DNA of 64,000 nt, taken from assembly GCA_964510635.1 (NCBI GenBank), contig CAZEBS010000004.1, positions 68,165-132,164 on the forward strand, given 5' to 3'. The notes under the pieces are model-generated. The model worked only from the letters and a program-made list of their open reading frames with translations, was not told where the DNA came from and made no database searches. The DNA is from an uncultured Candidatus Bathyarchaeia archaeon (GTDB lineage Archaea; Thermoproteota; Bathyarchaeia; Bathyarchaeales; Bathyarchaeaceae). Positions 1 to 64,000 of the stretch are shown here, piece after piece; positions within the stretch are counted from its first letter, which is position 1; each line of letters opens with the position of its first letter. A program made the translations under genes and the position numbers.

Positions 1-77
1 ATAGGGGGTGCAATAAGTGAAGCCATAAGAAAAATAGTGACAATAACTAAAGCGATACGTTTAGCTACGTTGCACAT
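1..77 (-). CDS. 5' end of a secreted/surface protein gene (runs off the window)
   Basis: Minus-strand ATG at 77 reads MCNVAKRIALVIVTIFLMASLIAPP.. (basic then hydrophobic, signal-peptide-like). A TATA-like TTTTATC lies 24 bp upstream. Confidence 0.6.
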   Translation of the reverse strand, partial: MCNVAKRIALVIVTIFLMASLIAPP

Positions 78-100
78 GTAGTTTCAGGAAGCAAATTTTT

Positions 101-186
101 GATAAAAGGTTTTTTGTCAAAGTTTCTTGACCCATAAGTTATGAGGTTAGTCAAGGTTTTTTGACCAAACTGTTTGTCATAGCGGC
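101..186. promoter_or_regulatory. Tandem GTCAA-N6-TTGAC palindromic boxes beside a minus-strand TATA box (copy 1)
   Basis: GTCAAAGTTTCTTGAC at 116-131 and GTCAAGGTTTTTTGAC at 150-165. The same architecture recurs at 28586-28670. Confidence 0.65.
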
Positions 187-250
187 GTTTTTTGGGTTGG
201 AACAGCGTAACTTATAAGAAAACTTTGCCCATTGGTCAGGTGTGGAAATC

Positions 251-1327
251 ATGCCAAAGAAGCTTACTTACTCGGAAGCGGGCGTAGACAGGAAAACAAG
301 AGCAAAATCCAAACAAGCCCTCTCAATGCTAAAAGGAACCTACACCTTGGGCAGATACGGAAAAGTTGTTCAGCTGCCCTACGGCAACATCTTCCTTGCT
401 GGCGACCGCTACCTAGACCTCGTCATCGAAGGCGTCGGAACCAAAGTTCTCCTTGCCCAGCTGGCAGACAAATATGACACCATCGGAGTGGACGGCGTTG
501 CCATGGCAGTCAACGACGTTATACGGTCAGGAGCCACTCCCTTAGCTTTAGTTGACAATTTTCATGCCCACGTTTCTGACCCAGACTTGGTCAAAGAGTG
601 GCTGAAGGGCATAGTCAAGGGCGCAGAAGAATCAGATTGCCCTGTTCCGGGAGGCGAAATCGGAGATGTGGCTTCCATCATAAAGGGGTTAACCGAGGGA
701 AAAGGCTTTGATTTGATTGTTGCCAGCGTAGGCGAAGTGCAGGAAAGGGACATTATTTCTGGACGAAACATCAAGGCGGGTGACGCTGTTGTGGGTTTAC
801 GAAGTTCAGGGGTTCACAGCAACGGAATCTCGCTTGTACGGAAGGTTCTTTTCAAGGAGTGGGGCGGTAAATATGAGCCCTTTGATGTTCCAGACGGATT
901 CGACAGAGAAATCGTGTACGAGGCTTTGGAGCCAACAAAAATTTATGTCAAATCATTCTTGAACGCCGCCAAAGCGGTCACAATAAAGGGTGCCATTCAC
1001 GTGACCGGAGACGCATACATCAAATTCGACAGATTCATGAAGTACTCACCGGGCATCGGCTTCGAGTTCGCCAACTTCAAGCCGCAGCCAATCTTCAGTC
1101 TTATACAGCAGACAGGACCTGAGGTTGGAGGCACAATAACGGATGAGGAGATGCTGAAAACCTTCAACATGGGCTGGGGCTTCGCTGTTGTGGTGGACAA
1201 AACCGATGTAGACGAAGCAATTGATGTCATCGAGAAATGTGGCGTTGAAACTGAGGAAATCGGAAAAGTGACAAATACAGGAAAGATTGTTGCAGACTAC
1301 AAGAGCAAAAAGCTTGAACTGAAGTAG
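251..1327 (+). CDS. purM: Phosphoribosylformylglycinamidine cyclo-ligase (AIR synthetase)
   Basis: TYSEAGVD, EGVGTK, AMAVND, GGE, SSGVHSNG, HVTG and TFNMG motifs. ORF opens at GTG 242; ATG 251 follows AGGTG. Confidence 0.95.
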   Translation: MPKKLTYSEAGVDRKTRAKSKQALSMLKGTYTLGRYGKVVQLPYGNIFLAGDRYLDLVIEGVGTKVLLAQLADKYDTIGVDGVAMAVNDVIRSGATPLALVDNFHAHVSDPDLVKEWLKGIVKGAEESDCPVPGGEIGDVASIIKGLTEGKGFDLIVASVGEVQERDIISGRNIKAGDAVVGLRSSGVHSNGISLVRKVLFKEWGGKYEPFDVPDGFDREIVYEALEPTKIYVKSFLNAAKAVTIKGAIHVTGDAYIKFDRFMKYSPGIGFEFANFKPQPIFSLIQQTGPEVGGTITDEEMLKTFNMGWGFAVVVDKTDVDEAIDVIEKCGVETEEIGKVTNTGKIVADYKSKKLELK

Positions 1328-1400
1328 AGTTGTTTAACTGTTCATTTAAATTTTTAAGTAGATAACATTTAAATTTTGATTTGTTCACTCACAATTCAAG

Positions 1401-1649
1401 ATGTATAGCGCAAGAATCGAAGTCAGCCTCAAGCCGGGGCACTCAGACCCGGAAGGAGAAATGACCTGTCAATCCTTGAAGGAACTCAAGTTTTCCGCCA
1501 ATAAAGTCAATGTAAGCAAGGTCTACACTGTAGTTTTTGAGGCAAAATCTATGCAAGAAGCGGAGGAGGCAGTGGAAGAGATGTGTAGAAGGCTCCTCGC
1601 TAACCCAACCAAAGACAACTACAGCTACACAATAGAGGAAGCAAAATGA
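1401..1649 (+). CDS. purS: FGAM synthase subunit PurS
   Basis: LKPGHSDPEG and LLANP motifs; 82 aa; overlaps the purL start. Confidence 0.95.
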   Translation: MYSARIEVSLKPGHSDPEGEMTCQSLKELKFSANKVNVSKVYTVVFEAKSMQEAEEAVEEMCRRLLANPTKDNYSYTIEEAK

Positions 1650-4018
1650 GCCGCTACGTCAAAAAAGACGTGCCCTTCGAGCTTGTAGAAATAGACCTTA
1701 AAGACGCTGATGATGAGGAACTCGTCCAAATCAGCACAAAACTAGGAATCGGACTAAACCTAACCGAAATGCGCCTTGTCAAAAATTATTTCTCCAAAAG
1801 AAACCGTAACCCAACAGACGTGGAACTGCAAACCATCGGACAGACATGGTCAGAACACTGCTACCACAAAACCTTCAAAGGCAACATAACAACCCCAGAA
1901 GACACAATCAGCAGCCTCTTCAAAACCTACATCGCCAAAGCAACCAAAGAACTGAACCCCGACTGGTGCATCTCCGTCTTCGAAGACAACGCAGGCATCA
2001 TCGAATTCGACAAAAACTATGCCATCGCAGCAAAGGTTGAAACCCACAATCATCCCTCAGCCATTGAGCCTTTTGGGGGAGCAGCTACAGGAACAGGCGG
2101 AGTTATACGGGATATACTGGCTGTTTGGGCAGACCCTATAGCATGCACAGACGTTCTTTGCTTTGGTCCCCTAGATTACGATTACGACAAGTTGCCTCCT
2201 GGAACCAAGCACCCAAAATACGTTTACAGGGGCGTAGTCTCCGGAATAGGTGCCTACGGAAACAACATGGGAATCCCCACAGTCAACGGAGCCATCCATT
2301 TTGACGAAAGCTACGTCGGCAACGTGGTAGTCTACTGCGGATGCATAGGCATTCTTCCAAAAGACAAGTTCGTGAAGGACACCAGAGCAGGAGACATAGC
2401 ACTGCTTGTGGGCGGAGAAACAGGAAGAGACGGAATCCACGGCGTCACCTTCGCCTCAGCAGAACTAACCAAAGAATCCGAAGAAGTTTCCAGACCCGCA
2501 GTCCAGATAGCAAACCCCATAGAAGAAGAGCGAGTCAAGCGGGCAATAGTGAAGCTGCGGGACGAGGGCTTAGGCTCAGCCATAACTGACATAGGCGGCG
2601 GAGGAATATCTTGCGGAACTGGAGAAATGGCTGAACGGTCAAACCTTGGAATTCACGTTTACCTAGAAAAGATTCCATTAAAGTATCAGGGGTTGGCACC
2701 ATGGGAAATCTACGTTTCAGAATCACAGGAACGGATGCTCCTGTCAGTTCCAGAAAAAAACCTGGAGAAAGCCATAGAAATTTTTGAGGCCGAAGACGTT
2801 AAGGCAACTCCCATAGGCAAATTCACAACCGACGGAATCCTAAAAGTAACATACAATGAACAGACAGTTGCAGAGCTGGACCTTGACTTCGTTTTTGATC
2901 CACCAAAATTTGTTGGCGCCACAGACTGGCAGCCCCCTAAACTAGAAGAGCCAACATTTCCAGAACCAAAAAACCTAACTAATGAATTGTTTGGGTTGCT
3001 TTCGTTGCCGAACATCGCCAGTAAAGAGGCGGTGATAAGAAGCTACGACCATGAAGTGAAAGGAGCCACGGCACTGAAGCCTCTGCAAAGCAAGTATGGT
3101 GGACCCAACGACGCTGCTGTCCTCAAGCCCCTGTCCGATTCATGGAAGGGCGTAGTCATCTCTTGTGGAATGAATGTCAACTATGGAAAGGTTGACCCAT
3201 ACTGGATGGCAGCCTCAGGAATAGACGAGGCAATAAGAAACAATGTTGCTGTTGGCGGAAGAAGAATTGCCCTCCTCGATAACTTCACTTGGGGAAACCC
3301 CCAGAAACCTGACCGATTAGGCTCTTTGGTGAGCGCATGCAAGGCGTGCTACGATTTCGCTAAGGGCTTTCAGACGCCCTTTATTTCAGGAAAAGACAGC
3401 CTCTACAACGAATCACCCATAGGACCAGTCACACCCACACTCCTAATCACAGCAATCGGAATCACCCCAGACATACGAAAAACAGTCTCCATGGAACTGA
3501 AGCAACCCGGAAACATCGTCTACATGGTTGGCAGAACCTACCGTGAACTCGGAGGCAGCCACTACTACCAAACCAAAGGCACTCTAGGCAACAGCGTCCC
3601 CAAAGTAAGAATCGAAGAGGCAAAACAGACAATGGACCTGATTACAGAAGCCATTGACAGGGGCTACTTGCGGGCATGCCACGACCTTTCAGAGGGTGGT
3701 TTGGCTGTTGCGGCCGCGGAGATGGCTTTCAGTAGCGGATACGGAATAGACCTGAACCTAAGCAAGGTTCCCAGAGCAGATGATGTGTCCAGAAACGATT
3801 TTGTTCTTTTCTCGGAGTCAAACAGCCGATTCCTTGTTGAGGTAACAGAAAAGCGCAGAACAGACTTCGAAGCCCTGATGAAGGATGCTGTCTATGCTGA
3901 GGTCGGCAAAGTCAAAAAAGACGCTGTCCTGTCTGTGGCAGGCTTGGACGGCAAAGAGGCAATCCTTGCAGACTTGAAAGAGTTGAGGAGACGCTGGAAA
4001 AGCACACTAGGAGAGTGA
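1646..4018 (+). CDS. purL: FGAM synthase subunit PurL
   Basis: WSEHCYHK, KVETHNHPSAIEPFGGAATG, GRDGIHG, SESQERM and SGKDSLYN motifs. Confidence 0.97.
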   Translation: MSRYVKKDVPFELVEIDLKDADDEELVQISTKLGIGLNLTEMRLVKNYFSKRNRNPTDVELQTIGQTWSEHCYHKTFKGNITTPEDTISSLFKTYIAKATKELNPDWCISVFEDNAGIIEFDKNYAIAAKVETHNHPSAIEPFGGAATGTGGVIRDILAVWADPIACTDVLCFGPLDYDYDKLPPGTKHPKYVYRGVVSGIGAYGNNMGIPTVNGAIHFDESYVGNVVVYCGCIGILPKDKFVKDTRAGDIALLVGGETGRDGIHGVTFASAELTKESEEVSRPAVQIANPIEEERVKRAIVKLRDEGLGSAITDIGGGGISCGTGEMAERSNLGIHVYLEKIPLKYQGLAPWEIYVSESQERMLLSVPEKNLEKAIEIFEAEDVKATPIGKFTTDGILKVTYNEQTVAELDLDFVFDPPKFVGATDWQPPKLEEPTFPEPKNLTNELFGLLSLPNIASKEAVIRSYDHEVKGATALKPLQSKYGGPNDAAVLKPLSDSWKGVVISCGMNVNYGKVDPYWMAASGIDEAIRNNVAVGGRRIALLDNFTWGNPQKPDRLGSLVSACKACYDFAKGFQTPFISGKDSLYNESPIGPVTPTLLITAIGITPDIRKTVSMELKQPGNIVYMVGRTYRELGGSHYYQTKGTLGNSVPKVRIEEAKQTMDLITEAIDRGYLRACHDLSEGGLAVAAAEMAFSSGYGIDLNLSKVPRADDVSRNDFVLFSESNSRFLVEVTEKRRTDFEALMKDAVYAEVGKVKKDAVLSVAGLDGKEAILADLKELRRRWKSTLGE

Positions 4019-4022
4019 AAAA

Positions 4023-4841
4023 ATGAAGGCTGAAGAAATTCGTGTCTGCGTCATGAGGGTCGGCGGAACAAACTGCGACGCCGAAACAAAACGAGCCTTC
4101 GATGAACTGGGCGCAAAGGCAGAGGTGCTTCATTTCAACGAGGCAGTAAAGAAACGCAATCTTCAGGATTATAATGCTCTTGTGTTTCCGGGCGGATTCT
4201 CGTACGGCGACTACGTACGGGCAGGAGCCATCTGGGCAACCGGAACAATGACGAAGTTTCGGAAAGACCTGAAACTGTTTGTTGAGGAAGAGAGACCAAT
4301 ATTGGGAATCTGCAACGGCTTTCAGGTTCTAGTCGAAGCAGGGCTACTACCTGCCTTTGAGGGAATCAGCGAGTATCCTGAGGCAACGTTGGCAACCAAC
4401 ATTCCCATAGGATACAACTGCAGATGGGTCTACCTGAAACATGAAAACTCTGGAAACTGCATCTTCACCAAAAACATTCCAAAAGACAAAGTATTGCACA
4501 TACCTGTTGCCCATGGTGAGGGACGGTTCCAGTTCGCAAAAGAAAACGAAAACAGATACCTGCAAAAACTGATGGACAACGACCAGCTTGTCTTCAGATA
4601 CTGCACCAAAGACGGTGCACCCGCCGACGGAGAGTATCCAGTTAACCCTAACGGAGCTTTCTATGACATAGCAGGCATCTGCAATCCCGCAGGAACAGTC
4701 TTTGGCTTGATGCCCCATCCAGAAAGAGCATTCTATGGCTGGCAACTTCCTGACTGGACAAAAACAGAAACTGCGCCAGCCTATGGAGACGGAAAACAGG
4801 TCTTCGAGTCCATGATAGAATACTTGAAGAAACGATTCTAG
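4023..4841 (+). CDS. purQ: FGAM synthase glutaminase subunit PurQ
   Basis: GTNCD, PGGFSYGD, GICNGFQ, HGEG and MPHPER motifs. Confidence 0.97.
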   Translation: MKAEEIRVCVMRVGGTNCDAETKRAFDELGAKAEVLHFNEAVKKRNLQDYNALVFPGGFSYGDYVRAGAIWATGTMTKFRKDLKLFVEEERPILGICNGFQVLVEAGLLPAFEGISEYPEATLATNIPIGYNCRWVYLKHENSGNCIFTKNIPKDKVLHIPVAHGEGRFQFAKENENRYLQKLMDNDQLVFRYCTKDGAPADGEYPVNPNGAFYDIAGICNPAGTVFGLMPHPERAFYGWQLPDWTKTETAPAYGDGKQVFESMIEYLKKRF

Positions 4842-5740
4842 AGGTTTTTCAAGTCAGATAATTCAGGCAGTCCTGTTCTGGCGCCCACCATTGATATGCA
4901 GCGGGAAGCAACAAAGTTTCCCAGCCTTCCACACTCATACAGGTCTTTTCTTTTGATTAGTCCATAGAGAAAACCTGCACAGAAGGCGTCACCAGCCCCA
5001 GTTGTGTCAACAGCCTCCACCATGTAGGGCTCAATCAGGTGGCTCTCTTTTCCGTCAGTAACGTAGCAACCCTGTCCGCCAAGCTTAACAGCAATCACAT
5101 CAACCCCCAACTCGATGAATGCCCGAGCGCCTTCCTTGTAGTCCTGTCCTGTAAGCAACTTCAATTCTATCGCATTAGGGAACAAGACAGAACATTTCTT
5201 GATTATTGGCTTCAATACCGCCAAGCCTTTTCTTGCGTAGATGGCTCCAGGATCAAAACTCACCCTGACGTTTTTGAGCAGGTTTAGGAGCTGTTTTTGG
5301 GCTTTGAATGAACGTTCTCCAACAAAAGAGGATAGATGCAGAAACTCTGCGCCAGAGACGTAATCTAGGTTAATGTCTTTGAAGTCTATGTGGTCGTTGA
5401 CTCCTGGGTCAACATACAGTGCCCTGTCACCTTTTGTGTCGATGAAGCCCATGACTGAGCCGCTTCTGCCCTTCTCCGAGACAGTTATTCCGTTAACGTC
5501 TACTCCCTCTTCTCTGAACTCGTTTAGGAGAAATGTTCCTTCACGGTCTGAGGCAACCTTTCCGATGAAGCCTGTTTTGAGTTCCAGCCTAGCTAAACCT
5601 ACAACTGTGTTGGCTGCAGAACCTCCACCATACTCCTTGAAGTCCAGCACGGCACCTTCTTCCTCTTTCTTAGCAATCATGTTCACCTTGAAGAGCTTGT
5701 CCAGATTAAGGGCGCCAAAGCCTACAGCATCAAAAGTCAT
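4838..5740 (-). CDS. PfkB/ribokinase-family carbohydrate or nucleoside kinase (EhaT-like)
   Basis: GGSAAN and DTTGAGDAF PfkB signatures; ATGA overlap with the upstream ftr-like gene. Confidence 0.9.
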
Positions 5741-6642
5741 CCTAGCAGCTCCTTTAGGTAGATTTTGTGTTTTCCAAGTTTTCCGCCATAATTACCAGCA
5801 GAAACCCTGACAACCCCATCAACTTGTGTTGCGCTTTGGATGCCTGCTTTCATTGCCTTCTTGACGGCTTCCATGGAGGTTCCGTTAATCACAATCTCCG
5901 GGATATACTTCACGCCTTTTGGAACCTTCGATTCCTGTCCCAGCCTAGTTTTTAATGTGGAACAGTAGGGGTGATTGGTTGTGGGTCCAATCAACGGAAA
6001 CTTGGTTTCAGGCTTGGAACCCGCAGAGCAGATGTCAAAGGGTGCTATTACGCCCTTAACTTGACTTATAGCATCCAACGCCTTGTTTCCTGCATCCATG
6101 ACTGCTCGTTTGGTTTTGCACATGAACCAGAAGTTGGCTCCCATAACGCCCCGTGCGTAGCCCAGCTCCTTCTCTATCAGAAAGTTAGAAACCATCAAGG
6201 GAACAACAATCATGCTTCGTCTATAGCGGTTTTCTGTCCATTCATAGCCGTCTCCACAGTGACCAACCCGCTCCATCATACCCATCTTTCCCTCAGCTTC
6301 AGGTAGGGCGTCAAAGACGGCAGTGAAGGGCTTCACTAGAATGTCCTGCCTTATTCTGAAGGAGAGTTCTGCTTCAAACTTTTTCACGGACTCTGTTAGG
6401 GGCTTGTTTGGGTCGATTCCTCCCCAGAACTGCAGAACTGCGCCGTTTCGTCCATCTGGCGTTTCCTGTTTGGTTAGGATGTTTTCGATGCCTCCTTCGA
6501 TTCTGCCGATAACAATTGATGGTGTAGCTGTGGCGTCTTCAGCGGCTTTCCGTAAAACTGTAGGATGGTCTGCTGTGACTACTACTCTGGAGACTATTCC
6601 GTCGAAAGCTTCTGCGTAGGTGTCTTCGATTTCAGGCTTCAA
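5737..6642 (-). CDS. ftr: Formylmethanofuran:tetrahydromethanopterin formyltransferase-like protein (Ftr/EhaS-like paralog)
   Basis: [40 protein letters not shown] and [10 protein letters not shown] motifs of the Ftr family. Confidence 0.88.
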
Positions 6643-6662
6643 GGAAATCCCCCTTCATATGT

Positions 6663-7769
6663 TTAGCCTAACTGTCCTATAGCCTCTCCCCTCACAGTCT
6701 TCCTGAAAACGCTGCTCTCCCTCTTCAAACGCTCAACACTATCATCGGTTACCTGTTCCACCTGAGGAAAACCATCAGAAAACACCATAGACATCCGTTT
6801 ACACAATTCTGGAGAGACACTATTTTTCTTCAGTCCCGAAAGACTCCACTCCTTAACCAGTCTAAGGGCTCCATCTTTGCCCTGTCTGCTGAAGGCTTCC
6901 GCGAGAACAGACGTTACAGTGGTGTTTCCTGAAAGCACCGCAATATCTGCCTCCCGCACAGAATAATCATTGCCGTTAAAGGAGACTGTTAATCCGCCGT
7001 TCTCTCTTACTAGCTTCAGGGCTGGCGCGTCGGTTATGCTGTCGCCCACATACATTACCCTGTCAAGGCTGCAATTCATCCGCTCCACAACGTCTTGCAC
7101 TGCCCGAGCTTTTTCTGTGCCGCCAACAGGATTAACCTCTGTTAGCATCCTTCCAGATTCCATGTTTGACAACTCTTTCCAGAATATTGTGTCCAGCCGC
7201 TCTATGGTTTCTTGGTCTCTCTGGGAAAAGTCATTGACGGAAAAGGCGTTTTTTGGGATTTCAATCATAGGCAACGCTGCTATCTCTTTTTTGAGTTCTT
7301 GTAGCCTTTTCATCTCTTCGGCGGGTATGTCGTATTTGTCGAGGTTCAGGCGGGTGCAGTAGCAATTCTCGAAAGGAAAACCAGTCAGCTCACATAAAGA
7401 AGAGATGTACTGCTCGTAGCTGGTGCTGACAATGAAGGAGGGCATAAGCTGTCTGACGAAGGTGAGGGTGTTTTTGGCTCCTGGAACCAGTAACACGTTT
7501 TTGGCAGAAAAATTTTTGATTTGCTTGTTTGTGGCTCCGTAAGCCTTAAGGAAAGGAAGAATCAGCCGTAGCGTGTCCCCAGCCTTGTAGCCATGCTTCT
7601 GGACAACATCTGCAAGAACATCATCATATTTACTTATTAGAGCAAAGAAGCTGCCTCCATCTGGGACAAGATTGGCTGCCAACTCGAAGGCGTTGTCATT
7701 CTTTGAGATAGGTCCCTCACAGTCAGAAACGAACAGCCTCAGACTTTTCTGGGACGCTTCTTCTGACAT
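6663..7769 (-). CDS. HAD-superfamily hydrolase (COG4030/EhaR-like)
   Basis: HAD motif I variant DCEGP, motif II IVSTSY, motif III Lys (GGTEK), motif IV GDSITD. Its start shares base 7769 with the purD stop. Confidence 0.8.
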   Translation of the reverse strand: MSEEASQKSLRLFVSDCEGPISKNDNAFELAANLVPDGGSFFALISKYDDVLADVVQKHGYKAGDTLRLILPFLKAYGATNKQIKNFSAKNVLLVPGAKNTLTFVRQLMPSFIVSTSYEQYISSLCELTGFPFENCYCTRLNLDKYDIPAEEMKRLQELKKEIAALPMIEIPKNAFSVNDFSQRDQETIERLDTIFWKELSNMESGRMLTEVNPVGGTEKARAVQDVVERMNCSLDRVMYVGDSITDAPALKLVRENGGLTVSFNGNDYSVREADIAVLSGNTTVTSVLAEAFSRQGKDGALRLVKEWSLSGLKKNSVSPELCKRMSMVFSDGFPQVEQVTDDSVERLKRESSVFRKTVRGEAIGQLG

Positions 7770-9184
7770 CAGCGCCTCCTCAATTCATCCATATGTTCTA
7801 TGCTTTGTCTAATGTGTGGTTTCGCAGCAATGTCGCTTCGGTTCCACAACGCACCGCCACTAATCGCCACAATACCCTCCAGGGACTTTTCTCTTGCCTC
7901 CTGAATACTGTCACCCAAGCCCACAACGGCTACGGTGCGGGAGCCAAGGGCAAAGTTTTCGCCGTCCCTCAGCTCCATGGAACCAGGATAAACCCTTATG
8001 TTGCCGTCCTTTTTGGCTAGCTTCTGTGCTTCAGTCAAGTCTATGGCAGTGTCAACAGCTGTTTTGTCTACGCGGTCAGGATATACGGTTGCGTAGCCGC
8101 CATAGTTTGGTGGAACCTTGTATGTTACGACGGTTGCCTTGTTCAGGAAGTTGACTTTTCTCAGGTTTCCGTCCCTCATGTTGTAGCATACCTCAACGAA
8201 GTCGTCCTTCAGTGCAGGCAACAGAGTCATTATCTCTGGGTCGCCAGGTCGGCTGTTTACTTCTAGGATTTTTGGTCCTTTGTCGGTGTGGATGAAGGCG
8301 GCGTAGAATGGGGTTCCCCGTAGCTCAGGATTGCTTCCTTTTCCCTTCAACTCCACGAAAACCCTGTTAACTAACTCAACCTCTTTCTCCCTGTCTTTTG
8401 CGGTAATGAAAGGCAGAATATCCTTTGTGTCCTTGTATGCGCCCATTCCTCCAGTGTTTGGACCTTTATCCTCGTCAAAGGCTCGCTTGTAGTCTCTGCT
8501 TTCAGGCAACGGAATCAAACGTTTTCCGTCACAAAATGCCTGAAAACTGGATTCTTCGCCCTCAACTTTCTCTTCGATTATCACTGGACCATGCTCGTAG
8601 TTGGATAGGAAATGCTCGAAAACCTCCTCTGGCGAGTTGAAGTGGTCTCCCCACACTCCAACACCCTTTCCTGCAGTTGCCCTGTCAGGCTTCACCGCAA
8701 CCTCATTGTTAAGTTCCTTCAGCCAAGCGTACACACTCTTTTTGACTTGTGTGGTGCTGCTGTAGTCTTTGGGGTCAAAAACCTTGAATTCTGGATTAAC
8801 TTCTGGCGAAACTTTCTGAAACAGCTGCCGTTGAGCGATTTTGCTTGCTTCTATGGCATACTGTTTGGTTGGGCAAATCATCTGTATGCCTGTCTTTTTC
8901 TCGACCATATCCCGTACGCCTGCGATGATAGGTTTTTCTGGACCAACTATCCCAAAGTCTATCTGGTCACGGTATTTTTTGGCGAACTTGGTGATCTTCT
9001 CCAAGTTGAAGTCTGAGATAACTGTGTGTTTTTCTGCATGTTTCACGTTGAAGGGGTTACGCTGTTTGTCAACAACATAAAATTTTGGGGCATATTCTTC
9101 GCTGCGGACAAAGGCATCTATCATGGCGGCTGCTCTTGAGCCGTACGAAATTACTAGGATACCGACTTTTTCCATCAAGGTCAC
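7769..9184 (-). CDS. purD: Phosphoribosylamine--glycine ligase (GAR synthetase)
   Basis: VGPEKP, EASK, AGKGV, DYKRAFDEDKGPNTGGMGAY and EVNSRPGDPE motifs. Confidence 0.93.
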   Translation of the reverse strand: MTLMEKVGILVISYGSRAAAMIDAFVRSEEYAPKFYVVDKQRNPFNVKHAEKHTVISDFNLEKITKFAKKYRDQIDFGIVGPEKPIIAGVRDMVEKKTGIQMICPTKQYAIEASKIAQRQLFQKVSPEVNPEFKVFDPKDYSSTTQVKKSVYAWLKELNNEVAVKPDRATAGKGVGVWGDHFNSPEEVFEHFLSNYEHGPVIIEEKVEGEESSFQAFCDGKRLIPLPESRDYKRAFDEDKGPNTGGMGAYKDTKDILPFITAKDREKEVELVNRVFVELKGKGSNPELRGTPFYAAFIHTDKGPKILEVNSRPGDPEIMTLLPALKDDFVEVCYNMRDGNLRKVNFLNKATVVTYKVPPNYGGYATVYPDRVDKTAVDTAIDLTEAQKLAKKDGNIRVYPGSMELRDGENFALGSRTVAVVGLGDSIQEAREKSLEGIVAISGGALWNRSDIAAKPHIRQSIEHMDELRRR

Positions 9185-9217
9185 CTACATACTGGATGCA
9201 AACTTGTCATAATTGAG

Positions 9218-10714
9218 CTAGTTGATGGCAGTCTCGTATATTCTCCCTTTTTCGGTGTATCCGTTCTCGAAACGTTCTTTCATTTCATCTGCCAATTTCT
9301 GAGCCAAGGGCGTAGGATACTTGCCTGTGATACAACCCAAACACAGGTCATCTTTGCTTAAGCCAGTGGCTTTGACTAGCCCATCCACTGACTGGTAATT
9401 CACCCCATCGGCGCCCACTATCTTCGCAATCTCGTCAGCGTCATACTGTGAACCTATCAGTTCCCTGTAGGTTGCCATGTCCACTCCATAGAAGCATGGA
9501 CCAATTATTCTGGGGAAGGTGATGAAAAGGTAGATGCTTTTGGCGCCCATTTCCCGCAGCTTGTTAACCACAACTTTGGTGGTGTCGCCTCTGACGATGC
9601 TGTCATCCACCACTGCCACATTTTTTCCAGCCAATTTATGGTCGACAATGTTGATTTTACGGTCTATTGTGTTGAATCGTTCATTACTGAGCAGAATAAA
9701 GGCTCTCTCTGCCACATACCTGTGCCTTCTAGAGGCTCTTTCCCACCTTATTCCCGTCAACTCATGGTAGCCGTAGGCTGCATCGTTGCCTGTTTCAGGC
9801 ATGGACATAATCATATCCACTTTACTGGTGGTTTCAGGGTATTCCCATGCAAAGTTTCTTCCGAACTCCTCTCGGACTTCGTAAACGTACCTGTTTCCCA
9901 GCCTAGAGTCTGGCCTGGCAAAGTATGCGAACTCGAAGGCGCATAACGCCCGTTTTTCGCTGAAAACCAGCTGTTTTCGTGTGAAGCCGTCCTTTGTGGC
10001 AGTTACAAGTTCTCCAGGATTTACCTCAAAATCGAATTCGAAGCCGTTGATGTCTAAGCCCACGGTTTCTGAGGAGACCACACACGTTTTTCGGTCTTTG
10101 CTGCATCCACAACATAGTGGCCTTATTCCGCAGGGGTCTCTGAAGGCAAACAGTTCTCCTTTTTCGTTCAGTCCAGCGACGGAGAATGCTCCTTCCATTT
10201 CTTTCATGCATCTTTTCACGGAGGAGGCAAGGTCGTCGTCCTTTTCTTTTCTCAGGAGTTTTCTGGAAATCAGTTCTGCGTCGTAGTTGAAACGAAAGTT
10301 CGGGTATTCTTCCCGTATTTCTTTGATTATATCTGGAGTGTTAACTATGTTGCCGTTGAAGGCTATGGCAATTTGTCTTTCTCCCCGTTTCTCAAGAATT
10401 GGTTGGGTGCTTTTTACAAGTGATTGGTAATCGGTTCCGCCAGAGGTAGAGTATCTGACGTGTCCCAATCCAACGGAGCCTGGCAACTCTGTTAGCCACT
10501 GCTGGATGTCACTTTGTTTTATTTTCGGAACCAAATCCAAGTCTTTGTTGCTGTGGAATGTTCCGTCAAAGGTTAGGAATCCGTGGGATTGGTGGCCGCG
10601 GTGATTCTGTGCTCGTAATCCCCAATAGACGTAGGGGAACACAGGTTGGTTCTCGAAGTTTTGTGCTCCGAAAACTCCGCATGCCTCTTTTAACTGTTCG
10701 ACCATATTTTCCAC
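9218..10714 (-). CDS. purF: Amidophosphoribosyltransferase
   Basis: Propeptide followed by CGVFG; HRG, HVRYST, FARPDS, VDDSIVRGDT; Fe-S Cys residues. Confidence 0.96.
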   Translation of the reverse strand: MENMVEQLKEACGVFGAQNFENQPVFPYVYWGLRAQNHRGHQSHGFLTFDGTFHSNKDLDLVPKIKQSDIQQWLTELPGSVGLGHVRYSTSGGTDYQSLVKSTQPILEKRGERQIAIAFNGNIVNTPDIIKEIREEYPNFRFNYDAELISRKLLRKEKDDDLASSVKRCMKEMEGAFSVAGLNEKGELFAFRDPCGIRPLCCGCSKDRKTCVVSSETVGLDINGFEFDFEVNPGELVTATKDGFTRKQLVFSEKRALCAFEFAYFARPDSRLGNRYVYEVREEFGRNFAWEYPETTSKVDMIMSMPETGNDAAYGYHELTGIRWERASRRHRYVAERAFILLSNERFNTIDRKINIVDHKLAGKNVAVVDDSIVRGDTTKVVVNKLREMGAKSIYLFITFPRIIGPCFYGVDMATYRELIGSQYDADEIAKIVGADGVNYQSVDGLVKATGLSKDDLCLGCITGKYPTPLAQKLADEMKERFENGYTEKGRIYETAIN

Positions 10715-10921
10715 TATTTACGTGTCCTATTTATCAATGTTTACTACAATTTTAACGCAAAACTGGCGTGGGCAAATTGTGTTGCTCTAGTCTCTGTTGG
10801 GGAATTGTTTGCAGTACACAGACTATCCTTTTAGCATACTATTGGGGTTATGGTTTTGTTGCCCGCATTACAGTAAGGTATATATGAATTGTAGTTGTTA
10901 GCCTTTCGTCAAGGTGTTTTT

Positions 10922-12133
10922 ATGAGGAACATACTTGTTAACGATTCGAAACGGACACCTCTTGAGAAACAGCCTATCGAAATTGTGGAACGCAAAGGTG
11001 TCGGTCATCCTGACTCGATGTGTGACGCTATAATGGATCAGGTTTCAGTGGAACTGAGCAAAGCTTACCTGAAAGAATTTGGAGCAATTTTACATCACAA
11101 CACCGACAAGTCTCTACTCGTTGCAGGAGATGTTGAATGCAAGTTTGGAGGGGGAGTAGTGAACAAACCCATGCTTCTTATTTTTGGGGACCGAGCAACC
11201 TTTGGAGCCAACGGAAAAGAAGTCCCTGTTGAAGATATTGCCATCAACACAGCCAAAAAATGGTTGAAAGAAAACATCAGATTTGTCGACCCCGAAAAAC
11301 ACATGGAATACCAAATCGCCATCAGACAAGGCTCACAAGGACTCACTGACATTTTCAAACGTGGAACCTGCATGTTTGGAGCTAACGACACTTCAGCAGC
11401 AGTAGGTTATGCACCCTTAACCCGCACAGAAAACATGGTTTTGACCACGGAACGCTACATTAACTCTAAGGAATTCAAGAAACGGTTCCCTATGAGTGGA
11501 GAAGATGTTAAAGTCATGGGCTACAAGAACGGCAATGTCCTGAACTTGACTATTTGTAACGCATTTGTTGACCATCTTGTTTCTGACATAAAAGATTACA
11601 TGCGAAGAAAAGATGAGATTATCACTGATGTTCAGGAATGGGTGAACGCGAAAGGTGCCTTTGATAAGGTTAACGTTTACATCAACACTTTGGATGTTGA
11701 CAACCGTGGAGTTGATGGTGTCTTTTTGACTGTGCTGGGAACCTGTGCTGATGGTGCAGATTCTGGTCAAGTCGGCCGTGGCAACAAAGTCAACGGAGTA
11801 ATCTCCCTTAACAGACCAATCGGAACTGAAGCTGCAGCAGGCAAAAACCCAGTCAGCCACGTAGGAAAAATCTACAATGCCCTATCTCACCAAATTGCCC
11901 GAAAAATCTGTGATGAAGTACCCGAAGTAGCAGAAACCATTGTTTGGCTCCTAAGCCAAATAGGCAAACCCATCGACCAGCCCGCAATCGCAGCAGCCCA
12001 AGTCGTCATGAACGAAGGCTCGGTTTACGACAAGAAAATCCAAGGCAGAGTCAACGAAGTAATCGATGCAGAACTCGCAAACATCGAAAACTTCTGTGAA
12101 AAACTCACCTACGGAAAAATCTCAGTCTGGTAA
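10922..12133 (+). CDS. mat: Archaeal-type S-adenosylmethionine synthetase
   Basis: [34 protein letters not shown] and [17 protein letters not shown] motifs. ATG 10922 follows AGGTG (ORF opens at 10895). Confidence 0.95.
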
Positions 12134-12180
12134 AAACACCAGATTTTTTCCATTTTTCTTTTTTGTTATTCCTTTTTTTG
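12134..12180 (+). terminator. T-rich archaeal terminator after mat
   Basis: Several oligo-T runs directly after the stop codon. Confidence 0.55.
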
Positions 12181-12195
12181 TCGCTGCTGTGCGAG

Positions 12196-12249
12196 TTTTC
12201 TGAAAAAAGGTTTTTTTCAACAATATTCTGCTATTAGGCTCCTAATATG
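12196..12249 (-). repeat. Dispersed ~55-bp double-palindrome element, copy 1 (diverged)
   Basis: TATTAGG-CT-CCTAATA at 12232-12247 plus a TGAAAA-N7-TTTTCA block at the same spacing as in copies 2-4. Confidence 0.8.
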
Positions 12250-12256
12250 AGAGTGC

Positions 12257-13219
12257 TTATGTTGCTAGTGTTTGTGCTAGCTTCATCAGACTGAGGTCTA
12301 GTTGTTTTTTGTTGCTGCAGACTTGTTTGAGGTCTATGCTGGCTACTTTTCCTCCCTGCAAGGCAACCATCCTGTTTCCCTTGTTGGCTGTTAACAGTTC
12401 TACAGCTTTTTCTCCGAACAGGTTAGCCAGTAGCCTGCTTCTTGCGGTTGGGTTGCCTCCTCTCTGGGCATAGCCTGTGACGCTTAGCCTCGCTTCCACG
12501 CCTGCTCCTTCCGCAATCTCCTTTAGTAGTTTGTGGGTGTCGCCGATTCCTTCCGCAGCCACAATTATGCCTGATTTTTTGCCTTTAGCACCGTTAATTT
12601 TTAATGTCTTGACAATTTTCTCCAGACTAATGGGCACCTCAGGAACCAGAATCACTTCAGCGCCTACAGTCAACCCAATTGTTAAAGCCAGAAAACCCCG
12701 CTTCCTGCCCATAACCTCCACAACAAAGATTCGGTCATGAGAGTTTGCAGTGTCCCTGATTTTGTCGATTTCAGTGATTGCAGTGTTCACGGCAGAGTCA
12801 AAGCCTATGGTTTCCTCTGTTCCAAACACGTCGTTGTCAATTGTCGCCGGAACTCCTGCAATCAGAACATCGGTTTCCTTGCTTAAGGCTAAGGCTCCAT
12901 GCATAGAACCGTCACCGCCGACCACAACAAGTCCCTCAAGCCCATTGGAAGCAAGATTGTCTGCAGCCTTCTGGACACCCTTTTTTGTTTTGAATTCTGG
13001 GCTTCTTGATGTGTGGAGAATTGTGCCGCCCAAATGGAGGATTCCGCCAACATTCCGTGGGGTCAGCTGCCTAAAGGTGTTAGTTAGTAAGCCTTCCCAG
13101 CCTCTCTCAAAACCATAAACCTCTAATCCCTGGGAACAGGCGACACGAGTAACTGCCCTGATGGCAGCATTCATGCCCGGCGCGTCCCCGCCACTTGTCA
13201 CCAATCCAATCTTTTTCAT
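12257..13219 (-). CDS. pfkA: ATP-dependent 6-phosphofructokinase, bacterial PfkA type
   Basis: TSGGDAPGMNAA, GGDGS, PATIDND, EVMGR and GYAQRGG motifs. ATG 13219 follows GGGGAGG (ORF opens at 13243). Confidence 0.93.
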   Translation of the reverse strand: MKKIGLVTSGGDAPGMNAAIRAVTRVACSQGLEVYGFERGWEGLLTNTFRQLTPRNVGGILHLGGTILHTSRSPEFKTKKGVQKAADNLASNGLEGLVVVGGDGSMHGALALSKETDVLIAGVPATIDNDVFGTEETIGFDSAVNTAITEIDKIRDTANSHDRIFVVEVMGRKRGFLALTIGLTVGAEVILVPEVPISLEKIVKTLKINGAKGKKSGIIVAAEGIGDTHKLLKEIAEGAGVEARLSVTGYAQRGGNPTARSRLLANLFGEKAVELLTANKGNRMVALQGGKVASIDLKQVCSNKKQLDLSLMKLAQTLAT

Positions 13220-13460
13220 GTCTGTTTCCTCCCCAGTAACCATTCAAGGTAAATTGTGTCTCTGACCAAATAAATAGCTTCTAATTATTTGATGCAATTT
13301 CATCAGCCTCTAGGTTGGGTCGGAAGGACTGACAAGCTAGCGCAGCCGCCGTTAACATCAAAAACTGACGTAAGAGCTATCATTCATGTATTTACATAGA
13401 TAATTTTTTAAGCTCAATGAGCAAACCACTAATCACAGTAAAAGCGGGGGATTATGAAAA

Positions 13461-14240
13461 ATGAAGAAAACAATCGCTACAGCTTTCTGTACATTGATGC
13501 TTTGCAGTTTACTTGTGCTGATAACCGCTGGAACCACCATTGCAGCTGAACCAGGATACGAAAGAGTATCATACTCGACTGTAGTAACGCCTACTATTGA
13601 TGGGATGTGGACCTCTGAAGATGAATGGACCGACACTGAAGTTACCATGATAGGCGAAGACGTTGCTTTCAGAAGCACATGGGATATGCCTGACAATGTT
13701 TATACACGATGGATTGTCGAATTTTTCAGTGACACCACCGACGATCCTGAAGACTTGTGGCAATTTTGCGTTGACGGTGACCAAAGTGGGGGTTCTGCTC
13801 CCCAAGCAGGTGATTACAAGTTCGAGATTACAGGAAACACGGCTCTAGTATGGTATGAGGGAAACGGTTCAGGCTGGGTTGAAGTGACATTGGACGCAAG
13901 TGAAATAGAATGGGCCAGCTCGTTAAGCGCTTCACCAACCAATAGTACACCGCACTGGATCTTGGAATTCGTGATTCCAAAGAATGCAGGGACAGTCCAA
14001 CTGGGCATTACGTGGAACCTTAGAGTAGGAGTCTACGACGCAAGCAATTCCGCAGCGGGAGTTCTAGCTTGGCCGCCCACCAGCGCAGACGCCCCAGATG
14101 GTTGGGGAATCGAAAATTACACAATGGAGCCAATCCCAGAAGGCTTAACTTTTGGAGTCATGGCTGTGTTGTCATCTATTTCGATGGTTGTTGGCTACAA
14201 ATACTTCGTAAAGCGGAAAGAAACGGAAGTTGAAGCTTAG
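13461..14240 (+). CDS. Secreted acidic surface protein with PEF-CTERM-like tail (PIPEG variant); possible DOMON/CBM9-like sugar-binding fold
   Basis: Signal peptide, PTIDG..W motif, C-terminal PIPEG + TM helix + KRK. Confidence 0.7.
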   Translation: MKKTIATAFCTLMLCSLLVLITAGTTIAAEPGYERVSYSTVVTPTIDGMWTSEDEWTDTEVTMIGEDVAFRSTWDMPDNVYTRWIVEFFSDTTDDPEDLWQFCVDGDQSGGSAPQAGDYKFEITGNTALVWYEGNGSGWVEVTLDASEIEWASSLSASPTNSTPHWILEFVIPKNAGTVQLGITWNLRVGVYDASNSAAGVLAWPPTSADAPDGWGIENYTMEPIPEGLTFGVMAVLSSISMVVGYKYFVKRKETEVEA

Positions 14241-14400
14241 GGACGGGGAAACCATAAACGCAGACAACAACGTTTGCGGTATCCCTCAAATTTCCTTTTT
14301 TTGTATCTATTTCTTTGGCGTCTAGCCATCTTGTTCTAGGGTTTGCTTTCTTGTGAGGGAGTCAGGAATTACAACAAAAATATGCAGGTCAAAATATTGG

Positions 14401-15150
14401 CTAGTTGTCTCTTTCGAGAAGTTGTTCCCATGACACTTTCAGAATGTATTTAGAGAAAGCCGCAATTTCTGTCAGAGTCAGTTTTGATTTTCCTTTCTTT
14501 CGGTTTTCGAAGACGATAGGAAGTTCGCCAATTTTCGAGTTTTGAAGTTTAGCTTGACGGAGGGTTTCTATTTGGATTTCGTATGTTTCGCTGTGAAGTT
14601 GCGGAAGCGCCTTTGTGAGGTATCCTTTAGAGTAGCATCTGAAGCCGCTTGTGAAGTCGTTCAGCTTAAGACGGATTAGTCTGCCCGTTATTTTGTTGGC
14701 TACTTTACTTATCAGTAGCCGAGTGGCATTCCAGCCCTTAACTTCTCCTTTTGTGCAGTACCTGCTTCCGATGACGAGGTCGCTGCCTCCTTCGGTGAGC
14801 GCCAGCAGTCGTGGAATATCCTCAGGGGCATGAGAAAAATCTGCATCCATCGTGATTATGTAATTAGGCGGTTCTGGAAGAGACAGAAGATAACGGAAGC
14901 CATCCGTTATTGCTGTTCCGAGACCCATCTTCTGGGGTCTTTTCATTAACAAAATATTGCCGTATTTTTCTCTTAGCTTCTCCACAATACTTACTGTCTC
15001 ATCAGGACTTGAATCATCTATTACCAAAATAGTAGAATCAAGTTGCAGATTTTCGATTGCGTGAATTATGTCTGCAATGTTCTCGGCTTCACAGTACGTT
15101 GGAAGAATTATCGCCACGCGTGCACTAGTATCCATTAGTTTGTTGTTCAA
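14401..15150 (-). CDS. GT2 polyprenol-phosphate mannose synthase-like glycosyltransferase
   Basis: ILPTYCEAENI, IDDSSPD, MDADFSH, GSRY and DFTSGFR motifs. Confidence 0.9.
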   Translation of the reverse strand: MNNKLMDTSARVAIILPTYCEAENIADIIHAIENLQLDSTILVIDDSSPDETVSIVEKLREKYGNILLMKRPQKMGLGTAITDGFRYLLSLPEPPNYIITMDADFSHAPEDIPRLLALTEGGSDLVIGSRYCTKGEVKGWNATRLLISKVANKITGRLIRLKLNDFTSGFRCYSKGYLTKALPQLHSETYEIQIETLRQAKLQNSKIGELPIVFENRKKGKSKLTLTEIAAFSKYILKVSWEQLLERDN

Positions 15151-15479
15151 GTATTTTCATCAGCCCAAGTTGCTGAATGTTTAATGTGTTCGGATTCAAA
15201 GTTTATTAAACTTTCTACGTTTCATAAAATGGGTTTAACGAAAGGAATAATTGGCTTTTTTTAGGAATTACAGACGGAATGACGTTCCCAAATCTGTCAT
15301 AACATCAAAAATATTATAAAATAACTGTGAATGCTTATTACTGAGTTGTTAAGGGTGTGGTGACGACGATTTTACTCAGGCTTGGTGTTTGCTCGCGTTC
15401 GTTCACATGCTTAATATACAGTTAGGTTGTTAGAAAAGCCGTGGTACAAACGACAAGTCTACCTAAAGGCCGAATTAAT

Positions 15480-17396
15480 ATGGATCGAATTAAGACAATA
15501 TTACGATCCGATTACTTCATACTTTTTCTAATTGCACTTATTTACGTAATCGTAATTTCCAGCGTGGCAATAGTCCGTCACAACGCCTTCCGCACAAACG
15601 CTTGGGACCTCAGCATCTACTCCCAATCATTATATACCACACTAAATCACGGGAAACTATTGTATTACACCTGCGAGCTCCCAGGCAACCCCGCTGGAAG
15701 CCTTTTTGGCATACATTTTTCACCATTTCTTCTTCTGCTAGTTCCAATTTATGCCCTCTTCCAGAACCCGATTACACTACTTGTACTTAGACCAGTTGCT
15801 ATTTCGTTAGGTTTAATTCCGCTTTACTGGATTCTCCGTGAACAGCATCCAAATAGGAGGCTGCTGACCTTTTTTATTGCAATCATTTACGTTATTTATC
15901 CACCAATTACGGCTCCACTTTCGAACTTTGATGTTGAAGTATTCTTGCCTGCGTTATTTCTTTTTGCCATTTATTATTTGAGAAAAGGAAAGCTTCTGAA
16001 CGCTTACGTTTTTGTTGTGCTGGCTTTGATGGTTAACGAGTTTGTCCCCCTAATCATCATGAGCATGGCTCTTTACTTCTCCCTTCTGCATCGGAAAGAC
16101 ATCTTCGGTGGTTTACTATCAAAGAAAGTCTCAAAGAATGCCATATTCGCCATCCTGCTAGTAGCAACAAGTATCGTTTGGTTTATCTCATCTAGTGCAG
16201 TTATCACCCAGTTTAATCCGAATGCTTTGAGCACAAAATGGGAGTGGGGAGAATTCGGCACCGGCCCAGGGGAGATAGTTACCAATGTGCTGACTAACCC
16301 AGGTAAGACAATTAATGTACTTTTGAGGGATGGACAAAGCAAGTTCCTTTACATAACATCCTTGTTCGGACCCCTTATGTTTCTCTCCTTCTTAGACCCC
16401 TTAACGCTTATAATGACCTTGCCTTGGCTGGGGGCTAGCCTACTCTCCATTAACCCACTATATTATGCCATTGGAACTCAATATCCCGCCTTTGTTTCAC
16501 CATTCCTTTTTGTTGCAGCCATCAACGGAATCAAAAAAATAGGCGACGTCAGCAACAAGAACGTGCTAAAAAAGGTCGGCTACCTGATGTCCGTGACTTT
16601 GGCTATTAGTATATTGTTGCTTCCAACAGGTGGAGACTTTGCGGTTACTCAATCTGATGAGAGTACGCGGATTGCCCTAAATGAAATTCCTTCAACTGCT
16701 TCCGTATCTGTTATGCCAGATATTCATCCCCATCTATGCAACAGGCTTGAAGTTTATCCATACTTCAAACCTGGAGTAGAATATGTGCTACTTGACGTCT
16801 ATTCATGGTGGTATACAGTTGAGCTCCCTCGACCAGCACATGTGGCTCCAAGATGGTGTGATGCAGAAATTGGTGACGAATACGGAATAGTCGTAAACGC
16901 AAATGGCGTACTGCTTTACCAAAACGGTTACACTGGACCAGTGAAGCATTTTGAGGGAGTAGAATTCACGTACAACCATAATAGTGTGCAAATCGCAACC
17001 GGAAAGGTCATTCAGGACGACGTCAATTTTGAGGGCTCTGTAACGAGGACAGACGTATTGGTTCACAATGCCACTGACCCAACGCCCTTGTTCTTTAAGG
17101 TTCCAGAAAAAGTTCTTCCTCCAGGAATATATAATGTCACGCTGCTGCTGAAAGCATCGAATCGCACAAGAAATGAAATCATCACCTTAGAGGCTTTGAA
17201 GGCACCGGAACAGTCCACACTAGCCATCAAAACAGTTAGAGGCAGCGACTTCAAAAGAGCGGACACGTGGCAACTATTCATACTCAGTTTTTCAATTGAC
17301 CAACCCACATCCATCGAGTTTGCTGCTGAGGTAACGGACTCCGCGGATGTATGCTTCTACTTCATGAATGTTTTGCAGGTGACGGGCGGGGGATAA
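15480..17396 (+). CDS. DUF2079-like multi-TM protein (probable GT-C fold) with extracellular C-terminal domain
   Basis: WDLSIYSQ and GIHFSPFL motifs, about 10 TM segments, soluble C-terminus. ORF opens at 15441. Confidence 0.7.
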   Translation: MDRIKTILRSDYFILFLIALIYVIVISSVAIVRHNAFRTNAWDLSIYSQSLYTTLNHGKLLYYTCELPGNPAGSLFGIHFSPFLLLLVPIYALFQNPITLLVLRPVAISLGLIPLYWILREQHPNRRLLTFFIAIIYVIYPPITAPLSNFDVEVFLPALFLFAIYYLRKGKLLNAYVFVVLALMVNEFVPLIIMSMALYFSLLHRKDIFGGLLSKKVSKNAIFAILLVATSIVWFISSSAVITQFNPNALSTKWEWGEFGTGPGEIVTNVLTNPGKTINVLLRDGQSKFLYITSLFGPLMFLSFLDPLTLIMTLPWLGASLLSINPLYYAIGTQYPAFVSPFLFVAAINGIKKIGDVSNKNVLKKVGYLMSVTLAISILLLPTGGDFAVTQSDESTRIALNEIPSTASVSVMPDIHPHLCNRLEVYPYFKPGVEYVLLDVYSWWYTVELPRPAHVAPRWCDAEIGDEYGIVVNANGVLLYQNGYTGPVKHFEGVEFTYNHNSVQIATGKVIQDDVNFEGSVTRTDVLVHNATDPTPLFFKVPEKVLPPGIYNVTLLLKASNRTRNEIITLEALKAPEQSTLAIKTVRGSDFKRADTWQLFILSFSIDQPTSIEFAAEVTDSADVCFYFMNVLQVTGGG

Positions 17397-17398
17397 CT

Positions 17399-18559
17399 GT
17401 GAAGGTTTGCGCTGTTACCACTTGGCCTCCGCACAGGGACGGTGTGGCATTATACTCCGCTGATTTGTACAATCAGATAGCCAAGTTAATGGACGTGGTA
17501 GTTGTTGCGAACATTCTGACGCAAAAGGAATTGTCCAACTTTCATGAAAAAAAGGACGATGCTGTTTTGAGATGCTGGAGGAGGGGTCCATGGTTTCTCT
17601 TCGACATTTTCCATTCTGTGTTCAAAACGAGGGCTCATGCGGTTCATTTGCAGCATGGATGGCTACTGTATGGGGGCCGCATATCATCCATCTTTTTTCC
17701 GGTTTTGCTGTTGTTTTTCCGTCTAAGCCGTAAACCCTGTGTTGTTACAATACACACAGTTATACGAAAAGATGCCCAACTTTACAAAAATTCCTTAGTT
17801 AATTTCTTGGCGCGGATGGCTGTTATGTTCGTTTTAAAGTGTATTGTAAAAGTTTCAGACAGTCTGATTGTGCACAATCCTTTGATGATAGAGACTCTCC
17901 AGAAAGAGTACGGCACAAATGTAGAAAAAATCGCCATAATTCCACATGGAGTAAAGTCTGCATGTAACCATGAGGTCTCCCAGAAAGATAAAGAAGTTAG
18001 CATTATGTCTCTTGGGTTCCTGAGGAAAGGCAAAGGAATAAGCTACTTACTTGAAGCCTTCGAAAAATTCCTCGAAACGTGCCCTGACGCAAAACTGTTA
18101 ATCGTTGGGGGAGGTCATGCCCACGATAAAAAGGACCAATCTGAAAGATTCAGGCATCTTCTAACACCACGCACCCAAGAACAGGTGTCGTTCACGGGTT
18201 TTGTTGATGAAAAACGTTTGGAACAACTCATTTGGAATAGTGACATAATTGTGCTGCAGTCCACAGAACCGTATTATGTAGAAGCGAGTGGCGCTTTGGC
18301 AACAGTTGCGGACTACGGTAAACCAGTTGTTTGCAGCAAAGTTCCCAAGTTTCAAAGCGAATTGCAGAATAAAGAGCACTACCTTGCCGTAGCATCATCT
18401 GATTCAGCGGAGTTGGCTCAAGCATTTACATTGTTAATGGAGAATAAGGAACTTAGAAACCGTCTTGGAGAAAACCTTAGAGAAGAAATGAAGAACAGAC
18501 GATGGAACACAGTAGCAGCAGAGCACATCAAGCTCTACAGACGGCTGTTAAAATCTTGA
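17399..18559 (+). CDS. GT4-family glycosyltransferase
   Basis: TTWPP..GVALY, VVTIH, IPHGV, GFLRKGKG and ASGAL motifs. Probable GTG at 17399 (ORF opens at 17351). Confidence 0.85.
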   Translation: MKVCAVTTWPPHRDGVALYSADLYNQIAKLMDVVVVANILTQKELSNFHEKKDDAVLRCWRRGPWFLFDIFHSVFKTRAHAVHLQHGWLLYGGRISSIFFPVLLLFFRLSRKPCVVTIHTVIRKDAQLYKNSLVNFLARMAVMFVLKCIVKVSDSLIVHNPLMIETLQKEYGTNVEKIAIIPHGVKSACNHEVSQKDKEVSIMSLGFLRKGKGISYLLEAFEKFLETCPDAKLLIVGGGHAHDKKDQSERFRHLLTPRTQEQVSFTGFVDEKRLEQLIWNSDIIVLQSTEPYYVEASGALATVADYGKPVVCSKVPKFQSELQNKEHYLAVASSDSAELAQAFTLLMENKELRNRLGENLREEMKNRRWNTVAAEHIKLYRRLLKS

Positions 18560-18590
18560 AATCATGAGGGCACAGAAAAAGAGTAAAGGG

Positions 18591-19685
18591 TCACTGCCAT
18601 TTTCTAAACAGTTCAATTAACTCGTCAGAGATTTTCTTCGAATCAAACAGTTCGGACCTTGCTATGCAGTTTCCTCTAATCTTTGGGGAATAGCCGTCTT
18701 TCCAAATCTTCAAAGCAATGTCCAGCAGCTCTTCATCGTTATTTACGAGCCAGCCTGTAGACCCGTTTACAACAGATTCGCTGGGTCCCTGCTTATTGTA
18801 TGTCAACACCGGTGTTCCACATGCCATGCTTTCGATAGGAATGTAACCGAAGGGCTCATGATTGAAAGTGAAAAGGACGTATAGGGCGTTGGTGTAAAGG
18901 TTCACGAGCTCTTCATCAGAGATTGCGCCGATGAACTGGATATTAGGGTGATTGGCGATGCAATCTGGAATGCCAGATGCCTTGTAGCCAAAGGCTTTGA
19001 TTTTCACACCAGCATCACATACTTGTTTGAGAGTTTCAAACCTGGTTTCCTTGTTGTAGACGCCGAAGTAAGTCAGCACATAGTCTTGTGACGGTTCATG
19101 GGTGTCAGGTTTGAAGAGGGTGCGGTCTAAGGGAGGAGAGATTACGCCGTCAACTTCAACACCTAGGTCCTCATACATGGAGGCACAAAACCTTGAGTTA
19201 GCTATCACTGAATCGGCTAGACGCGCATACGCCCTAATAACCTTCTTCTCCAGATACCTCAATACTGGCGCAATCAAACGATATGTGTACTTGTAACGAG
19301 CAGGCATCTCAAAGCTCATGTCATCAAGGGCTCTCGTCATGGGACCTTGACCATAATACACATGGGACTTGACCTTGATACAGGCAGAAGTATTAATCAC
19401 TATCTCGTTATCAGCCAGATCATCCAAACGCAAAATGCCCGATTTGAAGAGTGATTTTGCCCAAGCTTCAACGATTGGGTAAGAATTTGCAAAACTGAAG
19501 CTGGAACCCAGACTTTTGACGTGAATATTTTTTTCCTTCGCAGCCTGCATGACTTCCTCGCTGACACTTGAAGAAACAAGCTTGACATTGTGCCCATTTT
19601 TCTGCATCTCCGTAGCTAGAAGAAAGGGCGGTCTTGTAGACCCATATGATGTCAGAAGGGGGTCCGTGACGAAGGTTATGTTCAT
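18591..19685 (-). CDS. GT4-family glycosyltransferase
   Basis: ANSRF and EPFGYIPIESMACGTPV (E-X7-E) motifs. Confidence 0.9.
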   Translation of the reverse strand: MNITFVTDPLLTSYGSTRPPFLLATEMQKNGHNVKLVSSSVSEEVMQAAKEKNIHVKSLGSSFSFANSYPIVEAWAKSLFKSGILRLDDLADNEIVINTSACIKVKSHVYYGQGPMTRALDDMSFEMPARYKYTYRLIAPVLRYLEKKVIRAYARLADSVIANSRFCASMYEDLGVEVDGVISPPLDRTLFKPDTHEPSQDYVLTYFGVYNKETRFETLKQVCDAGVKIKAFGYKASGIPDCIANHPNIQFIGAISDEELVNLYTNALYVLFTFNHEPFGYIPIESMACGTPVLTYNKQGPSESVVNGSTGWLVNNDEELLDIALKIWKDGYSPKIRGNCIARSELFDSKKISDELIELFRKWQ

Positions 19686-19897
19686 GTACCAAACTCCAGT
19701 GCACGCACTTGGGTAAACGGCTCTAATGCTTCAATAGTTCTGGTCAACTCTGCGAGCGAGTCCAGCATTAACATGTGTTCACCCTGATGCACGCTCAGTT
19801 GAAAACCTACATATTTTTTGGCAAATAACAGTTTTGGCACTTCACTCACCACGAACATGAAGTATGCTCGTTTGTTGAAGCTATTCGTCCGCTCCAC
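19682..19897 (-). CDS. Possible small hypothetical protein
   Basis: 71-aa ORF overlapping the GT4 start by 4 bp; no recognisable motif. Confidence 0.25.
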   Translation of the reverse strand: MERTNSFNKRAYFMFVVSEVPKLLFAKKYVGFQLSVHQGEHMLMLDSLAELTRTIEALEPFTQVRALEFGT

Positions 19898-19994
19898 AGG
19901 TTATAGCAAATTATAATTAGCAATTCTGTTAACATAATTCAAAACCTACACAACTCACCAGCTGCGAAAATATCCAAACTCAAGAAGGCAAACT

Positions 19995-21125
19995 TTGATG
20001 CTTCCTAAATTCGACATAACGAAAAAGTCGTGGCTTCAAGTTTCTGTGCTAGTGTGTTTTATCGCTGCAATAATTCTGTTGATGATTCTAGACTACTTCA
20101 ATCTTGAGAGTTTTCCCATATTCAATGAACGGGGATTCTACTTTGATTACACATGGAAAGGAAGACTCTTCATTCTGTTCTTCATGTGGCTCCTTGTTCT
20201 AGAATACTCACTAAATGTGGGACAAGAACCAAAAACAGACCAAGAAAACCTGCCAAAAAACCAACTTAAGATATTAGCAACCTACCTATGCGCCCTTATT
20301 CCAATAATCTACATCCTAAGCGTCAACTTCTTGGGTCTTGATCGAACAGTCATACAACTTGGAGAGGCTTTCCGCGGCGAATACTGGAGAGCAAACTTTA
20401 AGGATTGGGAGCACATTCTTACAGCAGCTTGGCCCCTGTCAGTCGAATATCTTATGTTCACAGTTTCTTTCTTGGCAACCATACTTTTGGCATACGGAAA
20501 AAGCGGTTTGAAGAAATTTGGCATCTCAATAGCTTTGATTGCGGGAATCACCGCCATATACCTTACAGACACCATTTTTCCCTATGGAGTGCTTAAACCG
20601 CTTCAGCTATTGGCGCTTCCCACTGCTTCGTGCGCAGCTATGCTGCTTGACCTTTTGGGTTACACCTTTATGATGTACTATTCTCCGGGACCATCTGCTA
20701 TGCCGATTATAAGAACAAGAGATTTGGCTGGTAATTCGGTTTCTATTGGGATTGCTTGGCCATGTGCTGGGGTGCATAGCATGTTTCTTTACACGTTAAT
20801 CATGTTGCTGTTGTTCAGGAAGTCCAGCATGTCACGTTTCCGTAAACTGATTTACTTTATTGTTGGAGCGATTGGAACATACCTTGTTAATGTGCTAAGG
20901 ATAATTGCATACTACTTCATCCGAGTAAACTCTGGGCTGAGTGCCGCAGAGACTTTCCACGATGTCTATGGAGAAATACTTTTTGTCACATGGATTCTGC
21001 TCTACATCCTGTTGATAGTTTGTATCCAAAAGTTCAGGCTCGCAGAGAAAACACTACAAGGAATAAGGACATTAACACAATTTTCTAGAAAGGAAAAGCA
21101 GCAGCCTACAACACCTCAACAGTAA
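19995..21125 (+). CDS. Archaeosortase/exosortase-family transpeptidase
   Basis: Multi-TM protein with catalytic triad Cys (WPCAGVHS), Arg (VNVLRI) and His (FHDVYG). Confidence 0.88.
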   Translation: MMLPKFDITKKSWLQVSVLVCFIAAIILLMILDYFNLESFPIFNERGFYFDYTWKGRLFILFFMWLLVLEYSLNVGQEPKTDQENLPKNQLKILATYLCALIPIIYILSVNFLGLDRTVIQLGEAFRGEYWRANFKDWEHILTAAWPLSVEYLMFTVSFLATILLAYGKSGLKKFGISIALIAGITAIYLTDTIFPYGVLKPLQLLALPTASCAAMLLDLLGYTFMMYYSPGPSAMPIIRTRDLAGNSVSIGIAWPCAGVHSMFLYTLIMLLLFRKSSMSRFRKLIYFIVGAIGTYLVNVLRIIAYYFIRVNSGLSAAETFHDVYGEILFVTWILLYILLIVCIQKFRLAEKTLQGIRTLTQFSRKEKQQPTTPQQ

Positions 21126-21228
21126 ACTAGAACCTGAGTTGAAGGTTATTCCCAGAAAGTAGGATAATTTAAATCCCTCCAAAAGAAAATCAATTAAGTT
21201 TAAAAGTGCCCTAGAGGTCATTACTGCA

Positions 21229-21864
21229 TTGAAACCGGAGGAACAACATTTGAGTGATGAAGCCCAAGGTCGTTTTCTAATACCAGGAGCCACAACTATA
21301 GGCTTAGTTTATTCTGACGGCGTAATCTTGGCATCAGAGAAGAGAGTTACGTATGGCTCCATGATCATGAGCAAAACTGGAAAAAAGGTTTTCAGAATCG
21401 CTGACCAAGTCGGTGCAGCATGCGCAGGCTTAGTTTCTGACATGCAGATTCTGGCGAGGGAAGTGGAAGCCCAAGCAAAACTGTTTTCATTCGACGCAAA
21501 AAGACCAATGCCTGTTAGAGCAGCAGCCAAGGTCATGTCAAACGTGCTTTTCGGCAGACGCATGATTCCATTGATTACTCAAACGATTGTAGGTGGAATG
21601 GAGGATGAGGGACCGGCAATATATGTGCTTGACGTTATTGGGTCTGTTTTGCCTGACACTTATGCTGCTGTTGGCTCAGGTGCCCAGATAGCAACTGGAG
21701 TGCTGGAGGAAGGATACAAGGATGGCATGTCCCAGAAAGACGCGAAAGCGCTGGTGTTGCGGGCAATAAAATCTGCTGTACGCCGAGACTCCATGAGCGG
21801 CGACGGCGTGGATTTCCTTATCGTCTCAAAGGAAGGAGTCCAAGAAGAAACCGTCAACTTTTAA
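21229..21864 (+). CDS. psmB: Proteasome beta subunit (probably non-catalytic paralog)
   Basis: GATTIG, ASEKRVT, AGLVSD, GSG and RDSMSGDG motifs; the Thr1 position is Ala. Confidence 0.9.
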   Translation: MKPEEQHLSDEAQGRFLIPGATTIGLVYSDGVILASEKRVTYGSMIMSKTGKKVFRIADQVGAACAGLVSDMQILAREVEAQAKLFSFDAKRPMPVRAAAKVMSNVLFGRRMIPLITQTIVGGMEDEGPAIYVLDVIGSVLPDTYAAVGSGAQIATGVLEEGYKDGMSQKDAKALVLRAIKSAVRRDSMSGDGVDFLIVSKEGVQEETVNF

Positions 21865-21967
21865 CCGGACAGCAGACTGGCTCTGCTTGAGCCAGAATTG
21901 ATGGTGAAAGTTAAGAAGATTTAATACCGTAGGGGACGCATGTTGCATAAGTCAGAGGCGAAACAGC

Positions 21968-22585
21968 ATGACGTTTCAGCTGACCCCTGAAGAAGGCGAA
22001 TTTCTCGTAAATCTAGCCAGACAAACAGTAACAGAATACCTGAAAAACGGCAAAGTCTTGCAGACGCCCGAAGACCTTTCATCTGAGCTGATGGAGCCGT
22101 GCGGAGTCTTTGTTACATTGAACAGCATCAAGGAAGGAGAGAAGAGGCTGAGGGGCTGCATTGGTCTTCCCTATCCTACCACCCCATTGGTTCAGGCAGT
22201 GATTGAGGCTGCCCTCAGCGCCGCAACCCAAGACCCACGTTTTCCGCCAGTCGCCCATGAAGAGCTTGAGCATATAGTTTTTGAGGTCAGCGTCTTAACT
22301 CCTCCTGAACAGGTTACAGTGGAGAAGCCAACAGAGTATCCCTCAAAAATCAAGGTTGGACGGGACGGGCTCATAATGGAACGGGGTTACTACAAGGGAC
22401 TGCTTTTGCCTCAGGTGCCTGTTGAATGGAACTGGAACGAGGAAGAGTTTCTGTGCCAAACAGCAATGAAGGCAGGACTATCCCCTGACGCTTGGCTACT
22501 GAAGGATACAAAGATATACAGGTTCCAAGCGATAATTTTTGAGGAAGCCTCCCCTAAAGGGCAAATTAAACGTAAAACAATTTAG
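21968..22585 (+). CDS. AMMECR1-domain protein
   Basis: GVFVTL, LRGCIG, DPRF, EVSVLT and GLLLPQV motifs. Confidence 0.93.
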   Translation: MTFQLTPEEGEFLVNLARQTVTEYLKNGKVLQTPEDLSSELMEPCGVFVTLNSIKEGEKRLRGCIGLPYPTTPLVQAVIEAALSAATQDPRFPPVAHEELEHIVFEVSVLTPPEQVTVEKPTEYPSKIKVGRDGLIMERGYYKGLLLPQVPVEWNWNEEEFLCQTAMKAGLSPDAWLLKDTKIYRFQAIIFEEASPKGQIKRKTI

Positions 22586-22600
22586 AGGAAACCACAAGTC

Positions 22601-23770
22601 ATGCGTGTTCTTTTTACTCCCTCTGGCGTGGGACTGGGACATGTTGGTCGCTGTATCCCCATAGCTAAGAAGCTTGAAAAGAACGGCGCAGAAATTTTGT
22701 TTTCCACGTACCGCGAGGGTTTCAGGTACGTTCAGCAGGAAGGCTTCCAAGCCGTAGAGGCTCCAGACATTGGAGTTCAGGTTAAGCCAGACGGAAGCAT
22801 TGACTTCCGCTTAACAACCGTAAGGCCTGGACCCTTCTTGACCATCTACACAATCATGAAGCAAGTTGACGCTGAAATCAATTACATGCAAGCCTTTGAA
22901 CCAGACATTGTAGTTTCGGATTCCCGAGCATCCTCTCTTGTGGCAGCAAAGCTACTGGACATCCCCAGAGTATGCATTCTGAACCAGTTTCAGGTGTTCA
23001 TTCCTAGACGAACAAGGTTCCTGAAGCTTGCCAGAATCGCAGACGCCACCACTTTAACTCTTGTCGGACGAGTGTGGGCAGAAGTAAATCATATCCTGAT
23101 TCCAGACTTTCCTCCACCCTACACTATCTCAACCAAGAATCTGCATATTCCAAAGGCGTACCACAAAAAACTCAAGTTTATTGGTCCAATTCTTCCTGTC
23201 CACTCCAACGACCTGCCAGACAAGAAGACTCTGCGGAAAAAGCTGGGGCTGGACGAATCTAAACCGTTGATTTTTGCGCCAATCAGCGGACCTGCAAAGG
23301 AGCGTGCCTACTTCACGGGCCTGCTCAGGCAGATTTTTGGCAACTTTCCTGACGATTATCAGATTGTTATGTCTCTGGGTTACCCGAATGGTTCAGTGGA
23401 GCCTGTTACTAACGGAAACATGATTATCCGTGGGTGGATCCCGAACCGTTTCGATTACATGAAAGCCTGCGATGTTGTTGTTTCCCGTGGCGGTCATGGA
23501 ACCCTGTCCCAGTCGATTTGTTATGGCAAGCCAATAATTCTTGTTCCTACGCCAAGCCACACCGAGCAATTCAACAACGCCAAAAAAGCTTCTGAGTTGG
23601 GAGTTGCAGAGATTATCCAGCAGGAAAAGCTTACGAAGGATTCGCTTTTAGCGGCTCTCCGAAAAGTTTTGGAGACAAAGAGGCTACAGAAATCGGAGCA
23701 GCTTCAGAAGGAACTTTCGAAATGGAATGGGTTAGAAATCGCCACAAAAATAGTCGTTGACACGGCATAA
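22601..23770 (+). CDS. MurG/GT28-like glycosyltransferase
   Basis: GVGLGH, SRGGHGT and P..HTEQ..NA motifs. Confidence 0.85.
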   Translation: MRVLFTPSGVGLGHVGRCIPIAKKLEKNGAEILFSTYREGFRYVQQEGFQAVEAPDIGVQVKPDGSIDFRLTTVRPGPFLTIYTIMKQVDAEINYMQAFEPDIVVSDSRASSLVAAKLLDIPRVCILNQFQVFIPRRTRFLKLARIADATTLTLVGRVWAEVNHILIPDFPPPYTISTKNLHIPKAYHKKLKFIGPILPVHSNDLPDKKTLRKKLGLDESKPLIFAPISGPAKERAYFTGLLRQIFGNFPDDYQIVMSLGYPNGSVEPVTNGNMIIRGWIPNRFDYMKACDVVVSRGGHGTLSQSICYGKPIILVPTPSHTEQFNNAKKASELGVAEIIQQEKLTKDSLLAALRKVLETKRLQKSEQLQKELSKWNGLEIATKIVVDTA

Positions 23771-23776
23771 CCGAAA

Positions 23777-24529
23777 CTACAATGGAGCTATTTCCAGCAT
23801 TTTGAAGCCTCGGGCGCAGGGGTTAAGCAATTCCACAATCTTAACAGTCTCCAAGATTGATTTGCTGATTTCAGCGTAGCCAACCACCTCATTTTCTGTG
23901 GGAATCAGAGACTGAAGCGCAACCTTGCCTTGTAGGAGCTTCGTTTGGCACCTCGTTGGGAGACCAAGCTTTAACTTGACGTTTTCTTTTGCTGCTTTTT
24001 CTGCGGCGTAGCGGATGGCGTGGGCACCTGATGTCAATTCAGCTATTCTGACTGGGACACTTTCTTTTCCGAAGGCCCGAACTTCTATGCCGTAGGTGCG
24101 CAGGATGCTGGAGGCGGTTTTTCTTAGGTTCGGCAGGATTTTCAGGATTTGTCCCCGTGCCTTGCGGGACTTTTTCATGGCAGATATTCCCACTGCGGAA
24201 AAGTCTTCCAAGTTCATTCCTCTCAGGCTCATGTCCAGATGCACCATGTCCGCCTTCACGCTCTTTAACAGCTGTTGGCAGAGTTCCAGTTCATGGGCTA
24301 TCAGCTGGTATCCTTCATCGGCTTCGGCGAAGATGGGTTCAGCCAACACAGAGGCTGCTCTTTTGTATGGGGGCTCTGTTAGAACCGCCGCCGCAGCCAC
24401 CACCTTCATGGGTTCAAATCGGTCGTTTAAGATTGCGGCGCCAGAGTCCGCAGCAACTATCCTCAAAGCATCATCTCCAAAGTCCAGTAAGTTCCGAGAA
24501 CTCTTCTCCCTATCTAAAGAAGCTCTCAA
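23777..24529 (-). CDS. DUF4152-like conserved archaeal protein
   Basis: RIVAADSGAAIL, VHLDMSL and GKESVPVRIAEL motifs. Confidence 0.7.
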   Translation of the reverse strand: MRASLDREKSSRNLLDFGDDALRIVAADSGAAILNDRFEPMKVVAAAAVLTEPPYKRAASVLAEPIFAEADEGYQLIAHELELCQQLLKSVKADMVHLDMSLRGMNLEDFSAVGISAMKKSRKARGQILKILPNLRKTASSILRTYGIEVRAFGKESVPVRIAELTSGAHAIRYAAEKAAKENVKLKLGLPTRCQTKLLQGKVALQSLIPTENEVVGYAEISKSILETVKIVELLNPCARGFKMLEIAPL

Positions 24530-24599
24530 CAGCTAATAATCCGTAGATGGATTTATCATTTATCTGCCATGGAACAAATCGACTACTGAATGGAGAAAG

Positions 24600-25214
24600 T
24601 TATGTTCTTTTTCTGTAGTTCATTCCAAGAACGTACAGTTCCGCGCTTTTTGATCTGCTAGCCCGTGGTTTAACAAGCTTCACGAAACTGAACTGCTGTC
24701 TCACCTCGTCGATGAAGCGGTTTGTTTCGTTTCCTTGAAATACCTTGACGAAAAAGTTTCCGCCATAACGCAGAACAGAAGCAGCTACTTTTAAGGACTG
24801 TCTTGCAAGGTCAATTTGGCGGGCGTTATCAAGCTCCCAGATTCCAGACACGTTAGGCGCAACATCTGAGACAACAACGTCAACTGAACGAGGCAAAAAC
24901 TCCAGAATTTCCTCGACTGTTTGGGGTTCAGAGATGTCGCTGATGATTGTGCGGACGTTGGAGAAGTCGAGGGACTCTATCTGTTTTAGGTCAACTGCCA
25001 ACACAAAACCTGTGTCTTCTACAAGTTTTCTGGCAGCCTGAGTCCATCCACCCGGGGCAGCCCCCAAATCCACTACAACATATCCGGGCTTGATGAACTT
25101 GTATTTCTTTACTGCCTGAAGAAGCTTATAGGTGGCTCGTGAACGAAATTTTTCCTCTTTTGCTTTCCGGTAATAAAATTCTTTTTTCCGCTCGTTTACC
25201 CATGCTTTAGGCAA
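24600..25214 (-). CDS. rlmE: 23S rRNA 2'-O-methyltransferase RlmE/FtsJ
   Basis: RSRATYKL, DLGAAPGGW, SDVAPN, KVFQG and ASRSKSAELY motifs. Confidence 0.95.
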   Translation of the reverse strand: MPKAWVNERKKEFYYRKAKEEKFRSRATYKLLQAVKKYKFIKPGYVVVDLGAAPGGWTQAARKLVEDTGFVLAVDLKQIESLDFSNVRTIISDISEPQTVEEILEFLPRSVDVVVSDVAPNVSGIWELDNARQIDLARQSLKVAASVLRYGGNFFVKVFQGNETNRFIDEVRQQFSFVKLVKPRASRSKSAELYVLGMNYRKRT

Positions 25215-25216
25215 AA

Positions 25217-25603
25217 CTATGCTTCACCAGAAGACTCTTCGATTTCTGTTTCCGCTACATCTATGCCTAGAATCCACATGGTCAATCTTGAACACTCGTT
25301 AGGAGAAATTGGGCTCCATGCTCCACATCTTGCATCGTTTGGGCACATCAGACATGGAGAATCAATAATAGAGTTCAGGGATGCAGGTTTCCGTTTAGGA
25401 AAAAGCCTGTACGTCCATCTTCCTTCATAAAGTTCCTTTTCTCGGAGAATCAGCCCCTTGGTTTCCAGTTTCAGGGCGATTCGGCTTCCTTCTCTGCTTG
25501 TGGCGTCCAGTTCGCGCCACAGTTCGGATTGAAGCACTCCGTCGGTTCCGTTGTTGGAAATAACATCTAGGGCTTTGTGTTCGAGTTCGTTGCGTCTTGG
25601 CAT
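25217..25603 (-). CDS. Winged-helix + Fe-S protein, TFE-beta (RPC34/C39 homolog)
   Basis: GVLQSELW winged helix followed by a PCLMCP....C......P..C..L..W four-Cys cluster. Probable start 25603 or 25630 (ORF opens at 25759). Confidence 0.75.
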   Translation of the reverse strand: MPRRNELEHKALDVISNNGTDGVLQSELWRELDATSREGSRIALKLETKGLILREKELYEGRWTYRLFPKRKPASLNSIIDSPCLMCPNDARCGAWSPISPNECSRLTMWILGIDVAETEIEESSGEA

Positions 25604-25818
25604 ATAATTGTCTGTCCTTACAGTCGTCATACTATATGGGCACGTTAAAGCATAAAAAGGTGTATGTTTTTGTCGATTTAGGCATATTACTGAAAAAGAA
25701 GAGTTTTTGGCTCTTTTCTCGAAGGAACTGCGAAACGTTTTAACACCCCCATAAAGCAATATCTTTTCTACAAGAACAGAAAAACGTCACAAAATGTTCG
25801 CTGAGAGGAACCAAAAAG

Positions 25819-26853
25819 TTGACCACAAACAATTCAGGTCGCTCTTACTGCATAGGCATCGAGTCTACGGCAGACGATTTCGGCGCCGCAGTCGTGTCTT
25901 TTGACGGCAAGGTTCTCTCCAACGCAAACGATACTTACTCGCCAAAGGAGGGCGGAATCCATCCCAGAGAAGCAGCCAGACATCACGCTGAAGTCGCAGA
26001 AAAGGTTCTTGCAGAAGCTTTCGAAACGGCGGCAGTAAAGCCCAAGGACATTAGTTTGGTGGCGTTTGCTCAGGGTCCAGGTTTGGGTCCATGTCTCCGC
26101 ACTGGCGCAACCGCAGCCCGTGCCCTAGCTTCTTATCTTGATGTTCCTTTGGTGGGAGTCAACCATTGTGTGGGACATATTGAAGTCGGCAAACTGGCAA
26201 CAGGAGCCACAGACCCCGTCACATTGTATGTTTCTGGAGGAAACACAATAGTTTCAGCCTTCGAAGCCCACAGATACCGCATTTTCGGGGAGACTCTAGA
26301 CATTGCCATCGGAAACTGTTTGGACGTTTTTGCTCGTGCAGTGGGTTTACAGCAGAAAAAGGGTGCACCATTCGGAGCCATAGTTGAGCAGCTGGCACTC
26401 AAGGGAGAAAAGTTTGTTCATCTTCCATACACCGTGAAGGGCATGGACCTGTCTTTCAGCGGTCTTCTCACAGCAGCTGTATCGGCGTTTCAATCAAAAA
26501 AGGGCTCCATAGAGGACATCTGCTACAGCCTGCAGGAAGTTGCCTTTTCTATGTTGACTGAGGTGACTGAACGGGCTTTGGCTCACACCGAAAAACCTGA
26601 GGTACTGTTGACGGGGGGCGTTGCTGCCAACAAGAAGCTGCAGTCTATGCTTGCGGTGATTGCGGAGGAGCATGATGCCCGATTCTGTGTTGTTCCCTTG
26701 AAGCTTGCCGCAGACAACGGAGCCATGATTGCTTGGGCGGGGATTCTTGCGTACAAGAGCGGCATTACTACGCCCATAGAGAAGAGTTATGTTGATGTGA
26801 AGTGGCGCTTGGAGGAAGTTTATGCGCCGTGGGTGGAGGCTCAGCTGTGCTGA
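25819..26853 (+). CDS. kae1: KEOPS t6A synthase Kae1
   Basis: GIESTA, GGIHP, GPGLGPCL, HCVGH, SGGNT, GETLD and DNGAMIA motifs. Confidence 0.96.
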   Translation: MTTNNSGRSYCIGIESTADDFGAAVVSFDGKVLSNANDTYSPKEGGIHPREAARHHAEVAEKVLAEAFETAAVKPKDISLVAFAQGPGLGPCLRTGATAARALASYLDVPLVGVNHCVGHIEVGKLATGATDPVTLYVSGGNTIVSAFEAHRYRIFGETLDIAIGNCLDVFARAVGLQQKKGAPFGAIVEQLALKGEKFVHLPYTVKGMDLSFSGLLTAAVSAFQSKKGSIEDICYSLQEVAFSMLTEVTERALAHTEKPEVLLTGGVAANKKLQSMLAVIAEEHDARFCVVPLKLAADNGAMIAWAGILAYKSGITTPIEKSYVDVKWRLEEVYAPWVEAQLC

Positions 26854-27482
26854 TTAAGAAGGGCGCCGAAGCCAGCCTATACTTGGAGATGTGGCATAAC
26901 CGTAAAGTCATCATGAAGCGGCGGCACCCCAAAAAGTATCGGACACCAGAACTGGACACAATGATTCGTTCCCAGCGGACAGTGCATGAGCCGAACATTA
27001 TCCACAAAGCTAAGGAAGCGGGGGTTCCCACGCCCACAATCTTCAAGGTTGATTTAGAAGAGGCAAACATTGTTATGGAGTTTGTTGAAGGAAAACAGGT
27101 CAAGGAAGTGCTGGACACTGTTTCCAAGGAAGAAAGGCTGCGCTTGAGCGGTCTCATGGGCAAGATGATTGGGCGCCTCCACGGTAACGGAATCATCCAC
27201 GGCGACCTCACAACCTCAAACATGATATTGACGCCTTACGGCAAGATTGTTTTTGTTGACTTTGGGTTAAGTGAAAGGTCAATTGAACTGGAACCCAAAG
27301 GAGTTGACCTACATCTCATGAAGCGGGCATTCCAGAGCACCCACTACAAGCACGCAACAGAATGCTTCAAGGCAGTCATGAAAGGATACGCCGAATCCGT
27401 GGGACAAGAAGAAGCAAAAAAGGTCTCCGCCAAAATCAGGGAAATAGAAAAACGAGGACGCTACGTCGCAGACAGAGAATAA
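26847..27482 (+). CDS. bud32: KEOPS kinase Bud32
   Basis: KGAEA, HGDLTTSN and DFGL motifs; GTG 26847 overlaps the kae1 stop. Confidence 0.95.
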   Translation: MLIKKGAEASLYLEMWHNRKVIMKRRHPKKYRTPELDTMIRSQRTVHEPNIIHKAKEAGVPTPTIFKVDLEEANIVMEFVEGKQVKEVLDTVSKEERLRLSGLMGKMIGRLHGNGIIHGDLTTSNMILTPYGKIVFVDFGLSERSIELEPKGVDLHLMKRAFQSTHYKHATECFKAVMKGYAESVGQEEAKKVSAKIREIEKRGRYVADRE

Positions 27483-28558
27483 ACCCGCTTTTTGAGGGTT
27501 ACCGCAAACAAAGCAGTCACCAAAATTAGTGGAAGAATAATCAATGAGGGAAACTCTGGAATGTATTCAGATGGTGTGTAAACCTCATTAATGTCTGTTG
27601 CTTCTTCTTCCCATTCTAATTCACCTGATTTAACATATCCTCCAATCACATACATGCGATCATTTATTACCGTACCACCCAGATATCTGCGTGGAGTGGG
27701 CATCTGGAGATTGTTACTCCATGTACCTGTTTCTGGGTCGTAAATTTGATGAGTGTTTGCATCTAACACGTGAATTCTTTTCGGAGCAAAAACGCCAGTG
27801 GTTGCACAGGCAATTGGACCAGCTACTGCTGGAGCGAATAAACTTGAACCATTACTCCATGAGTCAGTTTCAGGGTCATAAATATGGAGGGTTTGATAAA
27901 CAACTACGTATATTTTGTTATCTATAACCGCAGAAGCTGTGTTTGGAGCAGTTCCATAACCTTCAAAATTGGGCATTAATGCCCCTGTTGCCCAGGTGTC
28001 AGTTGTTGGATCATAAATTTCGGTTTTGTTAACAAGAACCATCCAACCAGGAGGACCCCCATAAGCGTCACCAGCCATAACGTAGATTTTGCCGTTAACA
28101 ACATTGGCAACTAACGACTCTCTGGGTGTAGGGATTGAAGTTCGTGTTTCCCAAGTATCAGTTACAGTATCATAAACTTCAGTTGCTCCAACAATGTTAG
28201 GGTATCCCCCTACATATCCCATTCCTCCGATTATGTATATTTTCTTTTGAACAACTGCAATTCCAAAATCCTCCCGTGCAGAAGGCATTGGAGTTTTTGT
28301 AGTCCACGTGTCCGTAGCAGGATCATACATTTCATTAATTCCTGTCCATCCAACCGTGCCGTCTCTGTCACCTCCGATGGCGTAAATTTTGCCATTTACA
28401 ACAGCAACTCCAAGCCCCGCTCGTGCTGTGGGCATTGGCTTCAAGGTTGCCCAAGAATCTTCAACAGCATAAACCCGTGGTAAAAACAGAGTAGATAACA
28501 GGCAACCAAGAATCAGCAGCAGAGCAAATGTTCTGGTTTTGTTTGGGTTAATAAGCAT
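27461..28558 (-). CDS. Secreted Kelch-repeat beta-propeller protein with PEF-CTERM sorting tail
   Basis: Signal peptide; repeated GKIYxxGG..YDP.TDTW blades; C-terminal IPEFP + TM + KKR. Confidence 0.9.
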   Translation of the reverse strand: MLINPNKTRTFALLLILGCLLSTLFLPRVYAVEDSWATLKPMPTARAGLGVAVVNGKIYAIGGDRDGTVGWTGINEMYDPATDTWTTKTPMPSAREDFGIAVVQKKIYIIGGMGYVGGYPNIVGATEVYDTVTDTWETRTSIPTPRESLVANVVNGKIYVMAGDAYGGPPGWMVLVNKTEIYDPTTDTWATGALMPNFEGYGTAPNTASAVIDNKIYVVVYQTLHIYDPETDSWSNGSSLFAPAVAGPIACATTGVFAPKRIHVLDANTHQIYDPETGTWSNNLQMPTPRRYLGGTVINDRMYVIGGYVKSGELEWEEEATDINEVYTPSEYIPEFPSLIILPLILVTALFAVTLKKRVYSLSAT

Positions 28559-28585
28559 AACAATTCATTTATTGACGAAAGAAAC

Positions 28586-28670
28586 CATAAAAGTATTTTT
28601 GTTAAGGTTTCTTGACATATCAAATAATACGTTAGTCAATTTTTCTTGACAAAACTTTTGCAGAAGCGGC
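28586..28670. promoter_or_regulatory. Tandem GTCAA-N6-TTGAC palindromic boxes beside a minus-strand TATA box (copy 2)
   Basis: GTTAAGGTTTCTTGAC at 28601-28616 and GTCAATTTTTCTTGAC at 28635-28650; 34-bp pitch, as at 116/150. Confidence 0.65.
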
Positions 28671-28757
28671 TGTTAGCTTATTGCGTGGTTAGGTATAAAT
28701 CGCAGGTCTGTGAATATAGGCTGACCAATGCGTTAATGTTTGTTGAGGTGTTGTTTG

Positions 28758-29042
28758 TTGAGGCTTCTGCTTGATGAGATGTATTCGGGTTTGAAGGAGT
28801 ATTTTGAGATTTTAGGCTGGGACGTGTTGACGGTTCAGGAGGCGGGGCTACGGGGAGCAAAAGACAGAGCAGTTGCTGAGTATGCTGCGGAAAATAATCT
28901 GCTTCTTGTAACCGAGGACCAGAAACCTGCAGAACTGATGCACCTCAAAGACGCGAAATATGTGCTTATCTCTAATGCGTTGATAGCTAAGATAGCGGAC
29001 CAGAAAATCCGAGAAAAATATCCTGACATCAACCAAAAATAA
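28758..29042 (+). CDS. DUF5615/VapC45-like PIN-domain protein
   Basis: LLLDEM, GWDV..V, GAKD..V...A and LVTED motifs. Probable TTG start after GAGGTG (ORF opens at 28740). Confidence 0.8.
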   Translation: MRLLLDEMYSGLKEYFEILGWDVLTVQEAGLRGAKDRAVAEYAAENNLLLVTEDQKPAELMHLKDAKYVLISNALIAKIADQKIREKYPDINQK

Positions 29043-29066
29043 GCATTAACATGAGATGAAGGCAAG

Positions 29067-29675
29067 ATGAAAACGAAAGTTTCAGCAGGCTTTCCACGGG
29101 GCAAAGTAGCCTATTTTGTGACAAGTAATGTTCACAAGTTTCAGGAAGCCCGCCAAGTCCTCAGCGAATACAAGTTGGCAACAGCAAAACTCAAAGTAGA
29201 AGCTGTTGAGATTCAGGATGACAGCCTCGAAAACATTGCCAAATTTAGTGCCTTAGATGCGGTCAAAAACTGTGGATTGCCCGTCTTTGTTGAGGATGCT
29301 GGACTCTTTGTGGACTCTCTGAAGGGTTTTCCTGGACCCTACAGCAAATACATCTACAACACAGTTGGACTAAAGGGCATTCTCAAACTAATGAAGAACC
29401 TTGAAAACCGAAGTGCCCACTTCAAATCAGTTGTTGCCTTCGCCACACCTGAAGAGGAACCAATCTGCTTTGTTGGCAAGGTTGAAGGAAAAATTTCTCT
29501 AAAAGAACAAGGAACGTCTGGCTTCGGCTACGACCCCATATTTGAACCCCATGAAGGCGGCGGCAGAACCTTCGCGGAGATGACAACTGAAGAAAAAAAT
29601 GTGCTTTCTCATCGTGGAAAGGCTCTGAGAAAGTTTGGGGAATGGTATTCTGGCGCTAGTAAACGAAGATTTTAA
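29067..29675 (+). CDS. rdgB: Non-canonical purine NTP pyrophosphatase (RdgB/HAM1)
   Basis: TSNVHK, EDAGL, FPGPYS, GFGYDPIF and SHR motifs. Confidence 0.96.
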   Translation: MKTKVSAGFPRGKVAYFVTSNVHKFQEARQVLSEYKLATAKLKVEAVEIQDDSLENIAKFSALDAVKNCGLPVFVEDAGLFVDSLKGFPGPYSKYIYNTVGLKGILKLMKNLENRSAHFKSVVAFATPEEEPICFVGKVEGKISLKEQGTSGFGYDPIFEPHEGGGRTFAEMTTEEKNVLSHRGKALRKFGEWYSGASKRRF

Positions 29676-29723
29676 ATACCCGCGTCCCCTCCGCCATAAA
29701 GGAGCTTCGGAGAAGCGAGTAAT

Positions 29724-30164
29724 ATGCCGAAACAAGAAAAGGGAATGTCCCATCAAACAAGACCTGTAACAAAGAGACCACCAACATGGTGCAGATACAC
29801 GGCTGAAGAAGTGGAAGCCCAAATTATGAAACTGGCTAAAGAGGGACATCCTCCTAGCAAGATTGGAATAATTCTTCGTGACCAGCACGGAATCCCCTTG
29901 GCGACGCCCATCACAGGAAAATCCATCACTCAGATACTTAAAGAAAGGAAGATGGTTTCGACTCTTCCCGAAGATTTAGAGAATCTTTTACGACAGGCTA
30001 CACGCCTTCATGTTCACTACGACAAAAACAAGTCAGACTTACACAACAAGAGGGCACTCCAGATAACGGAGGCAAAAATCTACAAGCTCTCCAAATACTA
30101 TAAAAAACGAGGCGTGCTCCCTGCTGACTGGAAATATACACCAAAAGCAATCGCCCTCTTCTAG
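29724..30164 (+). CDS. rps15: 30S ribosomal protein S15 (uS15/S13e)
   Basis: PSKIGIILRDQHGIP, LPEDL and LPADWKY motifs. Confidence 0.96.
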   Translation: MPKQEKGMSHQTRPVTKRPPTWCRYTAEEVEAQIMKLAKEGHPPSKIGIILRDQHGIPLATPITGKSITQILKERKMVSTLPEDLENLLRQATRLHVHYDKNKSDLHNKRALQITEAKIYKLSKYYKKRGVLPADWKYTPKAIALF

Positions 30165-30167
30165 TCT

Positions 30168-31634
30168 TTGGGGTTTAATTTGGCTATAAGTAAGAAACAG
30201 ATTGCCCTCCTCACAAACGATGCAAATGAGGCAGCTAACCTTATTCTAGATCATACCAAAAAAGGCAACATCATTAACGTTCATTCTCACGTAGACGCAG
30301 ACGGCTTATCAGCCGCTGGCATTATGGGAAAAGCGTTGCTGAGGGCAGGAGCAAGGTTTCGTTTGCGTCTGGAAAGGTGGATAGACGAAAAGGTTGCCGA
30401 CAGGATAGCCGCAGAAAATGCTCCCCTAACCATATTTACGGACATGGGAAGCGGTTACCTTGACCTGCTAGGCGAACGGTTAGCAGAGAGGGACGTAGTC
30501 ATTCTTGACCATCATACACCCGCTGCAGAAGTCCCGGACAGTTTTGTTCAGGTCAACCCTCATGTTCATGAAATAGATGGAACACGGGACATCAGCGGAG
30601 CAGGGGTCGCCTACTTTGCTGCCAAGGCAATGGACAAAAACAATATTGATTTGGCGTGTCTTGGTGTTGTGGGCGCCTTAGGTGACCTGCAGGACAAAAA
30701 CAAGGAGCGGAAGCTGGGAAGCGTCAACCAAACCATAGTGAAGGACGCTGTAAAGTCAGGCTACCTTGAAGTTGAAACTGATCTTCTGTTTTTCGGAAGG
30801 GAGACTCGTCCCATCCATCAGGCTCTCGCTCGCACCACAAACCCCTTTATTCCAGAAATTAGCGGAGAAGAGGACAAGAGCCTAGCCTTCCTTGTGAATC
30901 TGGGAATCAAACCTAAACGGAATGACAAGTGGCGCGCTTTAAGGGACCTTTCATCTGAAGAGAAGAAGAGCCTCCTTTCTGCCATCGCCGACCACCTTGT
31001 ATCTAAGGGCATGGCTGGAGACACTGCCTTTGATCTGGTTGGAGAAGTTTACACGTTGACTAAGGAGGAGCCTTGGACTCCCCTCAGGAGCGCTCGAGAG
31101 TTTTCTGTGCTCCTTAACGCCACTGGACGCATGGACAAAGCGGGATTAGGCACAGCCATCTGCATGGGCGACCGCAAGAAGTGTCTGGAGGAGGCAACAG
31201 CCGTTATTCAGGATTACCGAAGCACCATCACCAAGTATCTCCGTTGGGTAACTGAAAAGAAGGGACGGCTAGAGGAGCTTGAAAGCATCTATGTTGTGCG
31301 AGGGGACGGCTTCCTAGACGAGAAAGTCATCAGCCCAGTCTGCACCATACTGTCAACAACTCTCACTCAGCTGGGAAAACCCATCATCGCCTACGCCACC
31401 ATCTCCGGCGAAGACCAAGTTAAGGTGTCATCCAGAGGCTCAGAATCCCTAATACAGCAAGGCTTGAATCTTGGAGAAGTCATGCAGGTTGCATCGGAGA
31501 AGTTTTCAGGCAGGGGCGGAGGACATGACGTGGCGGCAGGAGCCCAAATACCCATAAAAGACGTGGAAGCCTTCATAAAAACAGTCAATGACCTAGTAAA
31601 GAAACAGCTGGAGGGAGGACAGATTGGAGGCTGA
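30168..31634 (+). CDS. RecJ-like DHH/DHHA1 phosphoesterase
   Basis: HVDADG, DMGSG, DHH, GDLQD and GGGHDVAAG motifs; conserved position after rps15. Confidence 0.92.
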   Translation: MGFNLAISKKQIALLTNDANEAANLILDHTKKGNIINVHSHVDADGLSAAGIMGKALLRAGARFRLRLERWIDEKVADRIAAENAPLTIFTDMGSGYLDLLGERLAERDVVILDHHTPAAEVPDSFVQVNPHVHEIDGTRDISGAGVAYFAAKAMDKNNIDLACLGVVGALGDLQDKNKERKLGSVNQTIVKDAVKSGYLEVETDLLFFGRETRPIHQALARTTNPFIPEISGEEDKSLAFLVNLGIKPKRNDKWRALRDLSSEEKKSLLSAIADHLVSKGMAGDTAFDLVGEVYTLTKEEPWTPLRSAREFSVLLNATGRMDKAGLGTAICMGDRKKCLEEATAVIQDYRSTITKYLRWVTEKKGRLEELESIYVVRGDGFLDEKVISPVCTILSTTLTQLGKPIIAYATISGEDQVKVSSRGSESLIQQGLNLGEVMQVASEKFSGRGGGHDVAAGAQIPIKDVEAFIKTVNDLVKKQLEGGQIGG

Positions 31635-31866
31635 AATTCGCCTATCCTACCAGAATGAACGGGAAGCAGAAGCAGTAGCAAAAGCTGTCGCCCCAGACAA
31701 CATAGAAGTTCCGCCCGGACTGTACATCGAAACAGTAAGGAACGGCTCCGATGTTCTCACAAAAGTAGAATGCCAAACCCGACTACAAACCCTCATAGCC
31801 ACAATCGACGACCTCTTAGCTTGTGTTTCTGTGGCAGAAAAGACATTCAACATCGCAAGAAAGTAA
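31624..31866 (+). CDS. pcc1: KEOPS subunit Pcc1
   Basis: 80 aa, AVAPDN and TIDDLL motifs; overlaps the DHH stop in the usual context. Confidence 0.8.
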   Translation: MEAEIRLSYQNEREAEAVAKAVAPDNIEVPPGLYIETVRNGSDVLTKVECQTRLQTLIATIDDLLACVSVAEKTFNIARK

Positions 31867-31900
31867 CAAACAACGCACCGCCAATCGAAAATCTGCGTGG

Positions 31901-31955
31901 CATATTAGGACCCTAATAGAGGTACATTGTTGAAAACAGTATTTTTTCTGGAAAA
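31901..31955 (+). repeat. Dispersed ~55-bp double-palindrome element, copy 2
   Basis: CATATTAGG-AC-CCTAATAGAGGTACATTGTTGAAAACAGTATTTTTTCTGGAAAA; the 37-bp core is identical to copies 3 and 4 (reverse complement). Confidence 0.9.
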
Positions 31956-32105
31956 TCGTGGCATCTGCACAACATTCTTTTCTAGCCTTTTTTGTTTATG
32001 AGCAAAAAATTGGGGGGCTAACAGGAGAGGACAGGGTTTAATGCTTATATGTGCGTAACAGTTAGAGAGACAGAACGTAATCCACAGCTAAGAACAAGGT
32101 TGTTG

Positions 32106-32807
32106 ATGTTGCCGGGAAAAGTTAACGAAATCTTTAGGAACGCTGAAGCTGAAGGAAGAAAGTGCCTCCTTGAGCATGAAGCAAAAACTGTTTGTAAAAT
32201 GTACGGAATACCAGTCACAGAATTGAAGATATCGAAAACCGCAGAGGAAGCAGCAAAATTCTCTGAGGAAATCGGGTACCCAACAGTCCTCAAGATACTT
32301 TCTCCTGACGTGCTCCACAAATTTGATGTGGGCGGAGTAATGCTTGACATCAGCAGTCCCGAAGAGGCAAGAAACGCCTTCAACGAAATCGTGGAGAACG
32401 TGAAGAAGCATAAACCCGATGCACAAATTGACGGCATCCTTGTACAGGAGATGGCTCCCTGCTCAACAGAAGTTATTGTGGGGGCAATCAAAGACCCCCA
32501 GTTTGGACCAACTCTAATGTTTGGGCTCGGCGGAACATTTGTGGAAATCATGAAGGATGTGGCATTCAGAATCGCCCCCATCAATGAAGATGATGCGCGG
32601 CAGATGATTTCAGAAGTGAAGGCATCTACTATCCTCCGAGGTTACCGCGGTCAACCACCCCGTGACATAGAAACAATAGTGAAAATTTTGCTGAGCACGT
32701 CAAGGTTGGTGATGGAGCACCCAGACATCAAAGAACTTGACCTAAATCCCGTGATGGTCTACGAGAAGGGAGCAAAAACGGTTGATGCAAGAATCATACT
32801 GGAATAA
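32106..32807 (+). CDS. ADP-forming acyl-CoA synthetase beta (ATP-grasp) subunit
   Basis: LEHEAK..YGIP, GYPTVLKI.SPD.LHK.DVGGV, FGPTLMFGLGG and ELDLNP motifs. ORF opens at 32049. Confidence 0.9.
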   Translation: MLPGKVNEIFRNAEAEGRKCLLEHEAKTVCKMYGIPVTELKISKTAEEAAKFSEEIGYPTVLKILSPDVLHKFDVGGVMLDISSPEEARNAFNEIVENVKKHKPDAQIDGILVQEMAPCSTEVIVGAIKDPQFGPTLMFGLGGTFVEIMKDVAFRIAPINEDDARQMISEVKASTILRGYRGQPPRDIETIVKILLSTSRLVMEHPDIKELDLNPVMVYEKGAKTVDARIILE

Positions 32808-32910
32808 ACCTCATATTTTAGAAAGCACATCATTTCCAGTTCCGTCAAAAGACGCATTAAACTCAGAAAAACCATAACAAACAAACCCGTGCAATGGACG
32901 TGAAAGAAAA

Positions 32911-33774
32911 ATGTCTGACTCCCCTGAACACAAAATCGAGGCCCTAAACCAAGAATTAACTCCGCTTAAAGAAGAACGAAACAAACTGAACGAGGAAGCA
33001 AAAAAGTGGGCTAAAAAAAGAGACGCCCTCCACGAAAAAACCCGAAATCTACGACAAGAAGCAAACAGCATCAAAGAAAAAAGAGACACCTTAAACGAAA
33101 AAGTTCAAGAACTGAAAAGCCTCCGCAGTCAAGTGGCGGCTAGGTGCAAAGAGAAACTTGACAAATTTTCGGAGTTAAGAGAGAAAATCAGGGACCTGAA
33201 CGAAAAGAGTTCTGGCGGAAATTTGCGGCAGGTACAGAGAGAGATTGAAGAGATTGACTGGAAGATTCAAACCAACTCCCTGCCAGTAAAGGAAGAACAG
33301 GAATTAGTCAACAGGGTGAGGCAGCTTGAAACCCTGCTCGTGGACCAGAAGCAAATAAAAAAAATAAAAGATGAACTCTTCAAGCTGCGAGCTGAAGAGC
33401 AAAAGTTTGGAGCCGAGGCAAAAACAATTCATGATAAACTTTCTGAACTTGCTGAACAGAGCCAAAAATATCATGCCCAAATGATTGAAATCCTAGAAAA
33501 AACCCGTGAACTCCAAGCTGAAGCTAATGAAGCCCACAAAAAATTTGTGGAAACAAAAGAGGAAGCACAGAAACTGCACCAAAAATTTGTTGAAGTTCTG
33601 GAAAAAATCAAAAGCATTCAACGGGATTTGAAGGAAACCGCGGACAAGAAGCAGGCTGAACACCAGAGTGAACTCAAGGATGAGCTGGAGAAGAGGGCGT
33701 TAGAGAAGCTGAAGCGGGGCGAGAAGTTGATGTGGGAAGAATTTCAGGTTCTGGCTGAGAAGGGCCTCATCTAA
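32911..33774 (+). CDS. Conserved archaeal coiled-coil protein (COG1340-like)
   Basis: All-helical and E/K-rich; IDWKIQT and C-terminal KLKRGEKL.WEEF. Confidence 0.8.
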   Translation: MSDSPEHKIEALNQELTPLKEERNKLNEEAKKWAKKRDALHEKTRNLRQEANSIKEKRDTLNEKVQELKSLRSQVAARCKEKLDKFSELREKIRDLNEKSSGGNLRQVQREIEEIDWKIQTNSLPVKEEQELVNRVRQLETLLVDQKQIKKIKDELFKLRAEEQKFGAEAKTIHDKLSELAEQSQKYHAQMIEILEKTRELQAEANEAHKKFVETKEEAQKLHQKFVEVLEKIKSIQRDLKETADKKQAEHQSELKDELEKRALEKLKRGEKLMWEEFQVLAEKGLI

Positions 33775-33883
33775 TCGTGACAGATTCAATGGTGAAGCTT
33801 TTTCAAGCGTTATTGAATAGAAAGAAGAAAGAGAAGATTAAAGTGTGCCTCTAAATAAAGGAGTAATATACAGGAGAGCAACC

Positions 33884-35047
33884 ATGCCGACAGCAGCCAA
33901 GCCCGAGCGCATTCTTATTCTATGCGTTGACAGGGACGACGATTTAGGCATGAAAGCTGGAATAAACACGCCTATCCTTGGAAGAAAAGAGAACGTGAAT
34001 GCGGCTGCGAGTCTAGCCCTCCGAGACCCTGAGGAAGCTGACGCAAATGCCATGTTCGAGGCAGTCCGCATCTACGACAACCTAAAGAAGAACACCAAGG
34101 GCGAAGAGGAGCATGAAGTTGCAACCATAGCAGGCTCCGATTTGCGTGGAATAGAGGCTGACAGGCAGCTTGTAGCCGAATTAACTGAAGTATTGGAAGT
34201 GTTTCCGGCTACAGATGTTATTCTGGTTACTGACGGTTATACAGACGAGATGGTGCTGCCCTTGATTGAGTCTAGGGTGCCTGTTACGTCTGTTCGCAGA
34301 ATTGTTATTCAGCACAGCAAATCCATCGAAGAATCAGCTGCCCTCTTCAGTCGTTATATGAAACTTCTTGTAGAGAACCCCCGCTACTCCCGAATGGTTC
34401 TTGGTCTTCCAGGAATCCTTTTCCTAGTTTTAGGTATTTTATGGGTCTACAACCAGTTGACATATGCTGTACAAGCTCTCACATTAATTGTGGGCGGATT
34501 TCTTGTTGTGCGAGGATTCGGACTTGACAAACAAGCTCTAAACTTTTACAAATGGGTCAAAGAATACTCTCCGCCCCCATTCACTGAGCAGATATCAGGC
34601 TTTGCAGCCATTGCGGGAATCTTGGTGATTCTTGTTGGCGGCTACCTAGGAGGAACTGCAGTAGCGGATGCAGTTGTTGAAGTGGACGCCCTTTCGCATA
34701 TTCCAGAGCTTATAGGCGAGTTTCTTAATGCGTCAACATATTTCATGGCTATTGGTATATGCGTTATACTTTCAGGTAGGGCGGTTCGCTGGTTCTTTGA
34801 GCGGGATTTACGTTTATGGCGCACAATTGTCATAGTTGTTGGAGTCGCCTGGTCCTCGATTATGTTTGTTGAAGCTTCACAGATTCTCATCTATCCACCT
34901 ACCCCTGACGAAACATTAATTTACGCAATTGTTGGGGGTCCAATCGTGATAGTAGCCACAGTCTTAACCGTGCTACTTCTGCGTAGAAGATACAGCAGCT
35001 ACTTCGAAGGAGAAGAAGAACCCCTAGTGGACCTTGAAGACAGCTGA
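33884..35047 (+). CDS. DUF373 family membrane protein
   Basis: LILCVDRDDDLG, DPEEADAN and VTDG motifs plus C-terminal TMs. ORF opens at 33845. Confidence 0.88.
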   Translation: MPTAAKPERILILCVDRDDDLGMKAGINTPILGRKENVNAAASLALRDPEEADANAMFEAVRIYDNLKKNTKGEEEHEVATIAGSDLRGIEADRQLVAELTEVLEVFPATDVILVTDGYTDEMVLPLIESRVPVTSVRRIVIQHSKSIEESAALFSRYMKLLVENPRYSRMVLGLPGILFLVLGILWVYNQLTYAVQALTLIVGGFLVVRGFGLDKQALNFYKWVKEYSPPPFTEQISGFAAIAGILVILVGGYLGGTAVADAVVEVDALSHIPELIGEFLNASTYFMAIGICVILSGRAVRWFFERDLRLWRTIVIVVGVAWSSIMFVEASQILIYPPTPDETLIYAIVGGPIVIVATVLTVLLLRRRYSSYFEGEEEPLVDLEDS

Positions 35048-35187
35048 AGCAGCAAACAGCGGCAGAGAATTGAAAAGTTTATTATCTGAAAATCCCGTCT
35101 ATATAGCCCAGCGTTCAGACTGGAATAGAAAACCATAATATGGTGCAGAAATGTAATGCTGGATTATAACCGTCTGTGGTAAAAGCT

Positions 35188-35970
35188 ATGCTTGAAGGTT
35201 TGCTCTCTCTGCTAGGCATCTACAAGTTATACGAGAAGTGGTTGTGGCTCCAAATTAAGGACGAAAAGAGGCCTGACCACATAGCCATTATTCTCGACGG
35301 AAACCGCAGATGGGCGTTCCACAAATCTCTGATTCCTTGGATCGGTCATCGCCATGGCGCCGACAAGATTGATGAACTGCTGGACTGGTGCATAGAATTA
35401 GATGTGAAATTCATCACATTGTATGCTTTTTCAACTGAAAATTTCAACCGTCACGAAAAAGAGGTGGAGGAACTTATGAAGCTGATTGAAGAGAAAATGC
35501 GTTCAATCCTTAAGAATGAAAAGATTTACGCAAACAAAATCAAAGTTAAGGCCATAGGACGGCTAGACCTCCTGCCCCCATCGATTCAAGAAGCGATTCA
35601 GCAAGTTGAAAAGTCAACAGAAATGTTCAACGAAAGGCTCTTGAACATAGCCTTGGCTTATGGCGGAAGAGCAGAAATCGTTGACGCAACAAAAAAGATA
35701 GCAAAAAAAGTGAAAAAAGGCGAACTGAAACCCGAGAAAATAACCGAGAAACTCTTCGAACAATACCTGTACACAGCTCACATGCCAAAACAGGACGCTG
35801 ACCTCATCATAAGAACCTCTGGAGAAGAACGCCTAAGCGGTTTCCTGTCCTGGCAGTCCGCATACAGTGAACTCTGTTTCGTGGACGTAAACTGGCCAGA
35901 CTTCAGACGCATAGACCTGTTACGTGCAGTCCGAACTTACCAGAGACGGAAACGCCGTTTCGGTCACTAA
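35188..35970 (+). CDS. uppS: cis-prenyltransferase (polyprenyl diphosphate synthase)
   Basis: HIAIILDGNRRWA, YAFSTENF, YGGR and RTSGEERLSGFL motifs. ORF opens at 35176. Confidence 0.95.
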   Translation: MLEGLLSLLGIYKLYEKWLWLQIKDEKRPDHIAIILDGNRRWAFHKSLIPWIGHRHGADKIDELLDWCIELDVKFITLYAFSTENFNRHEKEVEELMKLIEEKMRSILKNEKIYANKIKVKAIGRLDLLPPSIQEAIQQVEKSTEMFNERLLNIALAYGGRAEIVDATKKIAKKVKKGELKPEKITEKLFEQYLYTAHMPKQDADLIIRTSGEERLSGFLSWQSAYSELCFVDVNWPDFRRIDLLRAVRTYQRRKRRFGH

Positions 35971-35975
35971 AACGT

Positions 35976-37202
35976 TTATCCGCGTTTCTTGGCGCTGACT
36001 ATCGAAATCACGTCCCTGTCCTTCAGCACATAGTCTTCTCCGATTCTGTTTCTTCCCCGAATGTCAATGGCGTGAATGAAGCTGTCCCCCAGTTCAGTGT
36101 GAATGATGTAGGCAAGCTGTCGCGCAGTTGTTCCGAAGGGCACAAGGTAAACGTCCGGAAGCACTCTGCCTTTATGGTCACTGAGATGTTCACAGTCTTC
36201 CACAGGATAAACGGCAACCATCTGCAGAAGCTCAAAGAATGCCGTGTTAATTGCTTCTTGGACGCCAGTGGAGCCAAACTTGTACAGAATATGCTCCTGA
36301 ATAGAATCTAATGCCTTTTTCTGGGCAGCATTGAGTTTTTCAGCATTTTTTGTTGTTAACTTGCAGTCTCCAGGCGTGTAATCGATTAAGCCTTTTTCTC
36401 CTGCTCTTCTGAGAGCCAATTCTGCTTCTGCACTGCAGGGCACAACATTGTATCCGCTTTCTTTCATGCGCTCAATGTTCTCTTCTGCTGTGGGCAGGTC
36501 AATTTTGTTGGCGGCAATCAGTGTTGGCTTGGAGACGCTTCGCAGAATATCCAGAAAATGTATTATGTCGTCGTCGCTCCAGTGCTCTGGCTTGTCCATG
36601 TTAAGGTCGCTTTTTCTTATGCTTTCTATGATGTGGTACCGTTTGATGGATAAGCCAGTTAACCGTGCCTCAAGAAGAGACACCAAGTCGTCTTTGCCTG
36701 AACCCGCGGTTCTAGCCAGTTTTGACCAGTCCTTCTTCAGTATCTGGTTCATCCACATGGTTATCTCGTTTTCAAGAAACTTCACGTCTTCCATGGGGTC
36801 GTGGGAGCCTTTTTTGCACATTTTTCCTTCGCAGTCGGTTGAGCCTGAAGCATCAACTACGTGAAGTAGAGCGTCTGCTTTTCTGACTTCGTCTAAGAAC
36901 TGGTTTCCAAGTCCTCGTCCTTCCCATGCTCCGGGCACAAGCCCTGCCACATCAATTAACTCAACTGGAACCAGCCTGATTCCGTCTAGGCAGAGGCTGT
37001 TTTTTGGGTTGTCCTCAACATTGAATTCGGTGTGGACACAGGGGGTTCTTAGGTACCCTATTCCCCTGTTGGGTTTGATGGTGGTGAAGGGATAGTTTCC
37101 GATGTCCACAGGAATCAAGGTTGCAGCAGAAAAAAACGTGGATTTGCCTGTGTTGGGTTTGCCGACTATACCCAGCTTTTTGGAGTAAGATGGCGCACTC
37201 AT
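35976..37202 (-). CDS. ychF: Obg-family translation-associated ATPase/GTPase YchF
   Basis: GKPNTGKST, YPFTT, DVAGL and NKID motifs; C-terminal TGS domain. Confidence 0.92.
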   Translation of the reverse strand: MSAPSYSKKLGIVGKPNTGKSTFFSAATLIPVDIGNYPFTTIKPNRGIGYLRTPCVHTEFNVEDNPKNSLCLDGIRLVPVELIDVAGLVPGAWEGRGLGNQFLDEVRKADALLHVVDASGSTDCEGKMCKKGSHDPMEDVKFLENEITMWMNQILKKDWSKLARTAGSGKDDLVSLLEARLTGLSIKRYHIIESIRKSDLNMDKPEHWSDDDIIHFLDILRSVSKPTLIAANKIDLPTAEENIERMKESGYNVVPCSAEAELALRRAGEKGLIDYTPGDCKLTTKNAEKLNAAQKKALDSIQEHILYKFGSTGVQEAINTAFFELLQMVAVYPVEDCEHLSDHKGRVLPDVYLVPFGTTARQLAYIIHTELGDSFIHAIDIRGRNRIGEDYVLKDRDVISIVSAKKRG

Positions 37203-37344
37203 GGCTGAATCATTCCCAGTTTCTCCGCTGCCCTAATCTGAGGAGAAATATTCAACAATCCTATTGTTTTATCACGGGTAAAAGCTTTGTCAAATGCCGC
37301 CATCAGACCTTGAATCAGCTGACACAGAACAGGAAGAACCCATT

Positions 37345-38262
37345 TCATTGTCCTATCAGATACTTTTCTGCATCTATGGCAGCTTTGCATCCTGACCCAG
37401 CAGCGGCGATGGCTTGGCGGTAACGGTAATCCACTACATCGCCTGCAGCGAAAACGCCCTCTATGTTGGTTCGTGTCTGTTCCTTGACTACAATGTAGCC
37501 TGTCGGGTCCAGCTCTATCTGGTCTTTGAAGATTTCTGTGTTAGGCTTGTGACCGATGGCAACAAAAACCCCATCACACTCCAGAACTGATTCTTCGCCA
37601 GAAACAACATTATGAAGTTTAACTCCCTCTACCATGTCTTTGCCCAGAATCTCCGAAACTGTGCTGTTCCAAACAAACGAGATTTTGGGGTTCTCGAATG
37701 CCTTTTCTTGAAGGAACTTGCAAGCTCTCAGCTTGTCCCTTCTGTGAATAACTTTGACTTCGCCTGCGACTCTGGAGAGGACAAAAGCTTCTTCTAGGGC
37801 TGTGTCGCCTCCGCCCACAACCACAACTTTTCTGTTCCTGAAGAAGGCAGCATCACATGTGGCACAGACTGAAACGCCTCTGCCCCTTAGCCGTGTTTCG
37901 CTCTCCAAGCCCAGCCACTTTGCTGAGGCGCCAGCGGCTATGATTACTGCTTTTGCTTTGTGAACCGTGTTTCCTACAGTCACTTTGAAGGGTTTGGATT
38001 TGAGGTCTAGGGAGGTGGCGTTTTCTAAGACCAGTTCTGTGCCGAAGCGTTCAGCCTGTTTCCGCATCTGCTCCATGAGTTTGGGTCCAAGGATTCCGTT
38101 TTCGAATCCCGGAAAATTTTCTACTTCTGTTGTAAGCATCAAGTTACCGCCCCACAGCATTCCTGCGGCAACAAGGGTCTTCAAGCCAGCTCTGCTTGTG
38201 TAAATGGCGGCTGTCAAACCAGCGGGTCCAGAACCAACAATCACCACATCATACACCGTCAA
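37345..38262 (-). CDS. trxB: Thioredoxin reductase
   Basis: GSGPAG, CATCD, GGGDTA and FAAGD motifs. Confidence 0.95.
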   Translation of the reverse strand: MTVYDVVIVGSGPAGLTAAIYTSRAGLKTLVAAGMLWGGNLMLTTEVENFPGFENGILGPKLMEQMRKQAERFGTELVLENATSLDLKSKPFKVTVGNTVHKAKAVIIAAGASAKWLGLESETRLRGRGVSVCATCDAAFFRNRKVVVVGGGDTALEEAFVLSRVAGEVKVIHRRDKLRACKFLQEKAFENPKISFVWNSTVSEILGKDMVEGVKLHNVVSGEESVLECDGVFVAIGHKPNTEIFKDQIELDPTGYIVVKEQTRTNIEGVFAAGDVVDYRYRQAIAAAGSGCKAAIDAEKYLIGQ

Positions 38263-38319
38263 TCACTTCCAGCGAATATACAAATTACGCGCAAATATAT
38301 CTTCACTTACCTTTCTTGG

Positions 38320-38373
38320 TTTCCTGAAAAAATACTGTTTTCAACAATGTACCTCTATTAGGAGCCTAATATG
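38320..38373 (-). repeat. Dispersed ~55-bp double-palindrome element, copy 3
   Basis: GAAAAAATACTGTTTTCAACAATGTACCTCTATTAGG-AG-CCTAATATG on +. Confidence 0.9.
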
Positions 38374-38423
38374 AGCTACTTTTTGTTTGACTGTTTGAGC
38401 ATCGAAACAGAGTTTGCTTAGCT

Positions 38424-38636
38424 TCATTTTCTGGAGGTTAAAGCTTGTCCAAGAAAAAGGACGTCTGATGCAATTAGAATACCAATCAGTGCCCCAACAA
38501 CGGGAAGTCCTCCTTCTCCTATTGGGTGTTCTATTAGAAGCCCAATTAAGTATCCAATAAACGCCGTGAGAAGTATTCCCACAATCGCAAGAATCAATGA
38601 AGCTTTAGCAGGAGCATCTAGTGGTTTACTCATCAA
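38424..38636 (-). CDS. Small two-TM membrane protein
   Basis: About 70 aa, two hydrophobic helices, GAGGGA upstream. Confidence 0.6.
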   Translation of the reverse strand: MMSKPLDAPAKASLILAIVGILLTAFIGYLIGLLIEHPIGEGGLPVVGALIGILIASDVLFLGQALTSRK

Positions 38637-38762
38637 CGATTCCCTCGATTAACTTTCTACAAGTTCAAAAATTAAGTTTTGTGCAGAAACAACCAAACAT
38701 AAACTCAGAAAAGTTTTAGTTCAGTCAATCCGAGAATATGAGCCAGTTAGAGATGAGGGAAC

Positions 38763-38987
38763 ATGAGTATAGAGGGTTTCATCGATTATAAGCGGAGAGA
38801 ATTCTGCAATGACATACCTTGCCCAGTGCAGGTTGAACTAAACAAGCAGCCGTCAGGTTCAGAAGAGTATGAAAGAATCAGGGGAACATGTAAGACAGAC
38901 TGTAGATACACTACTTACGAGTTTCATCATTGGCTCATAGAAAAAGGCTATTTAATTGTAAGACCAAAGGATGAGGGAGGAAAATAA
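38763..38987 (+). CDS. Small Cys/His-rich putative metal-binding protein
   Basis: C-x4-C..C-x3-C..FHHW; stop overlaps the lsrF start. Confidence 0.75.
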   Translation: MSIEGFIDYKRREFCNDIPCPVQVELNKQPSGSEEYERIRGTCKTDCRYTTYEFHHWLIEKGYLIVRPKDEGGK

Positions 38988-39787
38988 TGATGGATTGGGG
39001 AATACAAAACCGATTAAACAGGCTCATACAGAAAGACGGAAAAGCCCTCTTTCTGCCCATAGACCACGGATACTTCCAGGGTCCAACCAGCAAACTGGAA
39101 AAACCCGGAGAAACAATAAAACCGCTGATTCCATACGCAGACGCCATAATGATGACAAGAGGCGTCCTCAGAAACTGCGTAGACCCAGCAATCGAAAAGC
39201 CCATAATTTTGAGGGTTTCTGGCGGCAACAGCGTGGTAGGAGACGACCTCTCCAATGAGGAGCAGATGACCTCGATTAATGAGATTCTTAGGCTTAACGC
39301 CAGCGCCGTGTCCATGTCAATCTATGTGGGCGGCAAATACGAACATCAGACTTTGAAGAGTTTTTCGCAGCTTGTTGACCAATGCGAAGACTACGGAATA
39401 CCCACCATGGCAGTAACCGCAGTAGGCAGAGAACTAGAAAAGCGCACAGCCAGATACTTAGGACTATGCTCCAGGATAGCAGCTGAGCTGGGCGCCAGAG
39501 TAGTAAAAACATACTACTGCGAAGAAGACTTCGACAAGGTCGTTAACGGCTGTCCTGTGCCCGTTGTGATTGCGGGAGGACCCAAAGTCGATACAGCCAT
39601 TGAGGTGTTTGAGTTCGTTTATGACGGACTACAGTGTGGAGCTATTGGCGTGAACCTTGGCAGAAATATTTGGCAACACCAGTATCCAGTAGCCATGATA
39701 CGGGCGATACGAGGAGTAATCCACGGCAACCTCAAGCCCAAAGAAGCACAACAACTATTTGAAGAAGTGAAAGCGGGAAAAGCCTAG
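38987..39787 (+). CDS. lsrF: LsrF-like DhnA-family thiolase/aldolase
   Basis: MDWG..NRL, DHGYFQGP, AAELGA..VKTYY, IAGGPK and GRNIWQ motifs. Confidence 0.88.
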   Translation: MMDWGIQNRLNRLIQKDGKALFLPIDHGYFQGPTSKLEKPGETIKPLIPYADAIMMTRGVLRNCVDPAIEKPIILRVSGGNSVVGDDLSNEEQMTSINEILRLNASAVSMSIYVGGKYEHQTLKSFSQLVDQCEDYGIPTMAVTAVGRELEKRTARYLGLCSRIAAELGARVVKTYYCEEDFDKVVNGCPVPVVIAGGPKVDTAIEVFEFVYDGLQCGAIGVNLGRNIWQHQYPVAMIRAIRGVIHGNLKPKEAQQLFEEVKAGKA

Positions 39788-39808
39788 CTTAACCCCCTTG
39801 GTGAACAG

Positions 39809-40837
39809 ATGCTCGTAGCAGTCTATTACAACAACAATGACGTGCGAGTAGAGGAAGTTCCTAAACCCGAGATTGGCTCAGACGAGTTTCTGCTGAAGGT
39901 TATGGCAAGCGGCATATGCGGAACCGACGTGGTGGAATGGTACAGGCTACCTAAAGCGCCTCGAGTATTGGGACACGAAGCCACAGGAATCATAGAAGAA
40001 GTGGGCAAAAACGTAACCAAATACAAGGTTGGAGACCGCGTCTTCGTCTCACATCATGTGCCATGCAACCAATGCTGCTACTGCCAAAAAGATTCCCACA
40101 CAGCCTGCGAAACCCTTCACACAACAAACTACTATCCAGGCGGCTTCTCCCAGTACATTCGTGTGCCGAAAATTAACGTGGAAACTGGAGTCTACAAGCT
40201 GCCCGCAAGCATGTCATATGAGGAAGGAACCTTCATTGAGCCCTTGGCATGTGTAGTCAGGGGACAAAGATTGGCGGACATCAACAAGTGCGACACGATT
40301 CTGGTAATTGGGAGCGGAATGGCTGGAATACTCCATATACAATTGTCGAAAATGAAGGGAGCCGAGAAAGTTTTTGCTGCTGACATAAACCCTGACCGTC
40401 TACGATTGGCTGAAAAGTTTGGGGCAGACCATGTGATAGATGCGAAGGGAGACCTGCCGCAGCAACTAAAAGAACTCAATCAGGGCAGAGGGGCAGACAA
40501 AGTGATAGTGTGCACTGGCGCAACTTCAGCAGCCTTGACTGCCCTAGACTGTGTTGACAGGGGAGGAACAATCCTCTTTTTTGCTGTTCCAGATCCTACA
40601 CTCAAGATTCCGATACCCATAACAGACTTCTGGAGAAACGAAACAACAATACGAACATCCTATGGCGCAGCCCCCAGAGACCTAGAGGAAGCCCTCAGAA
40701 TCTTAGTCCAAAAAAAAGTCAACGTGAAGGACATGATAACCCACAGACTAGACATCCGAAACGCAGCCGAAGGCTTCAGGCTGGTAGCAGAAGCAGGAAA
40801 ATCGTTGAAAGTAATAATTGAGCCAAACAGAAGTTAG
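39809..40837 (+). CDS. Zn-dependent medium-chain dehydrogenase (sorbitol/threonine dehydrogenase-like)
   Basis: GICGTD, GHE, structural-Zn Cys cluster, EPLAC and GSGMAG motifs. Confidence 0.9.
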   Translation: MLVAVYYNNNDVRVEEVPKPEIGSDEFLLKVMASGICGTDVVEWYRLPKAPRVLGHEATGIIEEVGKNVTKYKVGDRVFVSHHVPCNQCCYCQKDSHTACETLHTTNYYPGGFSQYIRVPKINVETGVYKLPASMSYEEGTFIEPLACVVRGQRLADINKCDTILVIGSGMAGILHIQLSKMKGAEKVFAADINPDRLRLAEKFGADHVIDAKGDLPQQLKELNQGRGADKVIVCTGATSAALTALDCVDRGGTILFFAVPDPTLKIPIPITDFWRNETTIRTSYGAAPRDLEEALRILVQKKVNVKDMITHRLDIRNAAEGFRLVAEAGKSLKVIIEPNRS

Positions 40838-40879
40838 GAGACCACAAGAAAAAGCTCACAGGCAAATGAATGTGATTAG

Positions 40880-41482
40880 ATGAAAGAAGGAAAAATCAGG
40901 TTCAACACCGTCTTCGTTTCTGACAGAATCCCACACGACGCCAAACTTGGGGAACTGAAAAAATGGAGCAAAACATTCCAAGAAAGTGGCTTAACCCCTG
41001 AGGTTCAAGGAAACTTCACTGGTAACCTAAGTTTCAGATCAAAAGACGGTTTCGTTATAACCGCATCTGGACTGAAGGATAAAGAAGCCTTGGAGGACGT
41101 CTGCTTTGTCTACGTTAAAGCCTACAATGAACAAGACAACACATTTTTTGTTGAAGGACAAACAAAACCCTCCTCAGAGTCGATAATGCATCACCTAATC
41201 TACAAAACATGCGAGGACGTGAACGCTGTTTTCCATGGACATAACGATGCCATCATAGCCCACGCCGAGAAACTGGGGTTATCCATAACAGAAAAGGAGT
41301 ATGAATCGGGCACAGTCGAGTTGGCGAGGGAGGTGCTGAAGGTTCTAGGAGACCGCAAGCTGATTGTTTTGAGGAATCATGGTTTTGTTTCTTTGGGCAA
41401 TACAATGAAGGAAGCTGGCGAACTGGCTTTGGCTACATTAAACCAGAGCAAAACAGCAAATGCAGCAACACCCAGCGACTAA
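40880..41482 (+). CDS. Class II aldolase/adducin-family protein
   Basis: GNLS, ITASG, PSSE..MH, HGH and NHG motifs. Confidence 0.88.
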   Translation: MKEGKIRFNTVFVSDRIPHDAKLGELKKWSKTFQESGLTPEVQGNFTGNLSFRSKDGFVITASGLKDKEALEDVCFVYVKAYNEQDNTFFVEGQTKPSSESIMHHLIYKTCEDVNAVFHGHNDAIIAHAEKLGLSITEKEYESGTVELAREVLKVLGDRKLIVLRNHGFVSLGNTMKEAGELALATLNQSKTANAATPSD

Positions 41483-41561
41483 TTGCTGATACATTATCGT
41501 GTAGAAAGGATTTTTAACGGCAAACATAGTTTAGGGACTTATTATTGTGGAGGCTAACCAG

Positions 41562-43187
41562 ATGGTCAAGTATATTTTTGTAACAGGCGGTGTGCTTTCC
41601 TCTGTCGGTAAAGGAATTGTTACTTCTTCCATAGGAAAAATGCTTCAGGTCAGAGGCTTCGACGTCACAGTCATAAAAGTTGATCCTTACGTGAACGTTG
41701 ACGCTGGGACTATGAATCCTTACATTCACGGAGAAGTTTTTGTTACAGAGGACGGAGGCGAAACAGACCTTGACCTCGGCGGGTACGAAAGATTTCTGAA
41801 CATTAACCTGCCAAAAGAAAACAATGTAACAACAGGACAAATCTACCAAACAGTAATCGACAGCGAACGGCGAGGAGACTTTCTCGGCAGATGCGTCCAA
41901 ATCATTCCCCACGTCACAAACGAGATTAAACGGCGCATCCGAAGCGTTTCAGAACAATCTAAGGCTGAAGTGGTCCTAACCGAGCTTGGGGGAACAGTAG
42001 GCGACATAGAAGGACTGCCTTTCTTAGAGGCAATCCGCCAGATGCAGCTAGAGGAAGGCTTCGACAACATACTCTATGTCCATCTTGCCCTTATTCCAAT
42101 CTTAGATGTCACAGGCGAAATGAAAACCAAGCCTCTCCAGCACAGTGTTAACGAGCTGAGGCGAATCGGTATCCAGCCAGACACCATCGTGGCAAGATGC
42201 AGAAGAATGATTGAGAGCGACATCCGTAGTAAGGTGGCGCTGTTTGGAACAATCCCTGAAGAAGCAGTCTTCTGCTCATATAATGTGCCATCCATCTACA
42301 AGGTTCCACTGATCTTGGATGAGCAGGGCATGGGAGATTACGTTTGCAAACGGTTGGGGCTACCACAAAAGAAGCCCAAGTGGAGCGAATGGAAAAAGTT
42401 TGTAGATTCCTTTGAAAATCGCAAGCATGAAGTTAAGATAGCCCTGATCGGCAAATACGCGGGCTTAGTTGACAGCTACGTCAGCATGAATGAAGCCTTC
42501 AGACACGCTGGTGCAGCCTGCCAGACAAAAGTTCAGATAAACTACATTGAGGCAGAGAACCTGGAAAACAACCCAGACGGAGTGAAGGCTCTTGAGGGGC
42601 TTGATGGAATCTTTATTCCGTATGGTTTTGGTCCACGTGGCACAGAGGGAAAGATTAGGGGCATCCAGTTTGCCCGCGAAAACAACATTCCGTTTCTGGG
42701 CGTCTGCTATGGGTTCCAGTTGGCAGTTGTCGAGTTCGCCCGTCACGTTTGTGGATTGGATGGAGCAAACAGCACTGAAATTAATCCAGAAACGCCTCAT
42801 CCAGTGATTGATTTGATGCCTGAACAGAGGCACGTGAACAACAAGGGGGGCACTATGCGTTTAGGTGCCCACGAAGTGCTGGTACATAAGGGCACGATGG
42901 CTTACACCCTTTATGGCGTTGAAAGGATTTTTGAGCGTCACCGACACCGATGGGAAGTTAATCTAGACTACTGGGACACTCTGGAGAAGAAGGGGATGGT
43001 TTTCTCAGGCAACAGCCCAGACGGCAGACGAAAGGAGATCCTTGAACTTCCGGACAGATTCTTCTTCTTTGCCTCCCAGTTCCACGGCGAATTCAAAAGC
43101 CGACCCACTAGACCAGAACCAGAATACTACGGCTTCATCAAAGCATGTTTAGACAAGAAGCTTGGAAAAACAAAACCAGAATTCTAA
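41562..43187 (+). CDS. pyrG: CTP synthase
   Basis: KYIFVTGGV, DAGTMNP, KTKPLQHSV, GVCYG and HRHRWE motifs. ORF opens at 41547. Confidence 0.97.
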   Translation: MVKYIFVTGGVLSSVGKGIVTSSIGKMLQVRGFDVTVIKVDPYVNVDAGTMNPYIHGEVFVTEDGGETDLDLGGYERFLNINLPKENNVTTGQIYQTVIDSERRGDFLGRCVQIIPHVTNEIKRRIRSVSEQSKAEVVLTELGGTVGDIEGLPFLEAIRQMQLEEGFDNILYVHLALIPILDVTGEMKTKPLQHSVNELRRIGIQPDTIVARCRRMIESDIRSKVALFGTIPEEAVFCSYNVPSIYKVPLILDEQGMGDYVCKRLGLPQKKPKWSEWKKFVDSFENRKHEVKIALIGKYAGLVDSYVSMNEAFRHAGAACQTKVQINYIEAENLENNPDGVKALEGLDGIFIPYGFGPRGTEGKIRGIQFARENNIPFLGVCYGFQLAVVEFARHVCGLDGANSTEINPETPHPVIDLMPEQRHVNNKGGTMRLGAHEVLVHKGTMAYTLYGVERIFERHRHRWEVNLDYWDTLEKKGMVFSGNSPDGRRKEILELPDRFFFFASQFHGEFKSRPTRPEPEYYGFIKACLDKKLGKTKPEF

Positions 43188-43268
43188 GAATCAAGCGAAT
43201 TGTTCTGGTTGATGAAATCGGGTAAAAGATAATATGCAGAAGCATCTATTTGCTCGTATCTACGATGG

Positions 43269-44339
43269 ATGCGGAAGCTGATGGTTACTGAAAAGGGGTT
43301 TTCCCTGAAGAGAACAGTGCCTTTTCTGCTGCTAGGTATACTGATTTTTGTTGCCTACCTCTACTTCTTCGTCGGCATCCCCGAAATGGTCGCCATAATT
43401 AAGGGCGTCAACCTCGTTTACTACGGCATGGCAGCAGCGGTTCTTGTATTAAACATGTTCACTACTGCTCTGACATGGCAATGTTTTCTCCGTCTACTCT
43501 CAATCAAAGTTCCCTTCCGAAAAACGGTCATCTATACATGGGTAGGAGTGTTTGTTGACCTGCTGGTGCCTGCAGAGTCCATTAGCGGAGATGCCACAAA
43601 AGTTTACGTCATGACCAAGGGCTCAGGCGAAAACGCAGGAAAGGTTGTGGCTTCGGTTTTAGGTCACAGAATTTTATCCATGATAATCCCGTTAGGCAGT
43701 CTAATCTTCAGTTTCGTGCTGCTTTATGCAAGAAAAATTGAAGTTCCTGTTAGCGTTTCAGCTCTGACTGTAATCATAATTGTTGGCACAACTATCTCGC
43801 TGTTTTTCATATTTCTCTTGAGTTCAAACGAGAAGCTGGCACAGAGATTAATCGGCGCTGTGTTGCGTTTTTTGGGTTTTGTTACTAGGGGACGATTGAA
43901 TGTTGAAGGCATAAAGACGAAGGCAATGATGGCATTAAGTGCTTTTCACGACTCAATTGACACGTTCGGTAAGAATCCTAAAGGTTTAGTTCCGCCAATC
44001 CTTTTTTCGCTGGTTGGCTGGTTCCTCAGCATACTCCTGTCTTACCTTGTTTTTGTTTCTCTTGGTCAGCAGGTTGACTTGGCAGTAATCATGGTTGTTC
44101 AATCTGTCAGCGTAACTGTTCAGTCCATTCCTCTTGGAATACCAGCAGAAGTGGGTGTTGTGGACACAGCAATGACTTGGCTCTATGGTCTCCTTGCAGT
44201 AGAATTCACTGTTGGCGCAGCGGCAACAGTTCTTATACAGATTCTGCGGGTTTGGCTCAGAATCGTTATAGGCTTTGTAGCGGTTCAGTTTGTTGGAATA
44301 AAGAGCATTGCACAAGAGTTGCGGCAAGACCTCTTCTGA
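43269..44339 (+). CDS. UPF0104/flippase-like membrane protein (LPG synthase TM family)
   Basis: Multi-TM; P..SISGD and IP.GIPAEVG motifs. Confidence 0.8.
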   Translation: MRKLMVTEKGFSLKRTVPFLLLGILIFVAYLYFFVGIPEMVAIIKGVNLVYYGMAAAVLVLNMFTTALTWQCFLRLLSIKVPFRKTVIYTWVGVFVDLLVPAESISGDATKVYVMTKGSGENAGKVVASVLGHRILSMIIPLGSLIFSFVLLYARKIEVPVSVSALTVIIIVGTTISLFFIFLLSSNEKLAQRLIGAVLRFLGFVTRGRLNVEGIKTKAMMALSAFHDSIDTFGKNPKGLVPPILFSLVGWFLSILLSYLVFVSLGQQVDLAVIMVVQSVSVTVQSIPLGIPAEVGVVDTAMTWLYGLLAVEFTVGAAATVLIQILRVWLRIVIGFVAVQFVGIKSIAQELRQDLF

Positions 44340-44344
44340 ATAGA

Positions 44345-45364
44345 CTAAGTTTTAGCTGGTTTGGCGAGTGCCTTCCAGAGGTGATCGCTGACTGGTCTGA
44401 CAAGCTCAGTTTTTTCTCCAGATTCTGTAACCAAGATTCTTCCAGATGAAGGCTCCGTCACTTCACCTATTATCGAAGCTTGAACACGGTTTCTTGACAA
44501 ACTGCCGATTATCTCATCCGCCCTCTCTTCATCCGCCACAACAAGAAGAGAACCAGAGCTAATGAGCCGAAGAGGGTCAATCCTAAAGTGGGCACAGATT
44601 TTACGTGTCTCTTCAGGAACCAGAATCTTTTCTACGTAAACTTGGAAGCCAACCTTTGCGGCGTCAGCCAACTCATGCAAGCCCCCTGCCACTCCACCCT
44701 CAGTAGGGTCATGCATGGCTGAGACTCCTCCAGTGTTGAAGGCTGTGATGGCGTCTTTTACTACACTGATTTTTTTGAAGAAATTCTCCGCGTTGTCAAC
44801 GAAACTTTCATCAAAGACTTTCAGCAGCTCTGCCCGTCGGTCTGAAGCCAGTATTGCTGTTCCTTCTATTCCTGTTCCCTTTGTCAGTATGATTTTGTCT
44901 CCAATTTTTGCGCCGCCTGAACTCACATACTTTCCGTCCTCAGCAACGCCTATGGCGCATCCAGTTACTATGGGATGGTCTATTCCTGGAGTGACTTCAC
45001 AGTGTCCTCCTATGATGGCAACATTCAGTTGTCGTGCAGCCTTGTCCATTTGAGTGCAAATCTTCTCAATGAGGTCAGTTGTAGAATTTTTTGGCAACAA
45101 TATTATGGAGTTGAACCAGCAGGGCTGAACTCCGCGGGTCGCAACATCGTTTGCGCTTACATGGACGGCTAACCATCCCAGCCATTTTTCGGCTCCAGTA
45201 ATCGGGTCTGATGACACCGCCAAAACCTTGTTTCCTGCTTGCACTATGGCCGCGTCTTCGCCTATGGAGGGGCTGAGGACAACGTCGTCTCTTTTGGCGC
45301 CCAAGTTTCTGAAAACTATCTTCTCCAAAATTTCGGTTGGAACCTTTCCTGGCAAGAAACTCAT
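44345..45364 (-). CDS. AIR-synthase/HypE-like ATP-binding protein
   Basis: GKVP, GEDAA, DPITGA, ANDVA, GGHCE and MHDPTEGG motifs. ORF opens at 45376. Confidence 0.85.
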   Translation of the reverse strand: MSFLPGKVPTEILEKIVFRNLGAKRDDVVLSPSIGEDAAIVQAGNKVLAVSSDPITGAEKWLGWLAVHVSANDVATRGVQPCWFNSIILLPKNSTTDLIEKICTQMDKAARQLNVAIIGGHCEVTPGIDHPIVTGCAIGVAEDGKYVSSGGAKIGDKIILTKGTGIEGTAILASDRRAELLKVFDESFVDNAENFFKKISVVKDAITAFNTGGVSAMHDPTEGGVAGGLHELADAAKVGFQVYVEKILVPEETRKICAHFRIDPLRLISSGSLLVVADEERADEIIGSLSRNRVQASIIGEVTEPSSGRILVTESGEKTELVRPVSDHLWKALAKPAKT

Positions 45365-45440
45365 ACACATCCCCACACATGCTATACTCTAGAGGCACAT
45401 AAAAAAGTGTTAACATTAAAGGCTGATGCGTTTCTTTGAC

Positions 45441-45950
45441 TTAGCGTTTTATGTTCACGAACTTGTAGGCTATTGGACTGTAAATTCCTGCAACAATAAG
45501 CAGGATGGTTCCCAGCACCATTATCCCTCGAGCTACGTCATTGGATATCCATTGTACCAGAAACCTGAGAAAATCGGGCAGCACATCTGAAAAATAGGCA
45601 AATTCGAAAGGAAAGGTTACTAGGAGCCAAACAAGGCTGAGGGTGAGGAAAATTAGTCCGAAAAAGACGTCAAAGAGACGAGAAAGGAGCCTTTGACCAA
45701 ATATTCCATCCAAGCTACCTGTAATAATCCAAGCAGCTAGAGACCCATAAAGCAGGAACATCTCCAGCGCTCCAAATTTTGGAGTGAAAAAGCCTGTTGA
45801 CCCCAACTGATGAGAAACAAAATACAGTATCAGCAAAATGCAGGCAACAACTAGAGCGATGCCCGTGAAACGATCGCTGTTTGAGACACCTTTATTCGCC
45901 TCAGCCTTTGCTCTAGCGAACCAGCTCTCCTGAGATTCTGTCTGATTCAA
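45441..45950 (-). CDS. Hypothetical 4-TM membrane protein
   Basis: Four hydrophobic segments; 7 bp downstream of the flavodoxin gene. Confidence 0.65.
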   Translation of the reverse strand: MNQTESQESWFARAKAEANKGVSNSDRFTGIALVVACILLILYFVSHQLGSTGFFTPKFGALEMFLLYGSLAAWIITGSLDGIFGQRLLSRLFDVFFGLIFLTLSLVWLLVTFPFEFAYFSDVLPDFLRFLVQWISNDVARGIMVLGTILLIVAGIYSPIAYKFVNIKR

Positions 45951-45957
45951 ACCGATT

Positions 45958-46428
45958 TCATCCTTGTAGGTTCTGTTTCAGGTTCTTAGCAAACTCTTCC
46001 GCCTTTTTGAGGTCTTTGGCGTTAGGTCTGCCCCGGTTCATTCCGCCAAAATATTTCATGAAACTGTTTGTGTTGAAGCCTTTACATTGAAACTCGTCAA
46101 CTATCACGTAGCCCTTGGATTCCAGCTTGTCCCTAAGACAGGAGTGGTCTTTGCCCCGCTTCTTGTTACTTGATAAGCCGGCGGTTGAAAAAATGAAGAC
46201 CTTCTTGCTGTCCACATCTGGCAGTTTGTCAGCGAAATCGAGCAAGGGTTTGTAGTGTTTTGCACTGTCTATCCCTGCCCCAAAACCCACCAGATCATAT
46301 TCTTGAGGCTCTTTAGGGTCAGTTTGCTGAGGAGTCTTGATTGGTGCATCAAGAACTTGTGCGAAGACCTTGGCGACTTGCTCAGTATTCATGTGATGAT
46401 ACGAATACACCACTAACAAAGACTTCAT
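45958..46428 (-). CDS. Flavodoxin-family protein
   Basis: YSYHHMNT, FSTAG and GRPN..D...A motifs. Confidence 0.88.
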   Translation of the reverse strand: MKSLLVVYSYHHMNTEQVAKVFAQVLDAPIKTPQQTDPKEPQEYDLVGFGAGIDSAKHYKPLLDFADKLPDVDSKKVFIFSTAGLSSNKKRGKDHSCLRDKLESKGYVIVDEFQCKGFNTNSFMKYFGGMNRGRPNAKDLKKAEEFAKNLKQNLQG

Positions 46429-46566
46429 CTACAATCTCCCCATCTTTTATCCTGCTCTACAGTTATAACTACTTTCTCTTCCAGCATCCCAAGTAATTCT
46501 ATGCTTTTTTCATGGAATCAACATCCGTTTTTATTAGTAAATATGGCACAAGTTCTTAATGTATAA

Positions 46567-46866
46567 ATGAAGGAGGCGATGTTAATGAAGAAGAAAACGA
46601 TTCTAACTTTAGTATTCATTGCTGTTTTGACCGTCATAACAGTCCTAGCAACAACATGGGGCAACAGATTTGATTGGCCAGATAACGTTCACGTAGACTA
46701 TGGCTTTCCCTTTGTTTGGGCAACACAAACTCTGAGCACAATAGCAGGAGCAGCAAACATCTGGGCAGTAGACATTGCAGCACTAACAATGAATTTGGCT
46801 CTTTGGCTAGGAATCTTGTTTGTCGGTTCAGTAGTGTTAATGCTCTTAAACAAAGAAAAAGGCTAA
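46567..46866 (+). CDS. Small two-TM membrane protein
   Basis: Two TM helices around YGFPF.W; probable ATG at 46579 or 46585. Confidence 0.65.
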   Translation: MKEAMLMKKKTILTLVFIAVLTVITVLATTWGNRFDWPDNVHVDYGFPFVWATQTLSTIAGAANIWAVDIAALTMNLALWLGILFVGSVVLMLLNKEKG

Positions 46867-46962
46867 TCTCCCCATCTTTTCTTTTTTGGAAAGGGAAAAA
46901 GTAAGAACCATACACCAAGATTGATTTTAGGGCGTGTTTGAAGTGTCTAATCTTGGTTACAT

Positions 46963-47037
46963 TGGTAGCCCGGGGGAGATTCGAACTCCCGTCGAAGGCT
47001 CCAAAGGCCTCCATGATTGCCGCTACACCACCGGGCT
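46963..47037 (-). tRNA. tRNA-Gln(UUG), intron-less, CCA encoded
   Basis: Reverse complement AGCCCGGTGGTGTAGCGGCAATCATGGAGGCC-TTTGGA-GCCTTCGACGGGAGTTCGAATCTCCCCCGGGCTACCA folds as a cloverleaf; anticodon TTG. Confidence 0.95.
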
Positions 47038-47233
47038 AAACGGGCTTATCTAACCATCGTTCTCTGGTATAATTTGCTCTCTAATATTAACCTTAACGCT
47101 AAAAACGCGATTATCCGAAAAAGCAACCTACCGCAAATCGCATGTTTCTTCTCTGTTACTCAGCAGAGAGGAACTTTAGTTCACATTGACGCGATAAAAG
47201 TTATGAAAAAAGGATTTGGAAAAGAAATTCCGT

Positions 47234-47485
47234 TTATTCGGTTTCGCTTGTTTCTTCTGCGGCTCCAACAGCCTCTGCTTCTGCAAATTTTCTGCCGATG
47301 TTAGTTATCTTGATTCGCAGTTTGTCCCCAGGTTTACTGTTAGGAACAAAGACCACAAGTCCTTCGATTCTTGTTATTCCTTCTCCTCGGCGGCTAGTCT
47401 CCTCAATTTCTACATCGTACTCTTTTCCAAGTTCAACTGGTTTTGGAGGGAAGCTTCTGTCAAATCCGTCTCTTTCGTATGGCAT
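47234..47485 (-). CDS. TRAM-domain RNA-binding protein
   Basis: PKPVELG.EYDVEI, GEGI.RIEGLVVFVP and KFAEA motifs. Confidence 0.9.
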   Translation of the reverse strand: MPYERDGFDRSFPPKPVELGKEYDVEIEETSRRGEGITRIEGLVVFVPNSKPGDKLRIKITNIGRKFAEAEAVGAAEETSETE

Positions 47486-47524
47486 CCTGATTCACCAAAT
47501 TAATCAAATGTAGAAAAAGTGTGC

Positions 47525-47815
47525 CTAAAGGACATTTAATGTCCCATATTTTCCTGAGTTAAGCTGAAGCTCTCCTCTGAAGGATTTGATGTAACCATTC
47601 TCGATTCTGACGCGGTCACCGACATTGACTTGCTCAGTCTGCTCATTCCACAGAGTCAAAGTTATGGTACCTGTTTCATCCTCGATTGTAGCATCAGCAA
47701 CCCTGTAGCTTTCGTTAGTGTATTTTGAACGAACTTCGCGGGTTTCTGATTTCTGAATCACGTTTGCCTCAATGTCAACCCTTCGGGCTCCATCTCTTAA
47801 TTCATTAATTTTCAA
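47525..47815 (-). CDS. ssb: Single-OB-fold ssDNA-binding protein (crenarchaeal-type SSB)
   Basis: KINEL, DETGTI.LTLW, IENGY...FRGELQLN.GKYG motifs. Confidence 0.88.
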   Translation of the reverse strand: MKINELRDGARRVDIEANVIQKSETREVRSKYTNESYRVADATIEDETGTITLTLWNEQTEQVNVGDRVRIENGYIKSFRGELQLNSGKYGTLNVL

Positions 47816-48052
47816 ATATCTCTTCCTCCGTTCTATCCAACGCCACCAAAATGAACCAGCCTGCCATCAGAACGACTTTACGCTTGCTCCTTCTTGTTGG
47901 CGAAATGAAGGAGTAATAACGTCGAATATAAGTTTTGCCACCTAACATAAAAGAACATCTCTAGAGCATAGAAACGCATCTTCAGCCTGCCAAAACCGAA
48001 ACATTCTCCAATTTCTGGTCTAGCAAGCAAAGGCTGGAAGCTATCACCCGTT

Positions 48053-49228
48053 TTAGAAGCCTATGAGCAGCTGCACTAATGGACTTAAGACGAAATTTAC
48101 GCCAAAAGCGACCAATGCGATGGTTAAAGCCTTTCTCCAGCTAGTCTCCACCATGAGACGCACTACAACTGCGGCAAGAAGGGCTGTCCAAATGCTTCCT
48201 ATCACCGGAAGGTATAAGGACACAGTGTATGCTGGAAGGGGAACCCACAACTCGTTAAGCACAGTTTGTGTGATGGCAGGGTCTAGGTACCAGTTTATAG
48301 GTGGAAGAGTTGCGATGAAGGCTGTGTTTACGAGAGTGTAAACAGCTGAGGTGATGTAAGTATATCCGATTATGACAAGAAGATTAGCCCAGCGTCCAAG
48401 ATCTTCTTGGAAAAGCTTTGCTACAACCAGCAGAACAGCTGACCAGAGAATCCAATCCATGATGAACGGCACTCCAAGATTAAGTAATGCAAGCTGAATC
48501 ACCCCGCCAGATCCTGCAGCTTCAATGAAGGGAACAAATTTCCTGAAAAACAAGCCATCAACTTTCATTGTCAGATTCGCCGAGGATGACCAATCCAGCT
48601 TGAACTCTATTCCTGTTATGCTTTGCCAGTCAGGAGAATTGGTTGAAGTCCAGCCCTGATCTGAACCAACAGTAAGGGTGACGTTTGCCCATTCTCCGCT
48701 TGAGGCCAAGAAAGAGGTTATGTCTGATTCAAAGTAGCTGTCTTCGCTACCAGAGAACAATTTCAGGGTTCCTCCACTTGGAGACGATTCTCCTTCATTG
48801 ATCCATTTGAGCCAGAAGAACAGTTCCTTTTGACTCGCCTCTGAACAGCTGATGGGCTCTATATCCGCGAGCTTCAGCCATATGCTTGTTTCGTCAGGGG
48901 CTAAAGAGCTGATGCTGTGGTTACCATCTAAGTTGCCCATCTGATAATGGGTATCGTCCAGTAAAGGCAATCCGTTAGAGGTCCAGTTGTGCTGGCCGGT
49001 AAGCATTTCGGTCCAGTCATCAGTTTCAGGTGTTCTGGTTTCGAGTGTAAGCTTCGAAGCAACGACATACTGTGAGACTATCATAGAAGCTATAACGAGC
49101 ACTAGGACCAGAATGACTCCTTTGAAGTCACGGTTTTCAATGATTTTTTTGAAAGCCTTAACCGGAGAATACAGAACCTCAAATACTTCCTGAACAAACA
49201 TCTTCACCGAGTTCTCCACAACATTCAA
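48053..49228 (-). CDS. Yip1-like membrane protein with a large inserted extracellular domain
   Basis: VLYSPVKAF N-terminus and one TM, then about 180 aa Trp/Ser-rich loop, then four C-terminal TMs. Confidence 0.65.
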   Translation of the reverse strand: MNVVENSVKMFVQEVFEVLYSPVKAFKKIIENRDFKGVILVLVLVIASMIVSQYVVASKLTLETRTPETDDWTEMLTGQHNWTSNGLPLLDDTHYQMGNLDGNHSISSLAPDETSIWLKLADIEPISCSEASQKELFFWLKWINEGESSPSGGTLKLFSGSEDSYFESDITSFLASSGEWANVTLTVGSDQGWTSTNSPDWQSITGIEFKLDWSSSANLTMKVDGLFFRKFVPFIEAAGSGGVIQLALLNLGVPFIMDWILWSAVLLVVAKLFQEDLGRWANLLVIIGYTYITSAVYTLVNTAFIATLPPINWYLDPAITQTVLNELWVPLPAYTVSLYLPVIGSIWTALLAAVVVRLMVETSWRKALTIALVAFGVNFVLSPLVQLLIGF

Positions 49229-49468
49229 TGCCTATCTGCATGTGTTTCTTATTTAGCTAAAGTGTCCCATTAACCGCCTAATAACTGTTAACGTCAAACT
49301 GCCTAATCGCTCAAAAAGCACAAAAATCGGAAGCTTGACCAACGAGGAAAAGGTTCATTAATACCGAACAGCCAAGGTAAGGACAAGGGAAGTCTGGTCA
49401 GTTAATGGCGCTATCAAATGCAATACGTTTTTGCATTACTGGTGTAGGGTTCGCAGAACTTTTTTGTT

Positions 49469-50077
49469 GTGAGGAACTTGATTAGCCGTTTAAGAGCTCT
49501 GATTAAACGAGTTAGATTGTACATTCAAATCACTGAGATGGGGCCTATAGCAAGAAGGTATTTTGTGAAAAACGGTTTTGACGGCTCCATGACCATGCTC
49601 GGAATAATTGTGGGCGCATGGGTTGTGAACGTTACGCAACCAGAAATTGTTGTGACTGCTGGTTTAGGCGCTTGTTTGGCAATGGGAATTTCAGGGATAT
49701 CCGGCGCATACATGACTGAAAGGGCTGAAAGAAAAAGAGGCCTTAAGGACCTTGAATCCGCAATGATAACTAAACTTGATGATTGCGTGATATCTGATGC
49801 CACCCGTTTTGTTTCCCTCTACGCTGCCCTAGTTGACGGAGGGTCACCAATTTTAACTGCCCTTATTTCGTTGTCACCCTTTTTCCTTCTGTTACAGGGG
49901 TTAATAGCAGTTCAAGTCACCTACATCGCATCTCTTGTAGTGACTTTGATAACTCTGTTTATGCTTGGCGTGTACCTAGGAAAAGTTGCCAAAGAAAACG
50001 CTCTACTTTACGGACTCCAAACACTGATAGCTGGAGTAGCAACAGTAGTAATCGCACTGCTGCTGGGAGCAGTCTAG
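49469..50077 (+). CDS. VIT1/CCC1-like membrane protein
   Basis: RRYFVKNGFDG and SGAYMTERAE motifs; multi-TM. Confidence 0.8.
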   Translation: MRNLISRLRALIKRVRLYIQITEMGPIARRYFVKNGFDGSMTMLGIIVGAWVVNVTQPEIVVTAGLGACLAMGISGISGAYMTERAERKRGLKDLESAMITKLDDCVISDATRFVSLYAALVDGGSPILTALISLSPFFLLLQGLIAVQVTYIASLVVTLITLFMLGVYLGKVAKENALLYGLQTLIAGVATVVIALLLGAV

Positions 50078-50143
50078 CAGGGTTGGGCCAAAACTCCGTT
50101 AATTCTCCCGTTGTTGCAAAAGATTTAGGATGTCTAAACTGTT

Positions 50144-50440
50144 TTACATTCGTGCAGATTGGTCTTGAGGCGTTGTTACTTCTTCAACAATTCTTTTTCC
50201 AGCCGCAACCTCGTCAATAGAGTGGATAGTAGCACCAAATTCCTGTAGTTTACTTCTGATCTCCTCGTAGTTTATCGAGATTCCAGCAACAATTATTTTT
50301 GCGTTTTCGACTTGCTGGTCTATCTCGTTGATAATGATGTTTACTCCTTCCACTCCATTTAAGTGGCTGAGAGCTTCTGAGACTTCAACAACGCTGGGTT
50401 TATGGGGCTTTAAGACATCTAGTACAAGTCTTCGTATCAT
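50144..50440 (-). CDS. DUF211 family protein
   Basis: IRRLVLDVLKPH and GATIHSIDEVAAG motifs. Confidence 0.9.
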   Translation of the reverse strand: MIRRLVLDVLKPHKPSVVEVSEALSHLNGVEGVNIIINEIDQQVENAKIIVAGISINYEEIRSKLQEFGATIHSIDEVAAGKRIVEEVTTPQDQSARM

Positions 50441-50505
50441 CTTAGAACCCGACCATATAGGCTTGGGCGTCTATTTAACCTTTCCCCAGAATAATTAAAC
50501 AGCAA

Positions 50506-51501
50506 TCAGGCCATTCTTATCCAAGAGGAGATTTCTTCGATTGACGGATATTCGTCCTTAGAAATCTTGCCTTCGTCAACATAGTTCTTGGCGATTTCGC
50601 TCACTTTTCTACTAAGCTTAATCAAATCCTGACCCGCCAGCTCCTTTCTTGATTTCACACCCACTTCTAATAGTATTTCAGCGTCATTCGCGTCTACTCC
50701 CGGAACCATCATAAGCTGACCTATTGATTGCAGGTTCTCAGCCATCTCTTGTGAAACTCGCGTCTTTTCTCCGATGATAACTGGGTCTGTTGTAAGGAAG
50801 TCGCCAACAGAGTTTATGCCAAGACCACGCAGTTCCTTTCCTAAACTCGGACCAATCCCTTTTATGTCCTCAGGTTTGGCGAAGCTTTTCAGCTCAGCTT
50901 GGTTTGGCACCATGCTTCCCTCGATTCTTTCGAGCCTAACTTTAATTTCTTCCAATTCCGCCCGCTCCTTCTTCAGGTCAGCAGACACCTTTTGTCCGGT
51001 TTCATCTGCTTTCTTCTCTATTGTGGAAATCATGTCCGTGCGAGCCTTTTTGATCATTCTTTTTTGTGCTGCAAGAAGAGCAAGAGTTTCTTTGCCATTT
51101 TCTTCCAAGTCTGTGTTTACTTTAGTGAAGAACTTCTGGTTTACTTTTCTGCCATATTCAATTTGGTCAGCCACTTCAGTTATTGAGGCTTCTTGGGCTT
51201 TCCTGAGGGCAGCCAAGTTTCCGCCTACTTTCAGGAACATCTTAACGATTTCTGGGTCTGGGGGCTGTTTACGGTATGCGATTATGCATGTGACGCCTAG
51301 AAGAATGCATGTTGATGTTACGCATATCCATAGGTAGGTTCCTGCGCTGAGATTGCCGAATAGGGCGCCTAGTATGTAGGGGTTTACGATGGTGTCTGCT
51401 CCCTGATTAACTACCAGAACGGCCATACCAAAAGAACTTAAGATAGCTAAGAAAGTTGCAAAGGCAGATAGCCATACTATCATTCCTCTTTTTACAGCCA
51501 T
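50506..51501 (-). CDS. Membrane-anchored coiled-coil protein with C-terminal DUF4332 (HhH) domain
   Basis: Two N-terminal TMs, coiled coil, IKGIGP..L..LGI, VPGV..LL..GV and PS.EEI..WI motifs. Confidence 0.75.
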   Translation of the reverse strand: MAVKRGMIVWLSAFATFLAILSSFGMAVLVVNQGADTIVNPYILGALFGNLSAGTYLWICVTSTCILLGVTCIIAYRKQPPDPEIVKMFLKVGGNLAALRKAQEASITEVADQIEYGRKVNQKFFTKVNTDLEENGKETLALLAAQKRMIKKARTDMISTIEKKADETGQKVSADLKKERAELEEIKVRLERIEGSMVPNQAELKSFAKPEDIKGIGPSLGKELRGLGINSVGDFLTTDPVIIGEKTRVSQEMAENLQSIGQLMMVPGVDANDAEILLEVGVKSRKELAGQDLIKLSRKVSEIAKNYVDEGKISKDEYPSIEEISSWIRMA

Positions 51502-51754
51502 TAGGTTATGCCTCGTTTTTGCTTATTGTTATTTAGAAGGTTGTGCTGATTGTTGTTTCTGGAGTTTTGCTTTGAAAGTGTTATGAAGGCAGAATTTGTA
51601 TTGAAAATCTAGATGGTTGTTTAGTTTCATTGTTGATTCCGTGGGTGGGAGTCCACAAGTATATTATGTATTAATATTTAATAAATATTCTCTTGTGTCA
51701 ATCGAACAGAACACAAAAAAACAGCCCACAACAACTCAACTAAACGACCATGTT

Positions 51755-53266
51755 TCAGAGTCCGCGCTTAAGTCTTCTGTAAGTATTGTAATCCACGTAT
51801 TCCAAGTTCTTGCTTTCAATTTGATGGCGGACCGTAAACTTCTGCCGCTTATTTGTCTCCAGTATCTGATTGGTTGTCATGAAGGAGTATGCGTCGCTTC
51901 CAGCCCCAGAGCCGTAACTGACAAACACGATTCGTTCATCTGGCTTAGCAACATCCAGCACAGCCGCCAAACCGAGTGGCGAAGCGCCAGAGTACGTGTT
52001 GCCGAAGTTACTTACCTTCAGACCTGGCAGATATTGTTCTTCCTTGAATCCTAGTTGGCGGGCAACTTTGACTGGAAATCTCAGGTTTGGTTGATGAGAA
52101 ACGTAGTAGTCAACGTCTTCGACTTGGAGATTCTGTTGCTTCATAAGCGTTTTGCAGGCTTTCATGACGTGCTTGAAGTAGGCAGGCTCTCCAGTGAATC
52201 GTCCTCCATGTCTGGGGTAGGGCTGCAGGTCTCTTCTCCAGAAGTCTGGCGTGTCCGAGGTACAGGAGTACCAGCCCTCGATCTCAGCAATAACGTCCTG
52301 CATACCGAAGATGAAGGCGGCGGCGCCGAAGCCCACAAAATAGTCCAGTTCGCCTCCGATCTCGTTTCGGGGTGCTGCTTGGGAGTTGTCTGTGCCTATA
52401 GCCATAGCATATTTCATGTTGGACTTTGGGTAATACACCAGAGCGGCTGCGTCCTTGAACATGCTTGTGGCTGCTTTGCACGCGAATTCTGTGTCGATTG
52501 CGTCCATGCTTCGTATGCCATCGTGGGTTTCTACTTTGCCAAGCTTCAGAACTTGGGCAACTTTGGAGGCGATGGGGTTGACAGCGTACGGGTTCGATTC
52601 TGAGCCGACATAAATCTTGCCGATGAGGAATCTGTCCACTCCAGACTGAATCAGAGCTAATTTTCCTGCCTCTACTGCAGCGGTGACAGCGTCTTCGTCA
52701 ATGAAGGGTACAGACCGCTCCATCTGCCCTTCTTTAATCCTGAATTTTGAGGTGTAGACGCCGTATCCGACGATTCCAGGAGTATCGTATTCCTTCTTCG
52801 GTTTCCTGACCTCATATGTTTGGTGGGGATAGTAGCCATCCGCGGGCGTGAAGGCAAGGGAGATTGTCGGAATGATGTCACTTTCGCTTACAGAATGTCT
52901 TCTTCGGAACCGTGGAACAACATCTTTTCCATCAAAACAGGAGATGTCAGTTTTTCCGTCTTCAATCAGGACGTCGGTTAGCCTTCCCGGAACCCTAGTT
53001 TTTCCGTTATGGAAGGCGACAATTCCGTAAATATATGAGCCCATCTTCACGAATCTGTTAGTGGGCTCGCTAACAAGAGTAGAAGCCTCTAGGTTGCCTT
53101 TATCATAGAAGAAGTCTATGTCCTTCATTTTTCCGAAGCTCTTTCTTCCGCAGTTGCCACAGTAATTTTTGCCGCGGAAGTATTCTTTTCCGCAGATAGT
53201 ACATTGGCTGCCTCTCAGTCTGTCTCCGATGTAGGAGACTCGTCTTTCGATAGGTTCACTGCTCAT
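51755..53266 (-). CDS. DUF35 (Zn-ribbon/OB)-HMG-CoA synthase fusion
   Basis: N-terminal CxxC..CxxC and OB region (GRLTD, PRFRR), then HMGS motifs EDAVT, GSESNPY, EFACKAAT, HQPN, GNTYSG and SYGSGAG. ATG 53266 lies just after the thiolase stop. Confidence 0.88.
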   Translation of the reverse strand: MSSEPIERRVSYIGDRLRGSQCTICGKEYFRGKNYCGNCGRKSFGKMKDIDFFYDKGNLEASTLVSEPTNRFVKMGSYIYGIVAFHNGKTRVPGRLTDVLIEDGKTDISCFDGKDVVPRFRRRHSVSESDIIPTISLAFTPADGYYPHQTYEVRKPKKEYDTPGIVGYGVYTSKFRIKEGQMERSVPFIDEDAVTAAVEAGKLALIQSGVDRFLIGKIYVGSESNPYAVNPIASKVAQVLKLGKVETHDGIRSMDAIDTEFACKAATSMFKDAAALVYYPKSNMKYAMAIGTDNSQAAPRNEIGGELDYFVGFGAAAFIFGMQDVIAEIEGWYSCTSDTPDFWRRDLQPYPRHGGRFTGEPAYFKHVMKACKTLMKQQNLQVEDVDYYVSHQPNLRFPVKVARQLGFKEEQYLPGLKVSNFGNTYSGASPLGLAAVLDVAKPDERIVFVSYGSGAGSDAYSFMTTNQILETNKRQKFTVRHQIESKNLEYVDYNTYRRLKRGL

Positions 53267-53268
53267 CT

Positions 53269-54471
53269 TTAGTTCCTCCCCAAAATGTGGACGTATGCTT
53301 TTGTGCCGAAGCCTTCCAACTCTGAGACACAACCCAGCCTTGGTGATTCTCCGTTCACTTCAACTTGTCTGCTCTTAGCTTCTCCTCTGAGTTGCTTGAC
53401 AATCTCAAAGATTTGTGCGCCTCCAGTGGCGCCTAAGGGATTTCCGTCAGCCTTTAAGCCTCCATTCCCGTTCACGAAGAGCTTTCTTCCCTCGATTTCA
53501 TAGAAGTTACAAGAGTCTTTGCAGCTTTCATATATGTCAAGCCAAGCTTTTCCTCGCTTAGAGAAGCCCAAGTCCTCTAAGGATATCATCTCCAAGAGGG
53601 TTGACTGATCGTATAATTCAGCTATCTGAATGTCTTTGATGTCAACTTTAGCCTGTTTGAGAGCTGTCTGCATAGCTAACCTGCTGGCCATGAATCCTGT
53701 TCTGTCTTCCCGTGAGGGAAAGGTGATGTAGTCAGTGGCTGAAGAGGAACCCAAAACATAAACTGGAACGTCTGAAAAACGTTTAGCTGCCTTTGGGCTG
53801 ACAAGAATCAGGGCTGAAGCGCCATCAGATATGGGTGCAAAATCAAAAAGCCCCAAAGCCTTGCAAGCTCTGGTCCGGGCCTTCAACACAGTGTCCACTG
53901 TTATCGGACTTGTGTATTGGGCGAGGGGGTTCTTTGTGGCGTTTTGGTGGTTCTTTACGGAGATTTTGGCAAGAGCCAAGTAGAATTTTTGGAGTTGCTC
54001 TCCAGAGATTCCGTATTTTTTGATGTAGCCTTTGAGTAATAGTTCATGGTTTGCTTCGGGTGTGCATCCTGCGTAGTAGCTCCACGGGTCTTCTAGGAGC
54101 ATGAGGTCGTCTCTGATTTTGTCCCAGCGGTCAGTCATTTTTTCCATCCCGCCCACCAGCACTGTGTCATATTTTCCTGATTGGACTGCGTGGCAGGCAT
54201 TGAGGAGTGCAGAACTGAATGATCTTGTTTTTTCCATGGGAACATGAAGTTCCAAGAGCTCAGAGAAGAAGCCTTCTTCTAGTCCGATTTTGTTTGTGAC
54301 CTGAAGAAAGTAATCTGAAAGGTAGCAGGCATCCAAATCTTTTCGGGTTATGCCTGCGGAATCAAGTGCTTGGAGCCCAGCCTCATCTATAAGAGACTCA
54401 GGGTCTCGTTCGTAGTGTTCTCCAAACTTTGTCCTGCCAACTCCAATTATGGCAGGGCCATTTAATTTCAT
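53269..54471 (-). CDS. Thiolase-fold (SCP2-type) protein lacking canonical catalytic residues
   Basis: GVGRTKFG, GGMEKM, KNH.NA..NP.A, PISDGASA and NGGL motifs. No nucleophile Cys; YDQS replaces HDCF; GNP replaces GHP. Confidence 0.85.
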   Translation of the reverse strand: MKLNGPAIIGVGRTKFGEHYERDPESLIDEAGLQALDSAGITRKDLDACYLSDYFLQVTNKIGLEEGFFSELLELHVPMEKTRSFSSALLNACHAVQSGKYDTVLVGGMEKMTDRWDKIRDDLMLLEDPWSYYAGCTPEANHELLLKGYIKKYGISGEQLQKFYLALAKISVKNHQNATKNPLAQYTSPITVDTVLKARTRACKALGLFDFAPISDGASALILVSPKAAKRFSDVPVYVLGSSSATDYITFPSREDRTGFMASRLAMQTALKQAKVDIKDIQIAELYDQSTLLEMISLEDLGFSKRGKAWLDIYESCKDSCNFYEIEGRKLFVNGNGGLKADGNPLGATGGAQIFEIVKQLRGEAKSRQVEVNGESPRLGCVSELEGFGTKAYVHILGRN

Positions 54472-54694
54472 AAAATCAACGTCCTCTTAGTTGGGATTCT
54501 AATTCTGGAATCATCCTCCTTTAAAGAGTTACCCCTTTCTGGGAAAAAAGGGCTATCTGTTATGTTGAATTGGGCAGGGAGTAGCCCCGTAAACCGCCAT
54601 TTTTTGTCAGACAGGATTGGGTTCAACCGAATTGGGGCTAACAAATCTTTATTTGGCAGCCAACGGTATTCGTAGGATAAGTTGGTAACAGCTT

Positions 54695-55126
54695 ATGTTG
54701 ACAGCGTCTATTGCCGCACTCCAGCTGGATACGTTGCTTGAGCCATCTGGACTAACTGATCTGCTTTTTTTCGCAATCTCTTTTGCCATAATTTTTGCTG
54801 TTCTGTCAGTCATTTTTTATCTGGCAGGCAATGTTGTGGTTGGAACAGGCAGAGCCAGCTTCAAGGACGCCTTTGCCATCTCGGTTCTTGGAACTCTTGT
54901 TTTGATTGTCTGCCTTTCGGTTTTTAGTCTAGAGCTCGCGATTATTCTTTCTTTAGTCGCTTGGCTGCTTTTGGTCAGGCATTACTATGAAACAGGATTT
55001 TTTGGTGCCATCGCCGTGGGATTAACGTCAGTGGTTGTTGCCGTGGTTATTTTGGTTCTTTTGAATATGTTCTTGGGATTTTCAACAATACTTTTCAAGT
55101 GGTTGCCTATTCTTTCAATACTCTAG
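54695..55126 (+). CDS. Hypothetical membrane protein
   Basis: 143 aa, four TMs. Confidence 0.65.
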   Translation: MLTASIAALQLDTLLEPSGLTDLLFFAISFAIIFAVLSVIFYLAGNVVVGTGRASFKDAFAISVLGTLVLIVCLSVFSLELAIILSLVAWLLLVRHYYETGFFGAIAVGLTSVVVAVVILVLLNMFLGFSTILFKWLPILSIL

Positions 55127-55151
55127 TTCCAATCATGATGGAGACAAAGAA

Positions 55152-55685
55152 GTGAATCCGAAACAAAAAACGGTCATCTTGGGTTTAGTTTTTCTGTTGT
55201 TGCTGGTTTTTGCTTACGTAGAGAACAGTTCCTTTTTCGGAAGTTTAAGAGATGTTTTTTCGAATGCGCCCTTGGCTGTTTTCTTCATTTTTGTTCATAA
55301 CGTTTTGGTGGTCTCGCTGATTCTGCTTGGGATGACTTTCTATGTTGGGCTTGTCTTGAATTTCATGTCTAAAAATGAGACAGACTATGTGGTTCTTCAT
55401 AACCCGCGCATATTCGCCTTTGTTTTTACGGTTATGGTGATTTTCATCAGCATTCTCAGGGCAAGCACCCTGGTTTACGGCAAGGTCTTTGTAGAAACTC
55501 TGGTTCTGGTCATTCTCTTGAGCACGCCAAACGCCATTATCGAAGGATATGGAATATTTCAGACGATAGAAAGGACATTGAAAAGAAACATGACCACGAA
55601 GGCTCTCGCGGGAATCTACTTGCTTTTCTTGATAGCTGCCCTCATAGAAGTGGGCTACATATACCTTTTGAGAGCAATGGTTTAG
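55152..55685 (+). CDS. SpoIIM/DUF95-like membrane protein
   Basis: IFVHN, PNAIIE and IAALIE motifs; multi-TM. Confidence 0.6.
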   Translation: MNPKQKTVILGLVFLLLLVFAYVENSSFFGSLRDVFSNAPLAVFFIFVHNVLVVSLILLGMTFYVGLVLNFMSKNETDYVVLHNPRIFAFVFTVMVIFISILRASTLVYGKVFVETLVLVILLSTPNAIIEGYGIFQTIERTLKRNMTTKALAGIYLLFLIAALIEVGYIYLLRAMV

Positions 55686-55936
55686 GCTTTTTTTGGTTTG
55701 ACCTGTTCAGTGATTATCATTGTTGTTGTGAGGAAGACGTCGGGGAGCACCCTGAGTTTGTCTGTCAGGAACTTGTCCATTTGAGCTATGTCCTTGACGT
55801 CTATTTTTATGACGATGTCGTTTTCTCCAATGACAAGGTTTGCTTCCACAACCTCGTTGAATTTGGCGATTTGTTTCAGGAATTCCCTCTCTGAACCCGA
55901 CTGCACTGTAATCAGAACATACGCAAGCAAAGCCAA
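55682..55936 (-). CDS. Stand-alone Lrp/AsnC ligand-binding (RAM) domain protein
   Basis: AYVLI, V.GENDIV and T.TMI motifs. Confidence 0.85.
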   Translation of the reverse strand: MALLAYVLITVQSGSEREFLKQIAKFNEVVEANLVIGENDIVIKIDVKDIAQMDKFLTDKLRVLPDVFLTTTMIITEQVKPKKA

Positions 55937-55996
55937 TTTCTCCAGTCCATCATGGTTGCCGTGGCAGAACTTAACTTTTTGGATTGTATTCTGCTG

Positions 55997-56050
55997 TTTT
56001 TCCGAAAAAATACTGTTTTCAACAATGTACCTCTATTAGGCTCCTAATAG
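55997..56050 (-). repeat. Dispersed ~55-bp double-palindrome element, copy 4
   Basis: GAAAAAATACTGTTTTCAACAATGTACCTCTATTAGG-CT-CCTAATAG on +. Confidence 0.9.
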
Positions 56051-56065
56051 GGTGTGGCTGGGTTG

Positions 56066-56266
56066 TTACTTGGCTTTGGTTATTAGGAGAAAGACTCCTG
56101 CTGCCAAGATTACTATGCCAATGAGTGTGAATATTCCTGGAAAGTGGCTGATGTCTCCGGGTGGGGGATTAGTGGAGTCGATTGCAACTAGTGCGCCTAT
56201 GATGATGAGTATTAACCCCAATAGTTTCTCGATTATCCCTAATACCATGGGTCTATCCTCGGTCAT
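56066..56266 (-). CDS. Small two-TM membrane protein
   Basis: 66 aa, two hydrophobic helices, GAGGG upstream. Confidence 0.65.
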   Translation of the reverse strand: MTEDRPMVLGIIEKLLGLILIIIGALVAIDSTNPPPGDISHFPGIFTLIGIVILAAGVFLLITKAK

Positions 56267-56691
56267 GCCAGAACCCTCAAGGTTTTATGTTACAGTCCCA
56301 AGACTTATTTTAATTTATCTAATACTCAGCGTTAAAAACATAATAAGGTTGAAATGATGCTTATGCGCGCGCATAAAGGAGTTTGCTGGGGTTCTGGAAA
56401 GAAGGAAGCAGGACAACATGAACAAACCTGCACATTCTGGTGGAATGTAAACTTTCCAAAGCCCACTCAGCCTCTTGCAGTGCAAGCATTTTATTTGTGA
56501 AGAATAGGGGTTTGCTGAGGCTTCTGCACGGTGTCAAAAAATTGGGAATGAAAAAACAATAGGAGAAAACAATGGAACTTAGACTACTATTGCTTTTTGC
56601 GAATTTCATTCCGTGCATGAGCCTTTTCAGCCCCATTTTCTTCAGTTAAGTTTTACTCCCAAAAAAAGAAGGGAGGGAAATTTTGGGTGGT

Positions 56692-59376
56692 TTATTTCTT
56701 CTTGAAGATGCAGCAGTATAGTCCGATGATCAGCACGACGACAACGAGTATTATGATGACTATGTCGATTGTTTGGTATGCTGGAATCTCTGGGCATGTG
56801 GTATCTGGGTATTGTGGGAGCATGTTGATAGTTCTCTGGGCAGCATCAGCAGCAATCTCTTCAGCAGTTGGAACATATGGGAACTGAGGCATCATGGCAA
56901 TAGTTCTCGAAGCAGATTCAGCAGCAATCTCCTCTGCAGTTGGACCGTTATAGCTTGGAGCTGCCGGTGTAGCGTCTACAACAAATGACTTTGTTGCCCA
57001 TGATGAATAGTAAGAGTTGGAGCCTTGGAACAGCACAGTTACTTGGTACATACCGACAATTTGTGGAGCCCATGCCATACTGAATGCTCCACTACCATCT
57101 GTTGTAACAGTTGTTGAATAATAGTCACCATTAGGATCTTGTATCTTTATGAATACGTCAACACCTTTCACGTCAGCCGGACAAGCAAACTGTTTGTATA
57201 CGTATAACATCCACGCGGTCATTGATTCATCAGACATTGCTGGAACTCCTTTCGGGAAACGTAGTTGTAATGCTGCATCAGTAGTTCCTGGAGAAATGTC
57301 CATTACAGTACCCTCTAATAGAATACTGCTTCCCTGAGAAACAACATTGTTATTGATTGTAACTGTGGTTTCACTTGGACCTTTACCAATAGCATATATG
57401 CGCTCGTCGTATGAGTCAACTGTTGCTATTATGCTGTCTCCAATAATTGCACGACTACCAGCCTCTGTTTGACGGAATAAGCCGTTTGCTCTGAATATTT
57501 CTTCACCGGTTGTGGCATTGAGACAAATGAACGGTGCACCACGTGGTTTAGGATCAATCGGAGAGTGTTCATCATGTCCAACATAGAGTTTTCCGTCAGT
57601 AATGAATAGAACTCGCATTGGCCAGTTATTATTCCACAAGATTTCGTTGTAGGGATCAGATGCTTCGTAAGTCCAAAGAGGTTCACCAGACGTGACATCG
57701 TATGCATACACTATTCCACCTATGGACGCTGAGTAAAGTATGCCATCGGCAGTAGCCACCGATCCACCAGCCCACCATGAGGTGTCGGGTCCTTGAGAGG
57801 CAGCGGTTATTTGATACGCATCTAAGTAGATTTGAGATTCGGTTGGACCCCAGAGTTGATCTCCCGTCTCGATACTGAAGCCCCAGAATTGTCTGATTTC
57901 TTTTGCAGCTAGGATAAAAACACCATCCTCTTCACTTACAGCAGTTATACCCATGGTCAGGTTAGCACTTGGTAATTGCCAGGCTTTATTGAACAGCAAC
58001 TGTCCTTCTTCACCGGGCTTCACACTCAAGCCCCAATAGTGAACAGCGTCAGACGCTAAAGTAATTCCAATTCCCATATCCGAACCGACTAATACGTTTT
58101 CATAAGAAATCACATTGACACTTCCAAAGGCAGCGACAAATCCTGGAGGGCCAGGTAAGTCTGTTGGTATTGTAACATTCCATTCAATGCCTTCTGTAGC
58201 ATCTAATGTTTTCCCGAGAACTTGGCTACCCCAACTACCTACGTCGGGAATAACTCCGCTTGAGTTCCACAGAGTCATCCAGCCAGCAGTTGTGTTTACT
58301 GTATATCTGTAGATTTCGCCGTTGGCTCCGTATATGTTGGTGCCCGGAGGTACGTTCGTCATTGTGTACTCCCATCGTCCTGTAGTAGGGTTATATGCGT
58401 TCCATGTGCTGCCGATAACTGACCACAAGTATGGAAATACAGCATGGTAGTTATACGAGTCATAATAGAACACTTGACCAAACGATAGACGAGCGCTGTT
58501 CCAGTTTCTTGTCCATAACTCTTCGCCAGTATGCAAATCCACAGCGACAACTTCCTGCTCAACGTCAGTGCCTCCTTCGCTTTTGTATTGGTTGTAGTAA
58601 AGGACTCCAGCTATTATTACGGGACCTTGATTTCCTGCGCCATCACCCCAAAGTCCTTCGTATGCATCACCTTCTTCGAATGCGTGAGGACCTCGCTCTC
58701 CTCCGGCAAGTCCACCGATCTGTAGCTGTTTTGTCCACAGTATATGAGCGCTCTCAGGTGCGTAATCATTGAATGGAACAGAAAAAATGGGTCTAGCTGC
58801 TGTCAGCCAGTTTCCTGAGATTGAAGACCAAGATCTAGCTTGTGCATCTATGGGGCGGGTCCAATATTCGTTTGGAAGTGCTATATCTGGATAATAGTCT
58901 ATTTGTATGTCTGTTACAGTTAGTTCCAATTCTTCACTGTCACTGGCTAACATTCTTGTGCCCGGGGGGAGACTAGTAATCAATGCCATAGGTGCGATTT
59001 GTTCGGGGAAGTGTGTCTGTAGAATGTATGTACCGGCTTGAGTTGGCGTGTATGTAGCACCAGTTCCTCCTGTTGCGTCTGTTTTGATAGGACCAAGTGT
59101 GTCTATGTTACCATCGGGCTTTTCAATTGTTACAGTTATATTTTCCCAGCCTAATGCTGTTGATCCAAGGCTGTCTGTTATCCCGACGTGTAATAGCACC
59201 TCTTGACCTACACCTACTGGATTTGGTAGTGCATTAATAAAGGCGTAAGTCTGTTTCCAGGGTTCTGATTGGGCGGTGGTGATGGGGAAAGTCACAAGCA
59301 GAGTGGATATGGTTAGCAGTAGAATTATTGGTATTGCAGATATTTTTAATTTGTTGGTAACTAATTTTTTTGTCAT
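56692..59376 (-). CDS. Large surface protein with PQQ-like beta-propeller repeats, Ig-like flanks and C-terminal TM anchor
   Basis: Signal peptide; A.D..TGE.LW blades; C-terminal PEIPAY + TM + KKK. Confidence 0.85.
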   Translation of the reverse strand: MTKKLVTNKLKISAIPIILLLTISTLLVTFPITTAQSEPWKQTYAFINALPNPVGVGQEVLLHVGITDSLGSTALGWENITVTIEKPDGNIDTLGPIKTDATGGTGATYTPTQAGTYILQTHFPEQIAPMALITSLPPGTRMLASDSEELELTVTDIQIDYYPDIALPNEYWTRPIDAQARSWSSISGNWLTAARPIFSVPFNDYAPESAHILWTKQLQIGGLAGGERGPHAFEEGDAYEGLWGDGAGNQGPVIIAGVLYYNQYKSEGGTDVEQEVVAVDLHTGEELWTRNWNSARLSFGQVFYYDSYNYHAVFPYLWSVIGSTWNAYNPTTGRWEYTMTNVPPGTNIYGANGEIYRYTVNTTAGWMTLWNSSGVIPDVGSWGSQVLGKTLDATEGIEWNVTIPTDLPGPPGFVAAFGSVNVISYENVLVGSDMGIGITLASDAVHYWGLSVKPGEEGQLLFNKAWQLPSANLTMGITAVSEEDGVFILAAKEIRQFWGFSIETGDQLWGPTESQIYLDAYQITAASQGPDTSWWAGGSVATADGILYSASIGGIVYAYDVTSGEPLWTYEASDPYNEILWNNNWPMRVLFITDGKLYVGHDEHSPIDPKPRGAPFICLNATTGEEIFRANGLFRQTEAGSRAIIGDSIIATVDSYDERIYAIGKGPSETTVTINNNVVSQGSSILLEGTVMDISPGTTDAALQLRFPKGVPAMSDESMTAWMLYVYKQFACPADVKGVDVFIKIQDPNGDYYSTTVTTDGSGAFSMAWAPQIVGMYQVTVLFQGSNSYYSSWATKSFVVDATPAAPSYNGPTAEEIAAESASRTIAMMPQFPYVPTAEEIAADAAQRTINMLPQYPDTTCPEIPAYQTIDIVIIILVVVVLIIGLYCCIFKKK
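56806..56943 (-). repeat. Two 72-bp-period intragenic repeats encoding stalk units
   Basis: PTAEEIAAESASRTIAMMPQFP and PTAEEIAADAAQRTINMLPQYP. Confidence 0.8.
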
Positions 59377-59520
59377 TTTCTTCTTTTCCTTAATTTAATC
59401 TGAAACAAACCGTTGTAATCGAGACTTCTTAAGAGAAATTGGTGGGCTGGCTGGACAACCACAAATTCTAAATTTCGAAGAATTAATAGCAATTTAGAGA
59501 TTATTCAAGATGAAAAGAAC

Positions 59521-60309
59521 ATGTATTCACAGCGAAATGAAATTCAAGTTCTGAATGAGTTGGGATTAACTGGTCTACAAGCCAAGCTATACGTGCAACT
59601 TGCCATGACAGGTAGACAAAAAGCAACAGAACTATCAAACTTAACTAATACGGATAAATCCAGCACCTATCAGTCATTAAAACAACTCGAAAAAATAGGT
59701 TTAGTTGCAAAAATATTGGCAAAACCGACACTTTATGAAGCCATACCCATTGAAGAAGGAATCACAGCCCTGTTAGAATACAAGAAAGAGCAATACTATA
59801 AAGTCCATGATAAAGCTGAAAAGTTACTCCGAACAATTCCAAAGAAGAATGTATCACAAAAAAATGAAGCAGAAGAATTCAGGTTACAGAAATTCGTAAA
59901 AGAAACTGCACTAGAAAAAATTGCCCAATCTACAAACGTTGTCCAAAAGAGCTTTGACATCTTGCTTAATGATCATGTATTCCTTGATAGCTTGATTAAT
60001 ATGCCTGAACCCCACATAAAATGCATGAAGCGTGGGATAAAATATCGAGTAATTGTTGAAAAAACAAATTGGAAACCTATTTGGAACTCCCTACAAAAGT
60101 TAATAGCTCAACCAAACTTCCAAATCAGATATATCCTCAACCCACCCCCCATAGTATTTATCATCACGGATGAAATGTATGTCGGTGTTCCTCTCTCTGC
60201 AAATAAGGTACTTGGAGAAGGCATAGATTTACAATTTAGACATCCCGGTTGTAGAGAAGTTTTTCAATTTTACTTTGACAGCTTATGGAATCAAGCGAAT
60301 AAAATATAA
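59521..60309 (+). CDS. TrmB-family transcriptional regulator
   Basis: LGLT..QAKLY..L, HTH, L...GLV....KP..Y.A.P and C-terminal FDSLW. Confidence 0.88.
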   Translation: MYSQRNEIQVLNELGLTGLQAKLYVQLAMTGRQKATELSNLTNTDKSSTYQSLKQLEKIGLVAKILAKPTLYEAIPIEEGITALLEYKKEQYYKVHDKAEKLLRTIPKKNVSQKNEAEEFRLQKFVKETALEKIAQSTNVVQKSFDILLNDHVFLDSLINMPEPHIKCMKRGIKYRVIVEKTNWKPIWNSLQKLIAQPNFQIRYILNPPPIVFIITDEMYVGVPLSANKVLGEGIDLQFRHPGCREVFQFYFDSLWNQANKI

Positions 60310-60443
60310 ACCAAATACAACTCCCGGAAGAACGTGAACAACAAGTTTTCAATTTTAGCTAAAGCCTTCCGAAGCAACGGGCACCTTTGAAGATTTAAAT
60401 TTTAAAGAGGTAACTAACAATGAAAAGGTAGCGAGGTTGTTTC

Positions 60444-61385
60444 ATGTTCACAATCATTGTTGTTCTGTTGGCGGCGGTAGTTTTTGGGGTTATAGCGGTT
60501 TGTTATTTTCTTTCAAGAACACTCATCTATTTGGATAGGCAACCGGTGCCAAAAACTCCAAAAGACTATGGTATGGATTTTCAGCACATTGAATTTGAGG
60601 CAGCGGACGGGGTTAACATAAAAGGTTGGCTGATACCCGCCAAATCAAACAAGTTAATCGTCATTACTCATGTTGGAGGATTAACAAAGTATGGCTCCAC
60701 TAAAGAGTTCAGCAGCTTTTCAAAACTTTACAATGAAGAAATCGAGTTTCTGAAAGTAGCCAGACACCTGCACAATGAAGACTACGGAGTTTTGATGTTT
60801 GACTTCCGTAACCACGGCGAAAGCGACCCCAGCCCGAATGGCGGCAAAGCAGGAATAGGTTTGGAAGAGTACCAGGATGTTGTAGCGGCGATGGACTACA
60901 TTCAAAGCAACGAAGACTTGAAGGAAAAGGACGTTGGGTTCGTCAGTTTTTGTATGGGAGCAAACTCCACAATCGTTGCAATGAGCAAACAGCCAGACAA
61001 ATTTGGGAACGTTAAATGTTTAGTTGCTGTTCAGCCTATTTCCATGGAAGTTTTTGCGCGCACCTATCTGCGAAGACGGTTAACCAGTTTTGGAGCCGCA
61101 CTGCTGTTTCCGTTGATTAAACTGTTTGTAAACTTGCAAAGCAAATACCGCCTACAGGATATGTCTCCAGCCAAGTTTGTCAAGGACCTGAAAGTGCCTA
61201 CATTGTATGTTCAGACCAGAAATGATCCGTGGACTGAATTAAGCGACATATGTGGCTTCTATGAAAATACGCCCACAGAAAAGGAATTCTTTTGGATTGA
61301 AGAGCTGACCCACAGATTCCAGGGCTACCAATATTTTGGGGAACACCCCGAAAAGATGCTAGAGTGGCTCAAAAAATGGCTGTAA
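60444..61385 (+). CDS. Membrane-anchored alpha/beta hydrolase with Cys nucleophile elbow
   Basis: N-terminal TM; DGV.I.GW, FDFRNHGES, SFCMGA, DPW and late His. Confidence 0.8.
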   Translation: MFTIIVVLLAAVVFGVIAVCYFLSRTLIYLDRQPVPKTPKDYGMDFQHIEFEAADGVNIKGWLIPAKSNKLIVITHVGGLTKYGSTKEFSSFSKLYNEEIEFLKVARHLHNEDYGVLMFDFRNHGESDPSPNGGKAGIGLEEYQDVVAAMDYIQSNEDLKEKDVGFVSFCMGANSTIVAMSKQPDKFGNVKCLVAVQPISMEVFARTYLRRRLTSFGAALLFPLIKLFVNLQSKYRLQDMSPAKFVKDLKVPTLYVQTRNDPWTELSDICGFYENTPTEKEFFWIEELTHRFQGYQYFGEHPEKMLEWLKKWL

Positions 61386-61397
61386 ACAGGAACGCTT

Positions 61398-61793
61398 TCA
61401 GATAATCTTGTATTTCATGGGGTTTCCTTGTCGGTCAAATGCTGCAATGTTACTTTCTGACAGGTAGGGGTATGCTGTTATGACCATTATTCTGCCATAG
61501 AACTTGTTCAGGTCTGTAACTGAGGGACGTAGGGCGCCTGATGGGTGGGAGTGAGCAACGCCCATGACTGAGAAATCGATGGGAAGCCTATGTAGGGGAA
61601 AGGCGGAGAAGGTGTTCCCGTGGGTTGCGAAGGGAGGAAGCTGTGTGTCGTTGATTACCAGTTTGTGTTTGTCAGCTTTGCCTCTCAAAAGAAGAATCGA
61701 TTCTCGGGGATGAAGCATCTGGGCATAACTTAAGATGCTGTCCACAACCGCTCGCTCAAAGAGAAGTTCTTTATCCAAACCAGACCCGTCCAA
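61398..61793 (-). CDS. JAB/MPN (JAMM) metalloprotease-domain protein
   Basis: HPRES..LL.G and HSHPSG..RPS.TD motifs. Confidence 0.9.
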   Translation of the reverse strand: MDGSGLDKELLFERAVVDSILSYAQMLHPRESILLLRGKADKHKLVINDTQLPPFATHGNTFSAFPLHRLPIDFSVMGVAHSHPSGALRPSVTDLNKFYGRIMVITAYPYLSESNIAAFDRQGNPMKYKII

Positions 61794-61807
61794 TCAAGCA
61801 ATAGATT

Positions 61808-62158
61808 TCATGTTTTGTGTGCTGTTGTTTGTTTGTAGGCTTCTATAAAGTTCTTCGCAAATTTGTCTGCATACTTTTCGATGCCTCCTTGGGCGTCTGT
61901 CTCTTTTCTGAGGTGATGATAGAACTCATGAAGAATCAAATGGGGGTTCCAGAGAAGCTCCCTTTGGGCAACATGAATGGTTCTGTTTTTTGCCACGTAA
62001 CAGGCAGGATTCTTTGAGTACCGCTTTGGCATGCCAACCCTGAGTTTCGGTTCTGCAATGTCATAGTGGTGGCTCAGTAGTTCAAGAGCTTCTTCAGTGT
62101 CTTTTGAGAGAATAAGATAGACAATTTTTGCTTTAAACAGAGTGTCAATGGTTGACAT
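61808..62158 (-). CDS. Small HExxH putative metallopeptidase
   Basis: ILHEFYHHL and downstream E..AD.FA. Confidence 0.65.
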   Translation of the reverse strand: MSTIDTLFKAKIVYLILSKDTEEALELLSHHYDIAEPKLRVGMPKRYSKNPACYVAKNRTIHVAQRELLWNPHLILHEFYHHLRKETDAQGGIEKYADKFAKNFIEAYKQTTAHKT

Positions 62159-62266
62159 GTGTGATGAAACAATATTCTTGACTGGTTTTTACTGTTTTGT
62201 GTTTCCCACCCATATTGGCTGGATAATCCATCCATATATTTATATAGCACTAAAACAACACAAGTA

Positions 62267-62378
62267 GTGTCCTGTGTTGCGGCAGGCCATAGTAGGTGTG
62301 AGTTGGCGTGAACACAACCACCGAATTGGGCTAAATCATCCGGATAAGTGGTTGAACACTCACGCCACTCCAACTTCT
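62267..62378 (+). ncRNA. Candidate structured small RNA A
   Basis: TTTATATA at 62239-62246, then nested stems TGGCGTGA/TCACGCCA and CAACCAC/GTGGTTG. Confidence 0.35.
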
Positions 62379-62465
62379 CAAAACAACAAACTGGCAGTCC
62401 AGATTTTTTCTGTGCTCAAGCACCGTAATTTTCGTTTGTACATGGCTGTATTGATGGAGAAGAGT

Positions 62466-62551
62466 GAAAGAGAAAGCAGTACCCCAACTAAAATAAAACT
62501 GAGCCATCAGGGGGAGATAAAGCTAGTTTCAAGTTGGGGTACTACCTCTCC
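62466..62551 (-). ncRNA. Candidate structured small RNA B
   Basis: Minus-strand TTTATAA at 62570-62576; perfect 12-bp stem 62478-62489/62532-62543 extended by G-U pairs on the minus strand; pyrimidine tail. Confidence 0.4.
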
Positions 62552-62619
62552 AAAAAGAACAAATGAGGGTTATAAATTTTGCTAAAATCCAGATTAGATA
62601 GGTAGTACTAAGTTTGAAA

Positions 62620-63180
62620 TCATTTTTCAAGAGGTGGGCGGGTCTTGTCTGTTTTTATGTCTTCTGCCAAATACTTGAAAGAAAAGGGTTTAGCGATGCC
62701 TCCTACAAGGTCAACAAGGACGAATTGTACTTCAGCCATCATAGTTCCCCACTTTTTCTTGCTATCTCTAAGAAATTCTTGGTATGCCATGTAATCTTTG
62801 TGCAATGATATGTTTACAGCATTTATCCCCATGCCTTCAGCTTTTGCATCAAATATTATGCAAGGACTACTTTCTGCCCAATCTTTTGCCCGTCTTTTGA
62901 GCTTCATTACGTCTTTCATGTTGAAGTTGTAAACCTCGTTCGTATTGAATTTAACAAAAGAAAGTGCCATAATTTCGTAGCCCATTTTAACGAGGTCTGG
63001 AATTGCAGAAAATTGCATCACCAGCCCTTCTTCCAATAGTTTTTTCTTCATCTTAGATACAGTTGGTTGCGAAACGCCCAGAGCCTTAGCTATTTCCTTA
63101 TCGCTTCTATTAGAATTCTTCAAATACTCTTGAAGAAGAGCCATCAGTTTAGCTTTCTTTTCATCTGAACGTTTCCCCAT
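62620..63180 (-). CDS. Lrp/AsnC-type winged-helix regulator
   Basis: NSNRSDKEIAK.LGVSQPTVS HTH and IPD..K.GYE. Probable ATG 63180 (ORF opens at 63210). Confidence 0.85.
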   Translation of the reverse strand: MGKRSDEKKAKLMALLQEYLKNSNRSDKEIAKALGVSQPTVSKMKKKLLEEGLVMQFSAIPDLVKMGYEIMALSFVKFNTNEVYNFNMKDVMKLKRRAKDWAESSPCIIFDAKAEGMGINAVNISLHKDYMAYQEFLRDSKKKWGTMMAEVQFVLVDLVGGIAKPFSFKYLAEDIKTDKTRPPLEK

Positions 63181-63210
63181 CAATATCTCATCCCAAACAA
63201 TTAGAATCAA

Positions 63211-63240
63211 GTTAGTTACAGTAAGTTACACAAAGTTACA
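63211..63240. repeat. Three AGTTACA direct repeats at 10-bp pitch
   Basis: gttAGTTACA gtaAGTTACA caaAGTTACA. Confidence 0.75.
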
Positions 63241-63450
63241 TTATTAGTTTTTGTTCTGTACCCGAACAATAATTCCGTCCAGATACTTAAAATGTTGTAC
63301 AATGACGGTTGAAATGACATAACATAAAGTTGAAACTATAAACAGAATCATTCTTTTATCGTTCAATAACATGGACAATAACCAGCTTTTGGTCCCATCT
63401 TCCAGACGCAATAAAATTATCTGCAACCTGAAAAGAAATGAAATGGGGGA

Positions 63451-63660
63451 ATGATGTTGGATAACAAGCTGAGAAGTCTTGTCAAAAGCATAACTTACAG
63501 GATCATAGCCTTCATAGTTTTGATAGTAATAACATGGTATGCCACAAACAATTTGGTTCAAACAACCTTCATTTCAGTTACGTTCCAGACCATCCAACTG
63601 GTCATATACTACCTCCATGAACGATTATGGGAAAAGATCGGCTGGGGCAAAGCATGCTGA
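63451..63660 (+). CDS. DUF2061 small membrane protein
   Basis: RSLVKSITYR and YYLHERLW.KI.WG motifs. Confidence 0.88.
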   Translation: MMLDNKLRSLVKSITYRIIAFIVLIVITWYATNNLVQTTFISVTFQTIQLVIYYLHERLWEKIGWGKAC

Positions 63661-63717
63661 ACTGCAGCATTTAGCCTACAGCCTAAAGGATTGATGAATC
63701 TACGGAAGTATGCAACT

Positions 63718-63924
63718 TCACTCTTTGTCTACTGTGACCACAACTTTCACGGATTTTGCTAAACGGAGATAACCGTCTGGCGGCCTATGGATTGCCACCC
63801 CTTTCACTTTATAACGAATGCCATTCTTCATAGTCACAACAGTACCTGCTGGCGGAATGAAATCGGTCTTTTCCCAAGTTTCTATCAGAGCACCACCTTC
63901 CATAAATCGCACCTCAAAAACCAA
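63718..63924 (-). CDS. Small hypothetical protein
   Basis: 68-aa ORF with GGGGTGA upstream; no recognised family. Confidence 0.5.
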   Translation of the reverse strand: MVFEVRFMEGGALIETWEKTDFIPPAGTVVTMKNGIRYKVKGVAIHRPPDGYLRLAKSVKVVVTVDKE

Positions 63925-64000
63925 TTCTTTTTTTCACCCCAAACTAACTGACTGAATATAACAGATACCTTCAGGTTATACTAAAGATTTAAGGAAAACT

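Follow-up and report, generated by a model that had tools for sequence, protein, structure and literature searches.

The window (the whole stretch of 64,000 nucleotides of Bathyarchaeia DNA that was analysed) carries two convergent purine operons (Table 1): a minus-strand operon with the order purF, purD, a HAD-like gene (HAD), a paralogue of the formyltransferase Ftr (Ftr2) and a PfkB-family kinase gene (PfkB), and a plus-strand operon of purM, purS, purL and purQ. The first gene of the minus-strand operon, purF, also lies upstream of purD in related loci; the purD of the window is of a divergent type. Base 7769 is common to the purD stop codon (TGA) and the HAD start codon (ATG), Ftr2 and PfkB overlap by the four bases ATGA, and the 3' ends of purQ and PfkB overlap by 4 bases (4838-4841). 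Gene order, convergence and junctions (the shared base, the 20-bp gap and the ATGA) had been described in an earlier sequence-only reading and were confirmed from the open reading frames and the sequence.

Table 1. Features of the two convergent purine operons, with positions in the window.
Feature	Position	Strand	Evidence
purM, step 5, heading the plus-strand operon	242..1327	+	TIGR00878, 258.5 bits (above cut-off)
purS	1401..1649	+	PF02700 and TIGR00302
purL, step 4, FGAR-using	1646..4018	+	TIGR01736, 673.6 bits
purQ	4023..4841	+	NF002252, 313.6 bits
PfkB, ribokinase-like kinase, EhaT-like	4838..5740	-	PF00294, 179 bits; TIGR02152, 156.8 bits (below cut-off 299.65)
Ftr2, Ftr paralogue, EhaS-like, 301 aa, TTG start	5737..6642	-	FTR and FTR_C domains
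20-nt spacer before the Ftr2 TTG start	6643..6662	-	GGGGGA run, ribosome-binding-like
HAD-like gene, EhaR-like, 368 aa	6663..7769	-	weak HAD-IB/IIB matches only (Pfam/NCBIfam)
purD, GAR synthetase, step 2	7769..9184	-	GARS_N/A/C domains; TIGR00877, 263.7 bits (below cut-off 288)
purF, amidophosphoribosyltransferase, purine step 1	9218..10714	-	TIGR01134, 325 bits (below cut-off 350); GATase_6/7 domains

The genome of this sediment archaeon (a Bathyarchaeia assembly of 2.07 Mb in 36 contigs, 92.81% complete) was searched for the remaining purine genes. While purF, D, L, S, Q and M all lie within the window, the genome also encodes two PurP and a PurH fragment comprising only the IMP cyclohydrolase. 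PurN had no match in the whole assembly, the best match to PurT had 37 bits (cut-off 502), and no formate-THF ligase was found in the genome, so that the lack of purN and purT first noticed in the cluster extends to the entire assembly. Since the other steps are covered and PurN, PurT and formate-THF ligase were not found, formylation of GAR is the sole open step of the pathway. Action of HAD, Ftr2 and PfkB at the AICAR step, which had been considered as an alternative, is unlikely because of the two PurP genes.

Ftr2 belongs to the same two-lobe fold family (FTR and FTR_C) as Ftr (PDB 1FTR/2FHJ, 1M5H, 1M5S) and FhcD (6S6Y), and matched the solved Ftr chains with E-values from 6e-55 to 2.5e-32. 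In both trees, however, a split with 99% support separated it from the canonical Ftr/FhcD representatives, placing the copy of the window on the non-canonical side, and a separate canonical Ftr, 37% identical to Ftr2, is encoded on contig C3; the sequence-only reading had proposed both comparisons. Unlike canonical Ftr, Ftr2 is encoded in purine operons rather than among C1-pathway genes and scores below the equivalog cut-off of TIGR03119 (237.6 against 292.6 bits); it passes the model NF002554 (344 bits, cut-off 297). The catalytic glutamate (E249 in Ftr2) is conserved in both clades of the alignment, as are 17 further positions, and about 21 positions are systematically changed between them. 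E249 aligns with Glu245 of M. kandleri Ftr, the catalytic glutamate of that enzyme. It also aligns with Glu252 of FhcD, identified as catalytic in a passage of PMC6926001. The residue preceding it is Pro248 in Ftr2 instead of Tyr, Met or Phe, and other changes in the Ftr2 clade are Cys129 for Phe, Arg98, Trp73 and Trp172. Many Ftr2-type genes in metagenome contigs (53-58% identical) are located among glycolytic and further genes rather than pur genes, and in one locus of a third subclade (L089) an Ftr2-like gene adjoins a PRPP synthetase gene.

The HAD protein (AF2 model, pLDDT 93.3) has the motif I D16-x-E18-G-P, in which Glu replaces the usual second Asp and which is atypical for a plain phosphatase; STSYE (motif II), K220 and GDSITD are conserved as well, and its C-terminal tail (RGExxGxLG) is strictly conserved. 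The closest solved structure is AF1437 of A. fulgidus (PDB 1Y8A; phmmer E 1.5e-31; Foldseek E 7e-19, TM 0.93 on the target, 26% identity in the structural alignment), a structural-genomics protein of unknown function that shows the same D-x-E-G-P motif in the alignment and whose lineage, the Archaeoglobi, is described in a part of PMC3261824 as lacking PurN and PurT. The next-best structural neighbours are HAD-IB phosphatases (phosphoserine phosphatase, ThrH and MtnX; Foldseek E 3e-07 to 2e-03), which share the core motifs II-IV with the HAD protein, but the latter differs from them (10-16% identity) in the Glu of motif I, a large cap and an extra C-terminal helical region that ends in the conserved tail. 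The kinase shares a full-length Pfam PfkB match with ribokinase and nucleoside kinases and contains the conserved motifs GAxNxD, GGSAAN, an NxxE-type Glu192 and DTTGAGD. Its best NCBIfam matches are ribokinase and ribose-1-phosphate kinases; unlike known PfkB kinases, however, it remains below every equivalog cut-off and is fixed in purine operons. A whole-genome tblastn found no further PfkB-family copy besides that of the operon.

We surveyed 301 Bathyarchaeia genomes, calling Ftr2-type genes at E <= 1e-82 and at least 50% identity, and PurT-like genes at E <= 1e-40. Ftr2 was present in 112 genomes, a PurN-family match in 123 (44 of them above the cut-off), a PurT-like match in 15 and purD in 247. 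As the sequence-only reading had anticipated, Ftr2 is nearly complementary to PurN and PurT: 106 of the 109 genomes with both Ftr2 and purD lacked PurN-family and PurT-like genes, only one of the 112 Ftr2-positive genomes had a PurN-family match, and among the 138 genomes with purD and no Ftr2, 127 had one of the two enzymes (114 PurN-family, 13 PurT-like) and 11 neither, although these counts run over related genomes and overstate independence, the pattern following mostly family boundaries with few mixed families (f12, f21, f22). In three of the 11 genomes with neither, the contig ends inside or just after HAD/Ftr2; the mosaic family f12 comprises two genomes with Ftr2 and HAD, eight with PurT-like genes and one with PurN. 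HAD was found in all 112 Ftr2-positive genomes but in none of the 44 with canonical PurN. Eighty Bathyarchaeia loci were retrieved by similarity to Ftr2. HAD is located directly upstream of Ftr2 in 65 of the 72 that could be evaluated, PfkB immediately downstream in 68 of 73 (the five misses include a coordinate-overlap artefact and a 3.3-kb insert), and purD upstream in 60 of 67; because these positions recur, the arrangement of the trio is not due to chance. Tandem PurP pairs are seen in genomes with Ftr2, with PurT-like genes and with PurN alike, which weakens PurP as a rival candidate for GAR formylation, and PurP copy number does not track the absence of PurN/PurT.

In some Bathyarchaeia, a PurN-like enzyme takes the place of Ftr2. 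Three genomes (G034 of family f9, G028 and G140 of f22), in which Ftr2 is absent, have the order purF, purD, a divergent Formyl_trans_N protein (281-330 aa), HAD and PfkB, and in G034 and G028, the two with downstream sequence examined, FolD follows PfkB; an AICARFT gene lies near the operon in G034. Two other f9 genomes contain HAD and PfkB without Ftr2 and a PurN-like match that is not adjacent, the stretch fetched from them containing no purD. HAD and PfkB are kept in folate-type lineages without PurP. The enzyme in the Ftr2 position is most similar, among solved structures, to E. coli GAR transformylase (E 8e-12) and retains the catalytic N-x-H and D residues. Its N-terminal loop S-G-x-G-[ST]-N, in contrast, is changed to S-G-R-D-x-x in all three HAD-linked sequences and is intact in 7/7 PurN or PurN-like sequences without HAD linkage; in E. 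coli PurN, residues Gly11-Ser12-Asn13 of this loop presumably bind the phosphate of GAR. The retention of HAD and PfkB where an enzyme without the G-[ST]-N loop displaces Ftr2 lends indirect support to a relay through a dephosphorylated acceptor.

The linkage to pur genes, whose recurrence in other lineages had been suggested as a test, was also seen in a second phylum (that of a MAG labelled Ca. Thorarchaeota), in which HAD was present in 24 of 151 genomes searched. Three genomes have purF-purD-HAD-Ftr2-PfkB-purL-purQ-purM on one strand, and five have purQ-purL-purF-(purD)-HAD-PfkB-purE-purB-purM, each of the latter with a paralogue of the Ftr2 type (50-56% identical) at another site of its genome; neither PurN nor PurT was found in any of these eight. 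Transfer may be the origin of the operon in the second phylum, whose Ftr2 groups as sister to the Ftr2 of the Bathyarchaeia genome G031 (99% support). Canonical PurN occurs in nine of the 24 HAD-positive genomes, all of which carry a more distant HAD (E 1e-26 to 1e-32) that, in the three genomes looked at, is arranged as purD, a HEAT protein and HAD with no adjoining PfkB. A HAD adjoining purD is, therefore, not always an alternative to PurN.

Homologues of the HAD protein that are 74-88% identical carry the JGI name 'energy-converting hydrogenase A subunit R', in keeping with the EhaR/EhaS/EhaT trio named in the sequence-only reading, and one Atlas cluster is named EhaR, which we treat as a lead only. 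The EhaR, EhaS and EhaT of Methanothermobacter belong to the same three families as the trio of the window and are the last genes of the eha operon; in PMC3087415, EhaS is annotated as Ftr and EhaT as ribokinase, and the homologues are co-transcribed with ehaA-R. They differ from the trio of the window, which lies in a purine operon, in that they share a transcript with a membrane hydrogenase, of which they have been taken to be subunits. We propose, from names and papers, that the two trios are orthologous. A passage of Chadwick 2022 (PMC9012536) lists Ftr2 in ANME-1, Archaeoglobales, M. kandleri and Methanothermobacter; a separate passage of that paper gives ANME-1, Archaeoglobales and Methanobacteriales as lacking PurN and PurT, and Archaeoglobi, Methanobacteriales, M. 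kandleri and ANME-1 appear without a GAR formyltransferase in a listing of Brown 2011 (PMC3261824). These passages agree with the statement of the sequence-only reading that several H4MPT-using archaea lack a GAR transformylase, and we found no publication linking the trio to GAR formylation.

We consider it probable that the trio is a module for GAR formylation in archaea without PurN and PurT. HAD, Ftr2 and PfkB form one conserved module of the de novo purine operon, in which Ftr2, as a formyltransferase, would move the formyl group onto the glycinamide amine using its retained catalytic glutamate, with either N5-formyl-H4MPT (the acceptor standing in the place of methanofuran) or formyl-methanofuran as donor, whereas HAD and PfkB would handle not the C1 carrier but the end of the acceptor that bears the 5'-phosphate. 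A relay is the best-fitting mechanism, although its substrates, formyl donor and order of the three reactions are those that we infer: HAD would most likely remove or take over the phosphate of GAR received from the translationally coupled PurD, Ftr2 would then formylate the uncharged riboside, and PfkB would restore the phosphate with ATP, yielding FGAR for PurL at a net cost of one ATP per formylation, as for PurT. That the module works through a dephospho intermediate or a hand-over of phosphate seems to us nearly an even matter, and to our knowledge de novo purine synthesis offers no earlier example of a detour by hydrolysis and rephosphorylation. Further observations also count against a strict version of the relay, among them the Glu in motif I of HAD.

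It is rather unlikely, though chemically simplest, that Ftr2 formylates GAR directly as an H4MPT- or methanofuran-dependent analogue of PurN, with HAD and PfkB as accessory proteins off the main path that might serve in proofreading, in the recycling of dephosphorylated purine intermediates or in the supply of ribose 5-phosphate or PRPP. The Ftr2-specific Arg98 could bind the 5'-phosphate, which would favour this reaction, the PRPP synthetase beside the Ftr2-like gene of L089 hints at a theme of ribose-phosphate supply, the best family matches of PfkB are ribokinase and ribose-1-phosphate kinases, and the distant HAD coexists with PurN in the second phylum. Direct formylation, however, leaves unexplained why HAD and PfkB go with Ftr2 in all 112 genomes but were found in none of the 44 with canonical PurN, why both are retained after Ftr2 is displaced, why the displacing enzyme lacks the G-[ST]-N loop that its seven relatives without HAD linkage keep, and why purD and HAD are constantly adjacent with overlapping stop and start codons.

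We regard it as improbable that Ftr2 is a second ordinary Ftr that feeds C1 units or formate to an unrecognised GAR formylator, such as a PurP paralogue or the divergent PurD. Ftr2 may still perform the ordinary Ftr reaction, since no canonical Ftr was found in five genomes that have Ftr2, Mch and FwdA; the conserved glutamate and 17 common positions, the match to NF002554, the two PurP genes and the C1-supply gene FolD in the folate-type operon would also be consistent with such a role. Against it, a canonical Ftr is already present in the genome of the window and in most Ftr2-positive genomes (which typically give two Ftr matches), the gene that occupies the place of Ftr2 in operons with FolD is itself a PurN-family gene closest to GAR transformylase, PurP copy number does not go with the absence of PurN/PurT, and the changes between the clades include the residue next to the catalytic glutamate.

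Methanopterin biosynthesis includes kinase and phosphatase steps on ribosyl intermediates, and many Ftr2-type genes lie outside pur operons. The trio might instead formylate AICAR, or use a ribosylated intermediate of a cofactor such as methanopterin or methanofuran, and would then have only a loose tie to purine genes. This we hold to be very unlikely, because PurP here and AICARFT in the folate-type variant already account for AICAR formylation, the module directly follows purD in two phyla, and its distribution mirrors PurN/PurT and not cofactor use, the folate-type lineages without PurP keeping HAD and PfkB. It is extremely unlikely that the trio supplies an energy-converting hydrogenase with subunits or assembly factors, a role that the Eha names and the co-transcription in Methanothermobacter (passages of PMC3087415) would imply, since all the Bathyarchaeia and second-phylum loci examined are purine operons that do not lie beside hydrogenase genes, and all three proteins come from families of soluble enzymes and have their catalytic motifs intact.

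The earlier proposal that the trio replaces PurN/PurT in the conversion of GAR to FGAR is thus favoured by the genome, the trees, the distribution and the second phylum, and its AICAR variant is not. The best explanation as a whole, a conserved purine-operon module orthologous to EhaR/EhaS/EhaT that converts GAR to FGAR by a relay, is in our view as apt to be right as wrong. The proposed reaction is that of PurN, in which the glycinamide amine is formylated from a pterin-bound formyl group, but PurN has an unrelated fold, uses another C1 carrier and acts alone on the nucleotide, whereas Ftr2 is always accompanied by phosphatase-like and kinase proteins. PurT is, like the trio, an alternative to PurN in folate-free archaea and equals the relay in net ATP cost, but it is of the ATP-grasp type and works with free formate. 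The trio is the best candidate yet for the purine step for which, since 2011, several archaeal groups have been without a known enzyme, and it is very probably a third system of GAR formylation besides PurN and PurT.

The minus-strand operon of the window reads purF-purD-HAD-Ftr2-PfkB, in which HAD is an EhaR-like protein, Ftr2 an EhaS-like paralogue of the ordinary formylmethanofuran:H4MPT formyltransferase (canonical Ftr or Ftr1) and PfkB an EhaT-like kinase. The ORF list and the Pfam/NCBIfam scans agree with the gene order of the sequence-only reading, and its junctions were confirmed as well: the HAD start shares one base with the purD stop, a gap of 20 nt with a G-rich, ribosome-binding-like run precedes Ftr2, and the Ftr2 and PfkB genes overlap by ATGA. 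Labels on close homologues assign the source organism to the Bathyarchaeia. Rfam revealed only one tRNA across the window and nothing inside the operon.

Features of the purine gene cluster in the window
Feature	Position	Strand	Basis
purF	9218-10714	minus	ORF + Pfam/NCBIfam
purD	7769-9184	minus	ORF + Pfam/NCBIfam
HAD-superfamily gene, 368 aa	6663-7769	minus	ORF + Pfam/NCBIfam
Ftr2, 301 aa, both Ftr lobes, TTG start	5737-6642	minus	ORF + Pfam/NCBIfam
PfkB kinase, 300 aa, final gene of the minus-strand run	4838-5740	minus	ORF + Pfam/NCBIfam
purM, purS, purL, purQ, converging on the minus-strand genes	242-4841	plus	ORF + Pfam/NCBIfam
SAM synthetase, archaeal type, divergent, next after purF	10895-12133		ORF + Pfam/NCBIfam

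The lack of purN and purT noticed in the cluster holds for the whole assembly (36 contigs, 2.07 Mb): PurN gave zero matches and the best PurT match reached 37.3 bits against a cut-off of 502, an absence that is probable rather than certain because the genome is 92.81% complete. Formate-THF ligase was not found in this genome. Two tandem PurP genes are present (C8:11027-12666). The contig of the window also encodes, some 10 kb upstream of it, a stand-alone IMP cyclohydrolase that corresponds to just the N-terminal part of PurH (C4:58133-58699). The AICAR step is thus covered and GAR formylation is the single step without a candidate. An action of the three genes at the AICAR step, which had been named as an alternative, is therefore rejected as the main reading, the more so as the folate-type variant of the operon (see below) has its own AICARFT. 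A PurP paralogue as the missing enzyme is likewise unsupported, since tandem PurP pairs occurred alike in genomes with Ftr2, PurT-like and PurN genes (23 hand-chosen, non-random genomes); such pairs are common in Bathyarchaeia regardless of the GAR enzyme.

That several H4MPT-using archaea lack a recognisable GAR transformylase was confirmed by two surveys. Archaeoglobi, Methanobacteriales and Methanopyrus synthesise purines, yet a manual census of archaeal purine synthesis did not find GAR formyltransferase in seven species, namely two Archaeoglobi, Methanosphaera, two Methanobrevibacter, Methanothermobacter and Methanopyrus kandleri (Brown et al. 2011, PMC3261824), and a 2022 survey widens the gap to ANME-1, with ANME-1, Archaeoglobales and Methanobacteriales described as being without PurN and PurT (Chadwick et al. 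2022, PMC9012536). In a different section the latter reports a divergent Ftr2 clade in ANME-1, ANME-2a/b, Archaeoglobales, M. kandleri and Methanothermobacter; the two statements are left unconnected in the parts of that paper that were available. The trio that the sequence-only reading placed at the end of the eha operon could also be traced: in Methanothermobacter, EhaS carries the annotation Ftr and EhaT that of ribokinase, both being transcribed together with the eha genes (Kaster et al. 2011, PMC3087415, in part), and EhaR enters through the JGI label 'energy-converting hydrogenase A subunit R' on close HAD homologues, the EhaR link of HAD being drawn from names alone (these labels and one Atlas cluster name). 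In the open full-text literature no paper was found that connects GAR formylation with Ftr2/EhaS, the EhaR-type HAD or the kinase; subscription journals and supplements were outside this scope, and prior publication is possible. The genes are already known and (mis)named, and the lack of a GAR formyltransferase has been described as an open problem; a connection between the two was not found in the searched literature.

The separate canonical ftr that the sequence-only reading had suggested looking for is present as a second copy on contig C3, 37% identical to the window Ftr2. Both Ftr lobes of Ftr2 are full-length (PF01913, 147.1 bits; PF02741, 194.4 bits), and the protein does not reach the canonical equivalog TIGR03119 (237.6 vs 292.6) but passes the looser subfamily NF002554 (344 vs 297). 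A search of 1.84 billion representatives provided 640 Ftr2 relatives, and in a tree of 54 full-length representatives (270-345 aa) plus both copies of the genome, a canonical clade of 39 rows (the genome's own Ftr1 and 38 canonical representatives; SH-aLRT 99) stands opposite a side of 17 rows including the window Ftr2. A second tree (FastTree, 47 rows), to which sequences from a second phylum and from metagenome contigs were added and in which the representatives were subsampled by hand, repeats this split with a support of 99. The protein thus falls outside the canonical Ftr clade. Alignment to solved Ftr chains places E249 at the position of the catalytic glutamate, kept in at least 85% of both clades, and this residue stabilises the tetrahedral intermediate in Ftr (PMC6926001, in part). 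When 25 Ftr2-side and 29 canonical sequences were compared, 18 positions, Glu249 included, were conserved in both sets and about 21 differed systematically: Ftr2 has Cys129 for Phe, Pro220 for Ala and, immediately preceding the catalytic Glu, Pro248 for Tyr/Met/Phe, and Arg98, Trp73 and Trp172 are Ftr2-specific. These residues suggest that Ftr2 is a working formyltransferase whose substrate site has changed. Five Ftr2-positive genomes (G139, G288, G175, G298 and G031; 91-97% complete) possess Mch and FwdA, and canonical Ftr was not found in them; the two Ftr2-positive genomes sampled from genus g22 both belong to this group. Here Ftr2 could have a second role in the C1 pathway, or Ftr1 may have been missed.

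A profile search aimed at Ftr2 subclades outside the Bathyarchaeia returned matches almost all from Bathyarchaeia, and the gene order is widespread in this class: the best 80 of 574 confirmed matches were fetched as loci by similarity to Ftr2, and nearly all show purF-purD-HAD-Ftr2-PfkB facing purQ-purL-purS-purM. Among those best 80 with enough flank, HAD is directly upstream of Ftr2 in 65/72, PfkB directly downstream in 68/73, and purD upstream in 60/67. Five loci (L022, L031, L036, L040, L085) are without an upstream HAD and two (L064, L069) contain Ftr2 alone; for three of these seven a HAD homologue is located elsewhere in the genome.

The mutual exclusion with purN and purT that had been expected was nearly complete in one evenly drawn sample of 301 Bathyarchaeia genomes, searched five times, in which Ftr2 (E ≤ 1e-82, at least 50% identity) and Ftr1 (E ≥ 1e-64, at most 45%) formed clearly separate classes. 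Ftr2-type matches were obtained in 112 genomes, PurN-family matches in 123 (44 exceeding the curated cut-off), PurT-like matches (E ≤ 1e-40) in 15 (0 above the strict cut-off), purD in 247 and HAD in 120. HAD is present in all 112 Ftr2 genomes and in none of the 44 with canonical PurN. Both PurN-family and PurT-like genes are missing in 106 of the 109 purD-positive Ftr2 genomes, whereas 127 of the 138 purD-positive genomes without Ftr2 possess one or the other. The three exceptions among the former are G149, where a small contig carries a sub-threshold PurN-like match, and the pair G001 and G274, whose PurT-like matches of about 173 bits are probably PurK-like ATP-grasp proteins. Among the 11 purD-positive genomes without Ftr2, PurN or PurT-like genes, five are less than 80% complete, and in three more (G062, G169, G239) the contig ends within or right after the HAD-Ftr2 genes. 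As the genomes are related, the Fisher value of this table overstates the evidence, and mixed families, such as f12 (Ftr2+HAD in two genomes, a PurT-like gene in eight, PurN in one), are more telling than the sample-wide count. PurD itself falls into two score classes, about 255-275 bits in HAD/Ftr2-type operons (TIGR00877 cut-off 288) vs 340-513 bits in PurN/PurT genomes, and its class changes together with Ftr2 inside f12; an exception is G031, where a high-scoring PurD, 25% identical to that of the window, lies inside the Ftr2 operon.

The expected linkage to pur genes in other lineages was seen in a second phylum, that of a MAG titled Candidatus Thorarchaeota (G301, locus L049), where 24 of the 151 genomes sampled contain HAD. 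Three genomes (type a: G363, G325, G346) carry purF-purD-HAD-Ftr2-PfkB-purL-purQ-purM on one strand, with proteins only 27-44% identical to those of the window. Five small genomes (type b: G358, G366, G306, G318, G349) show purQ-purL-purF-(purD)-HAD-PfkB-purE-purB-purM; their Ftr2-type gene (50-56% identical) is not linked to this operon and clusters with metagenome-contig Ftr2 genes outside a pur context. Neither PurN nor PurT was found in any of these eight genomes. The type a Ftr2 is sister to that of the Bathyarchaeia genome G031 (99% support); therefore the whole operon probably moved between the phyla, and its recurrence in the second phylum is not fully independent. In the three inspected type c genomes (G313, G440, G409) the order is purD-HEAT-repeat protein-HAD, with no adjacent kinase; the HEAT-repeat protein of these large genomes comprises 161-166 aa (L213 8126-8611, L214 10480-10965, L215 7741-8241). 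A distant HAD (E 1e-26 to 1e-34) is found in thirteen sampled second-phylum genomes, nine of which also have canonical PurN; this HAD is therefore not exclusive with PurN, which limits the generality of the either/or pattern.

A metagenome scan aimed at another Ftr2 subclade yielded mostly Bathyarchaeia-like and second-phylum-like genes. At six loci (L099, L111, L117, L145, L152, L115) Ftr2-type genes 53-58% identical to the window Ftr2 are neighbours of ATP-PFK, a class-II aldolase-like protein, FBPase and isocitrate/isopropylmalate dehydrogenase, and an EhaR-like HAD (29-30% identical) is situated a few kb off in L117 and L120. The sole locus L089 (183-3380) represents a third subclade of Ftr2-like genes (P0254; 38% identity with the window Ftr2), and there the gene lies between a PRPP synthetase and a small HAD-IA hydrolase of the TIGR02253 family with D-x-T as motif I and weak nucleotidase similarity, unlike the EhaR-type HAD. 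This single case hints that an Ftr2-type gene is here again associated both with a phosphatase and with ribose-phosphate metabolism.

Eight Bathyarchaeia genomes possess HAD without Ftr2, and three of them are assembly breaks (G062, G169, G239). In G034 (family f9) and in G028 and G140 (f22) the operon is purF-purD-X-HAD-PfkB, X being a Formyl_trans_N protein of 281-330 aa whose closest solved relative is E. coli GAR transformylase; FolD follows PfkB in G034 and G028, and an AICARFT gene is near the G034 operon. The remaining two, G010 and G002 (f9), have HAD and PfkB and no Ftr2; the fetched stretch is without purD and the PurN-like match is non-adjacent. PurP was not found in G034, G010 and G028, the three genomes searched, which are therefore folate-based at both formylation steps and have nevertheless kept HAD and PfkB. 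This displacement shows that the operon slot of Ftr2 needs a formyltransferase of the GAR-transformylase kind, and it links HAD and PfkB to the acceptor rather than to the C1 carrier. In a ten-sequence alignment X retains the catalytic N-x-H and Asp, and a loop S-G-R-D-x-x replaces S-G-x-G-[ST]-N in all three HAD-linked sequences, the latter loop being unbroken in the seven sequences without a HAD link (four canonical PurN, three PurN-like paralogues). We take this loop to be Gly11-Ser12-Asn13 of E. coli PurN, which holds the 5'-phosphate of GAR; if so, its loss suggests that HAD-linked X is built for an acceptor without 5'-phosphate, which is what removal of the phosphate before formylation predicts. 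A PurN-like paralogue, 271-279 aa long, carries a V-H-P-A-D-L-S motif and additional C-terminal sequence, and its S-G-x-G-T-N loop is intact. In G071 (L181, G071:C8, 7973-8554) it immediately follows purD, and in G176 (L185, G176:C16, 6130-6678) it sits between purD and canonical purN. It is the sole PurN-family match in most of family f19 (63/71 genomes), and by its sequence may be a further GAR transformylase variant.

Motifs II (STSYE), III (K220) and IV (GDSITD) and the Rossmann-like core fold of HAD (AlphaFold model, pLDDT 93.3) agree with HAD phosphatases. Motif I is D-x-E-G-P, replacing the usual D-x-D, in all 16 aligned sequences (down to 30% identity) and in AF1437 of Archaeoglobus fulgidus, the closest solved protein, with function unassigned; phosphoserine phosphatases, ThrH, MtnX and cytosolic 5'-nucleotidase III are the next fold neighbours. 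Further residues invariant in the 16 sequences form an acidic/aromatic cluster (S-x-Y-D-D, Y61, E119, F-N-G-N-x-Y). The C-terminus F-R-K-x-V-R-G-E-x-x-G-x-L-G (window 6663-6700) is almost invariant down to 30% identity, which suggests a tail that may enter an active site or dock a partner. PfkB is full-length (PF00294, 179.4 bits) with GG dipeptide and DTxGAGD motif invariant in 16 sequences, scores 156.8 against the ribokinase RbsK equivalog TIGR02152 (cut-off 299.65), and is the sole PfkB-family gene in its genome (tblastn). An apparent HAD-Ftr2 fusion in G081 was discarded because its 604-aa frame crosses an N run in the HAD gene (L179, G081:C1, ca. 9340-9440). Atlas clusters of EhaR-like HAD have Thermoplasmatota, Methanobacteriota or, in three cases, the bacterial Thermodesulfobacteriota as their most frequent phylum. 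L072, a 1.2-kb contig in a Desulfobacterales MAG, carries a HAD fragment next to a Bathyarchaeia-like Ftr2 (70% identical) and was probably assigned to the wrong bin.

On the comparative genomic evidence, the module very probably supplies FGAR. That Ftr2 would be the transferase follows from the family it belongs to, from its retained catalytic residue and from the PurN relative that can take its place. Formyl-H4MPT as donor, with the glycinamide amine replacing the methanofuran amine, would be the closer analogy to PurN. Purine C8 of Methanosphaera derives from C2 of acetate (Brown et al., PMC3261824, in part), an origin that would fit a route via serine and H4MPT-bound C1 units. HAD and PfkB would be best explained as acting at the 5'-phosphate, which would be removed before formylation and restored afterwards; in a variant, the D-x-E HAD would hand the phosphate over directly, with the kinase as a back-up. 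Such a role would account for the strict co-occurrence, the retention of both genes after displacement of Ftr2, the lost loop of X, the purD-HAD coupling and the dedicated kinase. The rival reading, that Ftr2 formylates GAR itself, is less probable; Arg98 of Ftr2, motif I of HAD, the PurN-positive type c genomes and the lack of precedent call for caution about a dephosphorylated intermediate.

Combining these lines, we regard it as possible, if somewhat short of probable, that EhaR, EhaS and EhaT are not hydrogenase subunits but a three-enzyme, carrier-independent bypass to FGAR via the dephosphorylated riboside, i.e., a third way to this intermediate. GAR would lose its phosphate to the D-x-E HAD, by removal or hand-over; the Ftr paralogue would formylate the free riboside from methanogen-type C1 carriers, or, in some lineages, a PurN relative without the phosphate loop would do so with formyl-folate; and the dedicated PfkB kinase would regenerate the nucleotide. 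If true, a de novo purine pathway would here be seen for the first time to pass through a non-phosphorylated intermediate, and in Bathyarchaeia, Asgard-type archaea, Archaeoglobi, Methanobacteriales, Methanopyrus and ANME-1 purine synthesis would be directly coupled to the C1 pool of the archaeal Wood-Ljungdahl pathway.

We therefore propose, from the genomic evidence, a candidate third system for GAR formylation, whose pathway logic may be new. The three genes are concrete candidates for the GAR formylation gap and behave as an alternative to PurN and PurT across hundreds of genomes, and the natural folate-type version makes the proposal testable in E. coli. If it is right, the annotation of EhaR/S/T, now treated as hydrogenase subunits, and of Ftr2, now treated as a redundant Ftr, would be corrected, and the Ftr fold would gain a new activity, perhaps within a pathway that takes the phosphate off, formylates and puts the phosphate on again. 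The purine pathway would then be closed in metabolic models of abundant sediment archaea and of methanogens.
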